Source: Acidobacteriota bacterium
GTDB lineage: Bacteria > Acidobacteriota > Thermoanaerobaculia > Multivoradales > UBA5704
Assembly (NCBI GenBank): GCA_040005235.1
Contig: JBDTZG010000019.1
Coordinates: 32,144-96,143 of the forward strand
Direction: 5' to 3'
DNA length: 64,000 bases
Part shown: positions 1-64,000 of the stretch, piece after piece
How the letters are laid out: every line of letters begins with the position of its first letter
How positions within the stretch are numbered: the stretch's first letter is position 1
Program-made: the position numbers and the translations under genes
Notes under the pieces: generated by a model
Databases searched by the model: none
What the model was told of the DNA's origin: nothing
What the model saw: only the letters and a program-made list of their open reading frames with translations

Positions 1-1
1 G

Positions 2-283
2 GAGGGCTCGGTGCAGCTCGATCCCCGCCGCCTGCTTGCGGCGGTGCGCGCCTTCGCCGGCCGCCAGGGACTCGAATTCGACGACGAGGTGCTGAACGCG
101 CTCCCCGGCATCTCGCTGCTCAACGGCCTCTCGGTCGCCCTGCCGTTCCGTTCGGACGAAAAACAGGCGCTGCTCGAAGCCGAAACCCCTGCCGAGCGCG
201 AAGAGATGCTCCTCACCTTGCTCGGCATGGGCGTCGACTTGGTCGACCTGGAAGATCACTACGTCCCGCCGATCCTCAACTGA
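2..283 (+). CDS. C-terminal part of a LON peptidase substrate-binding-domain protein (5' end outside window)
   Basis: LPFRSDEKQALLEAETPAEREEMLLTLL resembles the C-terminus of stand-alone LON N-domain proteins; ORF is open at the window edge. Confidence 0.65.
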   Translation, partial: EGSVQLDPRRLLAAVRAFAGRQGLEFDDEVLNALPGISLLNGLSVALPFRSDEKQALLEAETPAEREEMLLTLLGMGVDLVDLEDHYVPPILN

Positions 284-290
284 GCTGCTC

Positions 291-1430
291 GTGGGTCCCG
301 GCCTCTACCTCCACGTCCCGTTCTGCTCCGCGATTTGCCCCTACTGCGATTTCGCCGTGCTCACGGGGGGCACCGAAAAACGCCGCCGCTTCGTCGCGTC
401 GCTGCTCGACGAGATCGCCCTCTGGGCCGGCTCCGAATGGAACGGCTTCGATACGATCTACTTCGGCGGCGGAACCCCCTCGGCGCTTGGCACGGAGCAG
501 ATCGGCGAGATCCTTGAAGCCATCTACGCGACCTTTCCGGAAAGCCGTGACGCGCGGATCTTCCTCGAAGCGAACCCGGAGGACGCGAGCCCCGAAGCCT
601 TCGCCGCGCTCCGCGCCCTTGGGCTAGCGACGCTGTCGCTCGGGGTTCAGACCTTCGAGCCCGCTGAGCTGGCCTTCCTGGGCCGCCGCCATACGCCGGA
701 ACAGGCCGAACGCTCATTTCATCTCGCGCGAGAAGCGGGATTCCCGACCGTCTCGGTCGATCTGATCTTCGGCCTCCCCGACCAGGCACCCAGCGCCTGG
801 CGCCGTTCTCTCGAAGCTGCCGTCCGCCTGGGCGCCGATCACGTCTCCTGCTACCAGCTGACGATCCACGAAGGGACCCCATTCGGCTTCCGCCGCGACC
901 GCGGCCAACTCGCCGAAATGCCCGAGCCCGCGCAGGCCGAGATCTTCCACCTCACCCACCAACTTTTGGGCGACGCCGGCTACGAGGCCTACGAAGTCTC
1001 AAACTTCGCCCTCGCCCCGGAACACCGCTCGCGCCACAACCAGAAATACTGGCGCCATGTCCCCTACCTCGGCCTAGGTCCCTCCGCCCACTCCTTCGAC
1101 GGCAAGCGCCGTTGGTGGAACGAACGAAAGCTCGGGCCTTGGGAAGCGAAGATCGAGCAAAGCGAACGGCCGATCGCGGAAGAGGAAACGCTCACCGCCG
1201 GCAATCTGGCGCTCGAAGCTCTGATGCTCGGGCTCCGGACGAAAGAGGGACTCGATCTCCGGGGTTTTCAGGAGCGCTATGGAGTGGATCTCGAAACGAC
1301 GAACGCCGACTTGATCGAGCGGGCCATCGGCAGCAGCCTCCTGATTCGGGAAGGGGAGAGGCTCAAGCCCACTCGCGGGGGCCTTGCGGTAGCCGACGGG
1401 TTGGCGCGGGATTTTGAGGTTGGGAAGTAG
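291..1430 (+). CDS. hemW: Radical SAM heme chaperone HemW (HemN-like)
   Basis: LYLHVPFCSAICPYCDF (CxxxCxxC), YFGGGTPS, YEVSNFA, HNQKYW, YLGLGPSAHS. Confidence 0.9.
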   Translation: MGPGLYLHVPFCSAICPYCDFAVLTGGTEKRRRFVASLLDEIALWAGSEWNGFDTIYFGGGTPSALGTEQIGEILEAIYATFPESRDARIFLEANPEDASPEAFAALRALGLATLSLGVQTFEPAELAFLGRRHTPEQAERSFHLAREAGFPTVSVDLIFGLPDQAPSAWRRSLEAAVRLGADHVSCYQLTIHEGTPFGFRRDRGQLAEMPEPAQAEIFHLTHQLLGDAGYEAYEVSNFALAPEHRSRHNQKYWRHVPYLGLGPSAHSFDGKRRWWNERKLGPWEAKIEQSERPIAEEETLTAGNLALEALMLGLRTKEGLDLRGFQERYGVDLETTNADLIERAIGSSLLIREGERLKPTRGGLAVADGLARDFEVGK

Positions 1431-1490
1431 GGGGCGCACCGCAACTAAGGCCCGGGCGACGGCAGGCGCCGCCCGGTATTTCCCGCCCGG

Positions 1491-2093
1491 CTACTTCTTC
1501 CGATTCGCTACGATCACCATTGACGGCACGAGTTTGCCCGTGGCGTCGGTGTAGAACGACTCGTTCTTGAACGAATCGTCGCTCAGCCAGGTAATGACCG
1601 TCTTGGTCACGGACTTCTGTCCGGACATCGGGTCCATCATGTCGCCCGCGTAGGTGATGCTCTTGCCGTCCGCCGAGGGGTTGCCGGCCATGTACATGAT
1701 CCCGGTGCCCGCGTTGTCGATCCAGGAGACCACGTAATGGTGCGCGAGGTTGTCGTAGCCGTCGGTGCCATGACCTTCAAAGGGCTGGCCCATGAAGGTG
1801 CCTTTCCAGGTCGAGGCGACGTAGCGGCCGCCGAGCATCCACTCGGAGTGGACGGTGCCGGTCGATTCCGCCGGCGGTGCGGTCGGGTCCATGTACATCT
1901 TGAGGCCATAGGTCCAATCGCCGACGTACTTGCCGATCAGCTTGTGCTGCTCGCCGGGGCTCATGGCTTTCATCATCGCTTCCATCATGGCCGGGTCCAT
2001 ACCCTTCGCGGCGGGCGGATCGGCGGCCAAAGCGGTCGCTGCCGGGACCGCGGCGAGCAGGGTGGCGAGGGCTAGGAGCGGAAATCGTTTCAT
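1491..2093 (-). CDS. Secreted DUF1579-family protein
   Basis: Signal peptide; PGEQHK..VGDW, GQPFEGHGTDGYDN, SWIDNAGTG pattern. Confidence 0.75.
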   Translation of the reverse strand: MKRFPLLALATLLAAVPAATALAADPPAAKGMDPAMMEAMMKAMSPGEQHKLIGKYVGDWTYGLKMYMDPTAPPAESTGTVHSEWMLGGRYVASTWKGTFMGQPFEGHGTDGYDNLAHHYVVSWIDNAGTGIMYMAGNPSADGKSITYAGDMMDPMSGQKSVTKTVITWLSDDSFKNESFYTDATGKLVPSMVIVANRKK

Positions 2094-2347
2094 GGCGGGT
2101 TCTCCTTGTGGTGCGTTCTTCTGTGGATCGAGGACCGGCTGCTGAGGGCGGAGCCGGTCGGGCTTGTGCTTACGCTCGGTTTACGCTTACGCTAACAGCG
2201 CGCCTCGGCGTTCGTCAAGAGACTGCTGGGAACCGGCCCGCGAAGGGCCGGGCAGTCCATCCGGGTTACCGTCGGGAATCGTCGGGTATCATCCGCGCCC
2301 GCGGCCCCGGCGAACGCTCGGGCGCCACGAGGAATTTCGAACCGATT

Positions 2348-4252
2348 ATGTCCCAACCGACCTACGACGCCTCCGCCATCGAGGTTTTGACCGGCCTGGA
2401 ACCGGTGCGCAAGCGCCCCGGGATGTACACCCATACCGACCGGCCGGACCACCTGGCGCAAGAGGTGATCGACAACGCGGCCGACGAGGCGATCGCCGGG
2501 CACTGCTCGCTGATCGAGGTCGATTTGTACCAGGACGGCTCGCTCGCGGTCGCGGACGACGGGCGCGGCATGCCGGTCGATCTCCATCCGGGCGAAAAGG
2601 TCTCGGGGGTCGAGGTGATTCTCACCCGTCTGCACGCCGGGGCGAAGTTTTCGGACAAGAGCTACCGCTTCTCGGGTGGCCTCCATGGAGTCGGCGTCTC
2701 GGTCGTGAATGCCCTCTCGAAGCGGCTCGACGTCTGGGTCCGTCGCGGCGGCAAAGAGCACCACATGGCGTTTGCCGACGGGACGAAGATCGAAAAGCTC
2801 GAAGTCGTGGGCACCGTGGGCCAGCGCAACACGGGGACCACCGTCCGCTTCTGGCCCGATCCGAAGTTCTTCGATTCGCCGAAAATGACGGTCGGGAAGA
2901 TCAAACACTCGCTGCGTGCGAAGGCCGTCCTCTGTCCCGGACTGCGCATCCGCTTCCGGCATGAAGGGGCGCCGGACGACGCGGAGGAGTGGTTCTATCA
3001 GGACGGCCTGACCGACTATTTGACCGATGCGCTGGGGTCCGCGGAGCGGATTCCCGATCCGCCGTTCGTCGGCCATTTCAAGGGGAACGACGAAGAGGTC
3101 GACTGGGCCGTGGTTTGGCTGCCGCCGGATGCCGAAACCCCCGACGCCGTGTTGGCCGAGAGCTACGTGAACCTGATCCCCACGGTGCAAGGGGGCACGC
3201 ACGTCAACGGCTTCCGCGCGGGGCTCACCGAAGCGATCCGCGAGTTCTGCGAGTTCCGCGACCTGCTGCCGCGCGGAGTGAAGCTCGCGCCCGAGGACGT
3301 CTGGGGGCGTTGCGCCTATCTCCTCTCGGTCCGTTTGAAGGAGCCGCAGTTCACCGGTCAGACGAAAGAGCGATTGTCCTCGCGCGAGACCGCGGCGTTC
3401 GTCTCGGGCGTCACGCAGGACGCGTTCGGCCTCTGGCTCAACCAACACACGACGGACGCCGAGCGAATCGCCCGCCTGGCGATCGACAGTGCTCAGGCAC
3501 GGCTTCGGGCGGGGAAGAAGGTCCTTCGGAAGACGGTGACCAGCGGGCCGGCGCTGCCGGGCAAGCTCGCCGACTGTTCGAGCCAGGATCTAAGCCAGAC
3601 CGAGCTGTTCCTGGTCGAAGGCGATTCCGCCGGCGGCTCGGCCAAGCAGGCGCGAAGCCGCGAGTTCCAGGCGATCCTGCCGCTTCGCGGAAAGATCCTG
3701 AACACTTGGGAAGTCGATTCAAGCGAGGTGCTGGGTTCGCAGGAGGTCCACGACATCGCGGTGGCGTTGGGGGTCGATCCGGGAAGCGGCAAGATCGACG
3801 GCCTGCGCTACGGCAAGATCTGCATTCTGGCCGATGCGGATTCGGACGGCGCCCACATCGCAACGCTCCTCTGCGCCCTGTTCGTCAAACATTTCCGCGC
3901 CCTGATTGAAGATGGCCGGATCTATGTGGCGATGCCGCCGCTGTTCCGCATCGACGTGGGGAAAGAAGTCCACTACGCCCTCGACGAGCAGGAGAAGAAA
4001 GGCATCCTCGACCGCCTTGCCGCCGAAGGCAAACGCGGCAAGCCGAACGTTCAACGCTTCAAGGGCCTGGGAGAGATGAACCCCCTCCAGCTGCGCGAAA
4101 CCACCATGGCTCCGGATACCAGGCGCCTGGTCCAGCTCAACATCCCGCCCGAGGACGATGTCGAGAAGCTGATGGATTTGCTGCTTGCAAAAGGCAGAAG
4201 CGCCGATAGGCGCGAGTGGCTGACGCGGAAGGGCAACCTGGCGGAGGTATGA
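2348..4252 (+). CDS. parE: DNA topoisomerase IV subunit B
   Basis: YDASAIEVLTGLEPVRKRPGMY, EVIDN, GGLHGVGVSVVNALS, LVEGDSAGGSAKQ, PLRGKILN, DADSDGAHI, RFKGLGEM; start set at ATG 2348. Confidence 0.95.
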   Translation: MSQPTYDASAIEVLTGLEPVRKRPGMYTHTDRPDHLAQEVIDNAADEAIAGHCSLIEVDLYQDGSLAVADDGRGMPVDLHPGEKVSGVEVILTRLHAGAKFSDKSYRFSGGLHGVGVSVVNALSKRLDVWVRRGGKEHHMAFADGTKIEKLEVVGTVGQRNTGTTVRFWPDPKFFDSPKMTVGKIKHSLRAKAVLCPGLRIRFRHEGAPDDAEEWFYQDGLTDYLTDALGSAERIPDPPFVGHFKGNDEEVDWAVVWLPPDAETPDAVLAESYVNLIPTVQGGTHVNGFRAGLTEAIREFCEFRDLLPRGVKLAPEDVWGRCAYLLSVRLKEPQFTGQTKERLSSRETAAFVSGVTQDAFGLWLNQHTTDAERIARLAIDSAQARLRAGKKVLRKTVTSGPALPGKLADCSSQDLSQTELFLVEGDSAGGSAKQARSREFQAILPLRGKILNTWEVDSSEVLGSQEVHDIAVALGVDPGSGKIDGLRYGKICILADADSDGAHIATLLCALFVKHFRALIEDGRIYVAMPPLFRIDVGKEVHYALDEQEKKGILDRLAAEGKRGKPNVQRFKGLGEMNPLQLRETTMAPDTRRLVQLNIPPEDDVEKLMDLLLAKGRSADRREWLTRKGNLAEV

Positions 4253-4301
4253 AGGTGTTAAAGTTTGAGGAGGCGTTCGAAGGAATCGCAAGGAGGAATC
4301 C

Positions 4302-4520
4302 ATGAAGAGCCAAGAGATCGAACCGGAAGCTTCTTCGAGCGAAACTCTCTTCGCGGAGGCTCGCGAGTTCGCCCGACAGCTCCTCGAAGAGCGAGAAAAG
4401 AACGCGCTCCTGCCGCGTAGCGAAGATCCGTTTTTCCTCGACGATGAGGTTTGGGAAGGCCATACGCCTGGGGATGTTGCGCTTCGACACGATGCCTATC
4501 TCTATGGGGACAAGAGTTGA
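4302..4520 (+). CDS. Putative VapB-type antitoxin
   Basis: 72 aa, acidic, C-terminal DVALRHDAYLYG; AGGAGG RBS; stop overlaps the TTG start of the PIN gene. Confidence 0.7.
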   Translation: MKSQEIEPEASSSETLFAEAREFARQLLEEREKNALLPRSEDPFFLDDEVWEGHTPGDVALRHDAYLYGDKS

Positions 4521-4924
4521 TCTTTGTCGATACGGGTCCATTGGTTGCGCGGTATCTCAAGAACGATCAACTCCACGGCGTAGCGGTGGCGATCTGGCAT
4601 GAGCTCGAAAGAGGCCGAGAGTCTTTCGCTCTGAGCAGCCTGGTGCTCGCCGAGACCCTCAATCTATTGTCGCAACGAGCGGATCCGGGATTTGCCGCCA
4701 GAAAAGGCCGCAAACTGATCGGCTCAAATTCCTTTCGGCTCTTCCGTCCGAATCTCGAAGAAGAAGCGAACGCATTGTGGATGATGGAGAAGTTCTCGGA
4801 TCAAGAAGTTGGCTTCACGGACTGTGTCTCTTTCGCATTGATGAAGACCCATCGCATTCGCCGCGTTTTCACTTTCGATCGCCACTTCGACATTCCCGGT
4901 TTCGAGCGTTTCCCTCTCTCCTAG
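4517..4924 (+). CDS. vapC: PIN-domain toxin (VapC family)
   Basis: IFVDTG...VLAETL...GFTDCVSFALM...FTFDRHF acidic PIN residues; TTG start at 4517. Confidence 0.85.
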   Translation: MIFVDTGPLVARYLKNDQLHGVAVAIWHELERGRESFALSSLVLAETLNLLSQRADPGFAARKGRKLIGSNSFRLFRPNLEEEANALWMMEKFSDQEVGFTDCVSFALMKTHRIRRVFTFDRHFDIPGFERFPLS

Positions 4925-4927
4925 CCC

Positions 4928-7195
4928 ATGGCCAAATCAACCCGCACCTCCACCCCGCGCCTGCCGCTTTTGGCGTTTGGCGACGTCGACATCGAGAAGA
5001 TGCGGCTCGGGGAGTTCACCGAGAAGGCGTACCTCGATTATTCGATGTACGTGATTCTGGATCGCGCGCTTCCTTCGTTGACGGATGGGCTGAAACCCGT
5101 GCAGCGGCGGATCATCTATGCGATGTCCGAGCTAGGGCTTTCGGCTGCTTCGAAGCACAAGAAGTCGGCGCGCACGGTGGGCGATGTGCTGGGCAAATAC
5201 CATCCGCATGGCGACTCGGCTTGTTACGAGGCGATGGTGTTGATGGCGCAACCGTTTTCGTTGCGCTATCCGCTGGTCGACGGCCAGGGGAACTGGGGCT
5301 CGCAGGACGATCCGAAATCGTTCGCAGCGATGCGCTATACCGAGGCGCGGCTTACCCGCTTCGCGCAGGTGCTGCTCTCCGAGCTGGGCGAGGGGACCGT
5401 CGAGTGGGGAGCGAATTTCGACGGCACGCTGGATGAGCCGAAGCAGATGCCGGCCCGGCTGCCGCATGTGCTGTTGAACGGGGCCTCCGGAATCGCGGTC
5501 GGCATGGCGACCGACATTCCGCCGCACAACGCGCGGGAGGTGGTGGCCGCCGCGATCCATCTGCTCGATCATCCGAAGGCGACGGTCGAAGATCTCTGCG
5601 AGCACATCGCGGGACCGGACTTTCCGACCGAGGCGGAGATCATCTCGCCGCGGGCAGAGCTGCAAAAGATTTACGAGACGGGAGCGGGTTCCGTGCGCCT
5701 GCGCGCGGCGTGGGAAATGGAAGGCAACGACGTGATCGTCACCGCCCTTCCGTACCAGGTTTCGGGCAGCAAGGTGCTCGCCCAGATCGCGGCGCAGATG
5801 CAGGCCAAGAAGCTGCCGATGGTCGAAGATCTGCGCGACGAGTCGGATCACGAAAATCCGACCCGCCTGGTGATCACGCCGCGCTCGAACCGGGTGGACG
5901 CGGAAGGTCTGATGGCGCACCTGTTCGCGACCACGGAGCTCGAACGGACCTATAGGGTGAATCTGACCATGATCGGCCTCGATGGCCGGCCGCGTCAGTA
6001 CGACCTGCGCTCGATCCTCTCCGAGTGGCTCGAATTCCGGATCGAAACCGTGCGGCGCCGCCTGCGCCATCGCTACGATCAGGTTTTGACCCGGCTCCAC
6101 CTGCTCGAAGGGTTCCTGATCGCCTACCTCAATCTCGACGAGGTAATCCGGATCATCCGCACCGAAGACGAGCCGAAGCTGCGCCTGATCGAGCGTTTCG
6201 CCCTCTCCGACGCGCAGGCCGAGGCAATCCTCGAAACCAAGCTGCGCCACCTCGCGAAGCTCGAAGAGATGAAGATCCGCGGCGAGCGGGCGGACCTGGA
6301 AAAAGAGCGCGCCGATCTGGAGAAGACTTTGTCGTCCGAGGGGCGGCTGAGGAAGAAGGTGCGAGACGAGCTGGAGCGCGACGTAGCGACCTTTGGCGAC
6401 GCGCGCCGCTCGCCGATGGTCGAGCGCGAAGCGGCGAAAGCGATGGCCGAGACCGAGCTGGTCCCTTCCGAGGCGGTGACCGTAATCCTCTCCGAAAAGG
6501 GCTGGGTGCGCGCCGCCAAGGGGCACGAGGTGGACGCGGCGGGTCTGCCCTACAAATCGGGCGACACATTCCTCCAAGCGGCCACCGGCCGGACCAACCA
6601 GTCGGCTCTGTTCCTCGATTCTACGGGACGCTCCTATGCGCTCCCCGCCCACCTGCTCCCCTCGGCCCGAGGCCACGGCGAACCGCTCTCCTCGCAGCTT
6701 CAACCGCCCGACGGCGCCCACTTCGTCGCCCTGTTGATGGGCGCGGATGACGATCTCTATCTCGTCGCCACCTCGGCGGGCTACGGCTTCCTGGTACGCC
6801 TCGGCGAGCTCGCCAGCCGCAACCGGGCGGGCAAAGCGGTCCTGAACGTCACCCCGGGCTCGAAGGTGCTGCCGCCGGTCAAGGTGACCGACCTCGAATC
6901 CAGCCGCCTCGTGGCCGCGACCGACGGTGGCCGGCTCCTCCTCTTCCCGCTCGCCGAAATGCCCGAGCTGGCCCGCGGCAAAGGGGTGAAGATTCTAAAC
7001 CTCTCGACGAAAGAGAAGGAATCGATCGTGGCGCTCGCGGTCCTGCCGCCTGGCGGGCACTTGAAGCTCCACGCCGGCAAACGCTACCTCGCCCTCAGGC
7101 CCGCCGACCTCGAACCGTTCGCCGGGAAACGCGCCGCACGCGGCGCGAAGCTGCCGAGGGGGTTCCAGAATGTGGGGAGCTTGGAGGTCGAGTAG
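4928..7195 (+). CDS. parC: DNA topoisomerase IV subunit A
   Basis: [55 protein letters not shown] catalytic Tyr, C-terminal pinwheel repeats. Confidence 0.95.
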
Positions 7196-7209
7196 ACGGG
7201 TCGCGGTTC

Positions 7210-7258
7210 GCGGCCCAAAGGGTCGCGTTTTCGTTAGCCCAGGCCGACGGCCTGGGTC
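7210..7258. repeat. REP-like palindrome between convergent genes
   Basis: AGCCCAGGCCGACGGCCTGGG hairpin, related to AGCCCGGGGCAACGCCCTGGG at about 32790. Confidence 0.5.
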
Positions 7259-7281
7259 ACCGTGTCGCCATGGTCGCGACC

Positions 7282-8256
7282 CTACGGAATCAGCAACACC
7301 TTCCCCGAACTCTTCCGGCTCTCCAGAAACGCATGCGCCGCGGCGCCTTGGCCGAGGGGGAAGCGGGCGGCGATCGTTACTCGTAGCGCTTCCTGCCGAA
7401 CCCAGCCGAACAGCTCGGCCGCGCGGGTGCGGCGATCCTCTCCGGTGCGTAAGACGTTCCAGAGATCGCCGCCGGTGATTCGCTTCGAGGTGTCCATCAG
7501 CATGCGGGGATCGACGAGCGGCGGGTCCCCTCCGGCCATGCCGAAGAAAACGACGTGGCCGCCGGTCCGGGTTGCGGCGAAGCTTTCGGTGAGGGTAGAG
7601 CCGATCGAATCGTAGACCACGTCGACGCCTTCTCCGTACGAAAAATCTCGGGCCGCCTGAACCCAATCGTCGCCGTAAAGCGCGGTCGCCTCGGCGCCCG
7701 CGGCGAGGATCGCCGCCGCTTTGCCTTCGCCGGAGGTGAGGCCGAGTACCCGGGCACCGAGCCGTTTCGCGATCTGCACCAGCAGCAGACCGACCCCGCC
7801 GGCCGCAGCGTGGACCAGAACGCTCTCCCCGGGTTCGATCGGATGGCTGTCGCGGGTGAGGTATTGGGCGGTAAGCCCTTGGAGCAGAAGTGCCGCGCCG
7901 GTCTCATACGAAATGTCGTCCGGCAACGGAATCAGCTTCTCGAACGGCACGGAAACCAGCTCCGCGTTGGCCAAGGGGCTGTCCGCAAATCCAACCCGGT
8001 CGCCGATTTGAACAGGAGACGCCGCTCCTTCCGCCGGTTCGATCGCCTCGACCACCCCCGCCGCTTCGTACCCCGCGATATAGGGCGGTGCGCCCACCAG
8101 GTGGTAGTTCCCGCGACGGCGATAGACGTCCGCGAAGTTGAGGCCGATCGCGCGGGTTCGCACCAGAGCGTGCCCCGGAGGGAGGATGGGATCGGGGATC
8201 TCGCGGAGCTGGAGCACTTCCGGCCCGCCGAAGCTGTCGAAGACCAGGGCTTTCAT
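7282..8256 (-). CDS. NADPH:quinone oxidoreductase (zeta-crystallin/MDR family)
   Basis: GGPEVL, IGLNFAD, GYEAAG, LLQGLTA, VLVHAAAGGVG, VVYDSIG, GKVLLIP. Confidence 0.9.
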   Translation of the reverse strand: MKALVFDSFGGPEVLQLREIPDPILPPGHALVRTRAIGLNFADVYRRRGNYHLVGAPPYIAGYEAAGVVEAIEPAEGAASPVQIGDRVGFADSPLANAELVSVPFEKLIPLPDDISYETGAALLLQGLTAQYLTRDSHPIEPGESVLVHAAAGGVGLLLVQIAKRLGARVLGLTSGEGKAAAILAAGAEATALYGDDWVQAARDFSYGEGVDVVYDSIGSTLTESFAATRTGGHVVFFGMAGGDPPLVDPRMLMDTSKRITGGDLWNVLRTGEDRRTRAAELFGWVRQEALRVTIAARFPLGQGAAAHAFLESRKSSGKVLLIP

Positions 8257-8260
8257 CTGC

Positions 8261-8440
8261 CTACTCCGCCTTCTCCACCCGCACGTCCAAATCGCCGTAG
8301 CGGTCGCGGTGGATGGTCAGCTCCCAGGGGTTGCAGCAGACTTCGCAGTCTTGCACCTGTTTGCCCCATTGGTCGGATTCGATGGCGACTTCGATCCGCT
8401 CGCCGCAGTAGGGGCACTGGATTTCTACCCAGTCGGTCAT
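8261..8440 (-). CDS. CPXCG-motif cysteine-rich small protein (59 aa; absent from ORF track)
   Basis: Manual translation MTDWVEIQCPYCGERIEVAIESDQWGKQVQDCEVCCNPWELTIHRDRYGDLDVRVEKAE; fills the gap between the EVE and reductase genes. Confidence 0.85.
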   Translation of the reverse strand: MTDWVEIQCPYCGERIEVAIESDQWGKQVQDCEVCCNPWELTIHRDRYGDLDVRVEKAE

Positions 8441-8442
8441 TT

Positions 8443-8964
8443 CTAGGGGGCCTTACGGGGCTTTTTGGCGGGTTGATCGGAGCCAAGTCGCCCGAGCTTT
8501 TTGACGATCTCGAATTCCGGTTTCGCGACCGGCTGGATCGACAGGCGCATGCCTTTGCGGATCACCATCATCTCTTCGAGGCCAGGAGTCACTTTGAGCA
8601 CGTCGAGAGGGATGATCTCGGGGAACTTCTCGATGAACTTGACGTCGACCATGTACCAGGTCGGGTTTTCGGGATCGCTCTTCGGATCGAAATAGTCGTG
8701 CTTCGCCTCGAAGGCGAACGAGTCGGGGTAGGCCGCGCGCGAGACTTCCGCCAGGCCGGCGACTCCCGACGGCACCGAATTCGAGGCGTAGAACAGCACC
8801 CCGTCGCCGACCTGGAAATCGTCGCGCAGGTAGTTGCGCGCTTGGAAGTTCCGCACGCCTTCCCAGGAGGTCGAGCCGTCGCGCGCGAGGTCGTCGATCG
8901 AATAGGCCTCGGGCTCGCATTTCATCAGCCAGTAGCGCTTGGACGGGAGCTTGGCGCGGGGCAT
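8443..8964 (-). CDS. EVE domain protein
   Basis: YWLMKCEP..YSIDDL, WEGVRNFQARN, GDGVLFYAS, YFDPKS, WYMVDV, RLSIQPV. Confidence 0.9.
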   Translation of the reverse strand: MPRAKLPSKRYWLMKCEPEAYSIDDLARDGSTSWEGVRNFQARNYLRDDFQVGDGVLFYASNSVPSGVAGLAEVSRAAYPDSFAFEAKHDYFDPKSDPENPTWYMVDVKFIEKFPEIIPLDVLKVTPGLEEMMVIRKGMRLSIQPVAKPEFEIVKKLGRLGSDQPAKKPRKAP

Positions 8965-8984
8965 GGAGAAAGTCTCCGGAAATG

Positions 8985-9013
8985 AAAAAGGGCCCGCTCG
9001 GCAGAGCGGGCCC
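8985..9013 (-). terminator. Rho-independent terminator after the DEAD-box gene
   Basis: GGGCCCGCTC-GGCA-GAGCGGGCCC stem with an A-run on the left (U-tract on minus strand). Confidence 0.75.
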
Positions 9014-9030
9014 ATTCGACAAAAAACGCC

Positions 9031-10677
9031 TCAGCCCTTGAACGTGGAGCGTCGTCCGCGGATGCCCGAAGGCGGACGCTCGGGCAGGAGCGAGGGGTTG
9101 GTGTGCGAGTTCGGATCGCCTTGGATCTGACGGTACGGCGGCGTGTAACCGCCGCGGCCGGCCTTGCCTCCCCGGCGGGCGACGTTGCCGTTCGGTCCCG
9201 GTCCATGGCTGGAGCTGTACGAGCCTTGAACCGAGTTGCCGATCTCACCGCGCGGCGGTTGGGGCTGCCGTGGCTCTTTGCGCGGCCGTTGCCGGTCGCT
9301 GCGATCCCCGCCGCCCTCGGCCGCTGCCTGCGGCTTGGGCGGCTGCGGCTTCCTCTCCTCGCGCTTCTTGCCTCGCGGCCGTTCCTCGTTGCGCCGCGCT
9401 TCCGGACGGGCCGGCCGCGCTTCGGCGGTCTCTTGGGCTTCGAGCTTCTCTTCCGGCTCCTGAGCGTAATCGAAATCTTCGAGCGTGCGTCGCTCTAGGG
9501 GAGTTCCGAGGATGCGCTCGATCGCCCGCAGCTCGCCCATTTCGCGCTCGGCGACGAGGGAGATCGACGAGGCGATGTTCGGCGACAAGGTCACCCGCTG
9601 GAGGTAGTCCTCGCCGGAGGTCGGAGCGTCGAAGTGGATCACGCTCACCGTGCCTTCGACCCCCATGCCCCGGGCGGCGACGTCGGTCGCGACCAGCGCG
9701 CGAAGGCGCCCTTCGTTGAAGCTCGCGATCGCCGCGGCGCGCTGGCCCGGCGAGCGGTTGCCATGAATCCGGTCGCAGACGATGCCGTTCTTGGCCAGCA
9801 GCTCGGTCAGGCGGTTCGCCCGGTGCTTGGTGCGCGCGAAGACCACGACGCTGCCTACGACGTCGCGGCGCAGCAGCTCAAGCAGCAGGGGAGCCTTCAG
9901 CTCCTCGCGCGCCTCGTAGGCCGCCTGCTCCAGGTTCTCGGGCAGCTCCGGCGGCCGCGACTGGCCGATCTCGGTCGGTTCGCGCAGCAACTGGTGGGCG
10001 AATTCGGTGACCGGGGCGGATGGCAGGTTGGCGAAGATGATCCGCTGCTTCGGCGCCTCCGGAAGGCGGTCGAGCGCTGCCACCAGCTCCGGTCCGAGCA
10101 TCCGGTCGACTTCGTCGAGCACCAGGACCTCGACTCCGGCGAGCAGATCGGGCAGCCGTTCGAGTGCGGCCGGCAGGGCGGTGGGGACCGCCACCAGGAG
10201 GTCGAAGCCCGCCGCCAGCTGCTCGTCCGAGTCGCCGCCGTCGCAGACCGCGAAGATGCGCAGGGTGCTCTTATGAGCGAACGCACGCGCCTTTTCGCGG
10301 ATCTGGATCGTCAGCTCGCGAGAGGGGGCGAGGATCAGGACCCGACCGGTCTCCCCGTTGAGTACCGCGGGCTCCGCCTCGGAGGCGGTGATTTCCGGGG
10401 TTTCCGAGGGCTCCGAGGTCTCCGGGGTCTCCGCGACGTCGCCGCCTTCGGCAGGTTCCGGAGCGCCGGCCGGAGCGTGCCGGGCGATCAGCCCGTGCAG
10501 GACGGGTAGCAGATAGGCGGCCGTTTTGCCGCTGCCGGTGGCCGCGAGGGCCATCAGATCGCCACCCGCCAAGATCGGCGGCAGGGCGTCCTTCTGCAGG
10601 TTGGTCGGATGGGTGAGGCCTAGGTCCCGAACCCCTTCGAGGAGGTCCGGATGCAGTCCGAACGAGGAAAACGGCAT
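9031..10677 (-). CDS. DEAD-box RNA helicase-like protein (RhlE-like) with degenerate motifs
   Basis: Q motif, ATGSGKT, LAPSREL, LDEVDRML, IHGNRS, ATDVAARG present; motifs III and VI altered; basic Gly/Arg-rich tail. Confidence 0.85.
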   Translation of the reverse strand: MPFSSFGLHPDLLEGVRDLGLTHPTNLQKDALPPILAGGDLMALAATGSGKTAAYLLPVLHGLIARHAPAGAPEPAEGGDVAETPETSEPSETPEITASEAEPAVLNGETGRVLILAPSRELTIQIREKARAFAHKSTLRIFAVCDGGDSDEQLAAGFDLLVAVPTALPAALERLPDLLAGVEVLVLDEVDRMLGPELVAALDRLPEAPKQRIIFANLPSAPVTEFAHQLLREPTEIGQSRPPELPENLEQAAYEAREELKAPLLLELLRRDVVGSVVVFARTKHRANRLTELLAKNGIVCDRIHGNRSPGQRAAAIASFNEGRLRALVATDVAARGMGVEGTVSVIHFDAPTSGEDYLQRVTLSPNIASSISLVAEREMGELRAIERILGTPLERRTLEDFDYAQEPEEKLEAQETAEARPARPEARRNEERPRGKKREERKPQPPKPQAAAEGGGDRSDRQRPRKEPRQPQPPRGEIGNSVQGSYSSSHGPGPNGNVARRGGKAGRGGYTPPYRQIQGDPNSHTNPSLLPERPPSGIRGRRSTFKG

Positions 10678-10762
10678 ACGGAGATTCCGCCTTTTCGTTG
10701 CCGCGCACGCCGCATGCCTACCAGGGAGGCGCCGGGGTGCGCACCGTTGATTCCGCTACAAT

Positions 10763-10851
10763 TGATCTCGAAACGTCTGATCCCGAAACGTCTGATTTCG
10801 AACTTCAGGTCTCGAAACGGCTGGTCCTTACACTTCGGTCCCGAAATACTC
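10763..10851. repeat. Degenerate ~15-bp tandem repeat in a divergent intergenic region
   Basis: TGATCTCGAAACGTC, TGATCCCGAAACGTC, TGATTTCGAACTTCA, GGTCTCGAAACGGCT, then weaker copies. Confidence 0.6.
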
Positions 10852-11081
10852 GGGCGGTCTCACCAGAAGAGACCCCCGTTCCAGGCTCTACGGCCCTGGT
10901 TCTTACTCCCGGGCCAAGGAGCGGATCGGGAAGATCCGGGCGCCCGTGGCGTATACGGTCTCACAAAACCCCCTCTTCTGCCAAGCTCCCTCGATTTTTT
11001 CGCTCGTGGCCGGCCGAAGAGCGGTCGTCTTTCCAGCGCCGGATTGGGGCGGCGCGGCGTCCCCCTGGTAGGCTCGCGGGC

Positions 11082-12848
11082 ATGACGTTCCAGATCTTCC
11101 TGGTCCTCGCCCTGCTCGCGACCGCGGTCGTCGTGTTCGCCTTCGAATGGCTGTCGGTCGACGTCGCCACGTTGATCCTCCTGTCGATCCTGGTTCTATC
11201 CGGCGTGCTCGACGTCAAGGAGGCGTTCGCCGGGTTCTCGAACGAAATCGTGATCATCCTGGCCGCAATCTTCGTCCTGTCGGACGGGTTGATGCGCACC
11301 GGAGTGGTCGATCGGGCGGGATCTTGGATCTATCGCCACGCGGGCGGCAGCCCGACCGGAATCGTGGTTTCCGTGATGCTGGTGACCTCTTTCATGTCCG
11401 CATTCATGAACAACACGACCACCACCGCCGTGGTGCTTCCCGCCGCGCTCGGCGTCTGCAAGAAGAGCGGCATCGCGCCGAGCAAGGTGCTGATCCCGGT
11501 GGCGTTCGCCTCCATGCTCGGCGGGACTTGTACGCTCGTCGGCACCTCGACCAACGTCGCGGCGAGCGCCTATTTGAAGAGCGCCGGAATGAAGCCTTTC
11601 GGCCTGTTCGAGTTTCTGCCGGTGGGCCTTGCGGCCTGCCTGATCGGGACGCTCTGGATGGCGTTGATCGGCCGGCGCTTCCTGCCCGCGCACGCCGAAG
11701 CGAGCTTGACCGAAGAGTATTCCGTGCGCCAATACCTGTCCGAGCTGGTGGTCACCGAGCGCTCGCCGCTCGCCGGCCAGACGTTGCGCGACGTGCCGTT
11801 TACCGAGCTCGAAACGACCGTGCTCGCGATCGTCCGGGGGAACGAGAAATTCTCGCCCGATCCCGATACGCAGCTGCGCGCCGAGGACCTGCTGATCGTC
11901 AAGGCGAGCCGCGAGGGTCTGCTCAAGGTGAAGGACACGCCCGGCTTGGAGATCAAGCCGGACTTGAAGCCGGACGACATCGACCTCACCAGCGAGACGA
12001 TGAAGGTGGTGGAGGCGGTCCTGATGCCCCAGTCGAGCTTGGTCGGCCGGTCGATCAAGGAGCTGGATTTCCGGCGCCGTTTCGGCGTGACCGTGATCGC
12101 ATTGTTCCGTCAGGGGCACGCATTGCCCGAAAAGCTCGGTACGCTGCCGCTGCGGATCGGCGACGTGCTTCTGCTGCAAGGTCGGTCGCAACGGTTCGCC
12201 GAGATCGCCGACAACGCCGACCTCTGGATGCTTCAGGAGACCGAGCACCGCCCGGCGCGCACCCGGTCGGGCCTGGCGGTGATCGGTTTGTTCATCGCGG
12301 CGCTCGCCGCCTCCGGCTTCGGTCTGATCCCGCTGCCGATCGCATTCCTGCTCGCGGCGGTCGGCGTTCTCCTGCTGCGCATCGTCACGCCGGAGGAGGC
12401 GTACAGTTTCATCGATTGGCGGCTGATCGTCCTGATCGCGGGGATGACCGCGTTCGGCACCGCGATGTCCAAAACCGGCGCGGCGGAGTATCTCGCCGGG
12501 ATCATCGTTCATTGGACCGCGCCGCTCGGGATCGGTTTCCTGCTCGCGGCGTTCACCCTGCTCACCGTTCTCTTGACCCAGCCGATGTCGAACGCGGCCG
12601 CCGCCCTCGTGGTGCTGCCGATCGCTATGCAGACCGCGGCGCAGATTCATGCCAATCCCCGGACCTTTGCGGTGCTCGTTACCCTCGCGGCGTCGCTCTC
12701 GTTCTTGACGCCGTTCGAGCCCTCCTGCCTGTTGGTCTACGGCCCGGGCAAATACCGCTTCAAGGATTTCCTGCTCGCCGGCCTGCCGCTCACGGCGTTG
12801 ATGATCGGGCTGCTGCTCTGGATGGTGCCGCGAATCTGGCCGCTGTAA
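11082..12848 (+). CDS. SLC13/CitMHS-family permease with TrkA-C (RCK_C) domains
   Basis: Multiple TM segments, SAFMNNT, GGTCTLVGTSTN, two soluble TrkA-C repeats, QPMSNAAAA, YGPGKYRFKDF. Confidence 0.9.
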   Translation: MTFQIFLVLALLATAVVVFAFEWLSVDVATLILLSILVLSGVLDVKEAFAGFSNEIVIILAAIFVLSDGLMRTGVVDRAGSWIYRHAGGSPTGIVVSVMLVTSFMSAFMNNTTTTAVVLPAALGVCKKSGIAPSKVLIPVAFASMLGGTCTLVGTSTNVAASAYLKSAGMKPFGLFEFLPVGLAACLIGTLWMALIGRRFLPAHAEASLTEEYSVRQYLSELVVTERSPLAGQTLRDVPFTELETTVLAIVRGNEKFSPDPDTQLRAEDLLIVKASREGLLKVKDTPGLEIKPDLKPDDIDLTSETMKVVEAVLMPQSSLVGRSIKELDFRRRFGVTVIALFRQGHALPEKLGTLPLRIGDVLLLQGRSQRFAEIADNADLWMLQETEHRPARTRSGLAVIGLFIAALAASGFGLIPLPIAFLLAAVGVLLLRIVTPEEAYSFIDWRLIVLIAGMTAFGTAMSKTGAAEYLAGIIVHWTAPLGIGFLLAAFTLLTVLLTQPMSNAAAALVVLPIAMQTAAQIHANPRTFAVLVTLAASLSFLTPFEPSCLLVYGPGKYRFKDFLLAGLPLTALMIGLLLWMVPRIWPL

Positions 12849-12874
12849 AAAAAGGGCGGCCCTCGCGGCCGCCC
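12847..12874 (-). terminator. Terminator hairpin between convergent genes
   Basis: A7 run followed by GGGCGGCC-CTCGC-GGCCGCCC. Confidence 0.7.
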
Positions 12875-12899
12875 CTACCGAAACCAAATCAACCCTCTT

Positions 12900-14753
12900 C
12901 TACTTCGACACCGTGCCGATCGCCGCCTTCTCGCGCGGCACGAACTCCTCGAACAGCGCCTTCTTGAGCAGCGTCGGCGGCAGCAGCCCCTGGGCGATGA
13001 TGAAGTCGTTGAACCGTTGCCGGTTGAACGCCGGTCCGAGCGTCCGCTCGACTTCGGTCCGCATTTCCATCAGGCGCTGGTAGCCGCAGAAATACGCGGT
13101 CGCCTGGCCCGGGGAACGGAAGGTGTAGCGCTCGACCTCCTGGAGCGCCATCGCGTCGGACATTACGACGTCTTGAGTCAAAACGCGGGTGGCTTCTTCC
13201 TTGGTGATCGTGCCGCGCTGAAGGCCCGGATCGAGCTGAGCGCGGGCGGCGCGTAGCAGGCGGGCCTGGAGCGCCACGAGCTGGCCGTCGAGCGGCTCGT
13301 AGGGCTTTGCCTCCGCCTCGGCGTAGAGGCCCCAGCCTTCGGCGTTGACGCTGTTGAAGGCGAACAGCGCGCGGGCGAGCGAAACTCCCTTTTCGACCAG
13401 CGACGAGAACTGCAGCTCATGCCCCGGCCGCCCTTCGTGCGCGGTGAGTGTCCAAGAGGCGGCGTCGAACGTGAAATCGTCGAACCCGATCAGTTTGCCG
13501 TCGGGGCCGGCGATCCGCAGCGGCAGCACGAACTCGCCGGTCTCGCCGGTGTTGCCGATCAGCCGTGGCGGGCGCATGTTCGGAGCGGGCACCGCGGCGC
13601 TCTCCGCCGCGCTCGCAAGCCGGATGTGCATCGGCCGGTCGGGGAGCGTCACGATGTTGTGGTCGCGGATGATCTTTTCGAGGTCCTTGATCCGCGCCTC
13701 GTAGTGGGGAAGGATCGCCTCGCCCACGATCTGGTTCTTTTTCAGCTCGCGCAGCACGTCGCGGTAGTCGGTGGCGGAAAAACCTTTCTCTTTCGCTACC
13801 AACGGCGCTAGGGTCTGCATCTCGTTCTGGATCTCGCGGAACGAGACCTCGGCGCGGGAGACCAGCTCGTCTACGGCCATGTCGACGCCGACCTGCTTGA
13901 GCGATAGCGTATAGAGTTCCGGCGGCAGGCGAAAATCGGTGCGGGAGCGCGGCAAAACTTCGGCCCGAAGGAACGCCTCGTAGTCGGCGAGCTGCTTTTT
14001 GACCGCCGCGTAATCTTTCTCGTAGCCCGCGATCTTGTACTGCCCAAACAGCTCGCCGATGCCGTCGGAGTAGGTCGCCGTGGTCTGGAACGCCTTTTCG
14101 ATCTCGGCGCGGGTGGGTCCGATCAGCCCCGGAATAGCCAAGCGAGCGCGCATGTAGTCGGCCGCCAGGACCGTGATCGGCTTGCCGCCGTTCGCTCCGG
14201 CGTCGAGCCCCGCGTACTTGTGAAGACGCGCCACGGCGGTCTTCCGGCGTTCGGGGGCGACCTGGTCGTCGAGCAGGGAACGGACTCCCTGGAAGATCAG
14301 CTGATGAATGTCGAAGAACGGCACGGCAAGGCGCTCGTTGACCTCGGCGGCTTCGATGCCGTCCTCGGCCGAACCGATCAGGATCTCCAGATCCTGGCGC
14401 ACCGCCGGATCGCTCTCCGCGGCGAGCCGCTTCTTGAGCTCGGCGATCCCCTCCTTCGTCGCCGCCGTCTGGCGTTCGACGACCCCGGGGGTCAAGTCGG
14501 TGATCTTGTCGTCGTACCCGTCGACGCCGAACTGGCTCGCGCCTTCCGGGCCGAAGCGGGCGAACAGGTCGATCAGGATCTGGGAATTCTTGTCGCTCTT
14601 TTCCACCCAGGCCTGTTTGGCCGGCGGCGCGGTTTTCGCCGGTTCGGCGGCGTGGGCGGCGCCTGAGAAAGCGGCGAGGCCGAAGCCCAGCGCCACGAGC
14701 GCGAGCACCGCGGGGCGGCGTACGCGGACGGATTTGCGAGACGTATCGAGCAC
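12900..14753 (-). CDS. Secreted DUF885-family protein (putative metallopeptidase-like)
   Basis: Signal peptide; HEGRPGHELQ, NAEGWGLYAE, EVERY, PGQATAY; GTG start with GGAAGGAG RBS. Confidence 0.85.
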   Translation of the reverse strand: MLDTSRKSVRVRRPAVLALVALGFGLAAFSGAAHAAEPAKTAPPAKQAWVEKSDKNSQILIDLFARFGPEGASQFGVDGYDDKITDLTPGVVERQTAATKEGIAELKKRLAAESDPAVRQDLEILIGSAEDGIEAAEVNERLAVPFFDIHQLIFQGVRSLLDDQVAPERRKTAVARLHKYAGLDAGANGGKPITVLAADYMRARLAIPGLIGPTRAEIEKAFQTTATYSDGIGELFGQYKIAGYEKDYAAVKKQLADYEAFLRAEVLPRSRTDFRLPPELYTLSLKQVGVDMAVDELVSRAEVSFREIQNEMQTLAPLVAKEKGFSATDYRDVLRELKKNQIVGEAILPHYEARIKDLEKIIRDHNIVTLPDRPMHIRLASAAESAAVPAPNMRPPRLIGNTGETGEFVLPLRIAGPDGKLIGFDDFTFDAASWTLTAHEGRPGHELQFSSLVEKGVSLARALFAFNSVNAEGWGLYAEAEAKPYEPLDGQLVALQARLLRAARAQLDPGLQRGTITKEEATRVLTQDVVMSDAMALQEVERYTFRSPGQATAYFCGYQRLMEMRTEVERTLGPAFNRQRFNDFIIAQGLLPPTLLKKALFEEFVPREKAAIGTVSK

Positions 14754-14984
14754 GAGGAACGCTCCTTCCGAAGAAATCGAGGGGGACCGGACGGCAGGCC
14801 CGGCGTCACCTCCGATGTACGGCAGGGAGGGCGAAAAGATTTCCCGGACCGAGCGGACGGTCGCCACTCGGGTAACCGCACGGTAACCGGCGGCCCAGCG
14901 GAACCGGCCTGGCGGCCATGCTAAGCTGGGGGTCCAGTCGCCAAGGGCACCCAAACCAGCTCTTATCCGTCGGGTCTTGTCCGC

Positions 14985-15323
14985 ATGATCGTCGAAAAAC
15001 GCCATCTACCGGGTTTCACCGTGCTCAATATCGAAGGCGTGATCAAGCTCGGCGAGAGCGCGCAGTTTTTCGCCCAGACCTTGGAGCGCGCCCTCGATCA
15101 CGATCTGGGGCACGTAATCATCGATTTTTCCCAGATCAACTACATCGATTCGACCGGAATCGGCGAGTTGGTCGGATATCTCGGGCGTTTCCGCGATTTC
15201 CAGCGCGAGCTGATCCTGGTCAACCCGAACGAGCGCATCCGCAAGCTACTCCAGGTCGCTCGCCTCGCCGAGCTGTTTCCGACCTACGACTCGGTCGAAG
15301 CGGCGATCGCCGCCGAGGCGTGA
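14985..15323 (+). CDS. STAS-domain anti-sigma factor antagonist
   Basis: IIDFSQINYIDSTGIGELV phospho-Ser motif; 112 aa. Confidence 0.9.
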   Translation: MIVEKRHLPGFTVLNIEGVIKLGESAQFFAQTLERALDHDLGHVIIDFSQINYIDSTGIGELVGYLGRFRDFQRELILVNPNERIRKLLQVARLAELFPTYDSVEAAIAAEA

Positions 15324-16384
15324 CGCTCCTGCCCGGACCCGATTTGCCCGCCGGCGCCTCCCGGTTCGCTCCGATCGCCGCGGTGGTGAGGAGCGGTCGG
15401 GCCGAATCCTGGATTCTCGGCGCCGCCGCGGTCGCCACCCCGGCGGGGAGTCTGGTCGCTTCGGCAGGCGATCCGAATCTCGCCACCTTCATCCGCTCCG
15501 CGGCAAAGCCGTTCCAGATCCTGCCCCTGCTTCTCGCGGGCGGAGTCGAGCGTTTCGGGCTCGAACCCGCGGACTTGGCGTTGATTTGCGCCTCGCACGG
15601 CGGCCGGCCGGAGCATACGGAACGGGCCGCGCGGCTGCTCGAACGGGGCGGCTTCTCCGGCGCCGATCTGCTCTGCGGCGCCCACGTGCCGTTCGACCCG
15701 CAAGCGGCGCGCGATCTGCTGAACCGCGGCGAAGCGCCGAGCGCCCTCCACAGCAACTGCTCGGGTAAACATGCGGGGATGCTCCTCGCCTGCCGGCTGT
15801 TGGGTTTTCCGACCGCCGAATACACCGCTGCCGAGCATCCGCTGGAACGGCGCATGCTGGCCTGGATGGCGGAGTTGGCACGGGTCGAAGAGAGCGAGAT
15901 CGGCCTTGGGATCGACGGGTGCAGCATCCCCGCGTTCCACATGACGCTCGCCGCCGCCGCCCGGGCCTATGCGGCGCTGGCCGATCCTGCCGGTGCGGGT
16001 TTGGCGCCCGAGGTGGCCGGAGCGCTCGACCAGGTGGCGGAAGCGATGGGCGCGGCGCCCGAGATGGTCGCCGGCCCCGGGCGCTTCACCACCCGGCTGA
16101 TCGCCGCGACCGGCGGCCGGGTGATCGGCAAGGAGGGGGCCGAAGGGTTTTACGCCATGGCGGTGCGCAGCCCGTTCCCGCTCGGGCTGGCGTTCAAGGT
16201 GGCCGACGGGGGAGAGCGAGGCCGTGACGGCGTGGCGCTCGAAATGCTGCGCCAGATGGGCGCGCTCTCCGGCGAAGAGCTGGCCGACCTCGACGATCTG
16301 ATGAAGCCGCCGATCCGCACGATACGCGGCGAAGCGGTCGGCGAGGTGACTCCGGAGATCGAGCTGGTGGGGGTCGAGCCGTGA
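15320..16384 (+). CDS. L-asparaginase II (Rhizobium AnsA-type)
   Basis: RSAAKPFQ, CASHGG, NCSGKHAGML, DGCSIP, KEGAEG; GTG start overlaps the STAS stop. Confidence 0.85.
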   Translation: MTLLPGPDLPAGASRFAPIAAVVRSGRAESWILGAAAVATPAGSLVASAGDPNLATFIRSAAKPFQILPLLLAGGVERFGLEPADLALICASHGGRPEHTERAARLLERGGFSGADLLCGAHVPFDPQAARDLLNRGEAPSALHSNCSGKHAGMLLACRLLGFPTAEYTAAEHPLERRMLAWMAELARVEESEIGLGIDGCSIPAFHMTLAAAARAYAALADPAGAGLAPEVAGALDQVAEAMGAAPEMVAGPGRFTTRLIAATGGRVIGKEGAEGFYAMAVRSPFPLGLAFKVADGGERGRDGVALEMLRQMGALSGEELADLDDLMKPPIRTIRGEAVGEVTPEIELVGVEP

Positions 16385-16432
16385 GCCCGCAGCGGGTTCC
16401 TGAAGTTCGTTAGAGGAGGTTTGACTCCACCC

Positions 16433-16825
16433 TCACGACGGCATCTCGTGGGCGTCCGCCTCCAGGTGGACGTCCAACTCGCCGTGGAGCTTGAGATACC
16501 GCTCGACCGGCATGCCGACCCGCTCCGCGAAGCTCTGCTGATAGCTCGCGACGGCACCGACCGGTTCGTCGAGGTAGAGCCGTTCGATGCGAAACAGCGG
16601 CACGAACATCGTGGAGAGCCCCAGCGAAGGCGGCTCTTTGGATGCCGCCTGGAGCGCCCACTCGGCAAAGCTCGCGACGCCGATGCCGCGCATCTGCACC
16701 CCCGCGACGCCGAGGTCGTAGAGCACTCCCCAGAACTTTTCGGTCGGGTTGACCAGATGGACGAGAACGATGGAACCGGGTCGGATCACAGGCGGCGCTC
16801 CTTCAAGCGGAGAAGGATACGGCAT
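16433..16825 (-). CDS. Conserved hypothetical protein
   Basis: Globular composition (IVLVHLVNPTEKFWGVL...TMFVPLFRIERLYLDE); start uncertain. Confidence 0.6.
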   Translation of the reverse strand: MPYPSPLEGAPPVIRPGSIVLVHLVNPTEKFWGVLYDLGVAGVQMRGIGVASFAEWALQAASKEPPSLGLSTMFVPLFRIERLYLDEPVGAVASYQQSFAERVGMPVERYLKLHGELDVHLEADAHEMPS

Positions 16826-16928
16826 GCGCAAACCTCGATCTCAAAGAAATTTGCACCCCGCGGCCGTCGAATTTCGCGTTAGGTCTAAAGAGGCCCTCTT
16901 TTTCTCTCGGCCCGAGGAGTTGCTCGCC

Positions 16929-17240
16929 ATGCATCGACTGGAGATCCTGTCCGCTGCAAAGACCAACTGTGAGGAGGCGTACGCCCGAATCGCCTGCCTC
17001 GGAGGGCGCGCCGCCGACGGACGCCCTTGGCGTCTGGCCAACGACGACGCCATCCGAGCGCTCGAAACCGGAGCCCGGAGCCTGTTCGTCCGCTGGCACG
17101 GCCAAGAGCACGACGTGGTGATCGAGCGCGACCCGCAAGGGCACAAGCTCCTCCGCATCGAAGGGGACTACACCGCCTCGAACGCCCTGTTCTCCCTGCC
17201 GGAGTGCATGCCGGACCCGCCGCCGCCGGCATTCGTTTGA
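16929..17240 (+). CDS. DUF3892-family protein
   Basis: RIACLGG..ADGRPWRL...AIRALETG...GHKLLR...NALFSLPEC; GAGGAG RBS. Confidence 0.7.
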   Translation: MHRLEILSAAKTNCEEAYARIACLGGRAADGRPWRLANDDAIRALETGARSLFVRWHGQEHDVVIERDPQGHKLLRIEGDYTASNALFSLPECMPDPPPPAFV

Positions 17241-17404
17241 GGCGCGCCCCGAAGAGGAAATCCCCGGGCTCGGCTTCGCCCGAGCGAACGGGTATCCTCT
17301 AGGCACGGGAAAACCAGGCAGGACGGGCGCTGGACGCGCGAGCCGTAGGAAATCGGCTCGCGCGGCGCGATCGCCATTTCCTGCCGGGGCTCCCGTCTTC
17401 CGCC

Positions 17405-19363
17405 ATGCGTACCTACGAGGATTTCGAGCTGTGGATCTCCGCCGAGGGGGAGGGTGCCGGTTATCGCGTTCGCGCCAAAGAGGCGGGGGAGTCGCGGTTC
17501 GACTTGGATGTGGAAGACCTCCGCGAGAAGGCACGATGTCTTGCAGAGGCTTTCGGGGGAAGGGATTCCCTCCAGGCCAAGACCCTCAAGGAAGCGAAGG
17601 ATTTCGGGAGCGTCCTCTTCCGAGCGATCTTTCCTCTGCCGATCTACGGCAAGTGGCGGGAGGCCCGAGCGCGCAGAGGTTTCACGAAAAAGAGCGTGCG
17701 CCTAAGCCTCCATTTCGATCGAGCCGGTTCTCTCGCCGGCCTTCCCTGGGAACTTTTGTTCGACGGCGAACGATTCTTCTGTCTCTCAGCCGAAACGCCG
17801 ATCGTTCGCCATCCCGAATTTTCGGCCTCGGCCGAGACCTCTCCCGCCAGACGGCCTTTTCGATTGCTGGCGGTTCTCCCGGAGCCGCTTCGGCAGGAGG
17901 ATTTGGACGGTCACGGTGAGCTTCTGGATCTTCAAAAAGAGCTGGCCGCGAGGATTCAAGAGGGTTCGGTCGTCGTCGAGTCGCTTGAGAAGCCGAGCTT
18001 TCGCGGCCTCTTGGAGCGGCTCAAAGCGGATCCTCCGGTTCAGGCTCTCCATTTCGCCGGACATGGTGAAGCCCTTCCCGAGTTCGGCGACGGAGCGTTG
18101 TGCCTGGAGAGAGAGGGACGGGTTCGCTATTCCGATTCGGTGCCGGGTTACGCTCTGGCTCCGATCCTCTCCGACGCCAAAGATCTGCGGTTCGTCTTCC
18201 TCAACGCGTGCGAAGGCGGTCGCAGCGCATCGATCGAGGATCCGGGAAACCTCGCGCACCGCCTCCTCGAAGCCGGCGTGCCCGCCGTGCTGGCTTTGCA
18301 AACTCCGATCGGCAATCGGGCGGCCAAGATCTTCAGCCGGATTTTTTACCATCTGTTGGCCAAGGGTTGCCCTCTCGAAGAGTCGGTCGCCGCCGCGCGG
18401 CAAGCCCTGCAATCCGGAGAGTTCGGTCTCGCCTGGGCTTCGCCCGTGCTGTATCTACGGTCATCCATCGGCCAGGTCATTCGGCCAAAGTATTCTTGGC
18501 GGCGAATCATCCTTTTCGGATCGGTATTGATCATCGCGCTCGGGATTGCGCTGGCTGCCTTCGAGGGCAGGCGAATCTACGAACGATTGATCCATGCCGC
18601 ACGGCCTCATTCGCTGGCACGTCGTACCGCGGATCCCGCCTGCCCTTCGCCGCGCGGTCTCGACTTTGCGTTCGTGAAGATCCCAGCCGGCGAATTCAAG
18701 ATGGGCGCTCCCGCTCGACGCGGGGATCGCTCAACGGAGCGGCCGGCGCACGAAGTAAAGATCACAGAAGGATTTTGCATTGGTGGGTACGAGGTCACCG
18801 AGGCCCAATACAACGCGGTGCTCACCGGAGAAGACGCCCCGACGAGCCCCGGCTTCGACGTGCCGAAAGTCAGCGTGACGTGGAACGAGGCCCACGACTT
18901 CGTGGTGAAACTGAACGAGCGCGATCCTGGAGGGTACTACCGCTTGGCGTGGGAAGCGGAGCTCGAATATGCGGGCCGCGCCGGAAGCTCAGCGGCATTC
19001 ATCCGCGGTGACAAGGAGGAGGATCTCAAATATCAGGCCAATTGCCTGGACACTGACACTGAGGATGGCTACCCTAAGATCGCGCCCATCGGCTCGTTCG
19101 GTCCCAACAAATGGGGCCTTTACGACGTGCACGGCAACGTCGGAGAGTGGGTCGCGGATCGGTTCGCCCCTTACTCTCCCGATGGTGAGCCGTTGATCGA
19201 TCCTCAGGGGCCGGCCACGGGAACCGATCGGGTGCGGCGGGGAGGAAGCTTTCGGACGAACGCAAAGAACTGCGCAGCGTGGAGCCGGAAGTCCTCAGAA
19301 CCCGGTCGCCGAAGTGACGACCTCGGTTTCCGGATTGCTCGCTCGCCGAAAGCCGGCGCCTAG
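17405..19363 (+). CDS. CHAT (caspase-like) domain + TM helix + FGE-sulfatase/SUMF1 domain protein
   Basis: LPWELL, LHFAGHG, VFLNACEG, WASPVLY; TM IILFGSVLIIALGIALAAF; GEFKMG, YEVTEAQY, PNKWGLYDVHGNVGEW, RGGSF, LGFRIAR. Confidence 0.88.
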   Translation: MRTYEDFELWISAEGEGAGYRVRAKEAGESRFDLDVEDLREKARCLAEAFGGRDSLQAKTLKEAKDFGSVLFRAIFPLPIYGKWREARARRGFTKKSVRLSLHFDRAGSLAGLPWELLFDGERFFCLSAETPIVRHPEFSASAETSPARRPFRLLAVLPEPLRQEDLDGHGELLDLQKELAARIQEGSVVVESLEKPSFRGLLERLKADPPVQALHFAGHGEALPEFGDGALCLEREGRVRYSDSVPGYALAPILSDAKDLRFVFLNACEGGRSASIEDPGNLAHRLLEAGVPAVLALQTPIGNRAAKIFSRIFYHLLAKGCPLEESVAAARQALQSGEFGLAWASPVLYLRSSIGQVIRPKYSWRRIILFGSVLIIALGIALAAFEGRRIYERLIHAARPHSLARRTADPACPSPRGLDFAFVKIPAGEFKMGAPARRGDRSTERPAHEVKITEGFCIGGYEVTEAQYNAVLTGEDAPTSPGFDVPKVSVTWNEAHDFVVKLNERDPGGYYRLAWEAELEYAGRAGSSAAFIRGDKEEDLKYQANCLDTDTEDGYPKIAPIGSFGPNKWGLYDVHGNVGEWVADRFAPYSPDGEPLIDPQGPATGTDRVRRGGSFRTNAKNCAAWSRKSSEPGRRSDDLGFRIARSPKAGA

Positions 19364-19776
19364 CCGTGCCCGCCCCCCTCGCCCGGTTCTGACAGCTCCA
19401 GCAGCACGCCCCCGGTGCTTTTCGGGTGGACGAACTGGACCAGCGCGCCGCCCGCGCCGCGGGTGGGCTCGGGGCGTAGGACTTGGAAGCCCTGCTCGCG
19501 CAGCCGGGCGTCGTCGGCTCGGACGTCGTCGCTCGCCAGGCAGACGTGGTGGATTCCGGGGCCGCGCTTTTCGAGGAACTTGCCGACGATCGTGTCGGGC
19601 GAGAGCGGCTCCAGGAGCTCGATCTTTGTCTCGCCGCAGGAGATGAAGGCGACGCGCACCCCTTCGTCCGGCACCTCTTCGATCGAATCAACGGTAAGCC
19701 CCAGCGCCTCGTACATCTTGCGCGCCTCGGCGATCGAGGCGACCGCAATGCCGATGTGGTCGATCTTGCCGATCAT
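19360..19776 (-). CDS. mce: Methylmalonyl-CoA epimerase
   Basis: IDHIGIAV, KIELLEP, KFLEKRGPGIHH, FVHPKSTGGVLLEL. Confidence 0.9.
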   Translation of the reverse strand: MIGKIDHIGIAVASIAEARKMYEALGLTVDSIEEVPDEGVRVAFISCGETKIELLEPLSPDTIVGKFLEKRGPGIHHVCLASDDVRADDARLREQGFQVLRPEPTRGAGGALVQFVHPKSTGGVLLELSEPGEGGGHG

Positions 19777-20771
19777 TCTTCCTCCGCGGCGGCGCTCTCG
19801 ACCACGCCTCGAAACAGCCGCTCCGCCACCAGGTAGGGATCGACCCGCTCGGCGAAGCCCGCTTCGACCGCTCGTTCTACACCGACCACCCGGTCGGCGG
19901 CGGCGATCACCCGCTCTTTCAAGATCGTCTCGACCCGCAGGCGCAGGTGCGACAGGCGCCGGGCGGCGAGGTTGCCGCTGGTGCTCAGAAATTCGCGGTG
20001 GCGCTCGATCGCCGCGATCATCGCGTCGAGCCCCTCGTCGCGGCTTGCGACGGTGCGGACGATCGGCGGCACCCACTCGCCGTGCTCGCCGAGAGAGAGC
20101 ATCATCTCCAAATCGCGCTGCGAGCGATCCACCCCGTCGCGGTCGGCCTTGTTGATCACGAACACGTCCGCAATCTCCATCAGCCCCGCCTTGATCGCCT
20201 GAATGTCGTCGCCCAAGCCCGGCACGGTGACCACCACGACCGAATCGACGCTGCGGACGACATCCACCTCGTCCTGGCCGACGCCCACGGTCTCGACCAG
20301 GATCCAGTCGAAACCCGCCGCATCCAGCAGGTCGATCGCGTCGCGCGTCGCGCGGGCCAGGCCCCCCATGTTGCCGCGGGTCGCCATCGAGCGGATGAAC
20401 ACCCCCGGGTCGGTGTAGTGGCCCTGCATGCGAATCCGGTCGCCTAGCAAGGCGCCCCCGGTAAACGGGCTGGTCGGATCGACCGCCAGCACCGCGACCG
20501 TCTCGCCGCGCGCGCGCAGGTGGCGGGTCAAGCGATCGACCAGAGTGCTCTTCCCCGCGCCCGGCGGGCCGGTCATGCCGACGACGCGGCCGTGGCCGGT
20601 CTGCGGATAGAGCCGGGCGACCAGCTGACGCTGATCGGGTCCGCCGTCTTCGAGCAGCGAGATCGCCCGCGCCAGAGAGCGGGGCTGGCGGGTCAAAAGC
20701 CGTTCGATCAGGGCGTCGAGATCTTGCGGACCCCGCGCGCGCACCGGCCGGTGCGGTGAATCCGGCGTCAT
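19773..20771 (-). CDS. meaB: Methylmalonyl-CoA mutase-associated GTPase MeaB
   Basis: GMTGPPGAGKST, AVDPTSPFTGGALLGDRIRM, ETVGVGQDE, GDDIQAIKAG, NKAD. Confidence 0.92.
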   Translation of the reverse strand: MTPDSPHRPVRARGPQDLDALIERLLTRQPRSLARAISLLEDGGPDQRQLVARLYPQTGHGRVVGMTGPPGAGKSTLVDRLTRHLRARGETVAVLAVDPTSPFTGGALLGDRIRMQGHYTDPGVFIRSMATRGNMGGLARATRDAIDLLDAAGFDWILVETVGVGQDEVDVVRSVDSVVVVTVPGLGDDIQAIKAGLMEIADVFVINKADRDGVDRSQRDLEMMLSLGEHGEWVPPIVRTVASRDEGLDAMIAAIERHREFLSTSGNLAARRLSHLRLRVETILKERVIAAADRVVGVERAVEAGFAERVDPYLVAERLFRGVVESAAAEEE

Positions 20772-21919
20772 CCCTGACCTTTGAGCACGCCGCGGGCGAT
20801 CACCAGCCGCTGGATCTCACTGGTCCCCTCGCCGATGGTGCAGATCTTCGCGTCGCGGTAGTACTTCTCGGCCCGGTAATCCTTGATGAAGCCGTAGCCG
20901 CCATGAATCTGCACGCCGCGCTCGGAGCAGAACACGGCGGCCTCTCCGGCGTAGAGCTTCGCTTCCGAGGCGAGCTGCGAAAACTTCTGCCCGCGGTCGT
21001 TCGCCTCGGCCGCGGCGAAGGTGAGGATCTCGGCCGCGGCGATCTTGGTCGCCATCTCGGCCAGATGGAACTGCACCGCCTGAAACGACGAGATCGGCTT
21101 GCCGAACTGCTCGCGCTCTTTGGAGTACTTCAAGGCCGTCTCATAGGCGCCGATCGCGGTGCCGAGCCCCAAGGCCGCGATCGAGATCCGGCCGCCGTCC
21201 AAAATCGCCAGCGCCTGCTTGAACCCCTCGCCGGGTGAGCCGAGCAGGTTTTCGTCCGGCACGAAGCAGTCTTCCAGGATCACCTCCGTCGTGTCCGAGG
21301 CGCGGATACCGAGCTTGTTCTCCTTCTTCCCCGGCCGGAATCCGGCCATCCCCTTCTCGACCACGAAGGCCGACATGTGGCTGCCGCGCTTCGCCTCAGG
21401 GTGGGTGACCGCCATGATCACGAAGGTATCGCCCACCGAGCCGTGGGTGCAGAACGCCTTCGACCCGTTGAGGACCCAGCCGCCGTCCACTTTCTTACCG
21501 TTCGTCCGCGCGGCGGCCGCATCCGACCCGGAGCCCGCCTCGGTCAACCCCCAGGCGGCAATCTTCTCGCCGCTCGCGAGCGGGGTGACCCAGCGCTTCC
21601 GCTGCTCTTCGTTGCCGAACTTGTAGATGTGGTTCGTCCCCAGCGAGTTGTGGGCGGCGATCGAGATGCCGACCGAAGGATCGACCTTCGACAGCTCGGT
21701 GATCACCAGCACGTATTCGAGATAGCCGAGCCCCGCGCCGCCGTACTCCTCCGGGAAGATGACCCCCAGAAAACCGAGCTCGCCGGCCTTCCGGATCACC
21801 TCGCGCGGGAACTTCTGCTGCTCGTCGATCTCATCGACGATCGGGTCGATCTCGCGCAGCGCAAACTCGCGCGCGGTGTCCCGAATCTGAACCTGCTCGG
21901 CCGAAAGGGCGAAATCCAA
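20768..21919 (-). CDS. Acyl-CoA dehydrogenase
   Basis: PEEYGGAG, GLTEAGSGSD, LNGSK, KLGIRAS, LDGGRI, REQFGKPI, GEGTSEIQR; TTG start with AGGAGA RBS. Confidence 0.92.
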   Translation of the reverse strand: MDFALSAEQVQIRDTAREFALREIDPIVDEIDEQQKFPREVIRKAGELGFLGVIFPEEYGGAGLGYLEYVLVITELSKVDPSVGISIAAHNSLGTNHIYKFGNEEQRKRWVTPLASGEKIAAWGLTEAGSGSDAAAARTNGKKVDGGWVLNGSKAFCTHGSVGDTFVIMAVTHPEAKRGSHMSAFVVEKGMAGFRPGKKENKLGIRASDTTEVILEDCFVPDENLLGSPGEGFKQALAILDGGRISIAALGLGTAIGAYETALKYSKEREQFGKPISSFQAVQFHLAEMATKIAAAEILTFAAAEANDRGQKFSQLASEAKLYAGEAAVFCSERGVQIHGGYGFIKDYRAEKYYRDAKICTIGEGTSEIQRLVIARGVLKGQG

Positions 21920-22152
21920 GGTCTTCTCCTGATCTCCCGGCCAGCGGGCGGAAGCTGAGACTCGGGCGGTGGAGCCCGTCCCGCGATAGAGCGGAGATGC
22001 TATCGCGCGGCCAACGACAGCGCCAACCCCAGCGAAACCCGGACTCCGCCGAGACGATGACCCGAAATTCGCGCCGTTTGCCGCAACGCCGCGGGAACGC
22101 CTGCGCCGGCCTCTCCCGAGCGGCAATCACGGCAGAATAGCCACACTCGCAG

Positions 22153-22158
22153 TAAAAT
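22153..22158 (+). promoter_or_regulatory. Candidate -10 box immediately upstream of the 20-bp array
   Basis: TAAAAT in a GC-rich context; no convincing -35. Confidence 0.35.
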
Positions 22159-22160
22159 AT

Positions 22161-22340
22161 GCCGTCCCTGCGGCGGGGAACGCTTCCCTGGTCCAGAGAT
22201 CTGTTCTCCAGACCAGAGAATCATTCTCTGCCGCAGAGAATCTTTCCCTGCATCGAAGAAACATTCTCTAGAGTAGAGATAGAATCTTTGTACCAGAGAG
22301 TCATTCCCTGAGCCAGAGAACCGTTCCCCGCGCCAGGGAG
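22161..22340. repeat. Array of nine 20-bp palindromic units (consensus NNN-TTCYCTG-NNN-CAGRGAA)
   Basis: Exact 20-nt register, e.g. tcaTTCTCTGccgCAGAGAA, tcaTTCCCTGagcCAGAGAA, acaTTCTCTAgagTAGAGAT. Confidence 0.9.
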
Positions 22341-22383
22341 CGCTAATATCCACGCCATCGCCCCTATCGGGAGGAGAGCGCCG

Positions 22384-22749
22384 ATGTCCCACGGAACGTA
22401 CGCTGAACAGCTCGAAAGTTGGCGAATTCTGGTCAACAACCTCGAATCGAAGATCGATAACGTCCCCCAAGCCGCAGCCGATCGTGCCGAGCTCCGAAAG
22501 CTGACCGACGAGGTGCAAAGGCTCTCCGCAGAAATCGAGGTCGCCAGCGGCCAGCTCCGAATCCTCACCGACCGCCGCCGCAAAGCAGCCCATGCTGCCC
22601 GCCAGAAACGCCTCCTGATAGCAGCCCACCTCCAGGGCCACTTCGGATTCGACCACCCCGGCCTCCTCTCCTTCGGCATCGAACCCCGAGCCCGGAAGAG
22701 GCGGGCCAAGAAGGCGAAGCCGAGTGGGGAAGGGACTCCAGCCGGATAG
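22384..22749 (+). CDS. Hypothetical 121-aa helical/coiled-coil protein with basic C-terminal tail
   Basis: GGAGGAGAG RBS; heptad-like helices; GHFGFDHPGLLSFGIEPRARKRRAKKAK. Confidence 0.8.
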   Translation: MSHGTYAEQLESWRILVNNLESKIDNVPQAAADRAELRKLTDEVQRLSAEIEVASGQLRILTDRRRKAAHAARQKRLLIAAHLQGHFGFDHPGLLSFGIEPRARKRRAKKAKPSGEGTPAG

Positions 22750-22856
22750 CGCCCCGCCTCAGGTGTGCTCCTCCTGGGACCGGGCATGTGAAGCCGAGAG
22801 GGGAAGGGACTCCAGTCGGCTAGCTCGCCGCCTCAGGCGTGCTCCTCCTGGGACCG
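22716..22856 (+). repeat. ~67-bp direct repeat (period 74) duplicating the 3' end of the 121-aa gene
   Basis: GAAGCCGAG.GGGGAAGGGACTCCAG..GG.TAGC...CGCCTCAGG.GTGCTCCTCCTGGGACCG at 22716 and 22790. Confidence 0.8.
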
Positions 22857-22918
22857 CCGGCGTCTCGCCGGCGCAACGCCTCAACGGCGACAGGCGCCGA
22901 ACGCGGCCAGAAGCGGCG

Positions 22919-23143
22919 CTAAAAGCCTCGGCGTAGCCGGATACCTTCCGGTTGCGCAGCGTAAGCCAGCGCGGCAAGCATTTCGTCGCGGGTCAGGTCG
23001 TATTCCTTGGCCACCTCTTCGAAGGCCATACCGCCGCCAAGCTTGCCGATTACCAGATCCACTGGAACTCGAGTTCCCTGGATCACCGGCCGCCCGAAGC
23101 GGACGCTTTCATCGACGCTGATGCGGGGGGCGATCTGGATCAT
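22919..23143 (-). CDS. DUF433-family antitoxin
   Basis: RISVDESVRFGRPVIQGTRVPVDLVI...EEVAKEYDLTRDEMLAALAYAA. Confidence 0.85.
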   Translation of the reverse strand: MIQIAPRISVDESVRFGRPVIQGTRVPVDLVIGKLGGGMAFEEVAKEYDLTRDEMLAALAYAAQPEGIRLRRGF

Positions 23144-23354
23144 GGGGAGAAGAATAGCTTGCCCGCGGGAAGGCTGTTCCTGGGACCGCCGAGCACCAGC
23201 TCGGCATCGAAGCGGCGAAAGCGCCCAAAGCAGGTGAGCGGGTGCTCGGCTGGTCTATCTGGTCTCAACCCTCGATCCGCCAGAGGCCAAGAGGCCGGCT
23301 TCCACCTTCGAGTAGCAGGTTCGTCGCCTCCAACAGCACGACGCGCGGACTGCA

Positions 23355-23471
23355 TTACCTCGTGGTGAGAACGTCCATCTGCTCTGCGAATCGATTTGGA
23401 CGGGCGGTCGAGTAGTCGAACCGGTACTCGGCGCGCAGCTCGTCGTCGGTGTCAGCAGCTACCTTCTTCAT
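23355..23471 (-). pseudogene. Truncated antitoxin-like ORF (38 aa)
   Basis: Manual translation MKKVAADTDDELRAEYRFDYSTARPNRFAEQMDVLTTR; resembles the N-terminal half of BrnA-like antitoxins but lacks the C-terminal DNA-binding half. Confidence 0.5.
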
Positions 23472-23479
23472 AGCGCTGC

Positions 23480-23764
23480 TCACCAGGTCACGCCCTTCTT
23501 CTCTACCGGAAACAGCTTCCGTTCCGAGAGCCGGTCTTCATCCAAAACTCGAATCAGGTATTCGCCGGTCTCCTTCTGCTCTTCTGCATCCCCGTGGTTG
23601 ATCCACGAGTCGAACAATGCCGAGAGCGCAGCGGCTCGGTTCTCTACCGGTATTTGGCTCTCGAGGAGGGTTAGTGTGTACTGCTCAACCGGCAGGCCTT
23701 GGTCGGCGGCGAGTTCGGTCAGGCGTCGCTCCAGACTAGGAGTCAACTCAAGAGTAAGGGTCAC
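23480..23764 (-). CDS. Putative antitoxin (RHH-like N-terminus)
   Basis: MTLTLELTPSLERRLTELAADQGLPVEQY...EEQKETGEYLIRVLDEDRLSERKLFP; GGAGGT RBS with GTG start. Confidence 0.65.
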   Translation of the reverse strand: MTLTLELTPSLERRLTELAADQGLPVEQYTLTLLESQIPVENRAAALSALFDSWINHGDAEEQKETGEYLIRVLDEDRLSERKLFPVEKKGVTW

Positions 23765-24277
23765 AGGACACCTCCGAAGGGCGGATCCCAATAGCCCGGT
23801 CGATTCTAGACCAGCGCGCCGCCCCCTGCCTCAAGATGCTGCGATTTTAACAGGCATTGGCGGAGGCTAGGTCCCATCGTCGCGGCTTTCCCCGGGACCG
23901 CCGAGCACCAGCTCGGCCCGGTCGTCGAGCGGCCTCCTGTGCCGAACCGTAGGCCTACCATTTCGCTTCCATATCGCCAGCCCTGGGACCGCCAGCTTCC
24001 TCGCTGGCGCTTCGCCCCGCTCGATTCTAGCAGTCCTTGCCGGAAGCCTGGGCGGTTGCTGCTTTCTCCCGAGGCCGCAACCGCTCGGCACCTGGCAGCG
24101 CCCCCATCCTGGCCTTCCCCCGGCTCCAACCGGCCCCCTCCCCGGGGGAAGGGACGCTACGTTCGGCGGCGGTGGCCGATGAGGCGAAAAGCAGCCGAGC
24201 TGGTGCTCGGCGCGCCCGGGGAGAAGCTCCCTTCGGCGAAAGACTTCGGCTCTGCGGGTCGTTGGTGCGCCCTCGCC

Positions 24278-24892
24278 CTACCGCCCACCCACCCAATCCA
24301 GCACCCCCCACCCCAACTCCCCAAACAACGCCTTGACCGCCGGCAGCGGCAGCCCGACCACGTTGGTGTAGTTCCCGTCGATCGCCTCGACGAACAGCGC
24401 TCCCAGCCCTTGGACGGCGTAGGAGCCGGCTTTGTCCATCGGCTCGCCGGTCGAGACGTACCAGGCGATGGTTGGGGCATCCATGGGCGCCATGCGGACT
24501 TTGGAGAGGGTGAGGCTTGAGGCTTCGCGCAGGGCCGGCTCGGCCGCGTGCAGGAGGGCGACTCCGGTGTAAACCTGATGCTCGCGGCCGGCGATCTTGG
24601 CGAGCATCTTCTCTGCGTCACTAGTGTCGGTCGGTTTGCCGAGCAGCTCTCCGTCGAGGACGACGACGGTGTCCGCCGCGAGCGCCAGCTCTCCGGGTTG
24701 GACGACGGCCGCGGCTTTGGCTTTGGCTAGGCGGAGGACGTAGGGACCGGGTAACTCGTTGGGGAACGGGGTTTCGTCCAGATCCGCGGGGCGGATGGTG
24801 AAGGCCAAGCCCAGCCCCAGGAGCAGCTCGCGGCGGCGGGGGGAGGCGGAGGCTAGTACGAGGGGCGGGAGAGGGGTTTTGTTGGCGGTCAA
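24278..24892 (-). CDS. maf: Maf-family nucleoside triphosphate pyrophosphatase
   Basis: LVLASASPRRRELL, AADTVV, LGKP, GEPMDKAGSYAVQG, NVVGLP. Confidence 0.92.
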   Translation of the reverse strand: MTANKTPLPPLVLASASPRRRELLLGLGLAFTIRPADLDETPFPNELPGPYVLRLAKAKAAAVVQPGELALAADTVVVLDGELLGKPTDTSDAEKMLAKIAGREHQVYTGVALLHAAEPALREASSLTLSKVRMAPMDAPTIAWYVSTGEPMDKAGSYAVQGLGALFVEAIDGNYTNVVGLPLPAVKALFGELGWGVLDWVGGR

Positions 24893-24895
24893 GGT

Positions 24896-27505
24896 CTATG
24901 GATAGTAGCCCGGGATCGCCTTCGCTTCGAGGCCTGGCTTTTGGAGTTTGATCTGGACTTGGCGGAATTTGTCGCGGCTGCCGTTGCCGCTTTGGGTCGA
25001 CTGGTAGGCGAGCAGGTACTGGCTGCGGACCTCTTCCTCGATCGACTTGTAGACGCCTTCCAGCTCGCTCGCCTTGTCGACGAAGAAGAAGTGGCCCCCC
25101 GTCTGTTCGGCGAGCTGGAGGAGCTTCAGGCGCACGTCGGCGTCTTTGGTCGAGAGGTGGATGCCGACCGAGTAGATCGCCACGCCGGAGCGCTTGGCGT
25201 ATTCCAGGGCGTCGGCGTAGGTGTAGTGGCTCCCCTCGTCCCGGCCGTCGGAGAGCAGCAGGATCGCGCGCTTGCCGCGCAGACCGCCGAAATCGAATAG
25301 GGCTTGGATGATCGTGTCGTAGAGCGCGGTGTTGCCTTCGGCGACCAGGTTCGCGAGCCCTCCGGCGAGGACTTCCTTGTCGTTGGTGAACGGCACCGCG
25401 ACGACCGGTTTGTCGCTGAAGGTGAGGACCATCGCCCGGTCTTTGGGCGTGATCACGGTCTCGAAGAAACGGAGCGCGCCTTGGACCGCTTCGGTCAGCT
25501 CTTCGGACATGGAGGCAGAGGTGTCGAGCAGAACGCCCGCGTAGATCGGCAGGTCGTTCACCTTCTCGAAGCGGGCGATCGGCTGCTCGACGCCGTCCTC
25601 GGTGACCTTGAAATCCTTCTTTTCGAGCCCCTCGACCGGCCGGCCGCGGCGATCGAGGACCGAGGTGTAGAGCTCGACGAAATCGACGTCCACCTCCGCC
25701 GATTCCGGCGCGTTGATCAGCACCGTGTCCTCGGCCGAATTGCCGTCTCGAAGGTAGGCGACCGCGCGCACGTAGCTCACCTGATTCCCCTCGGGGAGGA
25801 GGATCGGCTGGACGAACGGGCGCTGGTAGAGGGTGGCGACTCGCGTCTCGTCGAGAAACATCTCCACTCGTTCGAGCTCGTCGCCCTGCGGCACGTCCAC
25901 CTCGGCCTGGGCGCGCAGGCTCGACGTGTAGGCCTTCCCCGGCTGCGGTTCGACCAGGCGGACCGAGAAGCGGTGCGGCCCGGCGTTCAGCAGGATCTCG
26001 TCGCTCGCGAGCTGGACGCCCTGGGCGTCTAAGGCGCGGACCTTCAACTGGTGGGCGCGCGGCTGAAGCCCAAGCGGCAGATCGACGCTCCAGGGCGGAC
26101 GCGACTTGGCGAGGATCGCCCGGCCGTTCAGCTCGAACGACAGTTTGGCGATCCCCTCGCCGGTGGTGATCGCTTCCACCCGCGCCGTGCCGGTCTTCAA
26201 GCCAGGGCTCGGGGGAAGGATGCGCACGGTCTGCTCGCCGGCGGGGATGGCGGCGTTCGCCTCGGCGAGCCGCGGATCGCCCGTGCTGAGAGGGGCGGGA
26301 GCGCTCGCCACCACCACGGAGGCCGCCGCATCGGGAACGCCCGGGACGGTCAGCTCGCGCTCGTCGCGAAAATAGCGCTTGCCTCCGGCGTCTTCGACCC
26401 GGACGATCATATGGTAGAGGCCGGGCCGGAGCGTCCGCTCGAACACCAGCGGGATGTCCGCGCCGCGCGCATCGGTTTCGGGCAGGGTGAAGCGGTAGCG
26501 GAACTGGTCGAACAGCTCCCCTTCGCGCAGCACCTCGCCGTCGACCACGAAGTCGTAGGACGCCCGATCGCCCACCTTGGCGAGCCCCGCGTCCGTCTTG
26601 GCGACCGCGAGCTGCCCTTGGACGATCGTCCGGCTCTGGCGCCGGGCGGGGAAGGCGAGCTCGAGCCGAGCCGGCAGCAGCCCCGCCCCCTCCGGCAGAT
26701 CGGTCGAGCGAGAGAGGAAGCTCTTGAGCCATTCGTCGCCTGGTTTCGGCACCAGCGGGAGCTTGGTTTCGGCCTGGCTCCAGTCGATCGACTGGGAGAG
26801 CGCGGTAATGATCGAATCGCCGCGCGGACAGCCTGAGATCGCCCGCGCCGCGGCCGCTTCGGTGTCGCCTGGGTTGCCGAGCTGGCTCGGCGGCACGGCG
26901 GAGGCCGTGAGGCTGAGCAGGCGCGAGGGACCTTCGTTGGGGTACCAGAGGCGATAGGCGCCGCGGACTCCGCCGGTCGGTTGATAGAAGATCAGATTGA
27001 AGAAGCCGTGGATCAGCTCGTTCGATGTGTACGACCAGACCTCGATCGGCAGCATCGCCTCGGGGCAGCGGAACTCCTCGACCTTCGCCGGGACGCCGTT
27101 CCAGAGCATCATCTTCGCCCGGTCTTCGGTCAGGTTGCCGAAGCGCTGGCGGGCGATCTCGGAACGCTCCTTCCAACGGTCCTCGAGCTCATTGCGGCCG
27201 GTTTCGGGGTAGGGATCGCGCACGCTCCAGAAGCGGCGGATGAACGAGTCGCGCTGGTAGTCCTGCTTGAGCGCCAGAAACGCCGCGCGCTCCGGGGAGG
27301 AGATCAGGAGCGCCACGTCTTCGAGCCACTGCTGATGGCGCGGAGCCAGCTCCGCGGCATCTGGAGGGAGAACCGGGGCCGGCGTTTCCGTAGCGGGGGG
27401 CTTGGCGGCCTGCAAGGTTCGCGGGGCGGCCAAGGTTCCCACGGCTCCTCCGGCGAGAGCCGCCGTGAGGAGAAAACCTACCGAGCCCCGTCCGAGCTTC
27501 GACAT
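24896..27505 (-). CDS. Secreted GWxTD-like + Ig-like + VWA domain protein (paralog 2)
   Basis: Signal peptide; FIRRFWSVRDPYPET, DRAKMMLWNGVP, EVWSY; VWA with LLDTSASM, TALYD, LLSDG, LAEQTGG. Confidence 0.85.
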   Translation of the reverse strand: MSKLGRGSVGFLLTAALAGGAVGTLAAPRTLQAAKPPATETPAPVLPPDAAELAPRHQQWLEDVALLISSPERAAFLALKQDYQRDSFIRRFWSVRDPYPETGRNELEDRWKERSEIARQRFGNLTEDRAKMMLWNGVPAKVEEFRCPEAMLPIEVWSYTSNELIHGFFNLIFYQPTGGVRGAYRLWYPNEGPSRLLSLTASAVPPSQLGNPGDTEAAAARAISGCPRGDSIITALSQSIDWSQAETKLPLVPKPGDEWLKSFLSRSTDLPEGAGLLPARLELAFPARRQSRTIVQGQLAVAKTDAGLAKVGDRASYDFVVDGEVLREGELFDQFRYRFTLPETDARGADIPLVFERTLRPGLYHMIVRVEDAGGKRYFRDERELTVPGVPDAAASVVVASAPAPLSTGDPRLAEANAAIPAGEQTVRILPPSPGLKTGTARVEAITTGEGIAKLSFELNGRAILAKSRPPWSVDLPLGLQPRAHQLKVRALDAQGVQLASDEILLNAGPHRFSVRLVEPQPGKAYTSSLRAQAEVDVPQGDELERVEMFLDETRVATLYQRPFVQPILLPEGNQVSYVRAVAYLRDGNSAEDTVLINAPESAEVDVDFVELYTSVLDRRGRPVEGLEKKDFKVTEDGVEQPIARFEKVNDLPIYAGVLLDTSASMSEELTEAVQGALRFFETVITPKDRAMVLTFSDKPVVAVPFTNDKEVLAGGLANLVAEGNTALYDTIIQALFDFGGLRGKRAILLLSDGRDEGSHYTYADALEYAKRSGVAIYSVGIHLSTKDADVRLKLLQLAEQTGGHFFFVDKASELEGVYKSIEEEVRSQYLLAYQSTQSGNGSRDKFRQVQIKLQKPGLEAKAIPGYYP

Positions 27506-27587
27506 CGTCGGGTGATCCTACGCGCGCTGGTCGATCCCGACAACGGCGTGGGACGAATTGACGGGAACGGGGGCTGAGGTGCCCACC

Positions 27588-30212
27588 CTACGGGTAATAC
27601 CCCCGCAGCGTCTTTGCCTCCAGCCCCGGCTTGCCGACCTTGCACTCGATGGTGCGGAAGTTCGTGTCGTCCGAGCTGTTGGTCGACTGGTAGGCGATCA
27701 GGTACTGCGAGCGCAGCTCCTGCTCGATCTCGGTGTAGATCCGTGACAGCTCCTCCCCTTTTTGGACGAAGAACGACCGGCCGCCGGTCTCCTCGGCGAG
27801 CTTGGTCAGCTTCCGCTTGTCGAGATCCTTGCCCAAGCCGATCGAGTAGATCGTCACCCCGGCGCGGCGGGCGTAATCGAGCGCGTCCTCGTAGGAGAAT
27901 TTGCTGTTCTCGTCCTTGCCGTCGGAGAGCAGCAGGATCGCCCGCTGCCCCTTGATGCCGTTGAAGTAGTAGAGCGTAAAGACCAGGCTGTCGTAGAGGG
28001 CGGTGCCGCGCTCGGCCTTCACCCCGGCGAGGCCGCCGGCGAGGGTCCCCAGATCCTTGGTGAACTTCGCGGTCAGGTTCGGCCGATCGTTGAAGGTGAT
28101 CACCGCGGCCCGGTCCTTCGGCTGGACCCGCTTCTCCAGGAATTCGAGCGCCGCGGCCCGCGCCGCGGGGAGGTTCGCTTCCATCGAGGCCGAGGTGTCG
28201 AGCAGGATCGCGGCGTGAATCGGCAGGTCGGTCACCTTTTCGAACCGGTTGATCTCCTGGGCGACGCCGTCTTCCGCGATCGAGAAATCTTTTTGCACGA
28301 GCCCATCGACCGGATGCCCGGCACGATCGAAGACGCTGGTGTACAGCTCGACGTACTGCACCTTCAGCTGCTGGAAGTCGTCGGGCGCGTTGACGAACGC
28401 CACGTCCTCGGTCGAGTTGCCGTCGGTCAAGTAGGCGACGGCCCGGACGTAGCCCAGCTCCAGATTCTTGGGCAGCACGATCGGCTGGGTGTAGGGCGCC
28501 TGGTAAAGGGTCGCCACCCGGTCCTCGTTCAGGTACAGCTCGACCCGTTCGACCAGCTCGCCGTCCGGCACCTGGACCTCGGCGCTCGCGGTGAGGCTTT
28601 TCACATAATGCTTGCCGCGCACCGGCTCGGTGAGGTGGACGCGGAAGCGCTGCCCCGCCGAGTTGAGCGCCACGGAATCGCTCGCCAGCTCCTTGCCCGA
28701 GGCGTCGAAGGCGGTGGCGATCAACTGGCGCGAGCGCGGCAGGGTGCCGAGATCCAGCTCGACGCTGTAGGGCGGCTTAGTCTTGGTGAGCAGGGGCTTG
28801 CCGTCCAGGCCGAACGTGACCTTCGCGATGTCCGGCCCGGTGGTGAGCGTGTCGAACCGGAGCATGCCGGTCTGCAGCTCGCCCGTCGGCGGGATGATCT
28901 GGAGGGTGTTCTCAGCCCGGCGGATCGCCGCGTTCGCTTCGGCGAGCAGGCTCGCGGTGGCGGCGTCCTCGGGCGGCGGAGGCGGCACTTCGCGATCCAC
29001 CTGCGGCACGATCACATCGCGCTCGGAGCGGTGGAACTTGCCGCCGTTGATGTCCTCGATCTTGATCACCATCTTGTAGCGCCCGGGGCGTAGATAGCGC
29101 TGGAACACCAGCGGCAGATTGGCCTGGGCGGGAAACTCGCCGGGGAAGTCGAACTTGTAGCGGAAGCTGTCGAACAGCACTTTGCCTTCGAGGACCTCGC
29201 CGGTCATCTGCAGGTTGTACGAGCGGTGCTCGCCGAGCTTCGCCTGGCCGATGTCGGCGGTGTTGACCGAGAACACCCCCTGGACGACCGTGCGGTTCTG
29301 GCGCCTGCCCGGGAACGCGAGATCGAGCTTCGCCGGGAAGCCGGGTGCGTCGGGCGGCACGTCGGTCGAATACGAGTTGAAGGTCGCCACCCACTCGCCG
29401 CTCGGACCCTTGGGCGGGGTTTCGATCTGCAGTTGGAGCGTCATGTAGCCGAGGCCCTGTTTCGCCACCCAGCTGATCCCCCCGGCGAGCTGGTCGCCGT
29501 CGCGGCATTCGTTCGCCACCCGCTCGAGCGAGGCGTTGTTGGAACCCTCGACGAACAGGGTGTCGAGCCCTTCCGCCGGCGCCCAAAGGCGGAACTGGCC
29601 CGCGCCCCAGCGCTGGTAGAAGACCAGGACGAACTCTTCCCGCAGGCGGTTGCCGCGGCCGTAGTACCAAACCTCCAAGGGCCAGAGCACGGTGGTGCAG
29701 CGCGAGGTGATCCGGCCGTCCGGCGGGCCGTTCAAGAGCATCAGCCGGGAGCGGTCGTCGGCTACGTTGCCGAAGCTCGCGCGCGCCTGCTCGATCGTCG
29801 ACTGCCAGCGGTCCTTGAATTCGTTCTTCGCGGTCTCGGGGTAAGGGTCGCGGACCTCCCAGAAGCGCTTGATGAACGCGTCGCGCTGGTAGTCCTTTTC
29901 CAGAGTCAGAAACCCGGCCTTCTCCTCGTCGGACAGGAGGATCGAAACCTCCTCGAACCAGGCGCGATACTCCTCGGAGAGCGCGGCGAGCAGCTTCTTC
30001 TGGGTCCCCCGGTCGAGCTTCTTCGGCTTTTTAGGCGCGGCGGGCGCCGGCGGCGCGGCCTTCGGGTTGGCGGGGGGGGGCGCCGGAGCGGCGAGATCGG
30101 GTGGCGCGGTGGGCGGCTTCGGTTCGTCCGCGCGGGCGGGTGAGGGGAGGCTCGAAAACCCTAGCGCTCCGGACAAAGAGAGTAGAGCGACCGTCCGCGT
30201 AAATCGACGCAT
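27588..30212 (-). CDS. Secreted GWxTD-like + Ig-like + VWA domain protein (paralog 1)
   Basis: Signal peptide MRRFTRTVALLSLSGALG; FIKRFWEVRDPYPET, LNGPPD, EVWYY; LLDTSASM, TALYD, LLSDG; start reset to ATG 30212. Confidence 0.85.
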   Translation of the reverse strand: MRRFTRTVALLSLSGALGFSSLPSPARADEPKPPTAPPDLAAPAPPPANPKAAPPAPAAPKKPKKLDRGTQKKLLAALSEEYRAWFEEVSILLSDEEKAGFLTLEKDYQRDAFIKRFWEVRDPYPETAKNEFKDRWQSTIEQARASFGNVADDRSRLMLLNGPPDGRITSRCTTVLWPLEVWYYGRGNRLREEFVLVFYQRWGAGQFRLWAPAEGLDTLFVEGSNNASLERVANECRDGDQLAGGISWVAKQGLGYMTLQLQIETPPKGPSGEWVATFNSYSTDVPPDAPGFPAKLDLAFPGRRQNRTVVQGVFSVNTADIGQAKLGEHRSYNLQMTGEVLEGKVLFDSFRYKFDFPGEFPAQANLPLVFQRYLRPGRYKMVIKIEDINGGKFHRSERDVIVPQVDREVPPPPPEDAATASLLAEANAAIRRAENTLQIIPPTGELQTGMLRFDTLTTGPDIAKVTFGLDGKPLLTKTKPPYSVELDLGTLPRSRQLIATAFDASGKELASDSVALNSAGQRFRVHLTEPVRGKHYVKSLTASAEVQVPDGELVERVELYLNEDRVATLYQAPYTQPIVLPKNLELGYVRAVAYLTDGNSTEDVAFVNAPDDFQQLKVQYVELYTSVFDRAGHPVDGLVQKDFSIAEDGVAQEINRFEKVTDLPIHAAILLDTSASMEANLPAARAAALEFLEKRVQPKDRAAVITFNDRPNLTAKFTKDLGTLAGGLAGVKAERGTALYDSLVFTLYYFNGIKGQRAILLLSDGKDENSKFSYEDALDYARRAGVTIYSIGLGKDLDKRKLTKLAEETGGRSFFVQKGEELSRIYTEIEQELRSQYLIAYQSTNSSDDTNFRTIECKVGKPGLEAKTLRGYYP

Positions 30213-30296
30213 GAAGCCCCGCTTTCGTAAAACCGTCCTCGGTAGGGGGCTGGAATGCCCACCCCGGTGGACGGCACCGGTTACAATACCCGTTCC

Positions 30297-31484
30297 ATGG
30301 CCGCTGTCTACCTCGACCACAACGCGACGTCGCCGCTCGACCCAAGGGTCCGAGAGGCGATGCTGCCGTGGCTTGGGGAACGGCATGGCAACCCGTCGTC
30401 CTTGCATGCTTTCGGCCAGGGGGCGCGGAACGCGATCGAGGAGGCGCGCGAGAAGGTCGCGGCGCTCCTCGGCGCTCGGCCGGCCGAGATCGTCTTTACC
30501 GCCTCGGGCACCGAGGCCAACAACGCGGTGCTGTTCGATCTGGCGTTTGCCCCTTCGAAGGACGGACTTCCCAAGAGAGTCGTGACCTCCGGTTTCGAGC
30601 ACCCTTCGGTGCGCGAGGCGGCGAACCGTCTGGGGGACCGAGGGTTCGAAATCGAAAGGATCGCGCCGCGCGGCGGAACGGTCGATGCCGACGAGATGAT
30701 CGCGGCGCTCGCCCCCGGCCCGAACCGCCCCGCCGCGAGCCTCGCGGCGCTGATGCTCGCGAACAACGAGCTGGGGACGATCCAGCCGGTCGCCCAAGTC
30801 GCCCGGGCCGCCCGCGCGTTCGGCGTGCCGGTTCTCTGCGACGCGGTCCAAGCGGTGGGCAAGATCCCCGTTTCGGTGGCTGAGCTGGACGTCGACGCGT
30901 TGGTTCTGGGGGGCCACAAGTTCCACGGCCCGCTCGGCGCCGCGGCGCTCTGGCTGCGGAAGGGGTTCGATCTCCACGGCTACTTGGTGGGCGGCAGCCA
31001 GGAGCGCCGCCGCCGCGCTGGGACCGAGAACGTACCGGCGATCGTCGGCTTGGGGGTTGCGGCAGAGATTGCCGCGCGGGAGCTGGAGACGCGGCATCGC
31101 CATCTCGCCGGGCTCCGCGACCGGATCGAGCGCGGGATCTTGGAGTCCACCCAAATCGCCGACGCCCGCATCCACTGCACCGATCGGCCGCGCCTGCCGA
31201 ACACGACGCACATCGCCTTTTCCGGCGTCGAAGGGGAGGCACTGTTGATCCGCCTCGATCTCGCCGGATTCGCGGTCTCGACGGGGTCGGCCTGCTCTTC
31301 CGGAACGGTCGAGCCGAGCAAGGGGATGCTCGCGGCCGGTTTCTCGCCCGAAGAGGCGCTCTCGTCGCTTCGGGTCAGCGTCGGCATGACCAACACCGAG
31401 GCGGAGATCGACGCTTTCCTGGAATCGCTGCCGCGCGAAGTGGCCGCGCTCCGCCGCTTCGCGCCGGTTCCGGTGTCGCGATGA
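30297..31484 (+). CDS. iscS: Cysteine desulfurase (IscS/NifS type)
   Basis: YLDHNATS, GNPSSLH, FTASGTEANN, ANNELG, DAVQAVGK, GHKFHGP, STGSACSSG. Confidence 0.88.
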   Translation: MAAVYLDHNATSPLDPRVREAMLPWLGERHGNPSSLHAFGQGARNAIEEAREKVAALLGARPAEIVFTASGTEANNAVLFDLAFAPSKDGLPKRVVTSGFEHPSVREAANRLGDRGFEIERIAPRGGTVDADEMIAALAPGPNRPAASLAALMLANNELGTIQPVAQVARAARAFGVPVLCDAVQAVGKIPVSVAELDVDALVLGGHKFHGPLGAAALWLRKGFDLHGYLVGGSQERRRRAGTENVPAIVGLGVAAEIAARELETRHRHLAGLRDRIERGILESTQIADARIHCTDRPRLPNTTHIAFSGVEGEALLIRLDLAGFAVSTGSACSSGTVEPSKGMLAAGFSPEEALSSLRVSVGMTNTEAEIDAFLESLPREVAALRRFAPVPVSR

Positions 31485-32713
31485 GCGCACGAATCGAAAT
31501 GGTGCCCGATGCGCCTGGCCCGGTCGCGCCCGGCCCGGCTACGTCCGGTCTGACCGCGGTCGCGATGAGTGGCGGGCTCGATTCCTCCGTCGTCGCCTGG
31601 CTGCTCGCCCAAGAGGGACAGCCGGTGGTGGGCCTTTCGATGCTCCTCTGGGATCGCTCGGACGAGGTCAGCAACGGCCGCTGCTGCGGCGCGCTCGATC
31701 TGGGCGACGCCAAGCGCGTGGCCCAGCAGGCGGGGATTCCCCACTACACCCTGCGGATGGACCAGGAGTTCCGCGAGAAGGTGGTCGATCCCTTCGTCGG
31801 CGATTACCTCGCCGGGCGGACGCCGAGCCCGTGCGTCGCCTGCAACACCTGGATCAAATTCGACCTGCTCTGGCAAAAGGCGCGCGCCTTCGGCGCGGAA
31901 AAGCTCGCGACCGGCCACTACGCGCGAATCGTCGCCGGTCCCGAAGGGCCGGAGCTGCACACCGCGACGAACCCGGAGAAGGATCAGAGCTACTACCTGT
32001 TCGAGCTGTCGGCCGAGCAGCTGGCCGCCTCGCAGTTTCCCCTGGGCGAGCTCACCAAGACCCGAGTGCGCGAGCTGGCCCGCGAGGCGGGTCTCGCGGT
32101 CGCCGAAAAAGGCGAGAGCATGGAGGTCTGCTTCGTCGCCGGAGGGATACGCGAGTTCGTCGAAAGCGAAGCCGCCGCTGCGCCGGAGCGGTTCAAGATC
32201 CTCACTCATCGCGACGCTCCGAACGGGGAGCCCGCCGCCTTTGGCACTCCGGCGATCCTGGTCGACCGCGAAGGGAACGAGCTCGGTCGCGGCGAGCCCT
32301 ACTACCGCTACACCGTAGGCCAGCGGCGCGGCCTGGGGCTCTCCTCGGCCAACCGGCTCTACGTGCTGCGTATCGAACCGGAGGCGAACCGCGTGGTCGT
32401 GGGTTCGGACGAAGAGCTGTTCGCCCGGGGCCTCACTGCCGAGCGGCTCCACTGGATCGGCCCGCCCCCCGAAGGCGCGGATCGAGGGGTCGAGGCGACG
32501 GTGAAGATCCGCTCCCGCCACCCGGGAGTTACCGCGCGCATCGTGTCGCTCCCCGGCGGCCGGGCCGAGGTCGAGTTCGAGACCCCCCAGCGAGGGGTGG
32601 CGCCGGGCCAGGCGGCGGTGTTCTATCGGGGAACCCGCGTGCTTGGGGGGTGTTGGATTACTGGGGAGTTGCTACCTCGGAACCCGGGAACCCAGGGCGT
32701 TGCCCTGGGCTAA
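31481..32713 (+). CDS. mnmA: tRNA 2-thiouridylase MnmA
   Basis: AMSGGLDSSV, GRTPSPCVACN, ATGHYAR, KDQSYYL, ESMEVCF, YTVGQRRGLG, APGQAAVFY. Confidence 0.93.
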   Translation: MSARIEMVPDAPGPVAPGPATSGLTAVAMSGGLDSSVVAWLLAQEGQPVVGLSMLLWDRSDEVSNGRCCGALDLGDAKRVAQQAGIPHYTLRMDQEFREKVVDPFVGDYLAGRTPSPCVACNTWIKFDLLWQKARAFGAEKLATGHYARIVAGPEGPELHTATNPEKDQSYYLFELSAEQLAASQFPLGELTKTRVRELAREAGLAVAEKGESMEVCFVAGGIREFVESEAAAAPERFKILTHRDAPNGEPAAFGTPAILVDREGNELGRGEPYYRYTVGQRRGLGLSSANRLYVLRIEPEANRVVVGSDEELFARGLTAERLHWIGPPPEGADRGVEATVKIRSRHPGVTARIVSLPGGRAEVEFETPQRGVAPGQAAVFYRGTRVLGGCWITGELLPRNPGTQGVALG

Positions 32714-32824
32714 CGTAATCCGCCCCGTTGGGGCGGGCGACATCGGCCGATGTTGTGATGTTGCTCGCCCCGAAGGGGCAGCCTAAGGTAGCCCGGGGCA
32801 ACGCCCTGGGTTCCCGGGTTCCGA
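32677..32824. repeat. Inverted REP pair (REPIN-like)
   Basis: TCGGAACCCGGGAACCCAGGGCGTTGCCCTGGGCTA (32677-32712) is nearly the reverse complement of TAGCCCGGGGCAACGCCCTGGGTTCCCGGGTTCCGA (32789-32824). Confidence 0.8.
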
Positions 32825-32870
32825 TTTACACCCGGGGTTCCGATTACACCTTGGGTTCCGATTACACCCC
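32816..32870. repeat. Three copies of GGGTTCCGATT(T)ACACC
   Basis: 18-19 bp tandem units; the last overlaps the stop codon of the sugar transferase. Confidence 0.75.
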
Positions 32871-34280
32871 CCGCGAAGTCAGCACGATCTTCACCGTCCG
32901 GACTAGAATCGAAAAGTCCAGCCCGAGCGACCAGTTGGCGATGTAGGCCAGCTCATAGCGCAGCTTGTTCTGCGGGCTGGAGTGGTAATCCCCGTTCACC
33001 TGGGCAAGACCGGTGAGGCCGGGCGCCACCGAAAAACGCTCGGCGTAGCCGGGGACCTCGGCGAGAAACCGTTCGACGAAACCGGGGCGCTCGGGCCGCG
33101 GGCCGACCAGGCTCATGCTGCCGGCGAGCACGTTGGCGAGCTGGGGGATTTCGTCGATCCGGAAACGACGGAGAAACGCCCCGATCGGCGTCAGGCGCGG
33201 ATCGTCCACCTCGGCCAACACTTCGCCGCTTGCCGCCTCGGCGTCGACCTGCATCGACCTCAGTTTGTACACCATGAACGGCCGCCGATCGCGCCCCGCC
33301 CGCTCCTGGCGATAGAGGACGGGACCGGGAGAGGTCAGGCGAACGGCGAGGGCGGCCAGCACGAAAACGGGCGCCAGGACCAGTGCCAGGAGGGTGCCCG
33401 CGGCCAGGTCGAACAGCCGCTTGACCGGCCGGTTGATCCGCCATTCGGACTCCCGCACCACCTCGATCAACGGCAGGTCGTGTACCCAGCGATAGCGCAT
33501 CCGACCGATCAAGCTCTCGAACGGCCCGGGCAGCAGCAGGACGTTGGTGTGATCGGGCCGGCTGCCGGCGATCCGGTCGAGCAGCCGGGTCTGCCAGGAG
33601 TCCTCCCCGGCGGCTAGCACCACGTCGTCGATCGTGCCGGCCGCGAGCAAAGCGGGCAGATCGTCGATCGTCCCCAAACAGGGCCCAAGCGCCGCAGCCC
33701 CGCCGTTCAGCGAAGGGTCCGGGGCTCCTTGCCCATTGCCCCCGGAGGAGAGAGTCACATACCCGGCAACCTCCAACCCGTGCCAGCGGTGCGCGGCGAT
33801 CGCCGTGGCGATCTCGCGGGCGTCGATCCCTTCACCCACCAGAACCACCCGGCGATGGCTCCGCGGCCCGCGCCGGTTGGCCCACCGGCGCCAGACGACC
33901 AGCAGCACCAGGTCGAGCAGGGCATACAGCAGCAGAACCGAGCGCGGAAACGTCCGATTGGCGAAAAACAGATACCCGGTAAGCAGAGCGGCCTGGCCGA
34001 GCGTCGCGGGCAGCAACCGGCGCGACAGCTCCGCCACCGTAAGCGGTCGGTCGGCATCATAAAAACCGAAAAAGTAGAGCGCCACCAGCTGCGATACGAC
34101 CGCCGCCAACCCCTCCCGAACGAGAAACGAGATCCGGTCGGGCGGCAGCAGCCCCTGGGTGAACGGCAAAGGAAGGTGAATTCGCAGCCAGAACGCCAAC
34201 CCGAGGGCGGAAACCGCGATCAAAGCATCCCCCAACACCCGGGCCAAAGCCGAGCCCCGCCGTTCGCGAAGCGGATTCAT
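32862..34280 (-). CDS. Polyprenyl-phosphate sugar phosphotransferase (WcaJ/WbaP family)
   Basis: N-terminal TMs; VKRLFD, PVLYRQER, YKLRSM, DDPRLTPIG, IDEIPQL, MSLVGPRPE, PGLTGLAQV. Confidence 0.9.
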   Translation of the reverse strand: MNPLRERRGSALARVLGDALIAVSALGLAFWLRIHLPLPFTQGLLPPDRISFLVREGLAAVVSQLVALYFFGFYDADRPLTVAELSRRLLPATLGQAALLTGYLFFANRTFPRSVLLLYALLDLVLLVVWRRWANRRGPRSHRRVVLVGEGIDAREIATAIAAHRWHGLEVAGYVTLSSGGNGQGAPDPSLNGGAAALGPCLGTIDDLPALLAAGTIDDVVLAAGEDSWQTRLLDRIAGSRPDHTNVLLLPGPFESLIGRMRYRWVHDLPLIEVVRESEWRINRPVKRLFDLAAGTLLALVLAPVFVLAALAVRLTSPGPVLYRQERAGRDRRPFMVYKLRSMQVDAEAASGEVLAEVDDPRLTPIGAFLRRFRIDEIPQLANVLAGSMSLVGPRPERPGFVERFLAEVPGYAERFSVAPGLTGLAQVNGDYHSSPQNKLRYELAYIANWSLGLDFSILVRTVKIVLTSRGV

Positions 34281-34454
34281 CGGCCCCAGAGAGCGCGAAG
34301 GGAGGCAAAAGACCGGGGGCTCACCCCCCAACTCTATCGGAACCCGTCCACCCCCGAAGGAGCGCCGGGCCGCAAAATCCCCCCGGAAAATCTCGCCCTT
34401 GCCGCCCGGGCAGCTTTTCGTCTATCCTTCTGCCCCTGCAGTGGCCTTGCCTAC

Positions 34455-34531
34455 GCAGCCATAGCTCAACTGGATAGAGCAACAGACTACGAATCTGTAG
34501 GTTGGAGGTTCGACTCCTTCTGGCTGCACCA
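34455..34531 (+). tRNA. tRNA-Arg (anticodon ACG)
   Basis: GCAGCCA/TGGCTGC acceptor stem, D-arm TAGCTCAACTGGATAGAGC, ACAGA-CTACGAA-TCTGT, GTTCGAC, encoded CCA. Confidence 0.95.
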
Positions 34532-34781
34532 CCTTCTTTCCCCTTTATAATCAGCAGTTAGCGCGAGCGCCCCCCCGGCTCCTCTGCTTGGAGAGGTCTC
34601 GGGGTACCACCGCCATGCGGAGAGTCCCGGGCCTTGGAAGCCAGCCTGCGGCCGCGCATAACGCCACCTCGAGCGGTTAGAAGTAACCCCGGGATCATTC
34701 CGCATCGTGTGCAATACTTGGTCAACGTGTAGCGTTAGCGCTCATCCCCACCCCACCCCAACCCATGGTAGGATTTCTTGT

Positions 34782-35186
34782 GTGGATCTGCTCGCTGCAG
34801 AAGCTCGATCAGAAAATATGCGGCGAATTCGGGCTAAGGATACAGCGCCGGAGTTAGCAGTCCGCCGATTCTTACACCGGAATGGGAAGAGGTTTCGGCT
34901 CCATCGGACGGATCTCCCCGGCTCTCCCGATATAGTACTGACGAAGAACAAGGTCGCCATTTTCGTCCATGGCTGTTTCTGGCATGGCCATTCATGCCGG
35001 GACGGTCGTCGGCCGAAATCTAACCTTGGGTACTGGAACGCCAAGCTGGACAGTAACAGGCGGCGTGATTCGCGTATCCTTGCGGAAATCAGAGCCCTTG
35101 GCTGGCGCCCCTTAGTAGTATGGGCCTGCGAGACTCATGACCCCGATAAGCTCCGGGGCCTGCTGGTGGAGATCAATGGACTGTGA
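34782..35186 (+). CDS. vsr: Very short patch repair endonuclease
   Basis: RSENMRRIRAKDTAPE, LPGSPDIV, FVHGCFWHGH, YWNAKL, LGWRPLVVWACE. Confidence 0.92.
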   Translation: MDLLAAEARSENMRRIRAKDTAPELAVRRFLHRNGKRFRLHRTDLPGSPDIVLTKNKVAIFVHGCFWHGHSCRDGRRPKSNLGYWNAKLDSNRRRDSRILAEIRALGWRPLVVWACETHDPDKLRGLLVEINGL

Positions 35187-36214
35187 AAGCCGTCAAACGC
35201 AAGGTCGAACCTTTCTCTAGTCAGGTCGAAGTCAACTCCTTCTTCTCTGGGATTGGTGGCTTTGACTTAGGATTTGAGCGCGCCGGCTTTCAGATCTCAA
35301 TGCAGTGCGAGATCGACCCTTTCTGCACTGCGATACTAGAAAAGGCGTGGCCCAACGTTCCTCGCTTTAGAGACGTCAAGAGGCTTCAAAATGCAGATAT
35401 CCCTGTTTCCGAAGTTTGGGTCGGAGGCTTCCCCTGCCAAGACGTCTCATTGGCGCGAATGGGGCCAAGAGCTGGACTTAGAGGGTCCCGATCTGGACTC
35501 TTTCATGACTTTGCTCGCCTACTTGGAGACGCACGTCCCAGAGTTTTTCTCATCGAGAACGTTCCGGGTCTCCTCTCTAGTCACGGCGGACGAGACTTCG
35601 GGCTCATTATTCGAACGCTGGCCGACTTCGGGTATGGCGTGGGATGGCGCGTGCTTAACAGCCAGCACTTCGGCGTCCCCCAGTCAAGGAATAGAGTCTA
35701 CATTGTCGGATGTTATCGAGACCGCACAGGTCCAGCAGAAATACTTTTTGAGCCCGAACGCGGCGGCGGGGATTTTGCGGCGGGCAAACCGCATGGGGCG
35801 CCCGCTCTTTCCCCCTTTAAGGAAAGCCTTGGAGATCCTCTCAAGGGACCAAACTATCAACGAATAGCCTATTGCCTCTACGCATGCTCAGCTCGACATA
35901 CAGGTACCGACTGGAGCCGCACTTATGTAAGCTATCCGGCCGGGCGTGTTCGTCGACTAACTCCCGCTGAATGCGAACCCTTGCAGGGCTTTCCTTCCGG
36001 TTGGACTTTGCCTGAAAACTATGCGGCCAGTGATGAAAAGCTCGACTCACTGAGATATACCGCGCTAGGTAATGCCGTTACGGTTCCCGTTGTTGAATGG
36101 CTCGCGCATAGAATTCAACGGTACTTACGTATTACTGGGGAGGTCACGGAACCCCTGGAACGGCCGACTTTAGCATCTCGAGAAGCTGTGGCCGCGGCCA
36201 GTCTTTCATATTAG
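35183..36214 (+). CDS. DNA (cytosine-5)-methyltransferase
   Basis: FSGIGG (I), GGFPCQD (IV), ENVPGL (VI), PQSRNRVY (VIII), RRLTPAEC..LQGFP (IX), LGNAV (X). Confidence 0.93.
   Translation: MKAVKRKVEPFSSQVEVNSFFSGIGGFDLGFERAGFQISMQCEIDPFCTAILEKAWPNVPRFRDVKRLQNADIPVSEVWVGGFPCQDVSLARMGPRAGLRGSRSGLFHDFARLLGDARPRVFLIENVPGLLSSHGGRDFGLIIRTLADFGYGVGWRVLNSQHFGVPQSRNRVYIVGCYRDRTGPAEILFEPERGGGDFAAGKPHGAPALSPFKESLGDPLKGPNYQRIAYCLYACSARHTGTDWSRTYVSYPAGRVRRLTPAECEPLQGFPSGWTLPENYAASDEKLDSLRYTALGNAVTVPVVEWLAHRIQRYLRITGEVTEPLERPTLASREAVAAASLSY
35391..35867 (+). CDS. Alternate-frame ORF nested inside the C5-MTase (M.EcoHK31I beta-polypeptide-like)
   Basis: 158-aa stop-free frame in a lower-GC gene; WPTSGMAWDG, ESTLSDVIE, KYFLSPNAAAGILRRA. 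Confidence 0.65.
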   Translation: MQISLFPKFGSEASPAKTSHWREWGQELDLEGPDLDSFMTLLAYLETHVPEFFSSRTFRVSSLVTADETSGSLFERWPTSGMAWDGACLTASTSASPSQGIESTLSDVIETAQVQQKYFLSPNAAAGILRRANRMGRPLFPPLRKALEILSRDQTINE

Positions 36215-37328
36215 CAGGAAGGCGCGATGGTGGAATCGCGCCGCAATCCTCCTGCAGTGTGCTGACGCTAAACTCCGCGTCTGCCATTAGCAGCCTTTCG
36301 GCAGCTCCCTGTGCCACCTCAACTGCATAACGGTGATCCTGATGCTGAATAACGATAAGCATCTCGTCGAATGCCCAATGATGAAGCTTGCATAGGCATA
36401 GGCCGTTAAAAGTCTGATCTAGATCGTAGTTGCTCCACGGCAGAATGTGCGCCGCGTCAACTCCAGGCGAACTGATTGGTGTCGGAGGAAAGCGCTTCCC
36501 GCAGACGAGACAGGTTGCTCGGTATGCGTTCCTGACGCGCTCGCGAAAGACTGCACTCTTGGGACCTCTCGCGTTGGCCCACCGTTTCCATTCTTTTGCG
36601 ATGCGCAAGCGAACGCCCGCCTCTTCGGGATCGACCTCATCAATTCCAAGTGTTGGTTCTGGAACCTGAAGCTTTAGGGAATCTTTCAAGGCCTCTGCGA
36701 CATCCAACTGATAGCTGTAGTTGATGCCCAGGTCTCCGCTCATAGCCGAGACTGTCTCTTGCAACTCACTTACAAGATCTTCAGCGCCTTTCGTGACAGT
36801 CGATCCACTATAAACCGAAGATTTGTGAGCGCGAAGGCGGCGCGCGATAGCTTCTGGGAATTCATCCGCAGCCGCCCAAGCGGCAGTGATCAATTCAATT
36901 CGGTCAGTCAATCTAATCTCTTCAGCCGCAATTGAGTTATTCTGGAGAATCAAGTTGCCGAGCCGCAGCACTACACTGCCGTCCAGCTTGAGAGTCGCAG
37001 CATCAACGACGATATGTTCGACGACGTACCGATTCTTTTGAAGGACGGGTGCGCCAACTCCCTTTGAGGCATCAGAGCGCACCGGTTCAGGGAGCATCAG
37101 TGCCGCAGCGAGCTGGCGAGCTACCTGCATCTGCGCGTTTTCACCGCGCCGAAGCCGGAGTTTCCCACCCTGCCGTTTGACGATAAGTCCAGTATCGACC
37201 GTCCAGTCATCCGTCAATTCAAGTACTATCCGGCGTTCAACTAAGTCGGCTGGTTGAATGCCTCCAGGCGTTTCCTCGCTAATCTCATACTCGCCTCGCC
37301 CGCCGCTCGTACGCCTGGAGATTCGCAT
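36144..37328 (-). CDS. HNH endonuclease, probable restriction enzyme
   Basis: FRERVRNAY..CLVCG, VDAAHILPWS, NGLCLCKLHHWAFD; convergent with the MTase and overlapping its 3' end. Confidence 0.82.
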   Translation of the reverse strand: MRISRRTSGGRGEYEISEETPGGIQPADLVERRIVLELTDDWTVDTGLIVKRQGGKLRLRRGENAQMQVARQLAAALMLPEPVRSDASKGVGAPVLQKNRYVVEHIVVDAATLKLDGSVVLRLGNLILQNNSIAAEEIRLTDRIELITAAWAAADEFPEAIARRLRAHKSSVYSGSTVTKGAEDLVSELQETVSAMSGDLGINYSYQLDVAEALKDSLKLQVPEPTLGIDEVDPEEAGVRLRIAKEWKRWANARGPKSAVFRERVRNAYRATCLVCGKRFPPTPISSPGVDAAHILPWSNYDLDQTFNGLCLCKLHHWAFDEMLIVIQHQDHRYAVEVAQGAAERLLMADAEFSVSTLQEDCGAIPPSRLPANMKDWPRPQLLEMLKSAVPGVP

Positions 37329-37477
37329 GCGGCCGATTATCGTGCGGGTGCCGGGTGTTAGGCAATAGAACTACTGGTCCTAGCTCAGCTTGAATCAGTT
37401 CAACCCCTTGGGCGATTTGCCTTGGCCTCACCGCCTCGGCAACCTCGTAGGCTCCCCCGATCCCACCCGCAGCGCGT

Positions 37478-37667
37478 TTCCGCATCACCCTGGGGGCTCT
37501 TTCGCCCGCTCTCGATCGTCGGCGTACCAGGGGTCGATGCTTCGCGGGGCGTTCGGCCACGCGCTACGGCGGGCGGTCTGTTCTTTCCGGGTCGGAGACC
37601 CTTGCGCTCTCTGTGTGCTCGCCGCGAATGCCCGTATCCGCGGATTTTCGAGACGTTCTCAGCTTGA
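37478..37667 (+). pseudogene. cas6: Frameshifted N-terminal remnant of a Cas6-family gene
   Basis: Pieces in different frames: FRITLGALSPA / YQGSMLRGAFGHALRRAVC...PCALCVL / RRECPYPRIFET. Confidence 0.65.
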
Positions 37668-37920
37668 TGAACGCCACCGCTGCCGCCCCGCCTCTGACCC
37701 TGCCGACCTTGCCCTCCGGCTTTCCGGCCACCGAGCCCGGAAGGCCGAGCGCCGAGGTCCATTTTCCGGATGCGCAAAGCACTTTTCTGGGCGCCACGGG
37801 CCACCTTTCGCGACCCGTCATTCACAAAAGGAGTTTCGTCACGAAGGATACCAGGGTTCGTCTCTCGCAAGCCCTCGCAAATCAGCGATTCAGGCGCTCA
37901 TCCCAGCCGCGAGAGTCTCT

Positions 37921-37971
37921 ATGACCGCCCTGGTCTTCGTTGACACAAACGTCCGCCTCTATCACCATTGA
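37921..37971 (+). pseudogene. PIN-toxin N-terminal stub
   Basis: MTALVFVDTNV then a stop after 16 aa. Confidence 0.45.
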
Positions 37972-37974
37972 CCC

Positions 37975-38211
37975 ATGGCCAGCCCCCTATTCGACTTCAG
38001 CCATCTCACCTCGGCCGAACGCGAGCAGCTCGCCAACGAGCTATGGGAGAGCCTCGCTGACGAACCGGAGGCGCTTCCTCTGACCGATGCGCAGGCCCAT
38101 GAGCTTGACCGGCGCCTGGCGGCCTGTCAAAGCGATCCAAACTCCGCCGTTCCTTGGCGCGAGGCCCTCGAAGATCTCGAGAAAAGCGGCGCGCGCCCCC
38201 CGCTCTTCTAA
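37975..38211 (+). CDS. Addiction module antidote protein (TIGR02574-like)
   Basis: LTSAEREQLANELWESL...LTDAQAHELDRRL...AVPW. Confidence 0.85.
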   Translation: MASPLFDFSHLTSAEREQLANELWESLADEPEALPLTDAQAHELDRRLAACQSDPNSAVPWREALEDLEKSGARPPLF

Positions 38212-38575
38212 TTAGGCCCGAAGCACGGGCTGACACATCCGAGAAGCGCGGGAGCGGTACGAAGAGAGCCGGCCGGAGTTAGGCCGGGAGTTCCTGGCGG
38301 CTGCCCGGGGAGGTGCTCGAAGCGATCGAGAAATCTCCGCAGCGATTTCCTCGCGTCCGGGGGGAAGTTCGCGATCCCAAGATTTGGCAGGCCCGGTTGG
38401 TTCCCGACAGACAGCTGCGCCGTGAGCTTTTGACACCGGCGCCGCCCTATCGCTCGGGAGTCCAAGGCGCTCCCGATTCCGTGAAGGCTTCTTCCACCTC
38501 GTCGGCATCTGCTGCGCTTCCCTGTGGCCTTTCTCGCCCGCGCCGTCTGTTGGCGAAGACTGCTAAGCTCGACCA

Positions 38576-38794
38576 ATGAACGCACGTGTTGATCGCCTCG
38601 TTGACGAAGCTCTCTCGCTGGCACCGGACGAGAGGTCCGCGGTCGTCCTTCTGTTGATGGACAGTCTCGACGGTGAAGACTCGGTCACCGAAGCTTGGGC
38701 GGCCGAGATCCGCAAGCGCAAGAGCGATCTGCACTCCGGCGCGGTGCGGGCGGTGCCTTGGGATCAGGCCCGTGCCCGGCTGAACGCCCTGTGA
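38576..38794 (+). CDS. Addiction module antidote protein
   Basis: EALSLAPDERS...LMDSLD...AWAAEIRKR...GAVRAVPWDQARARL. Confidence 0.85.
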   Translation: MNARVDRLVDEALSLAPDERSAVVLLLMDSLDGEDSVTEAWAAEIRKRKSDLHSGAVRAVPWDQARARLNAL

Positions 38795-39093
38795 GTGAGT
38801 TTTTCGTCGAACTCGCCCCCGCCGCAGAGGACGAGATCGGCGACGCTTACCTTTGGTACCACGAGCGCAATCCTCTCGCGGCGAACGCCTTCCGAAGCGA
38901 GGTCTTCGATGCGATCGACCGAATCGCGATGGCGCCGATGACTTGGCCGGCGGACGACGAAGGGGACCGGAAGTACAGTCTGCGACGCTTCCCCTACTCC
39001 GTGCTCTACGAAGTTCAGGGGAGCACCGTGACGATTTTGGCGGTAGCCCACCATCGGCGCAAACCGAACTACTGGCGCGAGCGGCAATCCTGA
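38791..39093 (+). CDS. RelE/ParE-family toxin
   Basis: PAAEDEIGDAYLWY, RRFPYSVLY, ILAVAHHRRKPNYW; GTG start overlaps the antitoxin stop. Confidence 0.88.
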   Translation: MSEFFVELAPAAEDEIGDAYLWYHERNPLAANAFRSEVFDAIDRIAMAPMTWPADDEGDRKYSLRRFPYSVLYEVQGSTVTILAVAHHRRKPNYWRERQS

Positions 39094-39361
39094 AGTAGCT
39101 CGCCCCACGCATAACCCACCCCTCCGTGACCCGGCGGCCTACCCGCCCGGGTATTCCCGGACGGTGTGCCGCCTTATTTACGTAGCATGTTCTTGGGATT
39201 GTCCCCTTAGTCGTGTCGTCACTAGTGTGGGTTCCCAAGCGCAGGAGAAAGGGGTGGGCCATGGCGACGCTACTGCGGGGAGGGTTCTCGAACGTGGCCC
39301 TTACCTTAGCCCCTGAGCTTTCCGCTGGCCTTGGTTGCCTTCCTTTCGGAGGGTTGCGCTG

Positions 39362-39640
39362 ATGTGCCTCGCGATTCCCGGTCAGGTCGTCGAGATCGTC
39401 GATCCCGCCAATCGGCTCGCCAAGGTGGACGTGGCGGGGGTTCGGCGGACGATCAACATCGCTTTGCTGGATCAGGACGGTGGCGGGGCCGAGGTGGGCG
39501 ATTGGGTTTTGATCCACGTTGGGTTTGCGATGTCGAAGGTCGACGAGGCGGAGGCCAAGGCGACGTTGCGGCTGGTCGAGCAGATGGGCACCGAATACGA
39601 AGAAGAGATGCGCGAGCTGGTCGAAAGCGCCATCGAATGA
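39362..39640 (+). CDS. hypC: Hydrogenase maturation chaperone HypC
   Basis: MCLAIPGQV, VGDWVLIHVGFAM. Confidence 0.93.
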   Translation: MCLAIPGQVVEIVDPANRLAKVDVAGVRRTINIALLDQDGGGAEVGDWVLIHVGFAMSKVDEAEAKATLRLVEQMGTEYEEEMRELVESAIE

Positions 39641-39930
39641 ACGACTCGCCGCGGGGCCTTTCCGCTTCTTCTGCGCGTTGCGCGGACGAGGGGCATTGCA
39701 TCTCCTGCTCCGACGAGGGGGTGCCGATGCGGGTGCTCTCGATTTCGGACGACGGTTTGGCTCTTTGCATCCCTGACGAAGATTCGGGCAGCGAACCTGC
39801 AGACGAGCCGGTCGAAGTACAGATCGATCTCGTGTCTCCCGTGATGCCGGGCGACGAGCTTCTCGTGCATGCTGGCGTGGCGCTCTTACGGCTTGGGGGC
39901 GGATCGGTTCGATCGGAGGCGGTCGCGTGA
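39637..39930 (+). CDS. Second HypC/HupF-like protein
   Basis: CISCSDEG..MRV, PGDELLVHAGVAL. Confidence 0.75.
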   Translation: MNDSPRGLSASSARCADEGHCISCSDEGVPMRVLSISDDGLALCIPDEDSGSEPADEPVEVQIDLVSPVMPGDELLVHAGVALLRLGGGSVRSEAVA

Positions 39931-41042
39931 AATTCGTCGACGAATATCGCAATGCCGATCTGGGGCGCGCGCTGTCGGCGCAGATTCGCGCGATCGTCGA
40001 GCCCGGCCGGCAGTACAAGGTGATGGAAGTTTGCGGCGGCCACACCCACACCATCTATAAGTACGGCGTCGACGATCTCCTCCCGGAGAACGTCGAGCTG
40101 GTCCACGGCCCGGGCTGTCCGGTGTGCGTGATTCCGATGGGCCGGGTGGACGACGGCATCGCGGTGGCGAAAGTGCCGGGAGTGATCTTCACCTGCTTCG
40201 GCGACATGATGCGCGTCCCCGGTTCGTTGGGGACCCTCCTCGAAGCGAAGGCCGCCGGGGCCGACGTGCGGATGGTGTATTCGCCGCTCGATGCCCTGCG
40301 GATCGCCAAGCAGAACCCGGACCGCGACGTCGTCTTCTTCGCGATCGGCTTCGAGACCACCGCCCCTTCGACCGCGCTGACATTGATGCGCGCGAAGGCC
40401 GAGGGTGTCCGCAATTTTTTCTGCTTCTGTAACCACGTCACCATCGTTCCGCCGCTGCGCGCGCTGCTCGAATCGCCCGACCTGCGGCTGGACGGATTCA
40501 TCGGCCCGGGCCACGTCTCGACCGTGGTGGGCGCTCTGCCGTTCGAGTTCATCCCCAAGGATTACGGCAAGCCGGTCGCGATCTCGGGCTTCGAGCCGCT
40601 CGACCTGCTGCAATCGGTCTACATGGTGCTGCTCCAGCTCGCCGAGGGACGTTGCGAGGTCGAAAACCAATACGCCCGCGTGGTGCCCTATGGCGGCAAC
40701 GAGCGCGCGCTCCAAGTGATCTCCGAGGTGTTCGAGCTGCGGCCGCATTTCGAATGGCGCGGCCTGGGCTTCATCTCCCATAGCGGTTTGAAGTTGAGCC
40801 GGGCCTACGCCGCGTTCGACGCCGAGTTGCGCTACGAGGTTCCCGGCATTCGCGTCGCCGATCCGAAGGCCTGCCAGTGTGGCGAGGTGCTCAAAGGGGT
40901 GATCAAGCCCTGGGAGTGCAAAGTGTTCGGCACCGCCTGCACGCCGGAGACGCCGATCGGGACCTGCATGGTGTCGAGCGAGGGGGCCTGCGCGGCCTAT
41001 TACAACTACGGGCGCTTCGCCCGCGAGCGGGTGGTCGCATGA
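39927..41042 (+). CDS. hypD: Hydrogenase maturation protein HypD
   Basis: MEVCGGHTH, HGPGCPVCV, GFETTAP, PGHVS, CMVSSEGAC. Confidence 0.95.
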   Translation: MKFVDEYRNADLGRALSAQIRAIVEPGRQYKVMEVCGGHTHTIYKYGVDDLLPENVELVHGPGCPVCVIPMGRVDDGIAVAKVPGVIFTCFGDMMRVPGSLGTLLEAKAAGADVRMVYSPLDALRIAKQNPDRDVVFFAIGFETTAPSTALTLMRAKAEGVRNFFCFCNHVTIVPPLRALLESPDLRLDGFIGPGHVSTVVGALPFEFIPKDYGKPVAISGFEPLDLLQSVYMVLLQLAEGRCEVENQYARVVPYGGNERALQVISEVFELRPHFEWRGLGFISHSGLKLSRAYAAFDAELRYEVPGIRVADPKACQCGEVLKGVIKPWECKVFGTACTPETPIGTCMVSSEGACAAYYNYGRFARERVVA

Positions 41043-42205
41043 CGACGCTCGAACCGCCCGTAGATAAATCCATCGGACGATTGGCCGCCAAGTCGACGCT
41101 GAAATCCAGCGAAGACGAACGCGAGCTTCGCGTGCTCGACCGGATCGAAACGGCCCGGTCGAAGCCAGCAAGCTTTACCGACGCGCGGATCAACATGTCG
41201 CACGGCGCCGGCGGCAAGGCGACCCAGACGTTGATCGAAGGGCTGTTCCTCCCCGCATTCCAATCTTCTGCATTGAACGTCCTTGGCGATGCCGGCCTGG
41301 TCACCATCCCCGGGGAGAACGGCGCTCCGGCGACCCGGCTCGCGATGACCACCGACAGCTTCGTGGTGAAGCCGATCCGGTTTCCCGGCGGCTCGATCGG
41401 CGAGCTGGCGGTGAACGGCACAGTGAACGACCTCGCGGTGTCCGGGGCCCGGCCGCTCGCGCTCACCCTCTCCCTGGTGCTCGAAGAGGGGCTTTCCTCC
41501 GACGAGCTGCGTTTCGAGGTCGAGGCGATCGCCCGGGCCGCGCGGGTCGCGGGAGTGGAGATCGTCGCGGGCGACACCAAGGTGGTCGAGCGGGGTCACG
41601 CCGACAAGATGTACATCTGCACCACGGGCGTCGGGCGGATCGATCCGCGGGCCGCGCTTTCGCCGGCCGGATTGCGGCCGGGCGACAAGATCCTCCTCTC
41701 GGGACCGATCGGCGGCCATGGCGTCGCGATCATGTTGGCGCGGGGCGAATTCGAGCTGGACGCGGAGGTGGAATCCGACACCCGCTCGCTCTGGCCCGCG
41801 GTGGACGCTCTGCTGGACGCCGCTGGGCCGGGCCTTCGCTGTCTGCGCGACGCGACCCGCGGGGGAGTGGCCTCCGTGTTGAACGAGCTGGCGCGCGCCT
41901 CGAAAGTCGCGATGGTGGTTCGGGAAGGGGCGGTGCCCGTCCCTCCCGCCGTCGCCGGGGCGTGCGAGATCCTGGGGATCGACCCGATGTACGTCGCGAA
42001 CGAGGGGACGCTGGTCGCATTCGTCGCTCCGGAGCATGCGGCGGCGGCGCTTGCCGCGCTGCGCGGGGTCGCCGGTTGCGAAGAGGCGGCCGAGATCGGC
42101 GAGGTGAAAAGCGATCCCCCCGGGATGGTTTTGGTTGAAACGGCATTCGGAGGAAAACGAGTGATGGATCTGCTGGTCGGAGATCCGTTGCCGCGCATCT
42201 GCTAG
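41039..42205 (+). CDS. hypE: Hydrogenase maturation protein HypE
   Basis: SHGAGG, TTDSFVV, GTVNDLA, GDTKVV, RDATRGG, ANEG, C-terminal PRIC. Confidence 0.95.
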   Translation: MTTLEPPVDKSIGRLAAKSTLKSSEDERELRVLDRIETARSKPASFTDARINMSHGAGGKATQTLIEGLFLPAFQSSALNVLGDAGLVTIPGENGAPATRLAMTTDSFVVKPIRFPGGSIGELAVNGTVNDLAVSGARPLALTLSLVLEEGLSSDELRFEVEAIARAARVAGVEIVAGDTKVVERGHADKMYICTTGVGRIDPRAALSPAGLRPGDKILLSGPIGGHGVAIMLARGEFELDAEVESDTRSLWPAVDALLDAAGPGLRCLRDATRGGVASVLNELARASKVAMVVREGAVPVPPAVAGACEILGIDPMYVANEGTLVAFVAPEHAAAALAALRGVAGCEEAAEIGEVKSDPPGMVLVETAFGGKRVMDLLVGDPLPRIC

Positions 42206-42234
42206 GCCCACGAGGAGAGGAAAGGAGCGCGTGT

Positions 42235-43299
42235 ATGGCCGATGTCCAGTTTTCACCGCAGCAGAAGAAAACGGAAAGCATCACCGCCCACGTCATCTGG
42301 ATGACGACGGGCCTCTCGTGCGAAGGAGATTCGGTCGCCCTCACCTCGGCGACCAATCCCAGCCTTGAGGACATCGTCCGGGGCATCATCCCCGGGATGC
42401 CGAAAGTCGTGATCCACAACTCGGTGATCGCGTTTGAAAACGGCGCCGAGTTCATCCAGGCCTGGTGGGACGCGGAAGCCGGCAAGCTCGACCCGTTCGT
42501 CCTGGTGGTCGAGGGCTCGATTCCGAACGAGAAGATCAAGTCCGAGGGGTATTGGGCGGCGATCGGGGTCAACCCGGAAACCGGCCAGCCGATCACCACC
42601 AACGAGTGGGTCGATCGCCTCGCGCCGAAGGCCGCGGCGGTGGTGGCAGTTGGCACCTGCGCCACCTACGGCGGCATCCCGGCGATGAAGAACAACCCGA
42701 CCGGCGCGATGGGATTGCCCGACTATCTGGGCTGGAATTGGAAATCGAAAGCCGGGCTGCCGGTCGTCTGCATCCCGGGCTGCCCGGCGCAGCCGGACAA
42801 CATGTCAGAAGTATTGCTCTATCTCGTGCTCCAGCTCGCCGGCATGGCGCCGATGATCGATTTGGACGAAGCGCTCCGGCCGCGTTGGCTGTTCGGCCGG
42901 ACGGTTCACGAGCAGTGCAACCGGGCGGCGTTTTACGAGCATGGCGACTTCGCCAAGGAGTACGGCACCGATCACCGTTGCCTGGTCAAGCTCGGTTGTA
43001 AAGGCCCGGTGGTCAAATGCAACGTGCCGATCCGCGGCTGGCAGAGCGGGGTGGGCGGTTGCCCGAACGTCGGCGGCATCTGCATCGGCTGCACCATGCC
43101 GGGCTTCCCCGACAAGTACATGCCGTTCATGGACGCGGACTTCAAGGGATCGGCCTCGTCGTTCGTGGCGCGATTTACCTACGGTCCGTTCCTTCGTTTC
43201 TTCCGCAATCAGTCGGTGAAAAACATCGGTGACCGGGAGCCCGCGTGGCGGACTCCGGGGACGAAGCTCGAATCGGGCTACCAGGCCCGCTGGAAATAG
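42235..43299 (+). CDS. hhyS: Group 1h [NiFe]-hydrogenase small subunit
   Basis: GLSCEGDS, VVEGSIP, GTCATYGGIP, IPGCP, VHEQCNR, CLVKLGCKGP, GGCPNVGGICIGCTMPGFPD; no Tat signal. Confidence 0.88.
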   Translation: MADVQFSPQQKKTESITAHVIWMTTGLSCEGDSVALTSATNPSLEDIVRGIIPGMPKVVIHNSVIAFENGAEFIQAWWDAEAGKLDPFVLVVEGSIPNEKIKSEGYWAAIGVNPETGQPITTNEWVDRLAPKAAAVVAVGTCATYGGIPAMKNNPTGAMGLPDYLGWNWKSKAGLPVVCIPGCPAQPDNMSEVLLYLVLQLAGMAPMIDLDEALRPRWLFGRTVHEQCNRAAFYEHGDFAKEYGTDHRCLVKLGCKGPVVKCNVPIRGWQSGVGGCPNVGGICIGCTMPGFPDKYMPFMDADFKGSASSFVARFTYGPFLRFFRNQSVKNIGDREPAWRTPGTKLESGYQARWK

Positions 43300-43349
43300 C
43301 TTCGCCCCATTAGAAGAGTTCAAACCAGCCACAAAGGAGAGCTTGATCC

Positions 43350-45125
43350 ATGGCAACGCTAGAGGCCCCCACCCAGAACATCGTGGTCAAGGAAATGTCC
43401 TGGGATCCGATCACCCGGATCGTCGGCAGCTTGGGCATTCATGCCGAGGTCGACTTCACCAACCGCCAGGTGCGGAAGTGTTACAGCACCTCGATGATCT
43501 TTCGCGGCTTCGACATTTTCATGAAGGGGATCGATCCGCGCGACGCCCATTTCATCACCAGCCGGATCTGCGGTATCTGCGGCGACAACCACTGCACCTG
43601 CTCGTGCTTGAACCAGAACATGGCCTATGGCGTCAAACCGCCGAAGCTCGGCGACTACGCCTTCAACCTCGCCGAGTCGGCGGACTTCATGTTCGATCAC
43701 GCGATCTTCAACGACTGCATGGCGAACGTCGATTTCTGCGAGCAGATGGTGAAGGACACCAACCCGAGCGTGCTGGCGAAAGCCGAGAAGACCTCGTCGC
43801 CGCACGGCGACATCCACGGCTTCAAGACGATCGCCGACATCATGCGGGCGCTCAATCCGTTTACCGGGGCGTTCTATCTGGAGACCCTGAACGTCGCCCG
43901 CTATACCCGCGAGATGTACTGCCTGCTGGGGGGACGGCACACCCACCCCTCGACGATCATGCCGGGCGGTTGCAGCGCCGACATCACCCACCAGACCCTC
44001 ACTGATTATTATGTCCGGCTGATGCGCTATATCGACTATTGCAAGCGCACGGTGCCGATGCACGATGACCTCTACGACTTCTTCTACGAGGCGCTGCCCG
44101 GTTACGAGAAGGTCGGCTATCGCGAGACCGATCTGGTTTGCTGGGGCGCGTTCGACGACCCCAACTATGTCGACTACACCTACAAGAACATGACCGAATG
44201 GGGCCGGCGGCGCTTCATCACGCCGGGCGTGGTGATCGGCGGCGAGCTGATCTCGACCGACCTGGTCGAAATCAATTTGATGATCCGCATTCTTCTCGGC
44301 AGCTCGTTCTTCGACAGCTGGGAAGGCGAGAACACGTTCGTCACCCACGATCCGCTTGGCAATCCCGTGCACAAGAACCACCCGTGGAACAAAGTCACCC
44401 TGCCCAAGCCGCAAAAGCGCGACTGGGCGAGCAAGTACAGCTGGGTCGTCTCGCCGCGCATTTTCGATCAGCGCACCGGCCGCCACGTCGCCTGCGACAC
44501 GGGCGGCGGACCGTTCGCCCGTCAGTGGGTGACGGCGAAAGCCGGCATCGTCGATCTGGGGTATTTGAAAGCCACGGGGCACAGCATCAAGATGGTCCTG
44601 CCGCGCACCGCGAGCCTGCCCGAGATGGAGCTGGAGTGGAAGATTCCGCAGTGGAGCAACGCAATCGAGCGCGATCGGGCCCGCTCCTACCATCAGGCGT
44701 ATTCGGCGCTGGTCGGGCTGTACAACCTCGAAAAGGCGCTGGTCGAAGTACGGGGCGGACGGACCAAGAGCTGGAACGACTTCAAGGTGCCGGAAGAAGC
44801 CGTGAGCGTCGGTTTCCACGAGGCAGCGCGCGGCGTCCTCTCGCACCACATGGTGATCAAGGACGGCAAGATCGCCAACTACCAGCCCTATCCGCCGACC
44901 CCCTGGAACGCCAATCCGCGCGACGTTCACGGCACCCCGGGACCTTACGAAGACGCGGTGCAGAACACCCCGATCTTCGAGGAAAACGGCCCCGAGAACT
45001 TCAAGGGAATCGACATCATGCGCGCGGTGCGCAGCTTCGATCCCTGCCTGCCCTGCGGCGTCCACCTGTACGACGGCAAGGGGTTCATTCGGAAGGTCCA
45101 GCACACGCCCACGGGTCTGAGTTGA
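43350..45125 (+). CDS. hhyL: Group 1h (high-affinity) [NiFe]-hydrogenase large subunit
   Basis: WDPITRIVGSLG, L1 RICGICGDNH, L2 SFDPCLPCGVH. Confidence 0.92.
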   Translation: MATLEAPTQNIVVKEMSWDPITRIVGSLGIHAEVDFTNRQVRKCYSTSMIFRGFDIFMKGIDPRDAHFITSRICGICGDNHCTCSCLNQNMAYGVKPPKLGDYAFNLAESADFMFDHAIFNDCMANVDFCEQMVKDTNPSVLAKAEKTSSPHGDIHGFKTIADIMRALNPFTGAFYLETLNVARYTREMYCLLGGRHTHPSTIMPGGCSADITHQTLTDYYVRLMRYIDYCKRTVPMHDDLYDFFYEALPGYEKVGYRETDLVCWGAFDDPNYVDYTYKNMTEWGRRRFITPGVVIGGELISTDLVEINLMIRILLGSSFFDSWEGENTFVTHDPLGNPVHKNHPWNKVTLPKPQKRDWASKYSWVVSPRIFDQRTGRHVACDTGGGPFARQWVTAKAGIVDLGYLKATGHSIKMVLPRTASLPEMELEWKIPQWSNAIERDRARSYHQAYSALVGLYNLEKALVEVRGGRTKSWNDFKVPEEAVSVGFHEAARGVLSHHMVIKDGKIANYQPYPPTPWNANPRDVHGTPGPYEDAVQNTPIFEENGPENFKGIDIMRAVRSFDPCLPCGVHLYDGKGFIRKVQHTPTGLS

Positions 45126-45189
45126 AGCGGATGGCAGAGATAGCTGGAATGGCCGGCTGCGCGCGGAGGTGCATGGGGTGAGCCAAGGG

Positions 45190-45828
45190 ATGAACGAAAC
45201 CGGGGCGGGTTCCGCTCGGCCGGAGGCGGTGGTCGAGCGGGTGCAGGATCTGATCGCACGGATCGAAGGGATCGAAGACCCTCGGGCGCGAGAGATCGCG
45301 TCCGAGCTCGCTGCGGCGATGGTCGATCTTTACGGCGTAGGACTGTCACGGATTTTTGCCGCCCTCGACGGGGGCGGCGCTTCGGGTCATGCGATTCGCG
45401 ACCGTCTGGTAGAGGATGGCGTCGTCGGGAGCTTGTTGTTGATTCACGATCTCTATCCAGTGCCGCTCGAGACCCGAGTCCTGGAGGCGCTCGACAAGGT
45501 ACGTCCCTACATGGAGTCGCACGGCGGTAACGTCGAGGTCTTGAGCCTCGACGGCGGCGTGGCGAGGCTCCGGCTGCACGGCAGCTGTCATGGCTGCCCT
45601 TCTTCGGCCGCAACGCTCGAAGGCTTGATCCGGCAGGCCCTGCTGGAGACGGCGCCCGACCTTCTGGGGCTTGAGGTCGAAGGGGTGGTCGGGGCCCCCG
45701 GGGTCCCCGACATCACCGATATCGGCTATCCGTCGACGGCTCCGAGCGACAGCCTGTTACCCGTCTTTCCATCGATGGAGTCGGCGGCCACCTACCTTTC
45801 CTGCACTCCGCAGCTGGGGACCCCCTGA
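45190..45828 (+). CDS. NifU-like Fe-S protein of Hhy clusters
   Basis: LLLIHDLYP, ALDKVRPYMESHGGNVE, GSCHGCPSS; start uncertain. Confidence 0.8.
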   Translation: MNETGAGSARPEAVVERVQDLIARIEGIEDPRAREIASELAAAMVDLYGVGLSRIFAALDGGGASGHAIRDRLVEDGVVGSLLLIHDLYPVPLETRVLEALDKVRPYMESHGGNVEVLSLDGGVARLRLHGSCHGCPSSAATLEGLIRQALLETAPDLLGLEVEGVVGAPGVPDITDIGYPSTAPSDSLLPVFPSMESAATYLSCTPQLGTP

Positions 45829-46493
45829 TGCCCGATCTCGCCGAGAACGGCGGTCCCTCCGGCGGCGGCCGGGCCTCGCTCGTCTCCGGCCTGCGCCGCC
45901 TGGCGGCGACCCGGCCGGGCGGACCGGCGAACCCCGCCGCGGCGACCGCCGAGCTGTGCGACTTCTGCCGCACCGGCCTGCCCTCGGAGCACCCGCATCT
46001 GCTCGACGTCCAGGAGCGGCGCATCCTCTGCGTCTGCCAGACCTGCACGGTGCGCCGATCCGGCGAGGCGCGCTACGTGCCGGTCGGCCGGCGTTTGTGG
46101 CGTCTCACGGGATTCAAGCTGCCGGAGGAGATCTGGGCGCGCTTTCAGATCCCCGTGGGGCTCGCGTTCTTCTTCTTGAGCAGCGCGGCGGACCAGGTGA
46201 TCGCGCTCTACCCGAGCCCCTTGGGCGCCACCGAATCCCAGCTCGACCTCGAAGCCTGGGAGGATCTGCGCCGCGAGAACATGGTGCTGGCCAGTTTAGA
46301 GGCCGACGCGGAGGCCCTGTTGGTGCGGAAAAACAACGCGGATTACGAGGTCTATCTCGCGCCGATCGACGAGTGCTACCGGCTGGTCGGACTGCTCAAG
46401 ACGACCTGGCGGGGGATCAGCGGGGGAGCGCTCGCGGAGGCGGGAATCGAAGCCTACTTCGCCGAGCTGCGATCGCGGGCGAAGGCGGCATGA
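45828..46493 (+). CDS. DUF5947-like hydrogenase-associated protein
   Basis: CDFC..EHPH..CVCQTC, IPVGLAFF, YPSPLGATES, PIDECYRLVG..WRGISGG. Confidence 0.78.
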   Translation: MPDLAENGGPSGGGRASLVSGLRRLAATRPGGPANPAAATAELCDFCRTGLPSEHPHLLDVQERRILCVCQTCTVRRSGEARYVPVGRRLWRLTGFKLPEEIWARFQIPVGLAFFFLSSAADQVIALYPSPLGATESQLDLEAWEDLRRENMVLASLEADAEALLVRKNNADYEVYLAPIDECYRLVGLLKTTWRGISGGALAEAGIEAYFAELRSRAKAA

Positions 46494-47251
46494 TCGCGAT
46501 GCCGGGCACCGCGGAATCGAACGGAACGCCCGAGTCCGGCGACTCGGCAAACTCAGGAGATCGGCTTGCGCAAAAGACCACCCCGCCCCGCCCGGTTTTC
46601 GAAATCGTCGCCGCCCTACCCGTCCCCTATGCCGTGGCGCCGACCCTCGCGTTCACCCTGCGGGTCCGCGACTTGGCGGAGCGTTCGGTTTACACGATCG
46701 CGCTCACGACCCAAATAAACATCGAGCCGGCGCGCCGGGCCTACGACGACGCGACGCGCGAAAGTCTAGTCGAGCTGTTCGGCGCGCCGGAGCGCTGGGG
46801 CTCGACCGCGAGGAGCCTCCCCTGGATTAAGCGCGACGTCCTGGTGCCGAGCTTCCGCGGCGAAACGACGTTTGAGGTCCAGATCGCCTGCGGCTACGAC
46901 CTGGAGATCGCGGCGGAAAAATATTTCTACTCGATGCCGGACGGCGAGGTGCCGCTTTCCTTCCTGTTCAACGGCACGATCTTCTACCAGGGAGACGACG
47001 GCCGGCTCCAGATGGTGCAGATCCCGTGGGAATGCATCGCCGCGTTCCGCCTGCCCGTCGCGACCTGGAGGTCGATGATGGGTTCCTACTACGGCGACGC
47101 CGCCTGGGTCCGACTCGGCGCGGAAACGCTCGACCGGCTGGGCCAATGGAAGGCCCGGCGCGGCCTGCGCACTTTTGACGATTGCGTCGCCGCGCTGCTC
47201 GCGGAGTCCCCCGAGATCCCCGAGGCCGGTGGAGACCCGCGCGATGGATAG
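46490..47251 (+). CDS. DUF6084-like hydrogenase-associated protein
   Basis: QINIEPARRAY, LFGAPERWG, YDLEIAAEKYF, VPLSFLFNGTIFY, IPWE. Confidence 0.78.
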   Translation: MIAMPGTAESNGTPESGDSANSGDRLAQKTTPPRPVFEIVAALPVPYAVAPTLAFTLRVRDLAERSVYTIALTTQINIEPARRAYDDATRESLVELFGAPERWGSTARSLPWIKRDVLVPSFRGETTFEVQIACGYDLEIAAEKYFYSMPDGEVPLSFLFNGTIFYQGDDGRLQMVQIPWECIAAFRLPVATWRSMMGSYYGDAAWVRLGAETLDRLGQWKARRGLRTFDDCVAALLAESPEIPEAGGDPRDG

Positions 47252-48506
47252 GTCAGCCGATCAGATGGATAAGGCAGCCGATCCGCTCGAACGTCTGGTC
47301 GCCTCGCTGCTCCACGAGGGGTACGCGCTCTACCCCTACACGCCGGGGGCGACCAAGAACTCGACCCCGACGCCGTTCGGCATCCTTTATCCTCCGGCCT
47401 ACGCCGTGCGCGAGCGGACGACGTTCGATCACCTGCAGATCGAGTGCATCCTCGTGGCGCCGGCCGACGCGCCGGTCGAAGCGAACGCGCTCTTCCTTCA
47501 GGCTTCCGGCCCGCGGCACCAAGCGGTCGAGCGGCGGATCGACTTGGCCCCGACGCCGGTCGCCGAGATCGCGGCCAAGGCGGTCGAGCGCACGTTTGTC
47601 GGTCCTTCCGAATCGGACGCGGGCGTCACCGGCCGGGTGGTCCTCTCGGCGGTTCTCCTGGCTCCCACCCCCGGATTCGAATCCGGGATCTGGCGCCTCA
47701 ACCTGCGGATCGAGAACACGACCGCCCTTTCCGACCTGGAGGCCGTGGCGTTCGATCGCGCGGCCGCGCTACGCCGAAGCTTTCTTTCCACCCACGCGCT
47801 TCTGCGCATAGGGGTGCGCACAGGGGGAGGAGGACGGTTCATCTCGCCGGTCGAGCGCGAGGGAGAATTCGCCCCGGACATCGCCGCCTGTCGAAACGTC
47901 AACACCTGGCCGGTGCTTGGCACCCCGGAAGACGACGCGATCCTCGGCGCCGCGATCTTTCTGCCCGATCATCCGCAGATGGCGCCCGAGAGCCACCTGA
48001 ATCTGTTCGACAATACCGAGATCGAAGAGGCGCTCCTTCTCCACGTCCATGCGCTCTCGGACGGCGAGCGCGAGGCGATCTCCGAGCAGGACCCGGCGGT
48101 GCGCGAGATGATCGCCCGGGCACTCGCGACCGGCCCGGCGGAGATCCTGTCGCTCCACGGCCGGATGACGCTCAAGGATCCGGAGCCCGGAGCGGTCCTG
48201 AACGAATCTTCGGCCGGGCCGCCGATCGGTTTCCCGTTCCAAGACGAGATCCCGGGCGAGCAGCGGATCGAAGTCGAAGGCGTCGTCTACCTCCGCGGCG
48301 GCAAGGTGATCCTCCGCCCGGGCGAGAAGGGGAACCCGCACGACAAAATGCTCCACGGCCGGATCGCGACGCTCGAACGGATCTTCATCGGCTACGATGA
48401 CCGGGTCTATCTGGGGATCACGGTCGACGACGATCCCGGCCAGGATCTCCTGCGCGAGAGCGGCCGATATCTGTATTTCTTCGTCCACGAAGTGGAGGTT
48501 CTGTGA
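47244..48506 (+). CDS. Conserved hydrogenase-associated hypothetical protein
   Basis: LLHEGYALYPY, STHALL, NVNTWPVL, LPDHPQMAPES..LFDNTEIEE, DDDPGQDL. Confidence 0.72.
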   Translation: MDRSADQMDKAADPLERLVASLLHEGYALYPYTPGATKNSTPTPFGILYPPAYAVRERTTFDHLQIECILVAPADAPVEANALFLQASGPRHQAVERRIDLAPTPVAEIAAKAVERTFVGPSESDAGVTGRVVLSAVLLAPTPGFESGIWRLNLRIENTTALSDLEAVAFDRAAALRRSFLSTHALLRIGVRTGGGGRFISPVEREGEFAPDIAACRNVNTWPVLGTPEDDAILGAAIFLPDHPQMAPESHLNLFDNTEIEEALLLHVHALSDGEREAISEQDPAVREMIARALATGPAEILSLHGRMTLKDPEPGAVLNESSAGPPIGFPFQDEIPGEQRIEVEGVVYLRGGKVILRPGEKGNPHDKMLHGRIATLERIFIGYDDRVYLGITVDDDPGQDLLRESGRYLYFFVHEVEVL

Positions 48507-49009
48507 ATCGTCCACAGCAAATTCTGGTCGCGGGAGTGGGCAATGCCTGGCTGCGCGACGACGGTTTCGGCGGCCGGGTGGTCGAGCGGCTGCAGAAGCT
48601 CGCTCTGCCGGAAGGGGTGACGGTCGCCGATTTCGGCACCGGCGGGCTGGACCTCGCCTACGAGGTGATGCGGGGTTACGACGCCCTGGTGCTGGTCGAC
48701 GCGAGCCAGCAGGGGCACGAGCCGGGCACCCTTTATCTGATCGAGCCCGAAGAGTCCTCGGTGCCGGGGGCAATCGAAAACGGCGACGTGCTCAATCCGC
48801 ACGGCATGGACCCGGCGACGGTGCTGCGATTCCTAAAGGCGGTGAACGGCTGGCCGGGCAAAGTCGTGATCGTCGCCTGCGAGCCGCACGAGGTCGAGGA
48901 GATGGGGCTGGGCTTGAGCCCGGCGGTCGAAGGGGCGCTCGACGGGGCGGTCCAGCTCGTCTTGAAGACGGTCGACGATCTGCTCGCGGTCCCCGCCGGC
49001 CCGGCGTGA
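48503..49009 (+). CDS. Hydrogenase maturation protease
   Basis: LVAGVGNAWLRDDGFG, VLVDA, NPHGM, VACEP. Confidence 0.9.
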   Translation: MNRPQQILVAGVGNAWLRDDGFGGRVVERLQKLALPEGVTVADFGTGGLDLAYEVMRGYDALVLVDASQQGHEPGTLYLIEPEESSVPGAIENGDVLNPHGMDPATVLRFLKAVNGWPGKVVIVACEPHEVEEMGLGLSPAVEGALDGAVQLVLKTVDDLLAVPAGPA

Positions 49010-50262
49010 AGGAAGGCGTGAAGGAAGGCGCGAAGGAACACGCCGAGGAAGGCCCCACGAGCGCCGCTGCGCGATTGGACGAAATCCTTAACCGGCGCAC
49101 GGCGGTGAACGCCGAATTCTTCGCCGCCTCGGCGGAATCGATCGCCCGCCTGTGCCACGCGATGGCGGAGCGCTTCGCGCGCGGCGGCCGGCTGGTGGCG
49201 CTCGCGGCGAGCCCCCAGGCGCGTTCCGACGCGCGCCACGTGGCGGTCGAATTCGTCCATCCGGTAATCGTCGGGAAAAGGGCGCTCCCCGCGATCGGCC
49301 TCGCCGCCGAAGCGGGGGAGCTGGCGCTCGTGGCCGACCTGGCGGCGCGGCCGGACGACATGGCGATCGTTTTCAGTGAGCCGGTCTTGGCTGACAAGGA
49401 ACGGACGAACTGGGTCGAGCTGATCGCCGCCCTGCGCGCCCGCGGCTGCCTGACCCTCGCCTTCGAGCCGTTCGGCGCGGAGTGGGAGTATCTCCCGCCC
49501 ACGGCCGACCCCTTCGTCCGACAGGAGCTGGTCGAGACCCTCTACCACCTGCTGTGGGAGTCCATACACGTCTTCTTCGAGCATCGTGGCCTGCTCGAAG
49601 GCCGGGCGAGCCAGCCGGTTCACGATTCCGGCGCCTCGCGATTCCTCTATCCCTTTCTGGGGCAAACCGAGCGCGATCTCGATGGCGTACTGGCCGACAT
49701 CGCCCGCTCGGTGGTGATGAAAGCCGAGGAGGTCGGCGCGCTCCGACAGCGCACCCTTTCGGAGAGCGCCGAACCCTTGCAGGCAGCGGCGCGCAAAATC
49801 CGCGAGCGGCTCGACGCGGGGGGCACGCTGCTCGCGTTCGGCAACGGCGGGTCGGCGACCGACGCGATGGACCTGGTGGCCGACTTCCGCGCCGCGCCGC
49901 AAGGCTGGCCGGCCCGGCGGGCGCTCGATTTGACCGAAGACGCTTCGATTCTGACCGCACTCGCCAACGACATCGGCCCGGACGTCCTGTTCTCGCGCCA
50001 GATCATCGCCTACGGCCAGCGGGGCGACGTGGCGGTGGCGCTGTCGACCAGCGGCGGATCGCGCAACGTCATTGAGGCGCTCGGCGAGGCGCGCCGCCGG
50101 GGGCTGGTGACGGTCGCGTTCGTCGGCTACGACGGAGGGCGGATCGCGGAGGAACAACTGGCGGATTTCGTCATCGTCACCCCCTCGCAATACGTCCCGC
50201 GCATTCAAGAGGCTCAGGCGAGCGCGTACCACGCGCTGCGCGAGCTGGTGGAGATGGGGTAG
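49006..50262 (+). CDS. Tandem SIS-domain GmhA-like protein
   Basis: DARHVAVEFVHPVIVGKRALPA; FGNGGSATDA, LTALAND, LSTSGGS, RIQEAQ. Confidence 0.8.
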   Translation: MKEGVKEGAKEHAEEGPTSAAARLDEILNRRTAVNAEFFAASAESIARLCHAMAERFARGGRLVALAASPQARSDARHVAVEFVHPVIVGKRALPAIGLAAEAGELALVADLAARPDDMAIVFSEPVLADKERTNWVELIAALRARGCLTLAFEPFGAEWEYLPPTADPFVRQELVETLYHLLWESIHVFFEHRGLLEGRASQPVHDSGASRFLYPFLGQTERDLDGVLADIARSVVMKAEEVGALRQRTLSESAEPLQAAARKIRERLDAGGTLLAFGNGGSATDAMDLVADFRAAPQGWPARRALDLTEDASILTALANDIGPDVLFSRQIIAYGQRGDVAVALSTSGGSRNVIEALGEARRRGLVTVAFVGYDGGRIAEEQLADFVIVTPSQYVPRIQEAQASAYHALRELVEMG

Positions 50263-50275
50263 GCCTGAGGCGACT

Positions 50276-50302
50276 TTGGAGTGCGCCGACGCGTCGGCGC
50301 TT
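50276..50302. repeat. REP-like palindrome (GGAGTGCGCCGACGCGTCGGCGC)
   Basis: Perfect palindrome GCGCCGACGCGTCGGCGC preceded by TTGGAGT; related to 62346-62392. Confidence 0.7.
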
Positions 50303-50344
50303 CTTTCGCGGCGATGTGTCGCCCGTCCCCACTCACGCGACATC

Positions 50345-50497
50345 CGATATCTTTTGTTATCACTTCTTTCGCACCATGAACACTGTAAACAAATTCGGCC
50401 TCAGGTTTGCGATACCTTTTGTTGTCACATTTCCCGCGCCCTCCATGAACACTGTAAACAAACCCGACTTCAGGCTTGCGATACCTTTTGTTGTCAC
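50345..50497. repeat. AT-rich tandem repeat, period 65-69 bp, about 2.3 copies
   Basis: CGATAYCTTTTGTTRTCAC at 50345, 50410, 50479; CCATGAACACTGTAAACAAA at 50374, 50443. Confidence 0.85.
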
Positions 50498-50538
50498 ACT
50501 TTTATTTGGCCATTTGTCTATCTTTGTTGGATTGGACG

Positions 50539-50547
50539 TGCTATAAC
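50539..50547 (+). promoter_or_regulatory. Extended -10 promoter element
   Basis: TGcTATAAC about 48 nt upstream of ATG 50595, which has an AAGGAGG RBS. Confidence 0.5.
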
Positions 50548-50594
50548 CCGGATGCTCTAGTACGCCGTATCCGGACCCAAGGAGGCGCGCACCC

Positions 50595-51554
50595 ATGGCG
50601 ACAAAGTCTCATCTCCTCTGCTGCCTTCTCTTACTTCTCTTGTCGCCGAGCTCTCTGTCCGGCGAGACCGCAACACCCAGCCCCCTTGTCGGAAGGTGGG
50701 AAGGCGCGATTCTTGTTCGACCGGCTGAGCTCGAAGTTGGCTTGGAACTCGATCTCGTGGAGAAGGATAAGGAACTCTCCGGAACCATCGCTTTCCCAAC
50801 CCAGGGCGGCCCGAGCCATGCTCTCTCAGCCGTCGATCTCCGCGAGTCCGCCGTTCAGATCGTCTACAAGGATGCGAACAATGACGCGTCCGTTTTCAAC
50901 GGTGTCTTGTCCGCGGATCTCAAGGAGATTAGCGGCACGGTTCTCGACGGGGGAAAGACGATTCGATTCGCGTTGCGAAGAGTCACGAACCCAGCTGCTT
51001 TCCTCCCTCTCACCCTGCTCTCAGCCGATGGATCAGAGCTCCGATCTCGCTTCACGGAAGACCTCGGAAGCGTCCGAGTCCTCCTGATCCTCTCTCCCAC
51101 TTGCCCTTACTGTCGCAACATGGCTCGCTTGGTTCGAGAGTATGTCTTAGACCGAATCCAAAATCCTGCGCTCAAATTCCTGGTCGTTTGGGAAGAGATC
51201 ACGTCGAACGACAGAAGAGCCGAAGCCGAAGATGCCAGCCATCTCCTGAACGGACCCCGTGTGACCAACTACTGGGCGGAACACCGCTTCACCGGACGCA
51301 GCTTCCAGGGTGCGCTTGGCACCAAGACCATGCCGCCTTGGGATGTCGTGCTTGTGTTCGGCCCGAGCGGTGCCTGGCCGGCCAACGCGCCCGCGCCATC
51401 CCCTGACTACTTCATGCACAACCTCAAGGGCGAGGAGCTGCCCGCCGATCGAAAGTTCAATGTTGAGAAACTGGCAGAAGAGATCGAGTCGAGGCTTAAG
51501 CTGAGCGACGGGGAAGCCGCTCACAACGCCCCAGTATCCCCACCCAATGACTAG
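50595..51554 (+). CDS. Secreted protein with an N-terminal beta domain and a C-terminal thioredoxin-like (CPYC) domain
   Basis: Signal peptide; GRWEG; RVLLILSPTCPYC, FLVVW, PRVTNYW, PWDVVLVFGP. Confidence 0.75.
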   Translation: MATKSHLLCCLLLLLLSPSSLSGETATPSPLVGRWEGAILVRPAELEVGLELDLVEKDKELSGTIAFPTQGGPSHALSAVDLRESAVQIVYKDANNDASVFNGVLSADLKEISGTVLDGGKTIRFALRRVTNPAAFLPLTLLSADGSELRSRFTEDLGSVRVLLILSPTCPYCRNMARLVREYVLDRIQNPALKFLVVWEEITSNDRRAEAEDASHLLNGPRVTNYWAEHRFTGRSFQGALGTKTMPPWDVVLVFGPSGAWPANAPAPSPDYFMHNLKGEELPADRKFNVEKLAEEIESRLKLSDGEAAHNAPVSPPND

Positions 51555-51649
51555 CGTCTTGGTCGTTCCAGGCGACGGCTGCCTGGGCGACCTTGGGGAA
51601 GGGGCGGCGGTTCACGGTGAAAAATCGAACCCGAAAGGAGGTGAAAGCA

Positions 51650-51733
51650 ATGAAAAACGAGATCTTCGCAGTCGAGATCAAGCTCGATTCCAAGGTGAAC
51701 GTCATCTGCACTTGCTGTGCAGGACAGTGCTAG
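51650..51733 (+). CDS. 27-aa Cys-rich peptide MKNEIFAVEIKLDSKVNVICTCCAGQC (absent from ORF track)
   Basis: Near-perfect RBS AAAGGAGGTGA just upstream of ATG; stand-alone ORF between two co-oriented genes. Confidence 0.7.
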   Translation: MKNEIFAVEIKLDSKVNVICTCCAGQC

Positions 51734-51865
51734 ATCGCAGTCTTTCATACGCCGTTCTGAGAAGGAGTTGACACCGTGAACTCGCTGCCCCTTCCCGTTG
51801 ATGTTAGATGGCATCGCCATTCTCCGCAACCTCGACCGACGACGTAACCAGGGGACCCGACTCAA

Positions 51866-54250
51866 ATGTTCGGCTCTATCCGTCTCGCTGTGCATCGAAT
51901 CCTGCAAGAGAAGCGGCGCAGCGCTCTCAACGCCGGCCTGATGGCGATCGGCATCGGAGCGGCCACCACCGCATTCGGCGTTCTCGATGCGGTCTTGTTG
52001 CAGCCTCTCCCGTACCTCGAGCCCGAGTCCCTGGTCGCGGTATCCAGTGCCAGCCCACAGAGGGGGATCGCGGATGCCAACGTCTCGATGGGTGACTTCG
52101 TCTATTGGCGGGAACGGTCGCGTTCTTTGCAGGCCGTCGCGGCATTGGGCTACGCCGAGCTTGTCCTCACGGGCGCAGGCGAACCCGAACGAGTTCCGAC
52201 CGCTGCAGTCTCTTGGAACTTCTTGAGCACGCTCGGCGTACGTCCCGTCCTAGGGCGAAACTTCCTGCCCGAGGAAGAGACTCCTGGCCGCGATCAAGTC
52301 GTCTTGCTGAGCCACGACTTCTGGAAGCGGCGATTTGGTGGCGACCAAGCCATCGTAGGCAGCAACCTCATTCTGAGTGGATACACCTTTGAGGTTGTTG
52401 GAGTCTTGCCTGCCGGTTTCTCCCCGTATGGCCTCCCCGTCGACTTCTGGTCGCCCATGTCGATCGATCACGATCATCTCGTCCGCCAGCGCCGAGGCAT
52501 CGGTGTCATCGGCCGCTTGCGTCCTGGGGTGACCCTTTCGGCGGTTCAAGAGGAAATGAAGATCCTATCGTCAAATCTCGAGAGCCAGTTTCCGGACACC
52601 AATTCGGGATGGAGCGCCGTCGTGACGCCCTTGAAACGCAAAGTGATTGGAGACAGCAGAGCCACGGTCCTGATCATGTTCATCGCGGCGCTCGCCGTTC
52701 TCCTACTCGCGGTCGGTAACATGGCGAACCTAATGCTCACAGACTCTCTCGGTCGGCGCCATGAAGTAATGATTCGGCAGGCTCTGGGAGCCCGGCGATT
52801 CGACGTCGCCAAACCCCAGTTGTTCGAGAACCTCCTCCTCGCTGCCTGCGGCAGCGGCGCGGGGCTTTTTCTCGCAAAAATCGATCTCGCTGTGATCGCC
52901 TCTCAGAACTCTTTGCAAGTGCCTCGTCTGCGTGATGCGCACGTTGGACCCGAAGCGCTCGTTTTTGCTCTCGGTCTGACGTTCGGAATCGCCTTCGCTC
53001 TTGGCTTAATCCCTACGCTCTTCGTCGAACGAGGTGCAGCCAAAGCATTGCGCTCTCAGGGAGCCTCGACAGGTGAACGAGCCGCGGCGGGAGTGGTCGT
53101 TGCGGAGATAACTCTAGCTTATGTTCTGCTGGTAAGCGCGGTTCTCCTGACGCGTACTTTTCGCGAGATATCGAATATCGATCCCGGTTTTCAGGCGAAA
53201 AATCTCGTTGTGCTGAACATCTCGCTGCCAATGAACAAATACGTGGATGACGAGCATCAACTTGCCTTCTTTCACCAAGTGATTGCCAGCCTTCGCCAAA
53301 TGCCCCAAGTTGAGGGCGCTGCAGCGAGCTCCAATGTGCCCCTCAATCGCGCCGCACTCAATATCGATGTCCCTGTCAGTCCCTCTCAGGCTCAGTCGAA
53401 CACGGAGCGCGACGAGAGGGCGGCTCTGCGCCTGATCACTCCTGAACTGTTTACCACGATGAAAATCGCGATGAAGGCGGGCCGAGACTTTACCGAGCTC
53501 GACAATCTCACAGCGAAGCGCGTGGCGATTGTCAACGACGTCTTGGCCAAAAGACTCTGGCCCACGAAATCGGCGGTCGGCGAGCCCATTCGGTTGTCTT
53601 ACGAGGGAGAGGCCGACTATGAGGTCGTGGGGGTCGTCAGCAACGTCAGGCGGGGGGCGGCAGAACGCGACGTCGTACCCGAAGTCTTTCTGAGTTACAG
53701 CCAACATCCTCAGTTCTTCGCGAGCCTGGTCGTCAGGGTGCGCGGCGGCACCGAGGCCTCGATCGGAGCTCTTAAGTCAGCCGTCTGGGCAGTGGACCGT
53801 GATCAGGACATGACGGTCAAGACGATGGAAGGACTGGTCGCTGACGAGCGCTCGCCAAGAAGCTTCCTAGTCAACCAGCTCGCAGTCCTATCGACTGTCG
53901 CACTGTTGATCGCGGCGCTGGGCATCTTCAGCGTCATCTCCTACGCCGCGCAAAAGCAGCGCTTTGCGCTTGGCATTCGTATTGCGCTCGGGGCTACAAG
54001 AGGGAGTGTTCTCAGAGCCCTGCTCTCAAGAATCCTACGCCTCGCGTCCGCAGGACTGGTTCTCGGAATGGTCCTCGCGTACTTCGTCGCCCACCTACTC
54101 GCACGGGCCTTCTTTCAGCTGAAGGAAGTAGATCCCTGGTCGCTCTCCGTCGCGCTCGTGGTGCTGGCGGTCGCTGCCCTGGCAGGAAGCTACCTCCCCG
54201 TGCGTAGCGCCCTCAGGACCGACCCGCTTCTCGTCCTTCGGAAAGCCTAG
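51866..54250 (+). CDS. ADOP/MacB-like duplicated ABC permease
   Basis: IGIGAATTAF..VLLQPLPY, LGVRPVLGRNF, IRQALGA, IDPGF, VVGVVSNVR, GIRIALGA, ALRTDP; no ATPase gene adjacent. Confidence 0.88.
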   Translation: MFGSIRLAVHRILQEKRRSALNAGLMAIGIGAATTAFGVLDAVLLQPLPYLEPESLVAVSSASPQRGIADANVSMGDFVYWRERSRSLQAVAALGYAELVLTGAGEPERVPTAAVSWNFLSTLGVRPVLGRNFLPEEETPGRDQVVLLSHDFWKRRFGGDQAIVGSNLILSGYTFEVVGVLPAGFSPYGLPVDFWSPMSIDHDHLVRQRRGIGVIGRLRPGVTLSAVQEEMKILSSNLESQFPDTNSGWSAVVTPLKRKVIGDSRATVLIMFIAALAVLLLAVGNMANLMLTDSLGRRHEVMIRQALGARRFDVAKPQLFENLLLAACGSGAGLFLAKIDLAVIASQNSLQVPRLRDAHVGPEALVFALGLTFGIAFALGLIPTLFVERGAAKALRSQGASTGERAAAGVVVAEITLAYVLLVSAVLLTRTFREISNIDPGFQAKNLVVLNISLPMNKYVDDEHQLAFFHQVIASLRQMPQVEGAAASSNVPLNRAALNIDVPVSPSQAQSNTERDERAALRLITPELFTTMKIAMKAGRDFTELDNLTAKRVAIVNDVLAKRLWPTKSAVGEPIRLSYEGEADYEVVGVVSNVRRGAAERDVVPEVFLSYSQHPQFFASLVVRVRGGTEASIGALKSAVWAVDRDQDMTVKTMEGLVADERSPRSFLVNQLAVLSTVALLIAALGIFSVISYAAQKQRFALGIRIALGATRGSVLRALLSRILRLASAGLVLGMVLAYFVAHLLARAFFQLKEVDPWSLSVALVVLAVAALAGSYLPVRSALRTDPLLVLRKA

Positions 54251-54258
54251 AAGGCCCA

Positions 54259-55530
54259 TCAATGCTCCTGCCAGGTCAAGAATTCTCGGAACGAAGTACT
54301 CGCCGTCATCGAGAGAGAAACCAACAGACTCGCGAGACCGCAGAGTATGTAGATCTTCGGAATTCCGCCGTGAGAGAGGTCCCCGAGCACACCCCCTGCG
54401 GCCATTCCCAGCGGAGAGACAGCGCGACTCATCGCAATCAAAAGGCTCATCACGCGGCCCCGCAGCTCGCTCGGGGTGGACGCCTGAAAAAGTGTGATCA
54501 CGGTCACATTCACCAGGCCGCTGGTCACGCCTACCCCGAACAGAACCACGATCGCGCCAGGTACCGATTGCAACCACCCGAGCAGTACAAAGAGGAGCGA
54601 AGTCGCGAGAAGGCACGCGATCGTGACGAGTCCGCGGCGTCGGCCCGTCAAGCCGAGAGCCCCAGGCAGTGCCGAACCGAGCAGGCCGCCGATTGCAAAG
54701 GCGGCCATCAAATATCCGTAGAAATCAATCCGCGCAGAGAGCGTCTCCTCAACATAGAACGGCAGGAGCACAAAGATCGGCATGAAGAAGAAGTTCAGCG
54801 ATGCCGAGGTCCAAAGGTACTTCCACATCCCCGGCCTCGATCGCACATAGCGGAGTCCCTCGCGGGTCGCCTCGAGATAGTTCCTCAGCACCTGGGCCGA
54901 GGCCGCGGGAGCGCGCAAGGAAGGGACTGGAAACTTTGTCAAGGTAACGCTGAATGCGGAGACAAGAAACGTGATCCCATCAAGGGCGCAAAGCACAGGC
55001 GCGCCCAAGATTCGATAAAGAGAACCGGCTCCCGCTTGCCCCACGAACACCACCAGTCGCGACGAGACCTGATTGAAGGAAGCTGCCCCCGCGATTCGTG
55101 CTTTGGGGACAAGATCTGGGATGGTCGCTGAGATCGCGGGCGCAAAGGCAGCATTGACGACCGAATTGAATACCGCCACCACGAAGAAAAGGAGAACCAA
55201 CCATGACTTAGGACCGTGCCAAAGAAAAAGCACTGCCGAAAGCAATATCAAGTCGAGCCCGCGAGCGAGGTCGGCGACGAGCAGGATCTGACGCCTGGAG
55301 TGGCGATCGGCCAGCGCTCCCGCGAAGGGACCAACGAGCAGGGCGGGCAAGGAGGAGAGCATCATGAGCAGACCCACAACACTAGCGGAACCGGTCGCTT
55401 CCTTGATCCAGAACATCATCACCACCAGGAAAGCTTGATCGCCGACCTGGCTCACGACTTGACCTGACCAAAGGGTAAGAAAGTTTACATTGAGCAGGCG
55501 AGTTGGCGAGTCGGGCGCACGATCGCTCAT
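54259..55530 (-). CDS. MFS efflux transporter (DHA3/MefA-like)
   Basis: NFLTLWSGQVVSQVGD, GPFAGALADRHSRR, about 12 TMs, PSELRGRV. Confidence 0.88.
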   Translation of the reverse strand: MSDRAPDSPTRLLNVNFLTLWSGQVVSQVGDQAFLVVMMFWIKEATGSASVVGLLMMLSSLPALLVGPFAGALADRHSRRQILLVADLARGLDLILLSAVLFLWHGPKSWLVLLFFVVAVFNSVVNAAFAPAISATIPDLVPKARIAGAASFNQVSSRLVVFVGQAGAGSLYRILGAPVLCALDGITFLVSAFSVTLTKFPVPSLRAPAASAQVLRNYLEATREGLRYVRSRPGMWKYLWTSASLNFFFMPIFVLLPFYVEETLSARIDFYGYLMAAFAIGGLLGSALPGALGLTGRRRGLVTIACLLATSLLFVLLGWLQSVPGAIVVLFGVGVTSGLVNVTVITLFQASTPSELRGRVMSLLIAMSRAVSPLGMAAGGVLGDLSHGGIPKIYILCGLASLLVSLSMTASTSFREFLTWQEH

Positions 55531-55610
55531 GAAAGTGAATATGTCTGGGAGGAGAGTCAATGTCAAGCGAGACAAACGCGCACGAAAAACTCTCTAAGAG
55601 GAGGTTTGCG

Positions 55611-56726
55611 ATGAAAAAAATCGTTCTTGCCTCGGTGCTCGCTTTCGCCGCACCAACGCTGCTCGCAGCTGCCACTCCACCGATCGAATCTGCCGGCGAC
55701 GTCAGACTTGTCCGCGTGAACTGTGCACGCGGGGAGACCGTTGGCCGAGCCATCCAGCAGACGGACGAAGCCAAGAGGGCCGAAATTCACTTCGTTGGTA
55801 CCTGCCAAGAAGACACCTTGATCGAGCGTGATGACCTGACGATCTCGGGCGAGGGCTCCGGCTCCATCTTGGTTGGCTTGATGGATGTTCGCGCCTCGCA
55901 ACGCATTACTCTGCGAAACTTCAAGGTTATCGGAGTTCCAGGAGCCCCCTTCGACACCAACAAAGGGGGAATCAACATCATCGAGGGCTCATCGGTGACC
56001 GTCCTGAATGTTCGTATCGAAAACATCAAGGCGCGCGCACTGCAAGTCAACGAATCGACCGCGCGACTCAAGGACATCAGCATCGACAAAGCACAGGCGG
56101 GCGCGTTCGTTTTCAGAGCGTCCCAGCTTGCTCTCGAGGGGAGCCTCACTGCCACAAATAGCGTTTTCGGCATGAGCTTTCTCTACTCGGGTGCAGCCGC
56201 GAAAAGCGCGGACATCACTCTGAACAACAATCTCTTTGGACTGCTGGTCCAAGTCAACGGCTCGTTGGAACATGTTACCGGCCATCTCGCCGCGAACAAC
56301 AACTTCATCGGCATCGTTCTCGCGGGCCATGGTGCATTGGCGTACGGGAGCCACATCAAAGTGAAAGGGAATACTGGGTACGGTATCTTTCTCGACGAAG
56401 GCTCTAGCCTGACGCCCCTGATTGGAGCGCCCGAAGGGCCTACGCTGGTCATCACGGATAACCCGAGCGTTGGTATTACGGTCGAGAGAGGCTCGACGTG
56501 CGAGCTCGCTGGTTTGGGAACCATCAGACGCAACGGCGTCGGCGTGCAGGTCGATAATAGCGTCCTTCGAATGGCGGATACGGTGGTCAGCGGCAACGCG
56601 ACGAACCTCAAACTGGCCTTTGGCGCCAAGGCGGAGTTCCTGGGCAACGCGAACAACGTGGCGACCCCGATCGAATGTGATGCCACGGTTCTCACCCGCG
56701 GCAGCCTGGCTTGCGGTCCGCCTTGA
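55611..56726 (+). CDS. Secreted right-handed beta-helix repeat protein
   Basis: GAGGAGG RBS, signal peptide, VNCARGETVGRAI, GTCQE, repeated NN.GI strands. Confidence 0.72.
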   Translation: MKKIVLASVLAFAAPTLLAAATPPIESAGDVRLVRVNCARGETVGRAIQQTDEAKRAEIHFVGTCQEDTLIERDDLTISGEGSGSILVGLMDVRASQRITLRNFKVIGVPGAPFDTNKGGINIIEGSSVTVLNVRIENIKARALQVNESTARLKDISIDKAQAGAFVFRASQLALEGSLTATNSVFGMSFLYSGAAAKSADITLNNNLFGLLVQVNGSLEHVTGHLAANNNFIGIVLAGHGALAYGSHIKVKGNTGYGIFLDEGSSLTPLIGAPEGPTLVITDNPSVGITVERGSTCELAGLGTIRRNGVGVQVDNSVLRMADTVVSGNATNLKLAFGAKAEFLGNANNVATPIECDATVLTRGSLACGPP

Positions 56727-56774
56727 TCCGTTCACCGCGAGTCGATCGAGGCCGTCAGCAGGGAGAAGAAGACC

Positions 56775-57227
56775 ATGAGGGAGCTGGAGTTGACGACGAC
56801 GCGGCGACGGGTGCTTGGAGCCGCAGTGGCGAGAATCTTGCCGTCCGACGATGGCCCCGGCGCTCGCGAGACGGGGGTCGCCGAATACATCGTTGGCGCG
56901 CTCGCCGAGCGGATGAATCGTCATAACATTCCGCTTTTCGAGCGCGGGCTCGACTTTCTCGAGGTCCTCGCGCAAGGAAGGGCGAGCAGGGAGTTTTGTT
57001 CTTGCTCGCCATCGCAGCAGGACGAGATCCTGCGCGAGGCTCAAGAGTTCCCCAACAACGACGCGCGGCGATTTTTCGCGCAGTTGGTCCTTCTCTCTTT
57101 GGAGGGCTTCTTGTGCGACCCTCAACATGGTGGCAACCAGGGCCACTTGGGATGGCGCTACCTCGGCCTCTCGCCTGAGGGAGTCCAACTCGGCAACTGC
57201 ACCAAGGAGCCGTCATGGAGGACGTGA
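56775..57227 (+). CDS. Gluconate 2-dehydrogenase subunit 3-family protein
   Basis: RILPSDDGPGARETGVAEYI, FF..L..LSLEGFLCDPQHGGN...GWRYLG. Confidence 0.85.
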   Translation: MRELELTTTRRRVLGAAVARILPSDDGPGARETGVAEYIVGALAERMNRHNIPLFERGLDFLEVLAQGRASREFCSCSPSQQDEILREAQEFPNNDARRFFAQLVLLSLEGFLCDPQHGGNQGHLGWRYLGLSPEGVQLGNCTKEPSWRT

Positions 57228-58861
57228 TCATCATTGGCAGCGGTGCCGGGGGTGGGCCGTTGGCTCTGACTTTGTCGCTCGCAGGTTTTCGCACCCTGGT
57301 TCTCGAGAAGGGTCCCGAGGTGGAACGCGCGCAGTTTCCTCACGACGAGCTGGCAGGAACCTGGAGAAGCGCCTTGCTCCCTTCTTTGGGCGAGGAGCCG
57401 CACGTAATCGTACGAGACGGTTTCGCCGCTCCACGGCACGGCAGCGTCGGTTGGGTGGCCTGCTGCGTCGGGGGCGGCACCGTTCACATGGGGGCCTATT
57501 TTGGCCGCTTTCAGGCGGACGACTTTCGGATGAGAAGCCGCTTTGGCGACTATGAGCAGCTCGCGGACTGGCCCTACGGCTACGACGACCTCGAGCCTTA
57601 CTATTGCCGCGCGGAGTGGGAGATTGGCGTCGCAGGCGAAGCAGATGCCAACCCCTTCGAGGGGCGGCGATCACGCCCCTACCCGATGCCCCCTCTCGAC
57701 TCCAACCCTCTGGCAGGCTTTCTCGATCAGGCCTGCGCTCGCCACGGCCTGCACCCTTTTCCGACGCCGCGAGGCGTCAACTCTGTTCCTTATCAAGGTC
57801 GGCCCGCCTGTTCGTACTGCCACTTCTGTGCGGGGTATGGGTGCCGAACGGGTGCCAAGGGTTCGACTCAGGAGACTCTCTTGGCCAGGGCTCGTCAAAC
57901 AGGAAACTGCACGGTTCTGCCCCTGGCCAGGGTGCGAGAGATCTTGGTAGACCGATACGGTTGGGCGAAGGGGTGTATATATCTCGATGCCGAAGGTTGC
58001 GAGCAGGAAGTACAGTCGCGAGTCGTTTGCGTCTGCTGTTCGGCCGTCGAGTCCGCGCGCCTCCTTTTGCTATCGAAGTCGCCGCAGTTTCCCAAGGGCC
58101 TGGCGAATCAAACGGGGCTGGTTGGCCAAAACCTTCAGTTTCAGTCGACTTCGTCAGGCCAGGCGAAATTTTTCCGCGGGAAGCATCCGACGGAGATGTT
58201 CTCGCATCAGAACCCTTTTGTCGGGCGTGCTCTCATGGACTACTACTTTCTCCCCGACGGTGTTTCCGACTTGCCGAAGGGCGGCATGATGGTCTTTCGT
58301 CACGCAGGATTGGGACCAATCCTGCGGTCGATTCTCCTCGCGCAGCAAGGCGGCAAGACGCAGTGGGGTATGCCGCTCAAGACCCATCTCCACGAGTTTT
58401 TTCACGAGGTGCATCCAATCGAGATCGAGCTTTACCACGATTTCATTCCCAACGCAGGGACCTATGTGGAACTCGATCCTGAGGTCTGCGACAAGTGGGG
58501 TTTACCCGTGGCGCGGATCAACATCCAGACCCCTGATCACCACGCTCGGGCGGGTGGTTGGGTGGTCGATCGTGGTCTGGACGTGATGACGACCCTCGGG
58601 GCGGACGAGGTCAATCGCCTCTTCATCGGGGAAGTCGCTGGTTTCTTGGTCCACGGCACGTGCCGTGCCGGAAGGGACCCGCGGACTTCGGTGCTGAACG
58701 AATACTGCCAGTCCCACGAGGTACCCAACCTGTTCGTCGTGGACGGCAGCTTCATGCCCACGTCGGGAGGCGTTCCGCCGACACTCACCATTCTGGCCAA
58801 TAGCTTTCGAACGGCGGACTTCATCGTCGCGGAGGCGAAGCGAGGGAGATTTCGATTGTGA
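57215..58861 (+). CDS. GMC-family oxidoreductase
   Basis: IIGSGAGG, VGGGTVH, WPYGYDDLEPYY, CSYCHFCAGYGC, HGTCRAG, NLFVVDGSFMPTSGG..PTLTILAN. Confidence 0.9.
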   Translation: MEDVIIIGSGAGGGPLALTLSLAGFRTLVLEKGPEVERAQFPHDELAGTWRSALLPSLGEEPHVIVRDGFAAPRHGSVGWVACCVGGGTVHMGAYFGRFQADDFRMRSRFGDYEQLADWPYGYDDLEPYYCRAEWEIGVAGEADANPFEGRRSRPYPMPPLDSNPLAGFLDQACARHGLHPFPTPRGVNSVPYQGRPACSYCHFCAGYGCRTGAKGSTQETLLARARQTGNCTVLPLARVREILVDRYGWAKGCIYLDAEGCEQEVQSRVVCVCCSAVESARLLLLSKSPQFPKGLANQTGLVGQNLQFQSTSSGQAKFFRGKHPTEMFSHQNPFVGRALMDYYFLPDGVSDLPKGGMMVFRHAGLGPILRSILLAQQGGKTQWGMPLKTHLHEFFHEVHPIEIELYHDFIPNAGTYVELDPEVCDKWGLPVARINIQTPDHHARAGGWVVDRGLDVMTTLGADEVNRLFIGEVAGFLVHGTCRAGRDPRTSVLNEYCQSHEVPNLFVVDGSFMPTSGGVPPTLTILANSFRTADFIVAEAKRGRFRL

Positions 58862-58920
58862 CTTCTACCCGATCTCGAAGAAGGCCTCTGCTTTCTGGGA
58901 TAGAGCGAACGGGCCCAACC

Positions 58921-61900
58921 CTATCGCCCCGGAGTCCACGGCGCGCCCGCCGCAGCGAAAGCTTCTTCCAAACGCGCGAGGTCGCCCGCGATCAGAGCTT
59001 TCAAGTCGGGCTCCAGGGTGGCCAGCCCCGCCTCGGCGATTTCGATATCGCGCGCTTGAGTGGCCGTCGGCATCTGCCGCGTCTCCCAATGTCCGTCCTT
59101 CACGCCCGAGACGCGGTCGCCGATCGACGGGGTGTCCGATTCGTTGAGTTTTTGGCGCGCCGGGTCGCCTAAGAGCCGCAGGCCGATCTCGGCGACGGCG
59201 CGGCTCACCGCGTCCAGCTGGGCATAGAGGGCAGGGTCCGCCTTGGGCGTTTCGGCCAACGTGGCCCGCATGTGCTTGAGCTGGTCCTTCAGCTCATCCA
59301 GCTTGGCCGAGGCGGACGACACCCTGCGCAGCGCCTCCGCCGTCCTCTCCTGGAAAGCGGCGACCGCCTGCGGGTCGGTGCCGGGGGCGAGGTTCGCGAC
59401 CGGCTTTACCTCGAACGATTGGGGTGTCGCGAGCGAACGGACGCCGCTCGCCGACACGATCATCAGCTCGGCCGTGTAGCGCCCGGGGGCGACCAGCGGC
59501 CCTTTCGAGGGCTGGTCAAAGGGCGACTGGAAGGCGGGAGGAACGAGCACGACCGGCTCCGGGTTGGCGCCCCGCAGATCCCAGTTCACTCTTTGAAGCC
59601 CAACTTTCGCCGGCCCTTCAATCCATCGCACTCTTTTGCCCGATGCATCCGAAACGACCACGATCACCTTGGGTTTCTGCTCCAGGTCTTCAGAGCGCAG
59701 CCGGTCGAAACCGGGAAACGGCGCGTCGGTGGCCTTTTCGGCGAGCGCCTTTTCACCCTTCTGCCGCACCTCGTGTGAGGTCGTCGGCGCCTCGCGCAGG
59801 TAATAGGTGAAGAGAGCGCCCTGCGGCGGGTTCGGGGCGGTGAAATCGTCGGTCCCCTGCTCCGGCCGCCCGGGCGCTTGGCCCGGCTGCCAGGGAACGA
59901 ACCACCAGGCGGTCCGGATAGGGAAGAGCACTCCCTCTCCTTCGAATCCGGAGGCGGTCAGTTGCCGCAGCGGCGTGTAATCGTCGAGCAAGTAGATTCC
60001 GCGGCCGAAGCTCGCGCCGACCAAGTCGTCGTCGCGCCGCTGGATTTTCACGTCGCGGAACGGGATCGTCGGCAGGCCGCCCATCTTCGTCCAATGGGTG
60101 CCGTGGTCGATCGTGAAGTAGATGCCGAATTCGGTGCCAAGAAAGAAAAGATCGGCCCGGACCTGGTCCTGCTGGATCGCCCAGGCGATCGTCCCCTTTG
60201 GCAGGTCGCCCGCCATCGAACGCCACGAGCGGCCGAGGTCGGCGCTCTCGAAAACGTAGGGCGCAAAGTCGCCGGTCTTGTGGTTGTCGGCCACCACGTA
60301 GAGGGTGGAACCGTCGGTGACCGACATCTCGATGCGGTTGATGAACGAAAACGCCGGCAACCCTGGAAGGGGGGCGGTACGGCTCCAGCTCTCGCCGCCG
60401 TTCGCGGTCACCTGCACCAGGCCGTCGTCCGTGCCTACGCCCAAAACCCCTTCCTTCACCGGCGACTCAGAGATCGCCGTGGTGGTCGCGTACTTGGACA
60501 TCGCGTTGTTGTCGAACAGGGAATCGACACTCCACACCCGCCCCATGAACTTCTGTTCGTAGCGGTTTCGCCCTTGGGTCAGGTCGCCGCTGATGGGAGT
60601 CCAGCTGCTGCCCCGGTCGTCGCTTCGCCACACTCGCTGCGAGGCGTAGTAGATCCGGTTCGGGTGATGCGGGCTCACCAGGATCGGCGAATCCCAACCC
60701 CACCGTTCGGACGCGTCGCCGTCGGCGGGCTGGGGCTGAATCCTCAAGCCCTCGTCGTCTCGCCGATTCTTGCGGAAGAGGTTCCCCTCCTGCGACATCA
60801 GATACATCAGATCCGGGTCTTCCGGGTCGAACGCGACACCATAGCCATCGGCGCCGAACGGCACGTACCAATCCTGATTGCGAATGCCGTCGCGGTTGAG
60901 TGTCCGGGAAGGGCCGAAGAGGGTTCCCAGATCCTGCGCGCCGCCCAAAATGTCGTAGAACGGCTCGCGGTTGTTGAGCGCGATTTTGTAGAACTGAGAG
61001 ACCGGCAGGTTCGGGAAATGGCGCCAGGCCTCCCCCTCGTCGAAGCTCTCGTAGAGCCCGGCGTCGGTGCCCACCAGCATGTGACGGCCGTTCTTCGGAT
61101 CGATCCACAGCGCATGGTTGTCGCTATGCTTGTCGTTGCCGGATTCCAAATAGTCCATGGTCTTCCCGCCGTCGCGGGTCACGTGGAGGAAGACGTCCAT
61201 CTGATAGACCAGATCGGCGTTGCTCGGAGAAGCCTCGATTTCCTGGTAGTAGTGAGGGCCGGTGCCGCCCGAGATGTAATCGGTCCGCTTCTCCCAGCTC
61301 TCCCCCCGGTCGCGCGAGCGATAAAAACCTCGCTCCTCTTTGTTCGCCTCGATCGTGGCGTAGACCAACGAGGGATCGGCCGGAGTGACGGCCAAGCCGA
61401 TCTTTCCCATGTCCCCTTTCGGCAGGCCGCTCGTCACCTGGCGCCAGCTCTTGCCGTTGTCGGTCGATTTCCAGATTCCCGATTTCGGCCCGCCGCCCAA
61501 GAACCCCCAAACATGGCGCCGCCGCTCATACGCCGCGGCGTAAACGACATCCGGATTGCCCGGCTCGAGTTCCAAGTCGGTCACCCCAGTGTTCTCGTCG
61601 ATTTGCAGCACAGCCGACCAGGTGGTGCCGCCGTCGGTGGTTCGATAGACCCCCCGCTCGCCCCCCGCCGACCAGAGCGGCCCTTCGGAGGCCACCAAAA
61701 CGACGTTGCCGTCGCGAGGGTCCACCAGAATGCGGCCGATGTGCTGCGAAGAGGCCAGCCCCATCCGCTGCCAAGAATGGCCGGCGTCGCGGCTGCGATA
61801 CACCCCGTCGCCCCAACCGACATGCCGGCCGCTGACGTTTTCGCCCGTCCCCACCCAAACGACATCCGGGTTCGTCGGATCGATCGTGATCACCCCGATC

Positions 61901-62193
61901 GAGTACGACGCCTGATCGTCAAAAATCGGCGTCCAGGTCACCCCGGCATTGGTGGTCTTCCAAACCCCGCCCGAACCCGCCGCCACGTACCAGATCCCCT
62001 GCACCGTCGGATGAACCGCGATATCGGAAATCCGCCCGCTCATGAACCCCGGTCCAAGGCTCCGAAACGGCAGAGAGGAGGCCACCTTGGCGAGCGGGGA
62101 CTCGGCTGCCTTGGCGGCGGTGGGCAGAGAGTCGGCGGCCTGGGAAGCGAGGGGTGTAAGGAGGGCGGCGAGGGCCAAGAGGAACGTGCGCAT
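58921..62193 (-). CDS. Secreted BNR/Asp-box (VPS10/sortilin-like) glycosyl hydrolase-like protein
   Basis: Signal peptide; GRISDIAV, GGVWKTTNAGVTW, repeated SxDxGxSW, HSDNHALWIDP, GTEFG, ASFGRG. Confidence 0.85.
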   Translation of the reverse strand: MRTFLLALAALLTPLASQAADSLPTAAKAAESPLAKVASSLPFRSLGPGFMSGRISDIAVHPTVQGIWYVAAGSGGVWKTTNAGVTWTPIFDDQASYSIGVITIDPTNPDVVWVGTGENVSGRHVGWGDGVYRSRDAGHSWQRMGLASSQHIGRILVDPRDGNVVLVASEGPLWSAGGERGVYRTTDGGTTWSAVLQIDENTGVTDLELEPGNPDVVYAAAYERRRHVWGFLGGGPKSGIWKSTDNGKSWRQVTSGLPKGDMGKIGLAVTPADPSLVYATIEANKEERGFYRSRDRGESWEKRTDYISGGTGPHYYQEIEASPSNADLVYQMDVFLHVTRDGGKTMDYLESGNDKHSDNHALWIDPKNGRHMLVGTDAGLYESFDEGEAWRHFPNLPVSQFYKIALNNREPFYDILGGAQDLGTLFGPSRTLNRDGIRNQDWYVPFGADGYGVAFDPEDPDLMYLMSQEGNLFRKNRRDDEGLRIQPQPADGDASERWGWDSPILVSPHHPNRIYYASQRVWRSDDRGSSWTPISGDLTQGRNRYEQKFMGRVWSVDSLFDNNAMSKYATTTAISESPVKEGVLGVGTDDGLVQVTANGGESWSRTAPLPGLPAFSFINRIEMSVTDGSTLYVVADNHKTGDFAPYVFESADLGRSWRSMAGDLPKGTIAWAIQQDQVRADLFFLGTEFGIYFTIDHGTHWTKMGGLPTIPFRDVKIQRRDDDLVGASFGRGIYLLDDYTPLRQLTASGFEGEGVLFPIRTAWWFVPWQPGQAPGRPEQGTDDFTAPNPPQGALFTYYLREAPTTSHEVRQKGEKALAEKATDAPFPGFDRLRSEDLEQKPKVIVVVSDASGKRVRWIEGPAKVGLQRVNWDLRGANPEPVVLVPPAFQSPFDQPSKGPLVAPGRYTAELMIVSASGVRSLATPQSFEVKPVANLAPGTDPQAVAAFQERTAEALRRVSSASAKLDELKDQLKHMRATLAETPKADPALYAQLDAVSRAVAEIGLRLLGDPARQKLNESDTPSIGDRVSGVKDGHWETRQMPTATQARDIEIAEAGLATLEPDLKALIAGDLARLEEAFAAAGAPWTPGR

Positions 62194-62345
62194 GATCGAA
62201 GTCCTGTAGTTCGGGGAGGTCCGCGATCGACGTTAGCACGAGCACCGGGCCGGCCGCGGCGACGTGTCGCCGCGCACCACGAGCGGTCGAAGGCCGAGGT
62301 CACTTCGCGCAGGCGTTCTTTGATTCCGCGCTTCCTCTTCGAGGC

Positions 62346-62392
62346 CGCCGACGCGTCGGCGACCGGAAAGCGGCGAGACGTCGGCGCACTCC
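62346..62392. repeat. REP-like hairpins forming the 5' exon of the intron
   Basis: CGCCGACGCGTCGGCG then AAAGCGGCGAGACGTCGGCGCACTCC, the near reverse complement of 50278-50302. Confidence 0.7.
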
Positions 62393-64000
62393 GTGCGCCC
62401 GCAAGCGCACTCGTACAGAGAGGTGCAAGTCCTCTTCGGGCCTACGCTCTCCGGCCCGAAAGCCAAAGGTAACTGCGTCGCCGTGAGGCGGGGTGGGGAG
62501 CAACTGGAGGCGAGAGACCGGTCCGCAGGAGACGAACTCGATTCGGCCTGATGCATCGGCGAGCCGGCGGAGTAACGGCGAAGCCCAGCCCCCGCAAGGG
62601 AGGCCTATCGCGCTGAGGGGTAGCGTGCGAAAGCGACGATGGGGGTGCATGGGGTGTTTGGAGGCAGAACGGTCTCATAGGACGAGTGACGTGAAGCGGG
62701 GAGACCTCGGGCGGGAAAAGGAGCCCCCCGAGGAGTCAGAGCCCCCATAGTAGCTGGGAAGCGCCGTAACGGGCGTGGAGCCAAGGGGGGCAGGAAGGTG
62801 GATACGTGAGGGACGAGCGAGCGGAAGCAGCCCAACCGGCGGGAGTGCCCGCAAGGGCTACACAAGCCGGAGAGACCCCGGGCCGATGGTCCTGGGTGGA
62901 ACCGAGCGTTTGGACCGAGCGCATGCTGACGGCCCTCGAAGTGGGGGTCAAAGGAGGCAAGTGGTTCAGCCTGATCGACAAGGTCGGCTCGCAACGCAAC
63001 CTGGAGTCGGCTTTCACGCAAGTGAAGCGCAACAAGGGAAGCGCCGGAGTGGACCGCGTGACGATCGGGAGGTTTGGGGCTCACTTGGAGGAGAACCTGA
63101 AACGCCTGTCGGCGTCGCTGCTGGAGGGAAGCTACATTCCCCAGGCGGTCCGTCGGGTGTGGATCGACAAACCGGGGAGCAAAGAAAAGCGCCCTCTTGG
63201 GATTCCGACGGTTCGAGACCGGGTGGTCCAGGCCGCGCTCCGCAACGTCTTGGAGCCGATCTTCGAGCGAGACTTCGCAGCCCAGAGCTACGGGTTTCGA
63301 CCGGAACGAAGCGCCAAGGACGCCCTGCGCCGAGTAGCCCAGCTCCTCAAAGCGGGATACGTCCACGTGGTGGATGCCGACCTACAGAGCTATTACGACA
63401 CGATCCCTCGCCCGCCGCTGATGGAGCGGGTGAGAAACAAGGTCGCGGACAGCAAGGTCTTGGCCCTGCTCGAAGCGTTTCTCGGGCAGGAGGTGATGGA
63501 GAGTGCAAAATACTGGACTCCGGACCGGGGAACCCCGCAAGGAGCGGTGATCAGCCCTCTGCTGTCCAACATCTACCTGGACCCGCCGGACCATCGGATG
63601 GCGCAGCTCGGCTACGAGATGGTGCGGTACGCCGACGACTTTGTGATCTTGTGCCGTACGCCCTCTGAAGCCCAAAGTGCGCTGGCCGAGGTCGAGTCCT
63701 GGGCAGCTGCGGCAGAATTGCGGCTGCATCCCGACAAGACCCGGATCGTCGACGCCACCCAGCGAGGCGGCTTCGATTTCTTGGGTTACCACTTCGAGCG
63801 GGGTTATCGCTGGCCCAGCCGGAAGAGCCTGAGGAAATTCAAGGACAAGATCCGAGCGAAGACCCGGCGCACCAACGGGCACAGCCTCCAGCGGATTCTT
63901 TCGGAGCTGGTGCCGATCCAAAGGGGCTGGTTTGAATACTTCAAACACAGCCTTGCGACGTACCTGATGCCGCTGGACCGGTGGATCCGGATGCGTCTTC
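62393..64000 (+). mobile_element. Group II intron (3' end outside window)
   Basis: 5' GTGCGCCC consensus start, about 410 nt of non-coding leader, then an RT ORF. Confidence 0.88.
62806..63999 (+). CDS. ltrA: Group II intron reverse transcriptase/maturase (partial)
   Basis: Manual translation: KWFSLIDKV, NKGSAGVD, KRPLGIPTVRDRVVQ, SYGFRP, GTPQGAVISPLLSNIYL, VRYADDF, FDFLGY; start uncertain (GTG 62806 or ATG 62923). Confidence 0.93.
   Translation, partial: MRDERAEAAQPAGVPARATQAGETPGRWSWVEPSVWTERMLTALEVGVKGGKWFSLIDKVGSQRNLESAFTQVKRNKGSAGVDRVTIGRFGAHLEENLKRLSASLLEGSYIPQAVRRVWIDKPGSKEKRPLGIPTVRDRVVQAALRNVLEPIFERDFAAQSYGFRPERSAKDALRRVAQLLKAGYVHVVDADLQSYYDTIPRPPLMERVRNKVADSKVLALLEAFLGQEVMESAKYWTPDRGTPQGAVISPLLSNIYLDPPDHRMAQLGYEMVRYADDFVILCRTPSEAQSALAEVESWAAAAELRLHPDKTRIVDATQRGGFDFLGYHFERGYRWPSRKSLRKFKDKIRAKTRRTNGHSLQRILSELVPIQRGWFEYFKHSLATYLMPLDRWIRMRL

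Follow-up and report, generated by a model that had tools for sequence, protein, structure and literature searches.

REP/BIME elements are intergenic hairpins of 20–40 bp that lie in small clusters, and RAYT genes, coding for Y1 transposases, are known with them in Proteobacteria. Type III toxin–antitoxin loci carry near-identical direct repeats of about 34–45 nt that act as RNA, and a terminator separates these repeats from the toxin gene. The omega protein of pSM19035 has 7–10 heptad iterons that overlap promoters, and ParR has the tandem repeats of parC upstream of its own operon; in both systems the protein accepts sites of either orientation, direct or inverted, binds cooperatively along the full array, and has a specificity that varies among related systems (PMC5016525). 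The transcription factor HNF1 possesses a helical dimerisation module that is stabilised by DCoH, and it binds palindromic DNA as a homodimer (PMC12412204).

The locus analysed here lies in a window of 64,000 nt, the whole stretch of acidobacterial DNA considered, and consists of a nine-unit palindromic array followed by the gene of a basic 121-residue protein. The pair exemplifies a large undescribed system of a single group of soil Acidobacteria, in which dozens of related, rod-like proteins have their genes behind individual arrays whose palindromes are two helix turns apart; most likely the arrays are the binding sites of the proteins encoded behind them.

Comparison with described systems

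As with omega and ParR, a small protein gene adjoins about ten short sites, here putative, that abut or overlap its own promoter. The run of iterated sites at the own promoter that characterises those systems is found here as nine units ending 43 bp before the ATG, a layout that recurs in 15 of the 27 paralogs of this genome. In contrast, omega and ParR are ribbon-helix-helix proteins, whereas the 121-residue protein is modelled as all-helical and yields no ribbon-helix-helix family in Pfam. Theirs are plasmid-borne systems with a partition ATPase, whereas no partition NTPase of the ParM or ParA type neighbours the gene at this locus, the 27 paralogs are chromosomal and there are about 100 arrays per genome. 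The dyad unit of 20–21 bp also differs from their iterons of 7–11 bp. Iterons served by a Rep initiator were rejected, as neither Pfam nor NCBIfam gave a Rep family and the context is one of chromosomal housekeeping genes.

REP/BIME–RAYT systems resemble the present one in that their intergenic palindromes are dispersed, alternate in orientation and fall into several sequence families within a genome, and in that every family has a cognate protein gene lying beside its own repeat. Dispersal of this kind is seen in the array class as a whole (108 arrays) but not in the unit type of the window, which occupies one locus. Unlike REP/BIME elements, the units here are phased at 20–21 bp in runs of 5–20, and the gene, which has its array on the 5′ side only, encodes a non-enzymatic helical protein of about 120 residues. 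Type III toxin–antitoxin loci (ToxIN, CptIN, TenpIN) have the same order of promoter region, short tandem repeat and small protein gene. They differ in that no endoribonuclease of the ToxN/AbiQ type was detected here by Pfam or PADLOC, the protein model being a helical hairpin, and in that the present units are 20 nt long, palindromic and degenerate, with no terminator-like site on the gene's strand before the gene. The protein had been judged unlike ToxN, CptN and TenpN in the first-pass annotation, and the searches agree.

The likeness to HNF1 and DCoH, known here from gene neighbourhood, is that the family protein is a predicted helical-bundle dimer and that DCoH-like genes adjoin family genes: five of the six DCoH/PCD-like genes of the genome lie directly upstream of one, the DCoH-like protein standing barely above its Pfam cut-off (28.4 versus 26 bits). 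In contrast to HNF1, there is no sequence relation, and the window locus has no DCoH-like gene.

The array and its gene

The features of the locus are collected in Table 1.

Table 1 Features of the array–gene locus (window coordinates).
Feature	Position	Strand	Basis or remark
TAAAAT, −10-like hexamer abutting the array	22153–22158	+	Present in the sequence
Nine-unit palindromic array, 20-bp units	22161–22340	.	Direct sequence reading, Tandem Repeats Finder, pattern counts
TAATAT, −10-like hexamer, 3 bp past the last unit	22344–22349	+	Read by eye
Ribosome-binding site GGAGGAG	22370–22376	+	7 nt before the ATG
Gene of the 121-residue basic helical protein	22384–22749	+	ORF; start ATG at 22384
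Tandem duplication of 74 bp, two copies, 84% alike	22703–22850	+	Tandem Repeats Finder and repeat search

Each unit of the array comprises a 3-nt linker, a 7-nt half-site, a second 3-nt linker and the inverted half-site. The 18 half-sites, nTCYCTG, alternate in orientation every 10 bp, and the linkers carry no information. The exact 20-nt register of the nine units, noted in the first-pass annotation, was confirmed by reading the sequence and by independent repeat finders: Tandem Repeats Finder reported a period of 20 at 22214–22320 and at 22293–22336, and a separate repeat search returned seven copies spaced by 20 or 40 bp. The pattern TTCYCTG-N3-CAGRGAA, with up to two mismatches, has seven matches in the window, all of them within the array; shuffled sequences gave a mean of 0.54, and none of 100 shuffles reached seven. 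Within this genome the unit type is private to this array. A coding repeat was ruled out, as had been argued, by the period of 20, and only 5 of 117 arrays genome-wide fall in frames that look coding. CRISPR was likewise correctly dismissed: the units are contiguous but for their 3-nt linkers and lack spacers, and a period of 65–67 bp marks the true CRISPR arrays of this genome.

Flanked by a divergent minus-strand ORF and by a DUF433 gene on the minus strand, the gene stands alone; its surroundings are chromosomal housekeeping genes. The ribosome-binding site and basic-tailed ORF described earlier are both in place. The TAAAAT box that had been remarked beside the array is present, but its position is not kept in the orthologous loci of two related genomes (G003 and G001), and no acceptable −35 hexamer was found for it. 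TAATAT is a candidate promoter element. By eye, it opens a block, TAATATCC.CGCC.TCGCC, that is common to the G003 ortholog; it is not conserved in G001. A scan of 21900–23200 for strict sigma-70 consensus promoters found none, TAATAT included. The same interval holds a single terminator-like site, on the minus strand at 22182–22163, and the stretch from the array to the gene has none on the strand of the gene; in most paralogs, terminator-like hairpins were seen by eye 3′ of the gene. The 74-bp duplication repeats the last codons of the ORF, the stop codon and the beginning of the 3′ flank, and its second copy reads as a non-coding relic.

The 121-residue protein and its family

The protein has a pI of 10.4, and its residues 60–121 include 15 Lys and Arg versus 4 Asp and Glu. 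The AlphaFold2 model (mean pLDDT 85.5) is a helical hairpin with helices at 6–26, 28–87 and 92–97 and no strand. Among three orthologs, dN/dS is 0.22–0.38. Prediction of the homodimer gave a score of 0.73, versus 0.00 for the best of three controls. Of 30 proteins whose solved structure is a pair of one chain, 20 reached that mark, as did 1 of 23 whose solved structure is a single chain; these counts apply approximately, since the alignment was one made for this analysis. The contacts agreed at 100% between runs, the partner pLDDT was at least 84, and the long helices were placed antiparallel (e.g., residue 40 with 72 and 47 with 65). The prediction passed its controls, and the protein is thus predicted to form an antiparallel homodimer.

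The family has 27 copies in this genome and, of 18 genomes belonging to the same taxonomic family, 17 carry 4–46 copies; at 50% identity it forms 1162 clusters. No member was found in 212 other Acidobacteriota genomes; the profile search of 200 further genomes of the phylum was negative. Searches of Pfam, NCBIfam, PHROGs and PADLOC gave the 121-residue protein no family above the cut-off or with a meaningful score. Foldseek returned no PDB match with E up to 0.001; VIA-align against 48,161 chains reached a best Z of 6.8, all matches being generic helical hairpins; the best hit of a sequence profile search of the PDB was a designed protein (E = 0.0014); and the ESM Atlas matches were unnamed acidobacterial clusters only. 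No recognisable DNA-binding fold emerged from these fold and sequence searches, the matches being generic helical ones. Text searches of the literature, confined to the articles proper, found no description of such arrays or of the protein family. With neither annotation nor published description found, the family is undescribed.

Distribution of the arrays and their association with family genes

This genome holds 108 arrays of the 20–22-bp class in all kinds of intergenic gaps (27 convergent, 51 tandem, 15 divergent). They are runs of 5–20 strictly phased tandem units of 20–21 bp, and, of 117 arrays, 69 have 21 bp as their smallest period and 24 have 20 bp. A length of 20–21 bp corresponds to two turns of B-DNA. 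The arrays fall into about 30–50 types, with clusters of 16 and 19 arrays. The palindromic core, judged by eye, is 13–17 bp wide depending on type, a range not easily reconciled with a single conserved geometry of the dimer.

No family gene lies within 1.2 kb of 97 of the 108 arrays. The gene-less arrays are not dead modules: no recognisable relic of a family gene was found within 1 kb of them, the best E-value, 0.0037, belonging to one weak match, and most weak matches were the translated array itself. Since these arrays are so numerous and every gap type is represented, the majority of arrays do not serve family genes as promoters. The first-pass annotation had held that arrays scattered through the genome regardless of the neighbouring gene would speak against a pairing with the protein; scattering of this sort is seen for the class as a whole, most of its 108 arrays being gene-less, but not for the unit type of the window.

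These observations speak for an alternative reading in which the arrays are autonomous intergenic minisatellites, REP/BIME-like and either structural, selfish or bound by another factor. The protein would then not read the array, and the genes would merely adjoin, for instance where arrays supply promoter activity or are preferred sites of landing or duplication. Arrays without gene or relic and the 27 convergent gaps fit this reading, as does the impression by eye that array edges are more degenerate than centres, which is expected under unequal exchange.

Against this reading, the association of arrays with family genes is strictly polar. An array was scored where periodicity at lags of 20 to 22 within 700 bp exceeded the 99th percentile of 4000 random 700-bp segments. 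By this measure 15 of the 27 family genes have an array of their own upstream, versus 0.27 expected, and none of the 27 has a periodic array within 700 bp downstream, which also rules out a cassette with arrays on both sides of the gene. A like criterion found upstream arrays at 14 of 26 loci from other genomes. Unit sequences differ from paralog to paralog, each array having a different palindrome, and no sizeable gene family other than that of the 121-residue protein recurs beside arrays. The proposal that array and gene form a two-part module is therefore upheld by these counts.

Twelve copies have no detectable array at lags of 20 to 22. Among them, two carry units of 42–44 bp by eye, one is separated from its array by an insertion, and two (C10 and C123) follow immediately after a DCoH-like gene; DCoH-linked copies other than these either belong to the remaining array-less ones or have arrays.

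Array types across genomes

Arrays of the window type are present in all four genomes that have an ortholog of the 121-residue protein (G000, G001, G003, G007) and in none of the seven that have none (G002, G004, G005, G006, G008, G011, G013), the lone G011 match to the pattern being equalled by its reversed-pattern control. G003 has a second, gene-less array of this type between two other genes. The second locus in G007, which matches the first at 88.6% identity, is a short piece at the end of a contig and so cannot be called gene-less. Another type, CCGAAWTSGAATTCGG, lies upstream of close orthologs (85–95% identity) in three of three genomes and has further loci, amounting to eight in all in G002 and four in all in G004. 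Joint presence and absence of gene and array is partly co-inheritance, because the two are neighbours; in G006 a single deletion took the array together with the 5′ two thirds of the gene. That array type tracks the ortholog, gene-less loci included, argues against autonomous minisatellites.

Array density also follows the presence of the family in seven genomes. Samples of 280–400 kb held 15 arrays in G013 (46 family copies), 7 in G014 (16 copies) and 6 in G009 (7 copies), versus at most 1 in G016 and 0 in G025, which lack the family; in a sample of this size range from G028, likewise without the family, there was no array of 20–22 or 40–44 base period.

In 60 half-sites from three orthologous arrays, position 2 is T in 59 and position 3 is C in 59, while the linkers hold 0.08–0.34 bits. 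The half-site stays constant between species while the linkers drift; therefore something reads the sequence. The 30–50 or so array types would call for as many readers, which is of the order of the family copy number. With these points against it, the autonomous minisatellite is considered rather unlikely.

A second alternative takes repeat and gene together as a selfish or mobile cassette, loosely like REP families with RAYT genes, in which the protein serves the arrays of its type by maintaining, spreading or protecting them and regulation of its own gene is secondary. This reading, which is distinctly unlikely, draws on the many loci of one type that accompany one cognate gene (the eight in G002) and on the large same-type clusters in this genome. 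The module is also patchy in the genus: the ortholog occurs in four of eight genomes, and the syntenic sites of G002 and G004 hold other genes in its place. Unit number varies among the orthologous arrays of different species (9, 10 and 11). However, movement of DNA is not to be expected of a 121-residue helical protein that lacks a catalytic motif, flanks and ends are not shared among arrays of the same type, and the window type sits at a single locus in this genome. The genome does contain Y1 transposase genes (11 matches to PF01797, none on C11, the contig of the window), but the Y1 (RAYT-type) family is not recurrent among the proteins flanking arrays.

DNA versus RNA

The first-pass annotation had offered two mechanisms, a phased DNA array on which a protein polymerises and a multi-hairpin leader RNA echoing type III toxin–antitoxin loci. 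In the RNA-level reading the array would be transcribed as a leader or as a separate RNA; the protein would bind or process this RNA as in those loci, or the RNA would govern how the mRNA is translated or how stable it is. A 7-bp hairpin is possible in each unit, and the protein is basic. Strict sigma-70 consensus promoters could be placed in six modules; in two of them the promoter is upstream of the array, so that some arrays may be transcribed, and a TTGACA-N17-TAGTCT was seen by eye upstream of the C111 array. In the other four the promoter lies between array and gene, and the array is therefore outside that transcript.

The covariation analysis suggested in the first-pass annotation found pairing no better than with shuffled partners. 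In 30 units of the three orthologous arrays, 162 of 210 arm cells pair with their true partners, versus 162.5 after shuffling; the unit with TCTCTA/TAGAGA, earlier called compensatory, and the G–T pairs are indeed present in the sequence but carry no statistical weight. Across 40 arrays genome-wide (386 units), 530 one-sided changes were counted, double changes preserved a pair in 32 cases and failed to do so in 30, and the 1872 paired cells observed compare with a shuffle mean of 1862 (sd 8), 61 of 500 shuffles reaching the observed value. Thus, no base-pair covariation was detected in either set. The sense minus antisense folding energy of ten arrays averages −0.6 kcal/mol, showing no consistent strand bias, and the array of the window folds better in antisense (−103.1 versus −87.0 for sense). 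Rfam, searched with E up to 1, returned three microRNA-family matches only, with 22–29 bits versus gathering scores of 91–117.

Given these results, the ToxN-, CptN- or TenpN-like match that Pfam and PADLOC failed to give, the terminator-like site missing from the gene's strand, units that are degenerate where those of type III antitoxins are near-identical, and a period clustering at 20–21 that an RNA hairpin has no reason to keep, an RNA-level module is highly improbable, and the leader-RNA half of the earlier proposal finds no support. The phased DNA array is favoured by the 20–21-bp period, the conserved half-site, the missing covariation and strand bias, and the arrays that lie upstream of promoters or in convergent gaps. 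A DNA role of the arrays is favoured over an RNA role.

Proposed mechanism

A dimeric DNA-binding protein that coats its own phased array of sites and regulates itself would account for the module, a proposal regarded as about evenly poised between right and wrong. The 121-residue protein would be a sequence-specific binder of double-stranded DNA, acting as an antiparallel coiled-coil dimer with two-fold symmetry, in which the C-terminal half and tail, rich in Arg and Lys, may contact the DNA. The recognition element would be the hexamer TCYCTG. As successive copies of this hexamer flip orientation at 10-bp steps and the pattern recurs at 20-bp steps, or about two turns of the helix, every dyad would face the same side of the DNA; dimers could then bind next to one another along the array, spreading cooperatively across its roughly 180 bp. 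With 3 bp between the last unit and TAATAT, and 43 bp between the last unit and the start codon, the filament would lie on the gene's own promoter or just upstream of it. There it may set the level of the gene's own product, with repression the likelier sign of such autoregulation. Each paralog would have its own palindrome type, and the gene-less arrays of some types may be further platforms for the same protein. From the features of protein and arrays we infer DNA binding, cooperative spreading, autoregulation and this role of the gene-less arrays.

A wider and more tentative reading, which is doubtful at present, is that of a bacterial 'address' system. Dozens of rod-like dimers, diversified members of a lineage-specific family, would each read a private phased palindrome at one to many chromosomal sites, the own promoter always included, and about 100 filaments per genome would serve as insulators, roadblocks or nucleoid anchors, some of them with a non-catalytic DCoH-like cofactor. 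The protein would then represent a new DNA-binding fold, and the system, if real, would be what satellite DNA and the proteins dedicated to binding it are elsewhere, in bacterial form.

Implications

If the reading of the arrays as binding sites of the adjoining protein holds, the 21-bp palindromic arrays of Acidobacteriota gain a protein partner, and a large unannotated family is defined whose manner of DNA recognition is probably new. Protein/site pairs of simple design, orthogonal to one another and dozens in number, would become available for the study of cooperative filaments and as parts for synthetic regulation. The purpose of bacterial minisatellites would become testable with one 121-residue protein and 180 bp of DNA.

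The array and its gene at the window locus

Reading of the sequence confirmed the elements that the first-pass annotation had described: the nine-unit palindromic array, the ribosome-binding site, the ATG start and the 121-aa ORF are all present (see the table). Each unit comprises two 7-nt half-sites, the second inverted, each preceded by a 3-nt linker, and the period of 20 was recovered by Tandem Repeats Finder and by a second repeat search. The pattern TTCYCTG-N3-CAGRGAA, allowing up to two mismatches, has seven matches in the window, all within the array, against a shuffle mean of 0.54; seven were reached in 0 of 100 shuffles. A consensus scan found no sigma-70 promoter in the window locus. 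The TAATAT sequence and the block after it are common to the comparison genome G003 and absent from G001.

A tandem duplication repeats the last codons of the ORF, its stop codon and the first bases of the 3' flank, the second copy being a decayed relic. The DUF433 gene lies just 3' of the 121-aa ORF and, with the nearby 103-aa ORF, may form a small toxin-antitoxin-like cluster.

Features of the window and of related loci in the genome under study, G000 (unprefixed coordinates are window positions; C numbers are contigs)
Feature	Coordinates	Strand	Basis
Array, nine 20-bp units in exact register	22161-22340		sequence read
TAATAT	22344-22349		
Ribosome-binding site GGAGGAG	22370-22376	+	sequence read
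ATG start	22384	+	sequence read
121-aa ORF	22384-22749	+	ORF call
74-bp tandem duplication	22703-22850		
REP-like hairpins	22841-22859, 23173-23250		
DUF433 gene	22919-23143	-	E 1.5e-18
103-aa ORF	23480-23791	-	weak, sub-threshold ParD/HicB-like match
69-bp tandem repeat, 2.3 copies	50345-50498		Tandem Repeats Finder
Divergent DCoH/PCD-like genes	C10:20617-20946, C123:12249-12545, C52:8228-8503, C59:71238-71522, C69:23488-23808		
341-bp array and insertion	C18:222073-226978		
CRISPR arrays	C68:66895-68055, C45:5-504		

A family of basic helical proteins

The 121-aa ORF is a true gene and belongs to an unannotated family. Within the genus, orthologs from two other genomes are 75% (G003) and 66% (G001) identical, and dN/dS among the three orthologs is 0.22-0.38. 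Searches of Pfam, NCBIfam, PHROGs and PADLOC gave no match that was above cut-off or meaningful. The AlphaFold2 model (mean pLDDT 85.5) consists of helices at residues 6-26 and 28-87, the latter spanning 60 residues, a short helix at 92-97 and a basic, disordered C-terminal tail; Foldseek, VIA-align and a PDB profile search returned generic helical hairpins only. The protein has a pI of 10.4, with 15 Lys+Arg versus 4 Asp+Glu in residues 60-121, and the median pI of the 27 family copies in G000 is 10.1. A predicted homodimer, with the long helices antiparallel across it, passes its controls with a score of 0.73 (best of three controls, 0.00), agreement between runs in 100% of contacts and a partner pLDDT of at least 84. 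This score is reached by 20 of 30 solved one-chain pairs and 1 of 23 solved single chains, a calibration that is approximate as a custom alignment was used.

A tblastn search with the 121-aa protein found 17 further loci in G000, and a 21-sequence profile found 27 family genes. Among 18 other genomes of the taxonomic family, 17 contain profile matches (4-46 each); elsewhere in the genomes searched, none of 12 from other families of the order and, at E up to 1e-5, none of 200 further Acidobacteriota genomes gave a match. A library of 1.84 billion representatives contains 1162 matches at E <=0.001, 430 of them at E <=1e-10. Literature text searches found no account of these arrays or of this protein family.

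Palindromic arrays upstream of family genes

Read by eye, the 450-560 nt 5' of each G000 copy contain tandem palindromic units whose sequence is distinct at each locus. By a lag-20-to-22 autocorrelation score, with the threshold at the value exceeded by 1% of 4000 random 700-bp segments, a periodic array lies upstream of 15 of the 27 genes (expected 0.27) and downstream of none. Fourteen of 26 loci from other genomes with enough upstream sequence pass a similar criterion. Where a paralog has an array, it is always on the 5' side of the gene. Twelve G000 copies fall below the threshold. Among these, C18:24272 and C118 show by eye long-palindrome units of 42-44 bp, C69 and C99 have GATAGC-type sites that are irregular, C10 and C123 stand directly behind a DCoH/PCD-like gene, and an insertion of 4.4 kb separates C18:226979 from a 341-bp array; orthologs of this last copy at two loci in other genomes, L021 and L042, have an array directly upstream.

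The 341-bp array has 21/42/84-bp periods. The ends of the insertion are inverted over about 31 bp, with CACCGGTG duplicated, and it encodes a 319-aa ORF, transposase-like by eye, that clusters with two other G000 ORFs. Family genes are monocistronic, with terminator-like hairpins 3' of most by eye, and the start of one over-long family member is a 7-residue repeat, the translation of a 21-bp array.

Arrays across the genome

In the G000 assembly (6.22 Mb, 140 contigs, 66% G+C), where the window spans C11:32144-96143, Tandem Repeats Finder reported 133 arrays of at least 100 bp; in 117 of them the period is about 21 or a multiple of it. By smallest period, 69 arrays have 21, 24 have 20, one has 22 and 14 have 41-42; these 108 arrays have a median length of 198 bp and total 23.6 kb, about 17 per Mb. 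Only five of the 117 are in coding-looking frames. Among the remaining arrays, two that have one repeat in common, with a 65-67-bp period, are CRISPR arrays. Flanking genes are tandem in 51 cases, convergent in 27 and divergent in 15, the remainder being at contig ends; the arrays are thus not simply promoter elements. Ninety-seven have neither a family gene within 1.2 kb nor a convincing relic within 1 kb. The class thus occurs genome-wide whatever gene lies beside it, an outcome that the first-pass annotation had named as refuting its reading; this does not apply to the window unit type, which has one locus only.

Shared 9-mers group the arrays into about 14 multi-member types and singletons, several types comprising one array 5' of a family gene plus gene-less arrays. 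Arrays of one type have the palindrome in common and not the flanks, with a nearly invariant core and variable linkers. The family is the sole sizeable recurrent one among array-flanking proteins.

Array types and array density follow the family

A two-unit pattern search (up to three mismatches, 11 genomes) located the window-type array once each in G000 and G001 and twice each in G003 and G007. It is absent from G002, G004, G005, G006, G008 and G013, and the single match in G011 equals the reversed-pattern control. Orthologs of the 121-aa protein (E up to 1e-20) occur in exactly G000, G001, G003 and G007, each with the array directly 5'. The second array in G003 consists of nine units, flanked by two minus-strand genes unrelated to the family; the other locus in G007, at the end of a contig and with 88.6% identity to the first, is uninformative on gene-less status. 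At the syntenic site of G006 (L182, on G006:C19; compare window 21300-23477), the array and the gene have been deleted except for about the last 98 nt of the gene (91% identity), and because this was one deletion event the joint absence is not independent evidence. G002 and G004 have different genes after the upstream gene that they share with the window locus.

For a second type, CCGAAWTSGAATTCGG, close orthologs (85-95% identity) of the family protein on C126 occur in G002, G004 and G001, each with an array of this type on its 5' side; the type has eight loci in all in G002 and four in G004. In G006 there is a 69% relative and no such array; in G003 there is a 66% relative, and two loci have weak arrays.

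Array density tracks the family as well. Counting arrays of at least 100 bp with a base period of 20-22 or 40-44, 400-kb samples gave 15 arrays in G013 (46 family copies), 7 in G014 (16 copies), 6 in G009 (7 copies) and none in G025 and G028, both without family copies; a 280-kb sample of G016, of the same taxonomic family and also without copies, gave at most one. As the genomes are few and related, this comparison is supportive only. In its 400-kb sample G028, from another taxonomic family, has eight arrays built on an unrelated palindromic repeat rich in G+C, most with 63-64-nt units (L151, L156, L160, L161, L167).

The array as a probable double-stranded DNA signal

The first-pass annotation had offered a phased DNA array and a leader RNA as readings. 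Three syntenic orthologous arrays (G000, 9 units; G003, 10; G001, 11) provide 60 half-sites at a divergence of dS 0.44-1.08. T occupies half-site position 2, and C position 3, in 59 of the 60 cases apiece, and positions 4-7 have 0.96-1.31 bits; position 1 and the six linker positions have 0.08-0.34 bits. Covariation analysis yielded no pairing signal for the leader-RNA reading. True arm partners are paired (Watson-Crick and G-U) in 162 of 210 cases for the plus strand and in 164 for the minus strand; with partners shuffled within each array the values are 162.5 and 165.0, and the other register gives a like result. Over 40 G000 arrays (386 units) there are 530 one-sided changes, 32 pair-keeping and 30 pair-breaking double changes, and 1872 paired cells versus a shuffle mean of 1862 (sd 8), the observed number being reached by 61 of 500 shuffles. 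Folding energies of ten arrays show no consistent strand preference (mean difference -0.6 kcal/mol), the window array folding better on the antisense strand, and it matches no Rfam family. Six modules have a strict sigma-70 consensus promoter: in four it lies between array and gene (C82:105751, L026, L031, L044), and in the other two 5' of the array (L032, L043); some arrays may be transcribed. Taken together, the data favor recognition of the array sequence in double-stranded DNA, phased with the helix.

Comparison with known systems

The known kind that the module resembles is a protein with iterated cognate sites. The closest working likeness is to small autoregulators and centromere-binding proteins on iterated sites, namely omega, with heptad arrays overlapping promoters, and ParR on parC (PMC5016525); their ribbon-helix-helix fold and partition NTPase partner are missing here. 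REP/BIME elements with RAYT are similarly repeat families tied to cognate genes. Neither their repeats nor their protein match those seen here, and the one-sided layout sets the module apart as well. The suggested echo of type III toxin-antitoxin loci was not borne out, membership failing on every feature tested.

REP-like hairpins with the core GGGACCGCCGAGCACCAGCTCGGC and its complement occur in the window and also at L009, downstream of the C69 family gene. The Y1 transposase family PF01797 is matched 11 times in G000, in one case some 700 bp past the C69 copy, and the GGGACCGCCGAGCACCAGCTCGGC hairpins look like an ordinary REP/RAYT system, distinct from the 21-bp arrays.

A putative DCoH-like partner

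Of the six DCoH/PCD-like genes in G000, five precede a family gene or its array by 77-760 bp and share its strand; on C52 the array separates the two genes. The same pairing recurs at six loci of other genomes (L029, L035, L037, L038, L040, L045). The Pfam match to DCoH is marginal (28.4 versus 26 bits), with NCBIfam equivalogs far below cut-off. The dehydratase usually carries a His-His-Pro stretch; by eye, it is replaced in most of the G000 genes, whose products may, judging from sequence, be non-catalytic. Eukaryotic DCoH, as PMC12412204 describes, stabilizes the four-helix-bundle dimer of HNF1, a homodimer on a palindrome. The DCoH/PCD-like protein is a recurrent putative partner of the family protein.

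Proposed mechanism

We give an even chance to the mechanism as a whole, in which a dimer of the 121-aa protein coats its own phased array and regulates its own gene. The protein would be a two-fold symmetric coiled-coil dimer reading TCYCTG. With sites alternating every 10 bp and repeating every 20 bp, all dyads would be on one face, so that dimers could line up cooperatively over 180 bp; as the array ends at the promoter region of the gene, autoregulation would result. Across types the period is constant and the palindromic core width, by eye 13-17 bp, is not, so that the units may be spaced by a protein lattice or by helical phase. A rigid dimer would not easily accommodate the variable core. 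As a less likely alternative, the module may belong to a sequence-addressed chromatin system of a new kind. Within the autoregulating-dimer model, binding to DNA, its cooperativity, the direction of regulation and the part played by gene-less arrays are inferred; such arrays would be, for each type, further platforms for the same protein.
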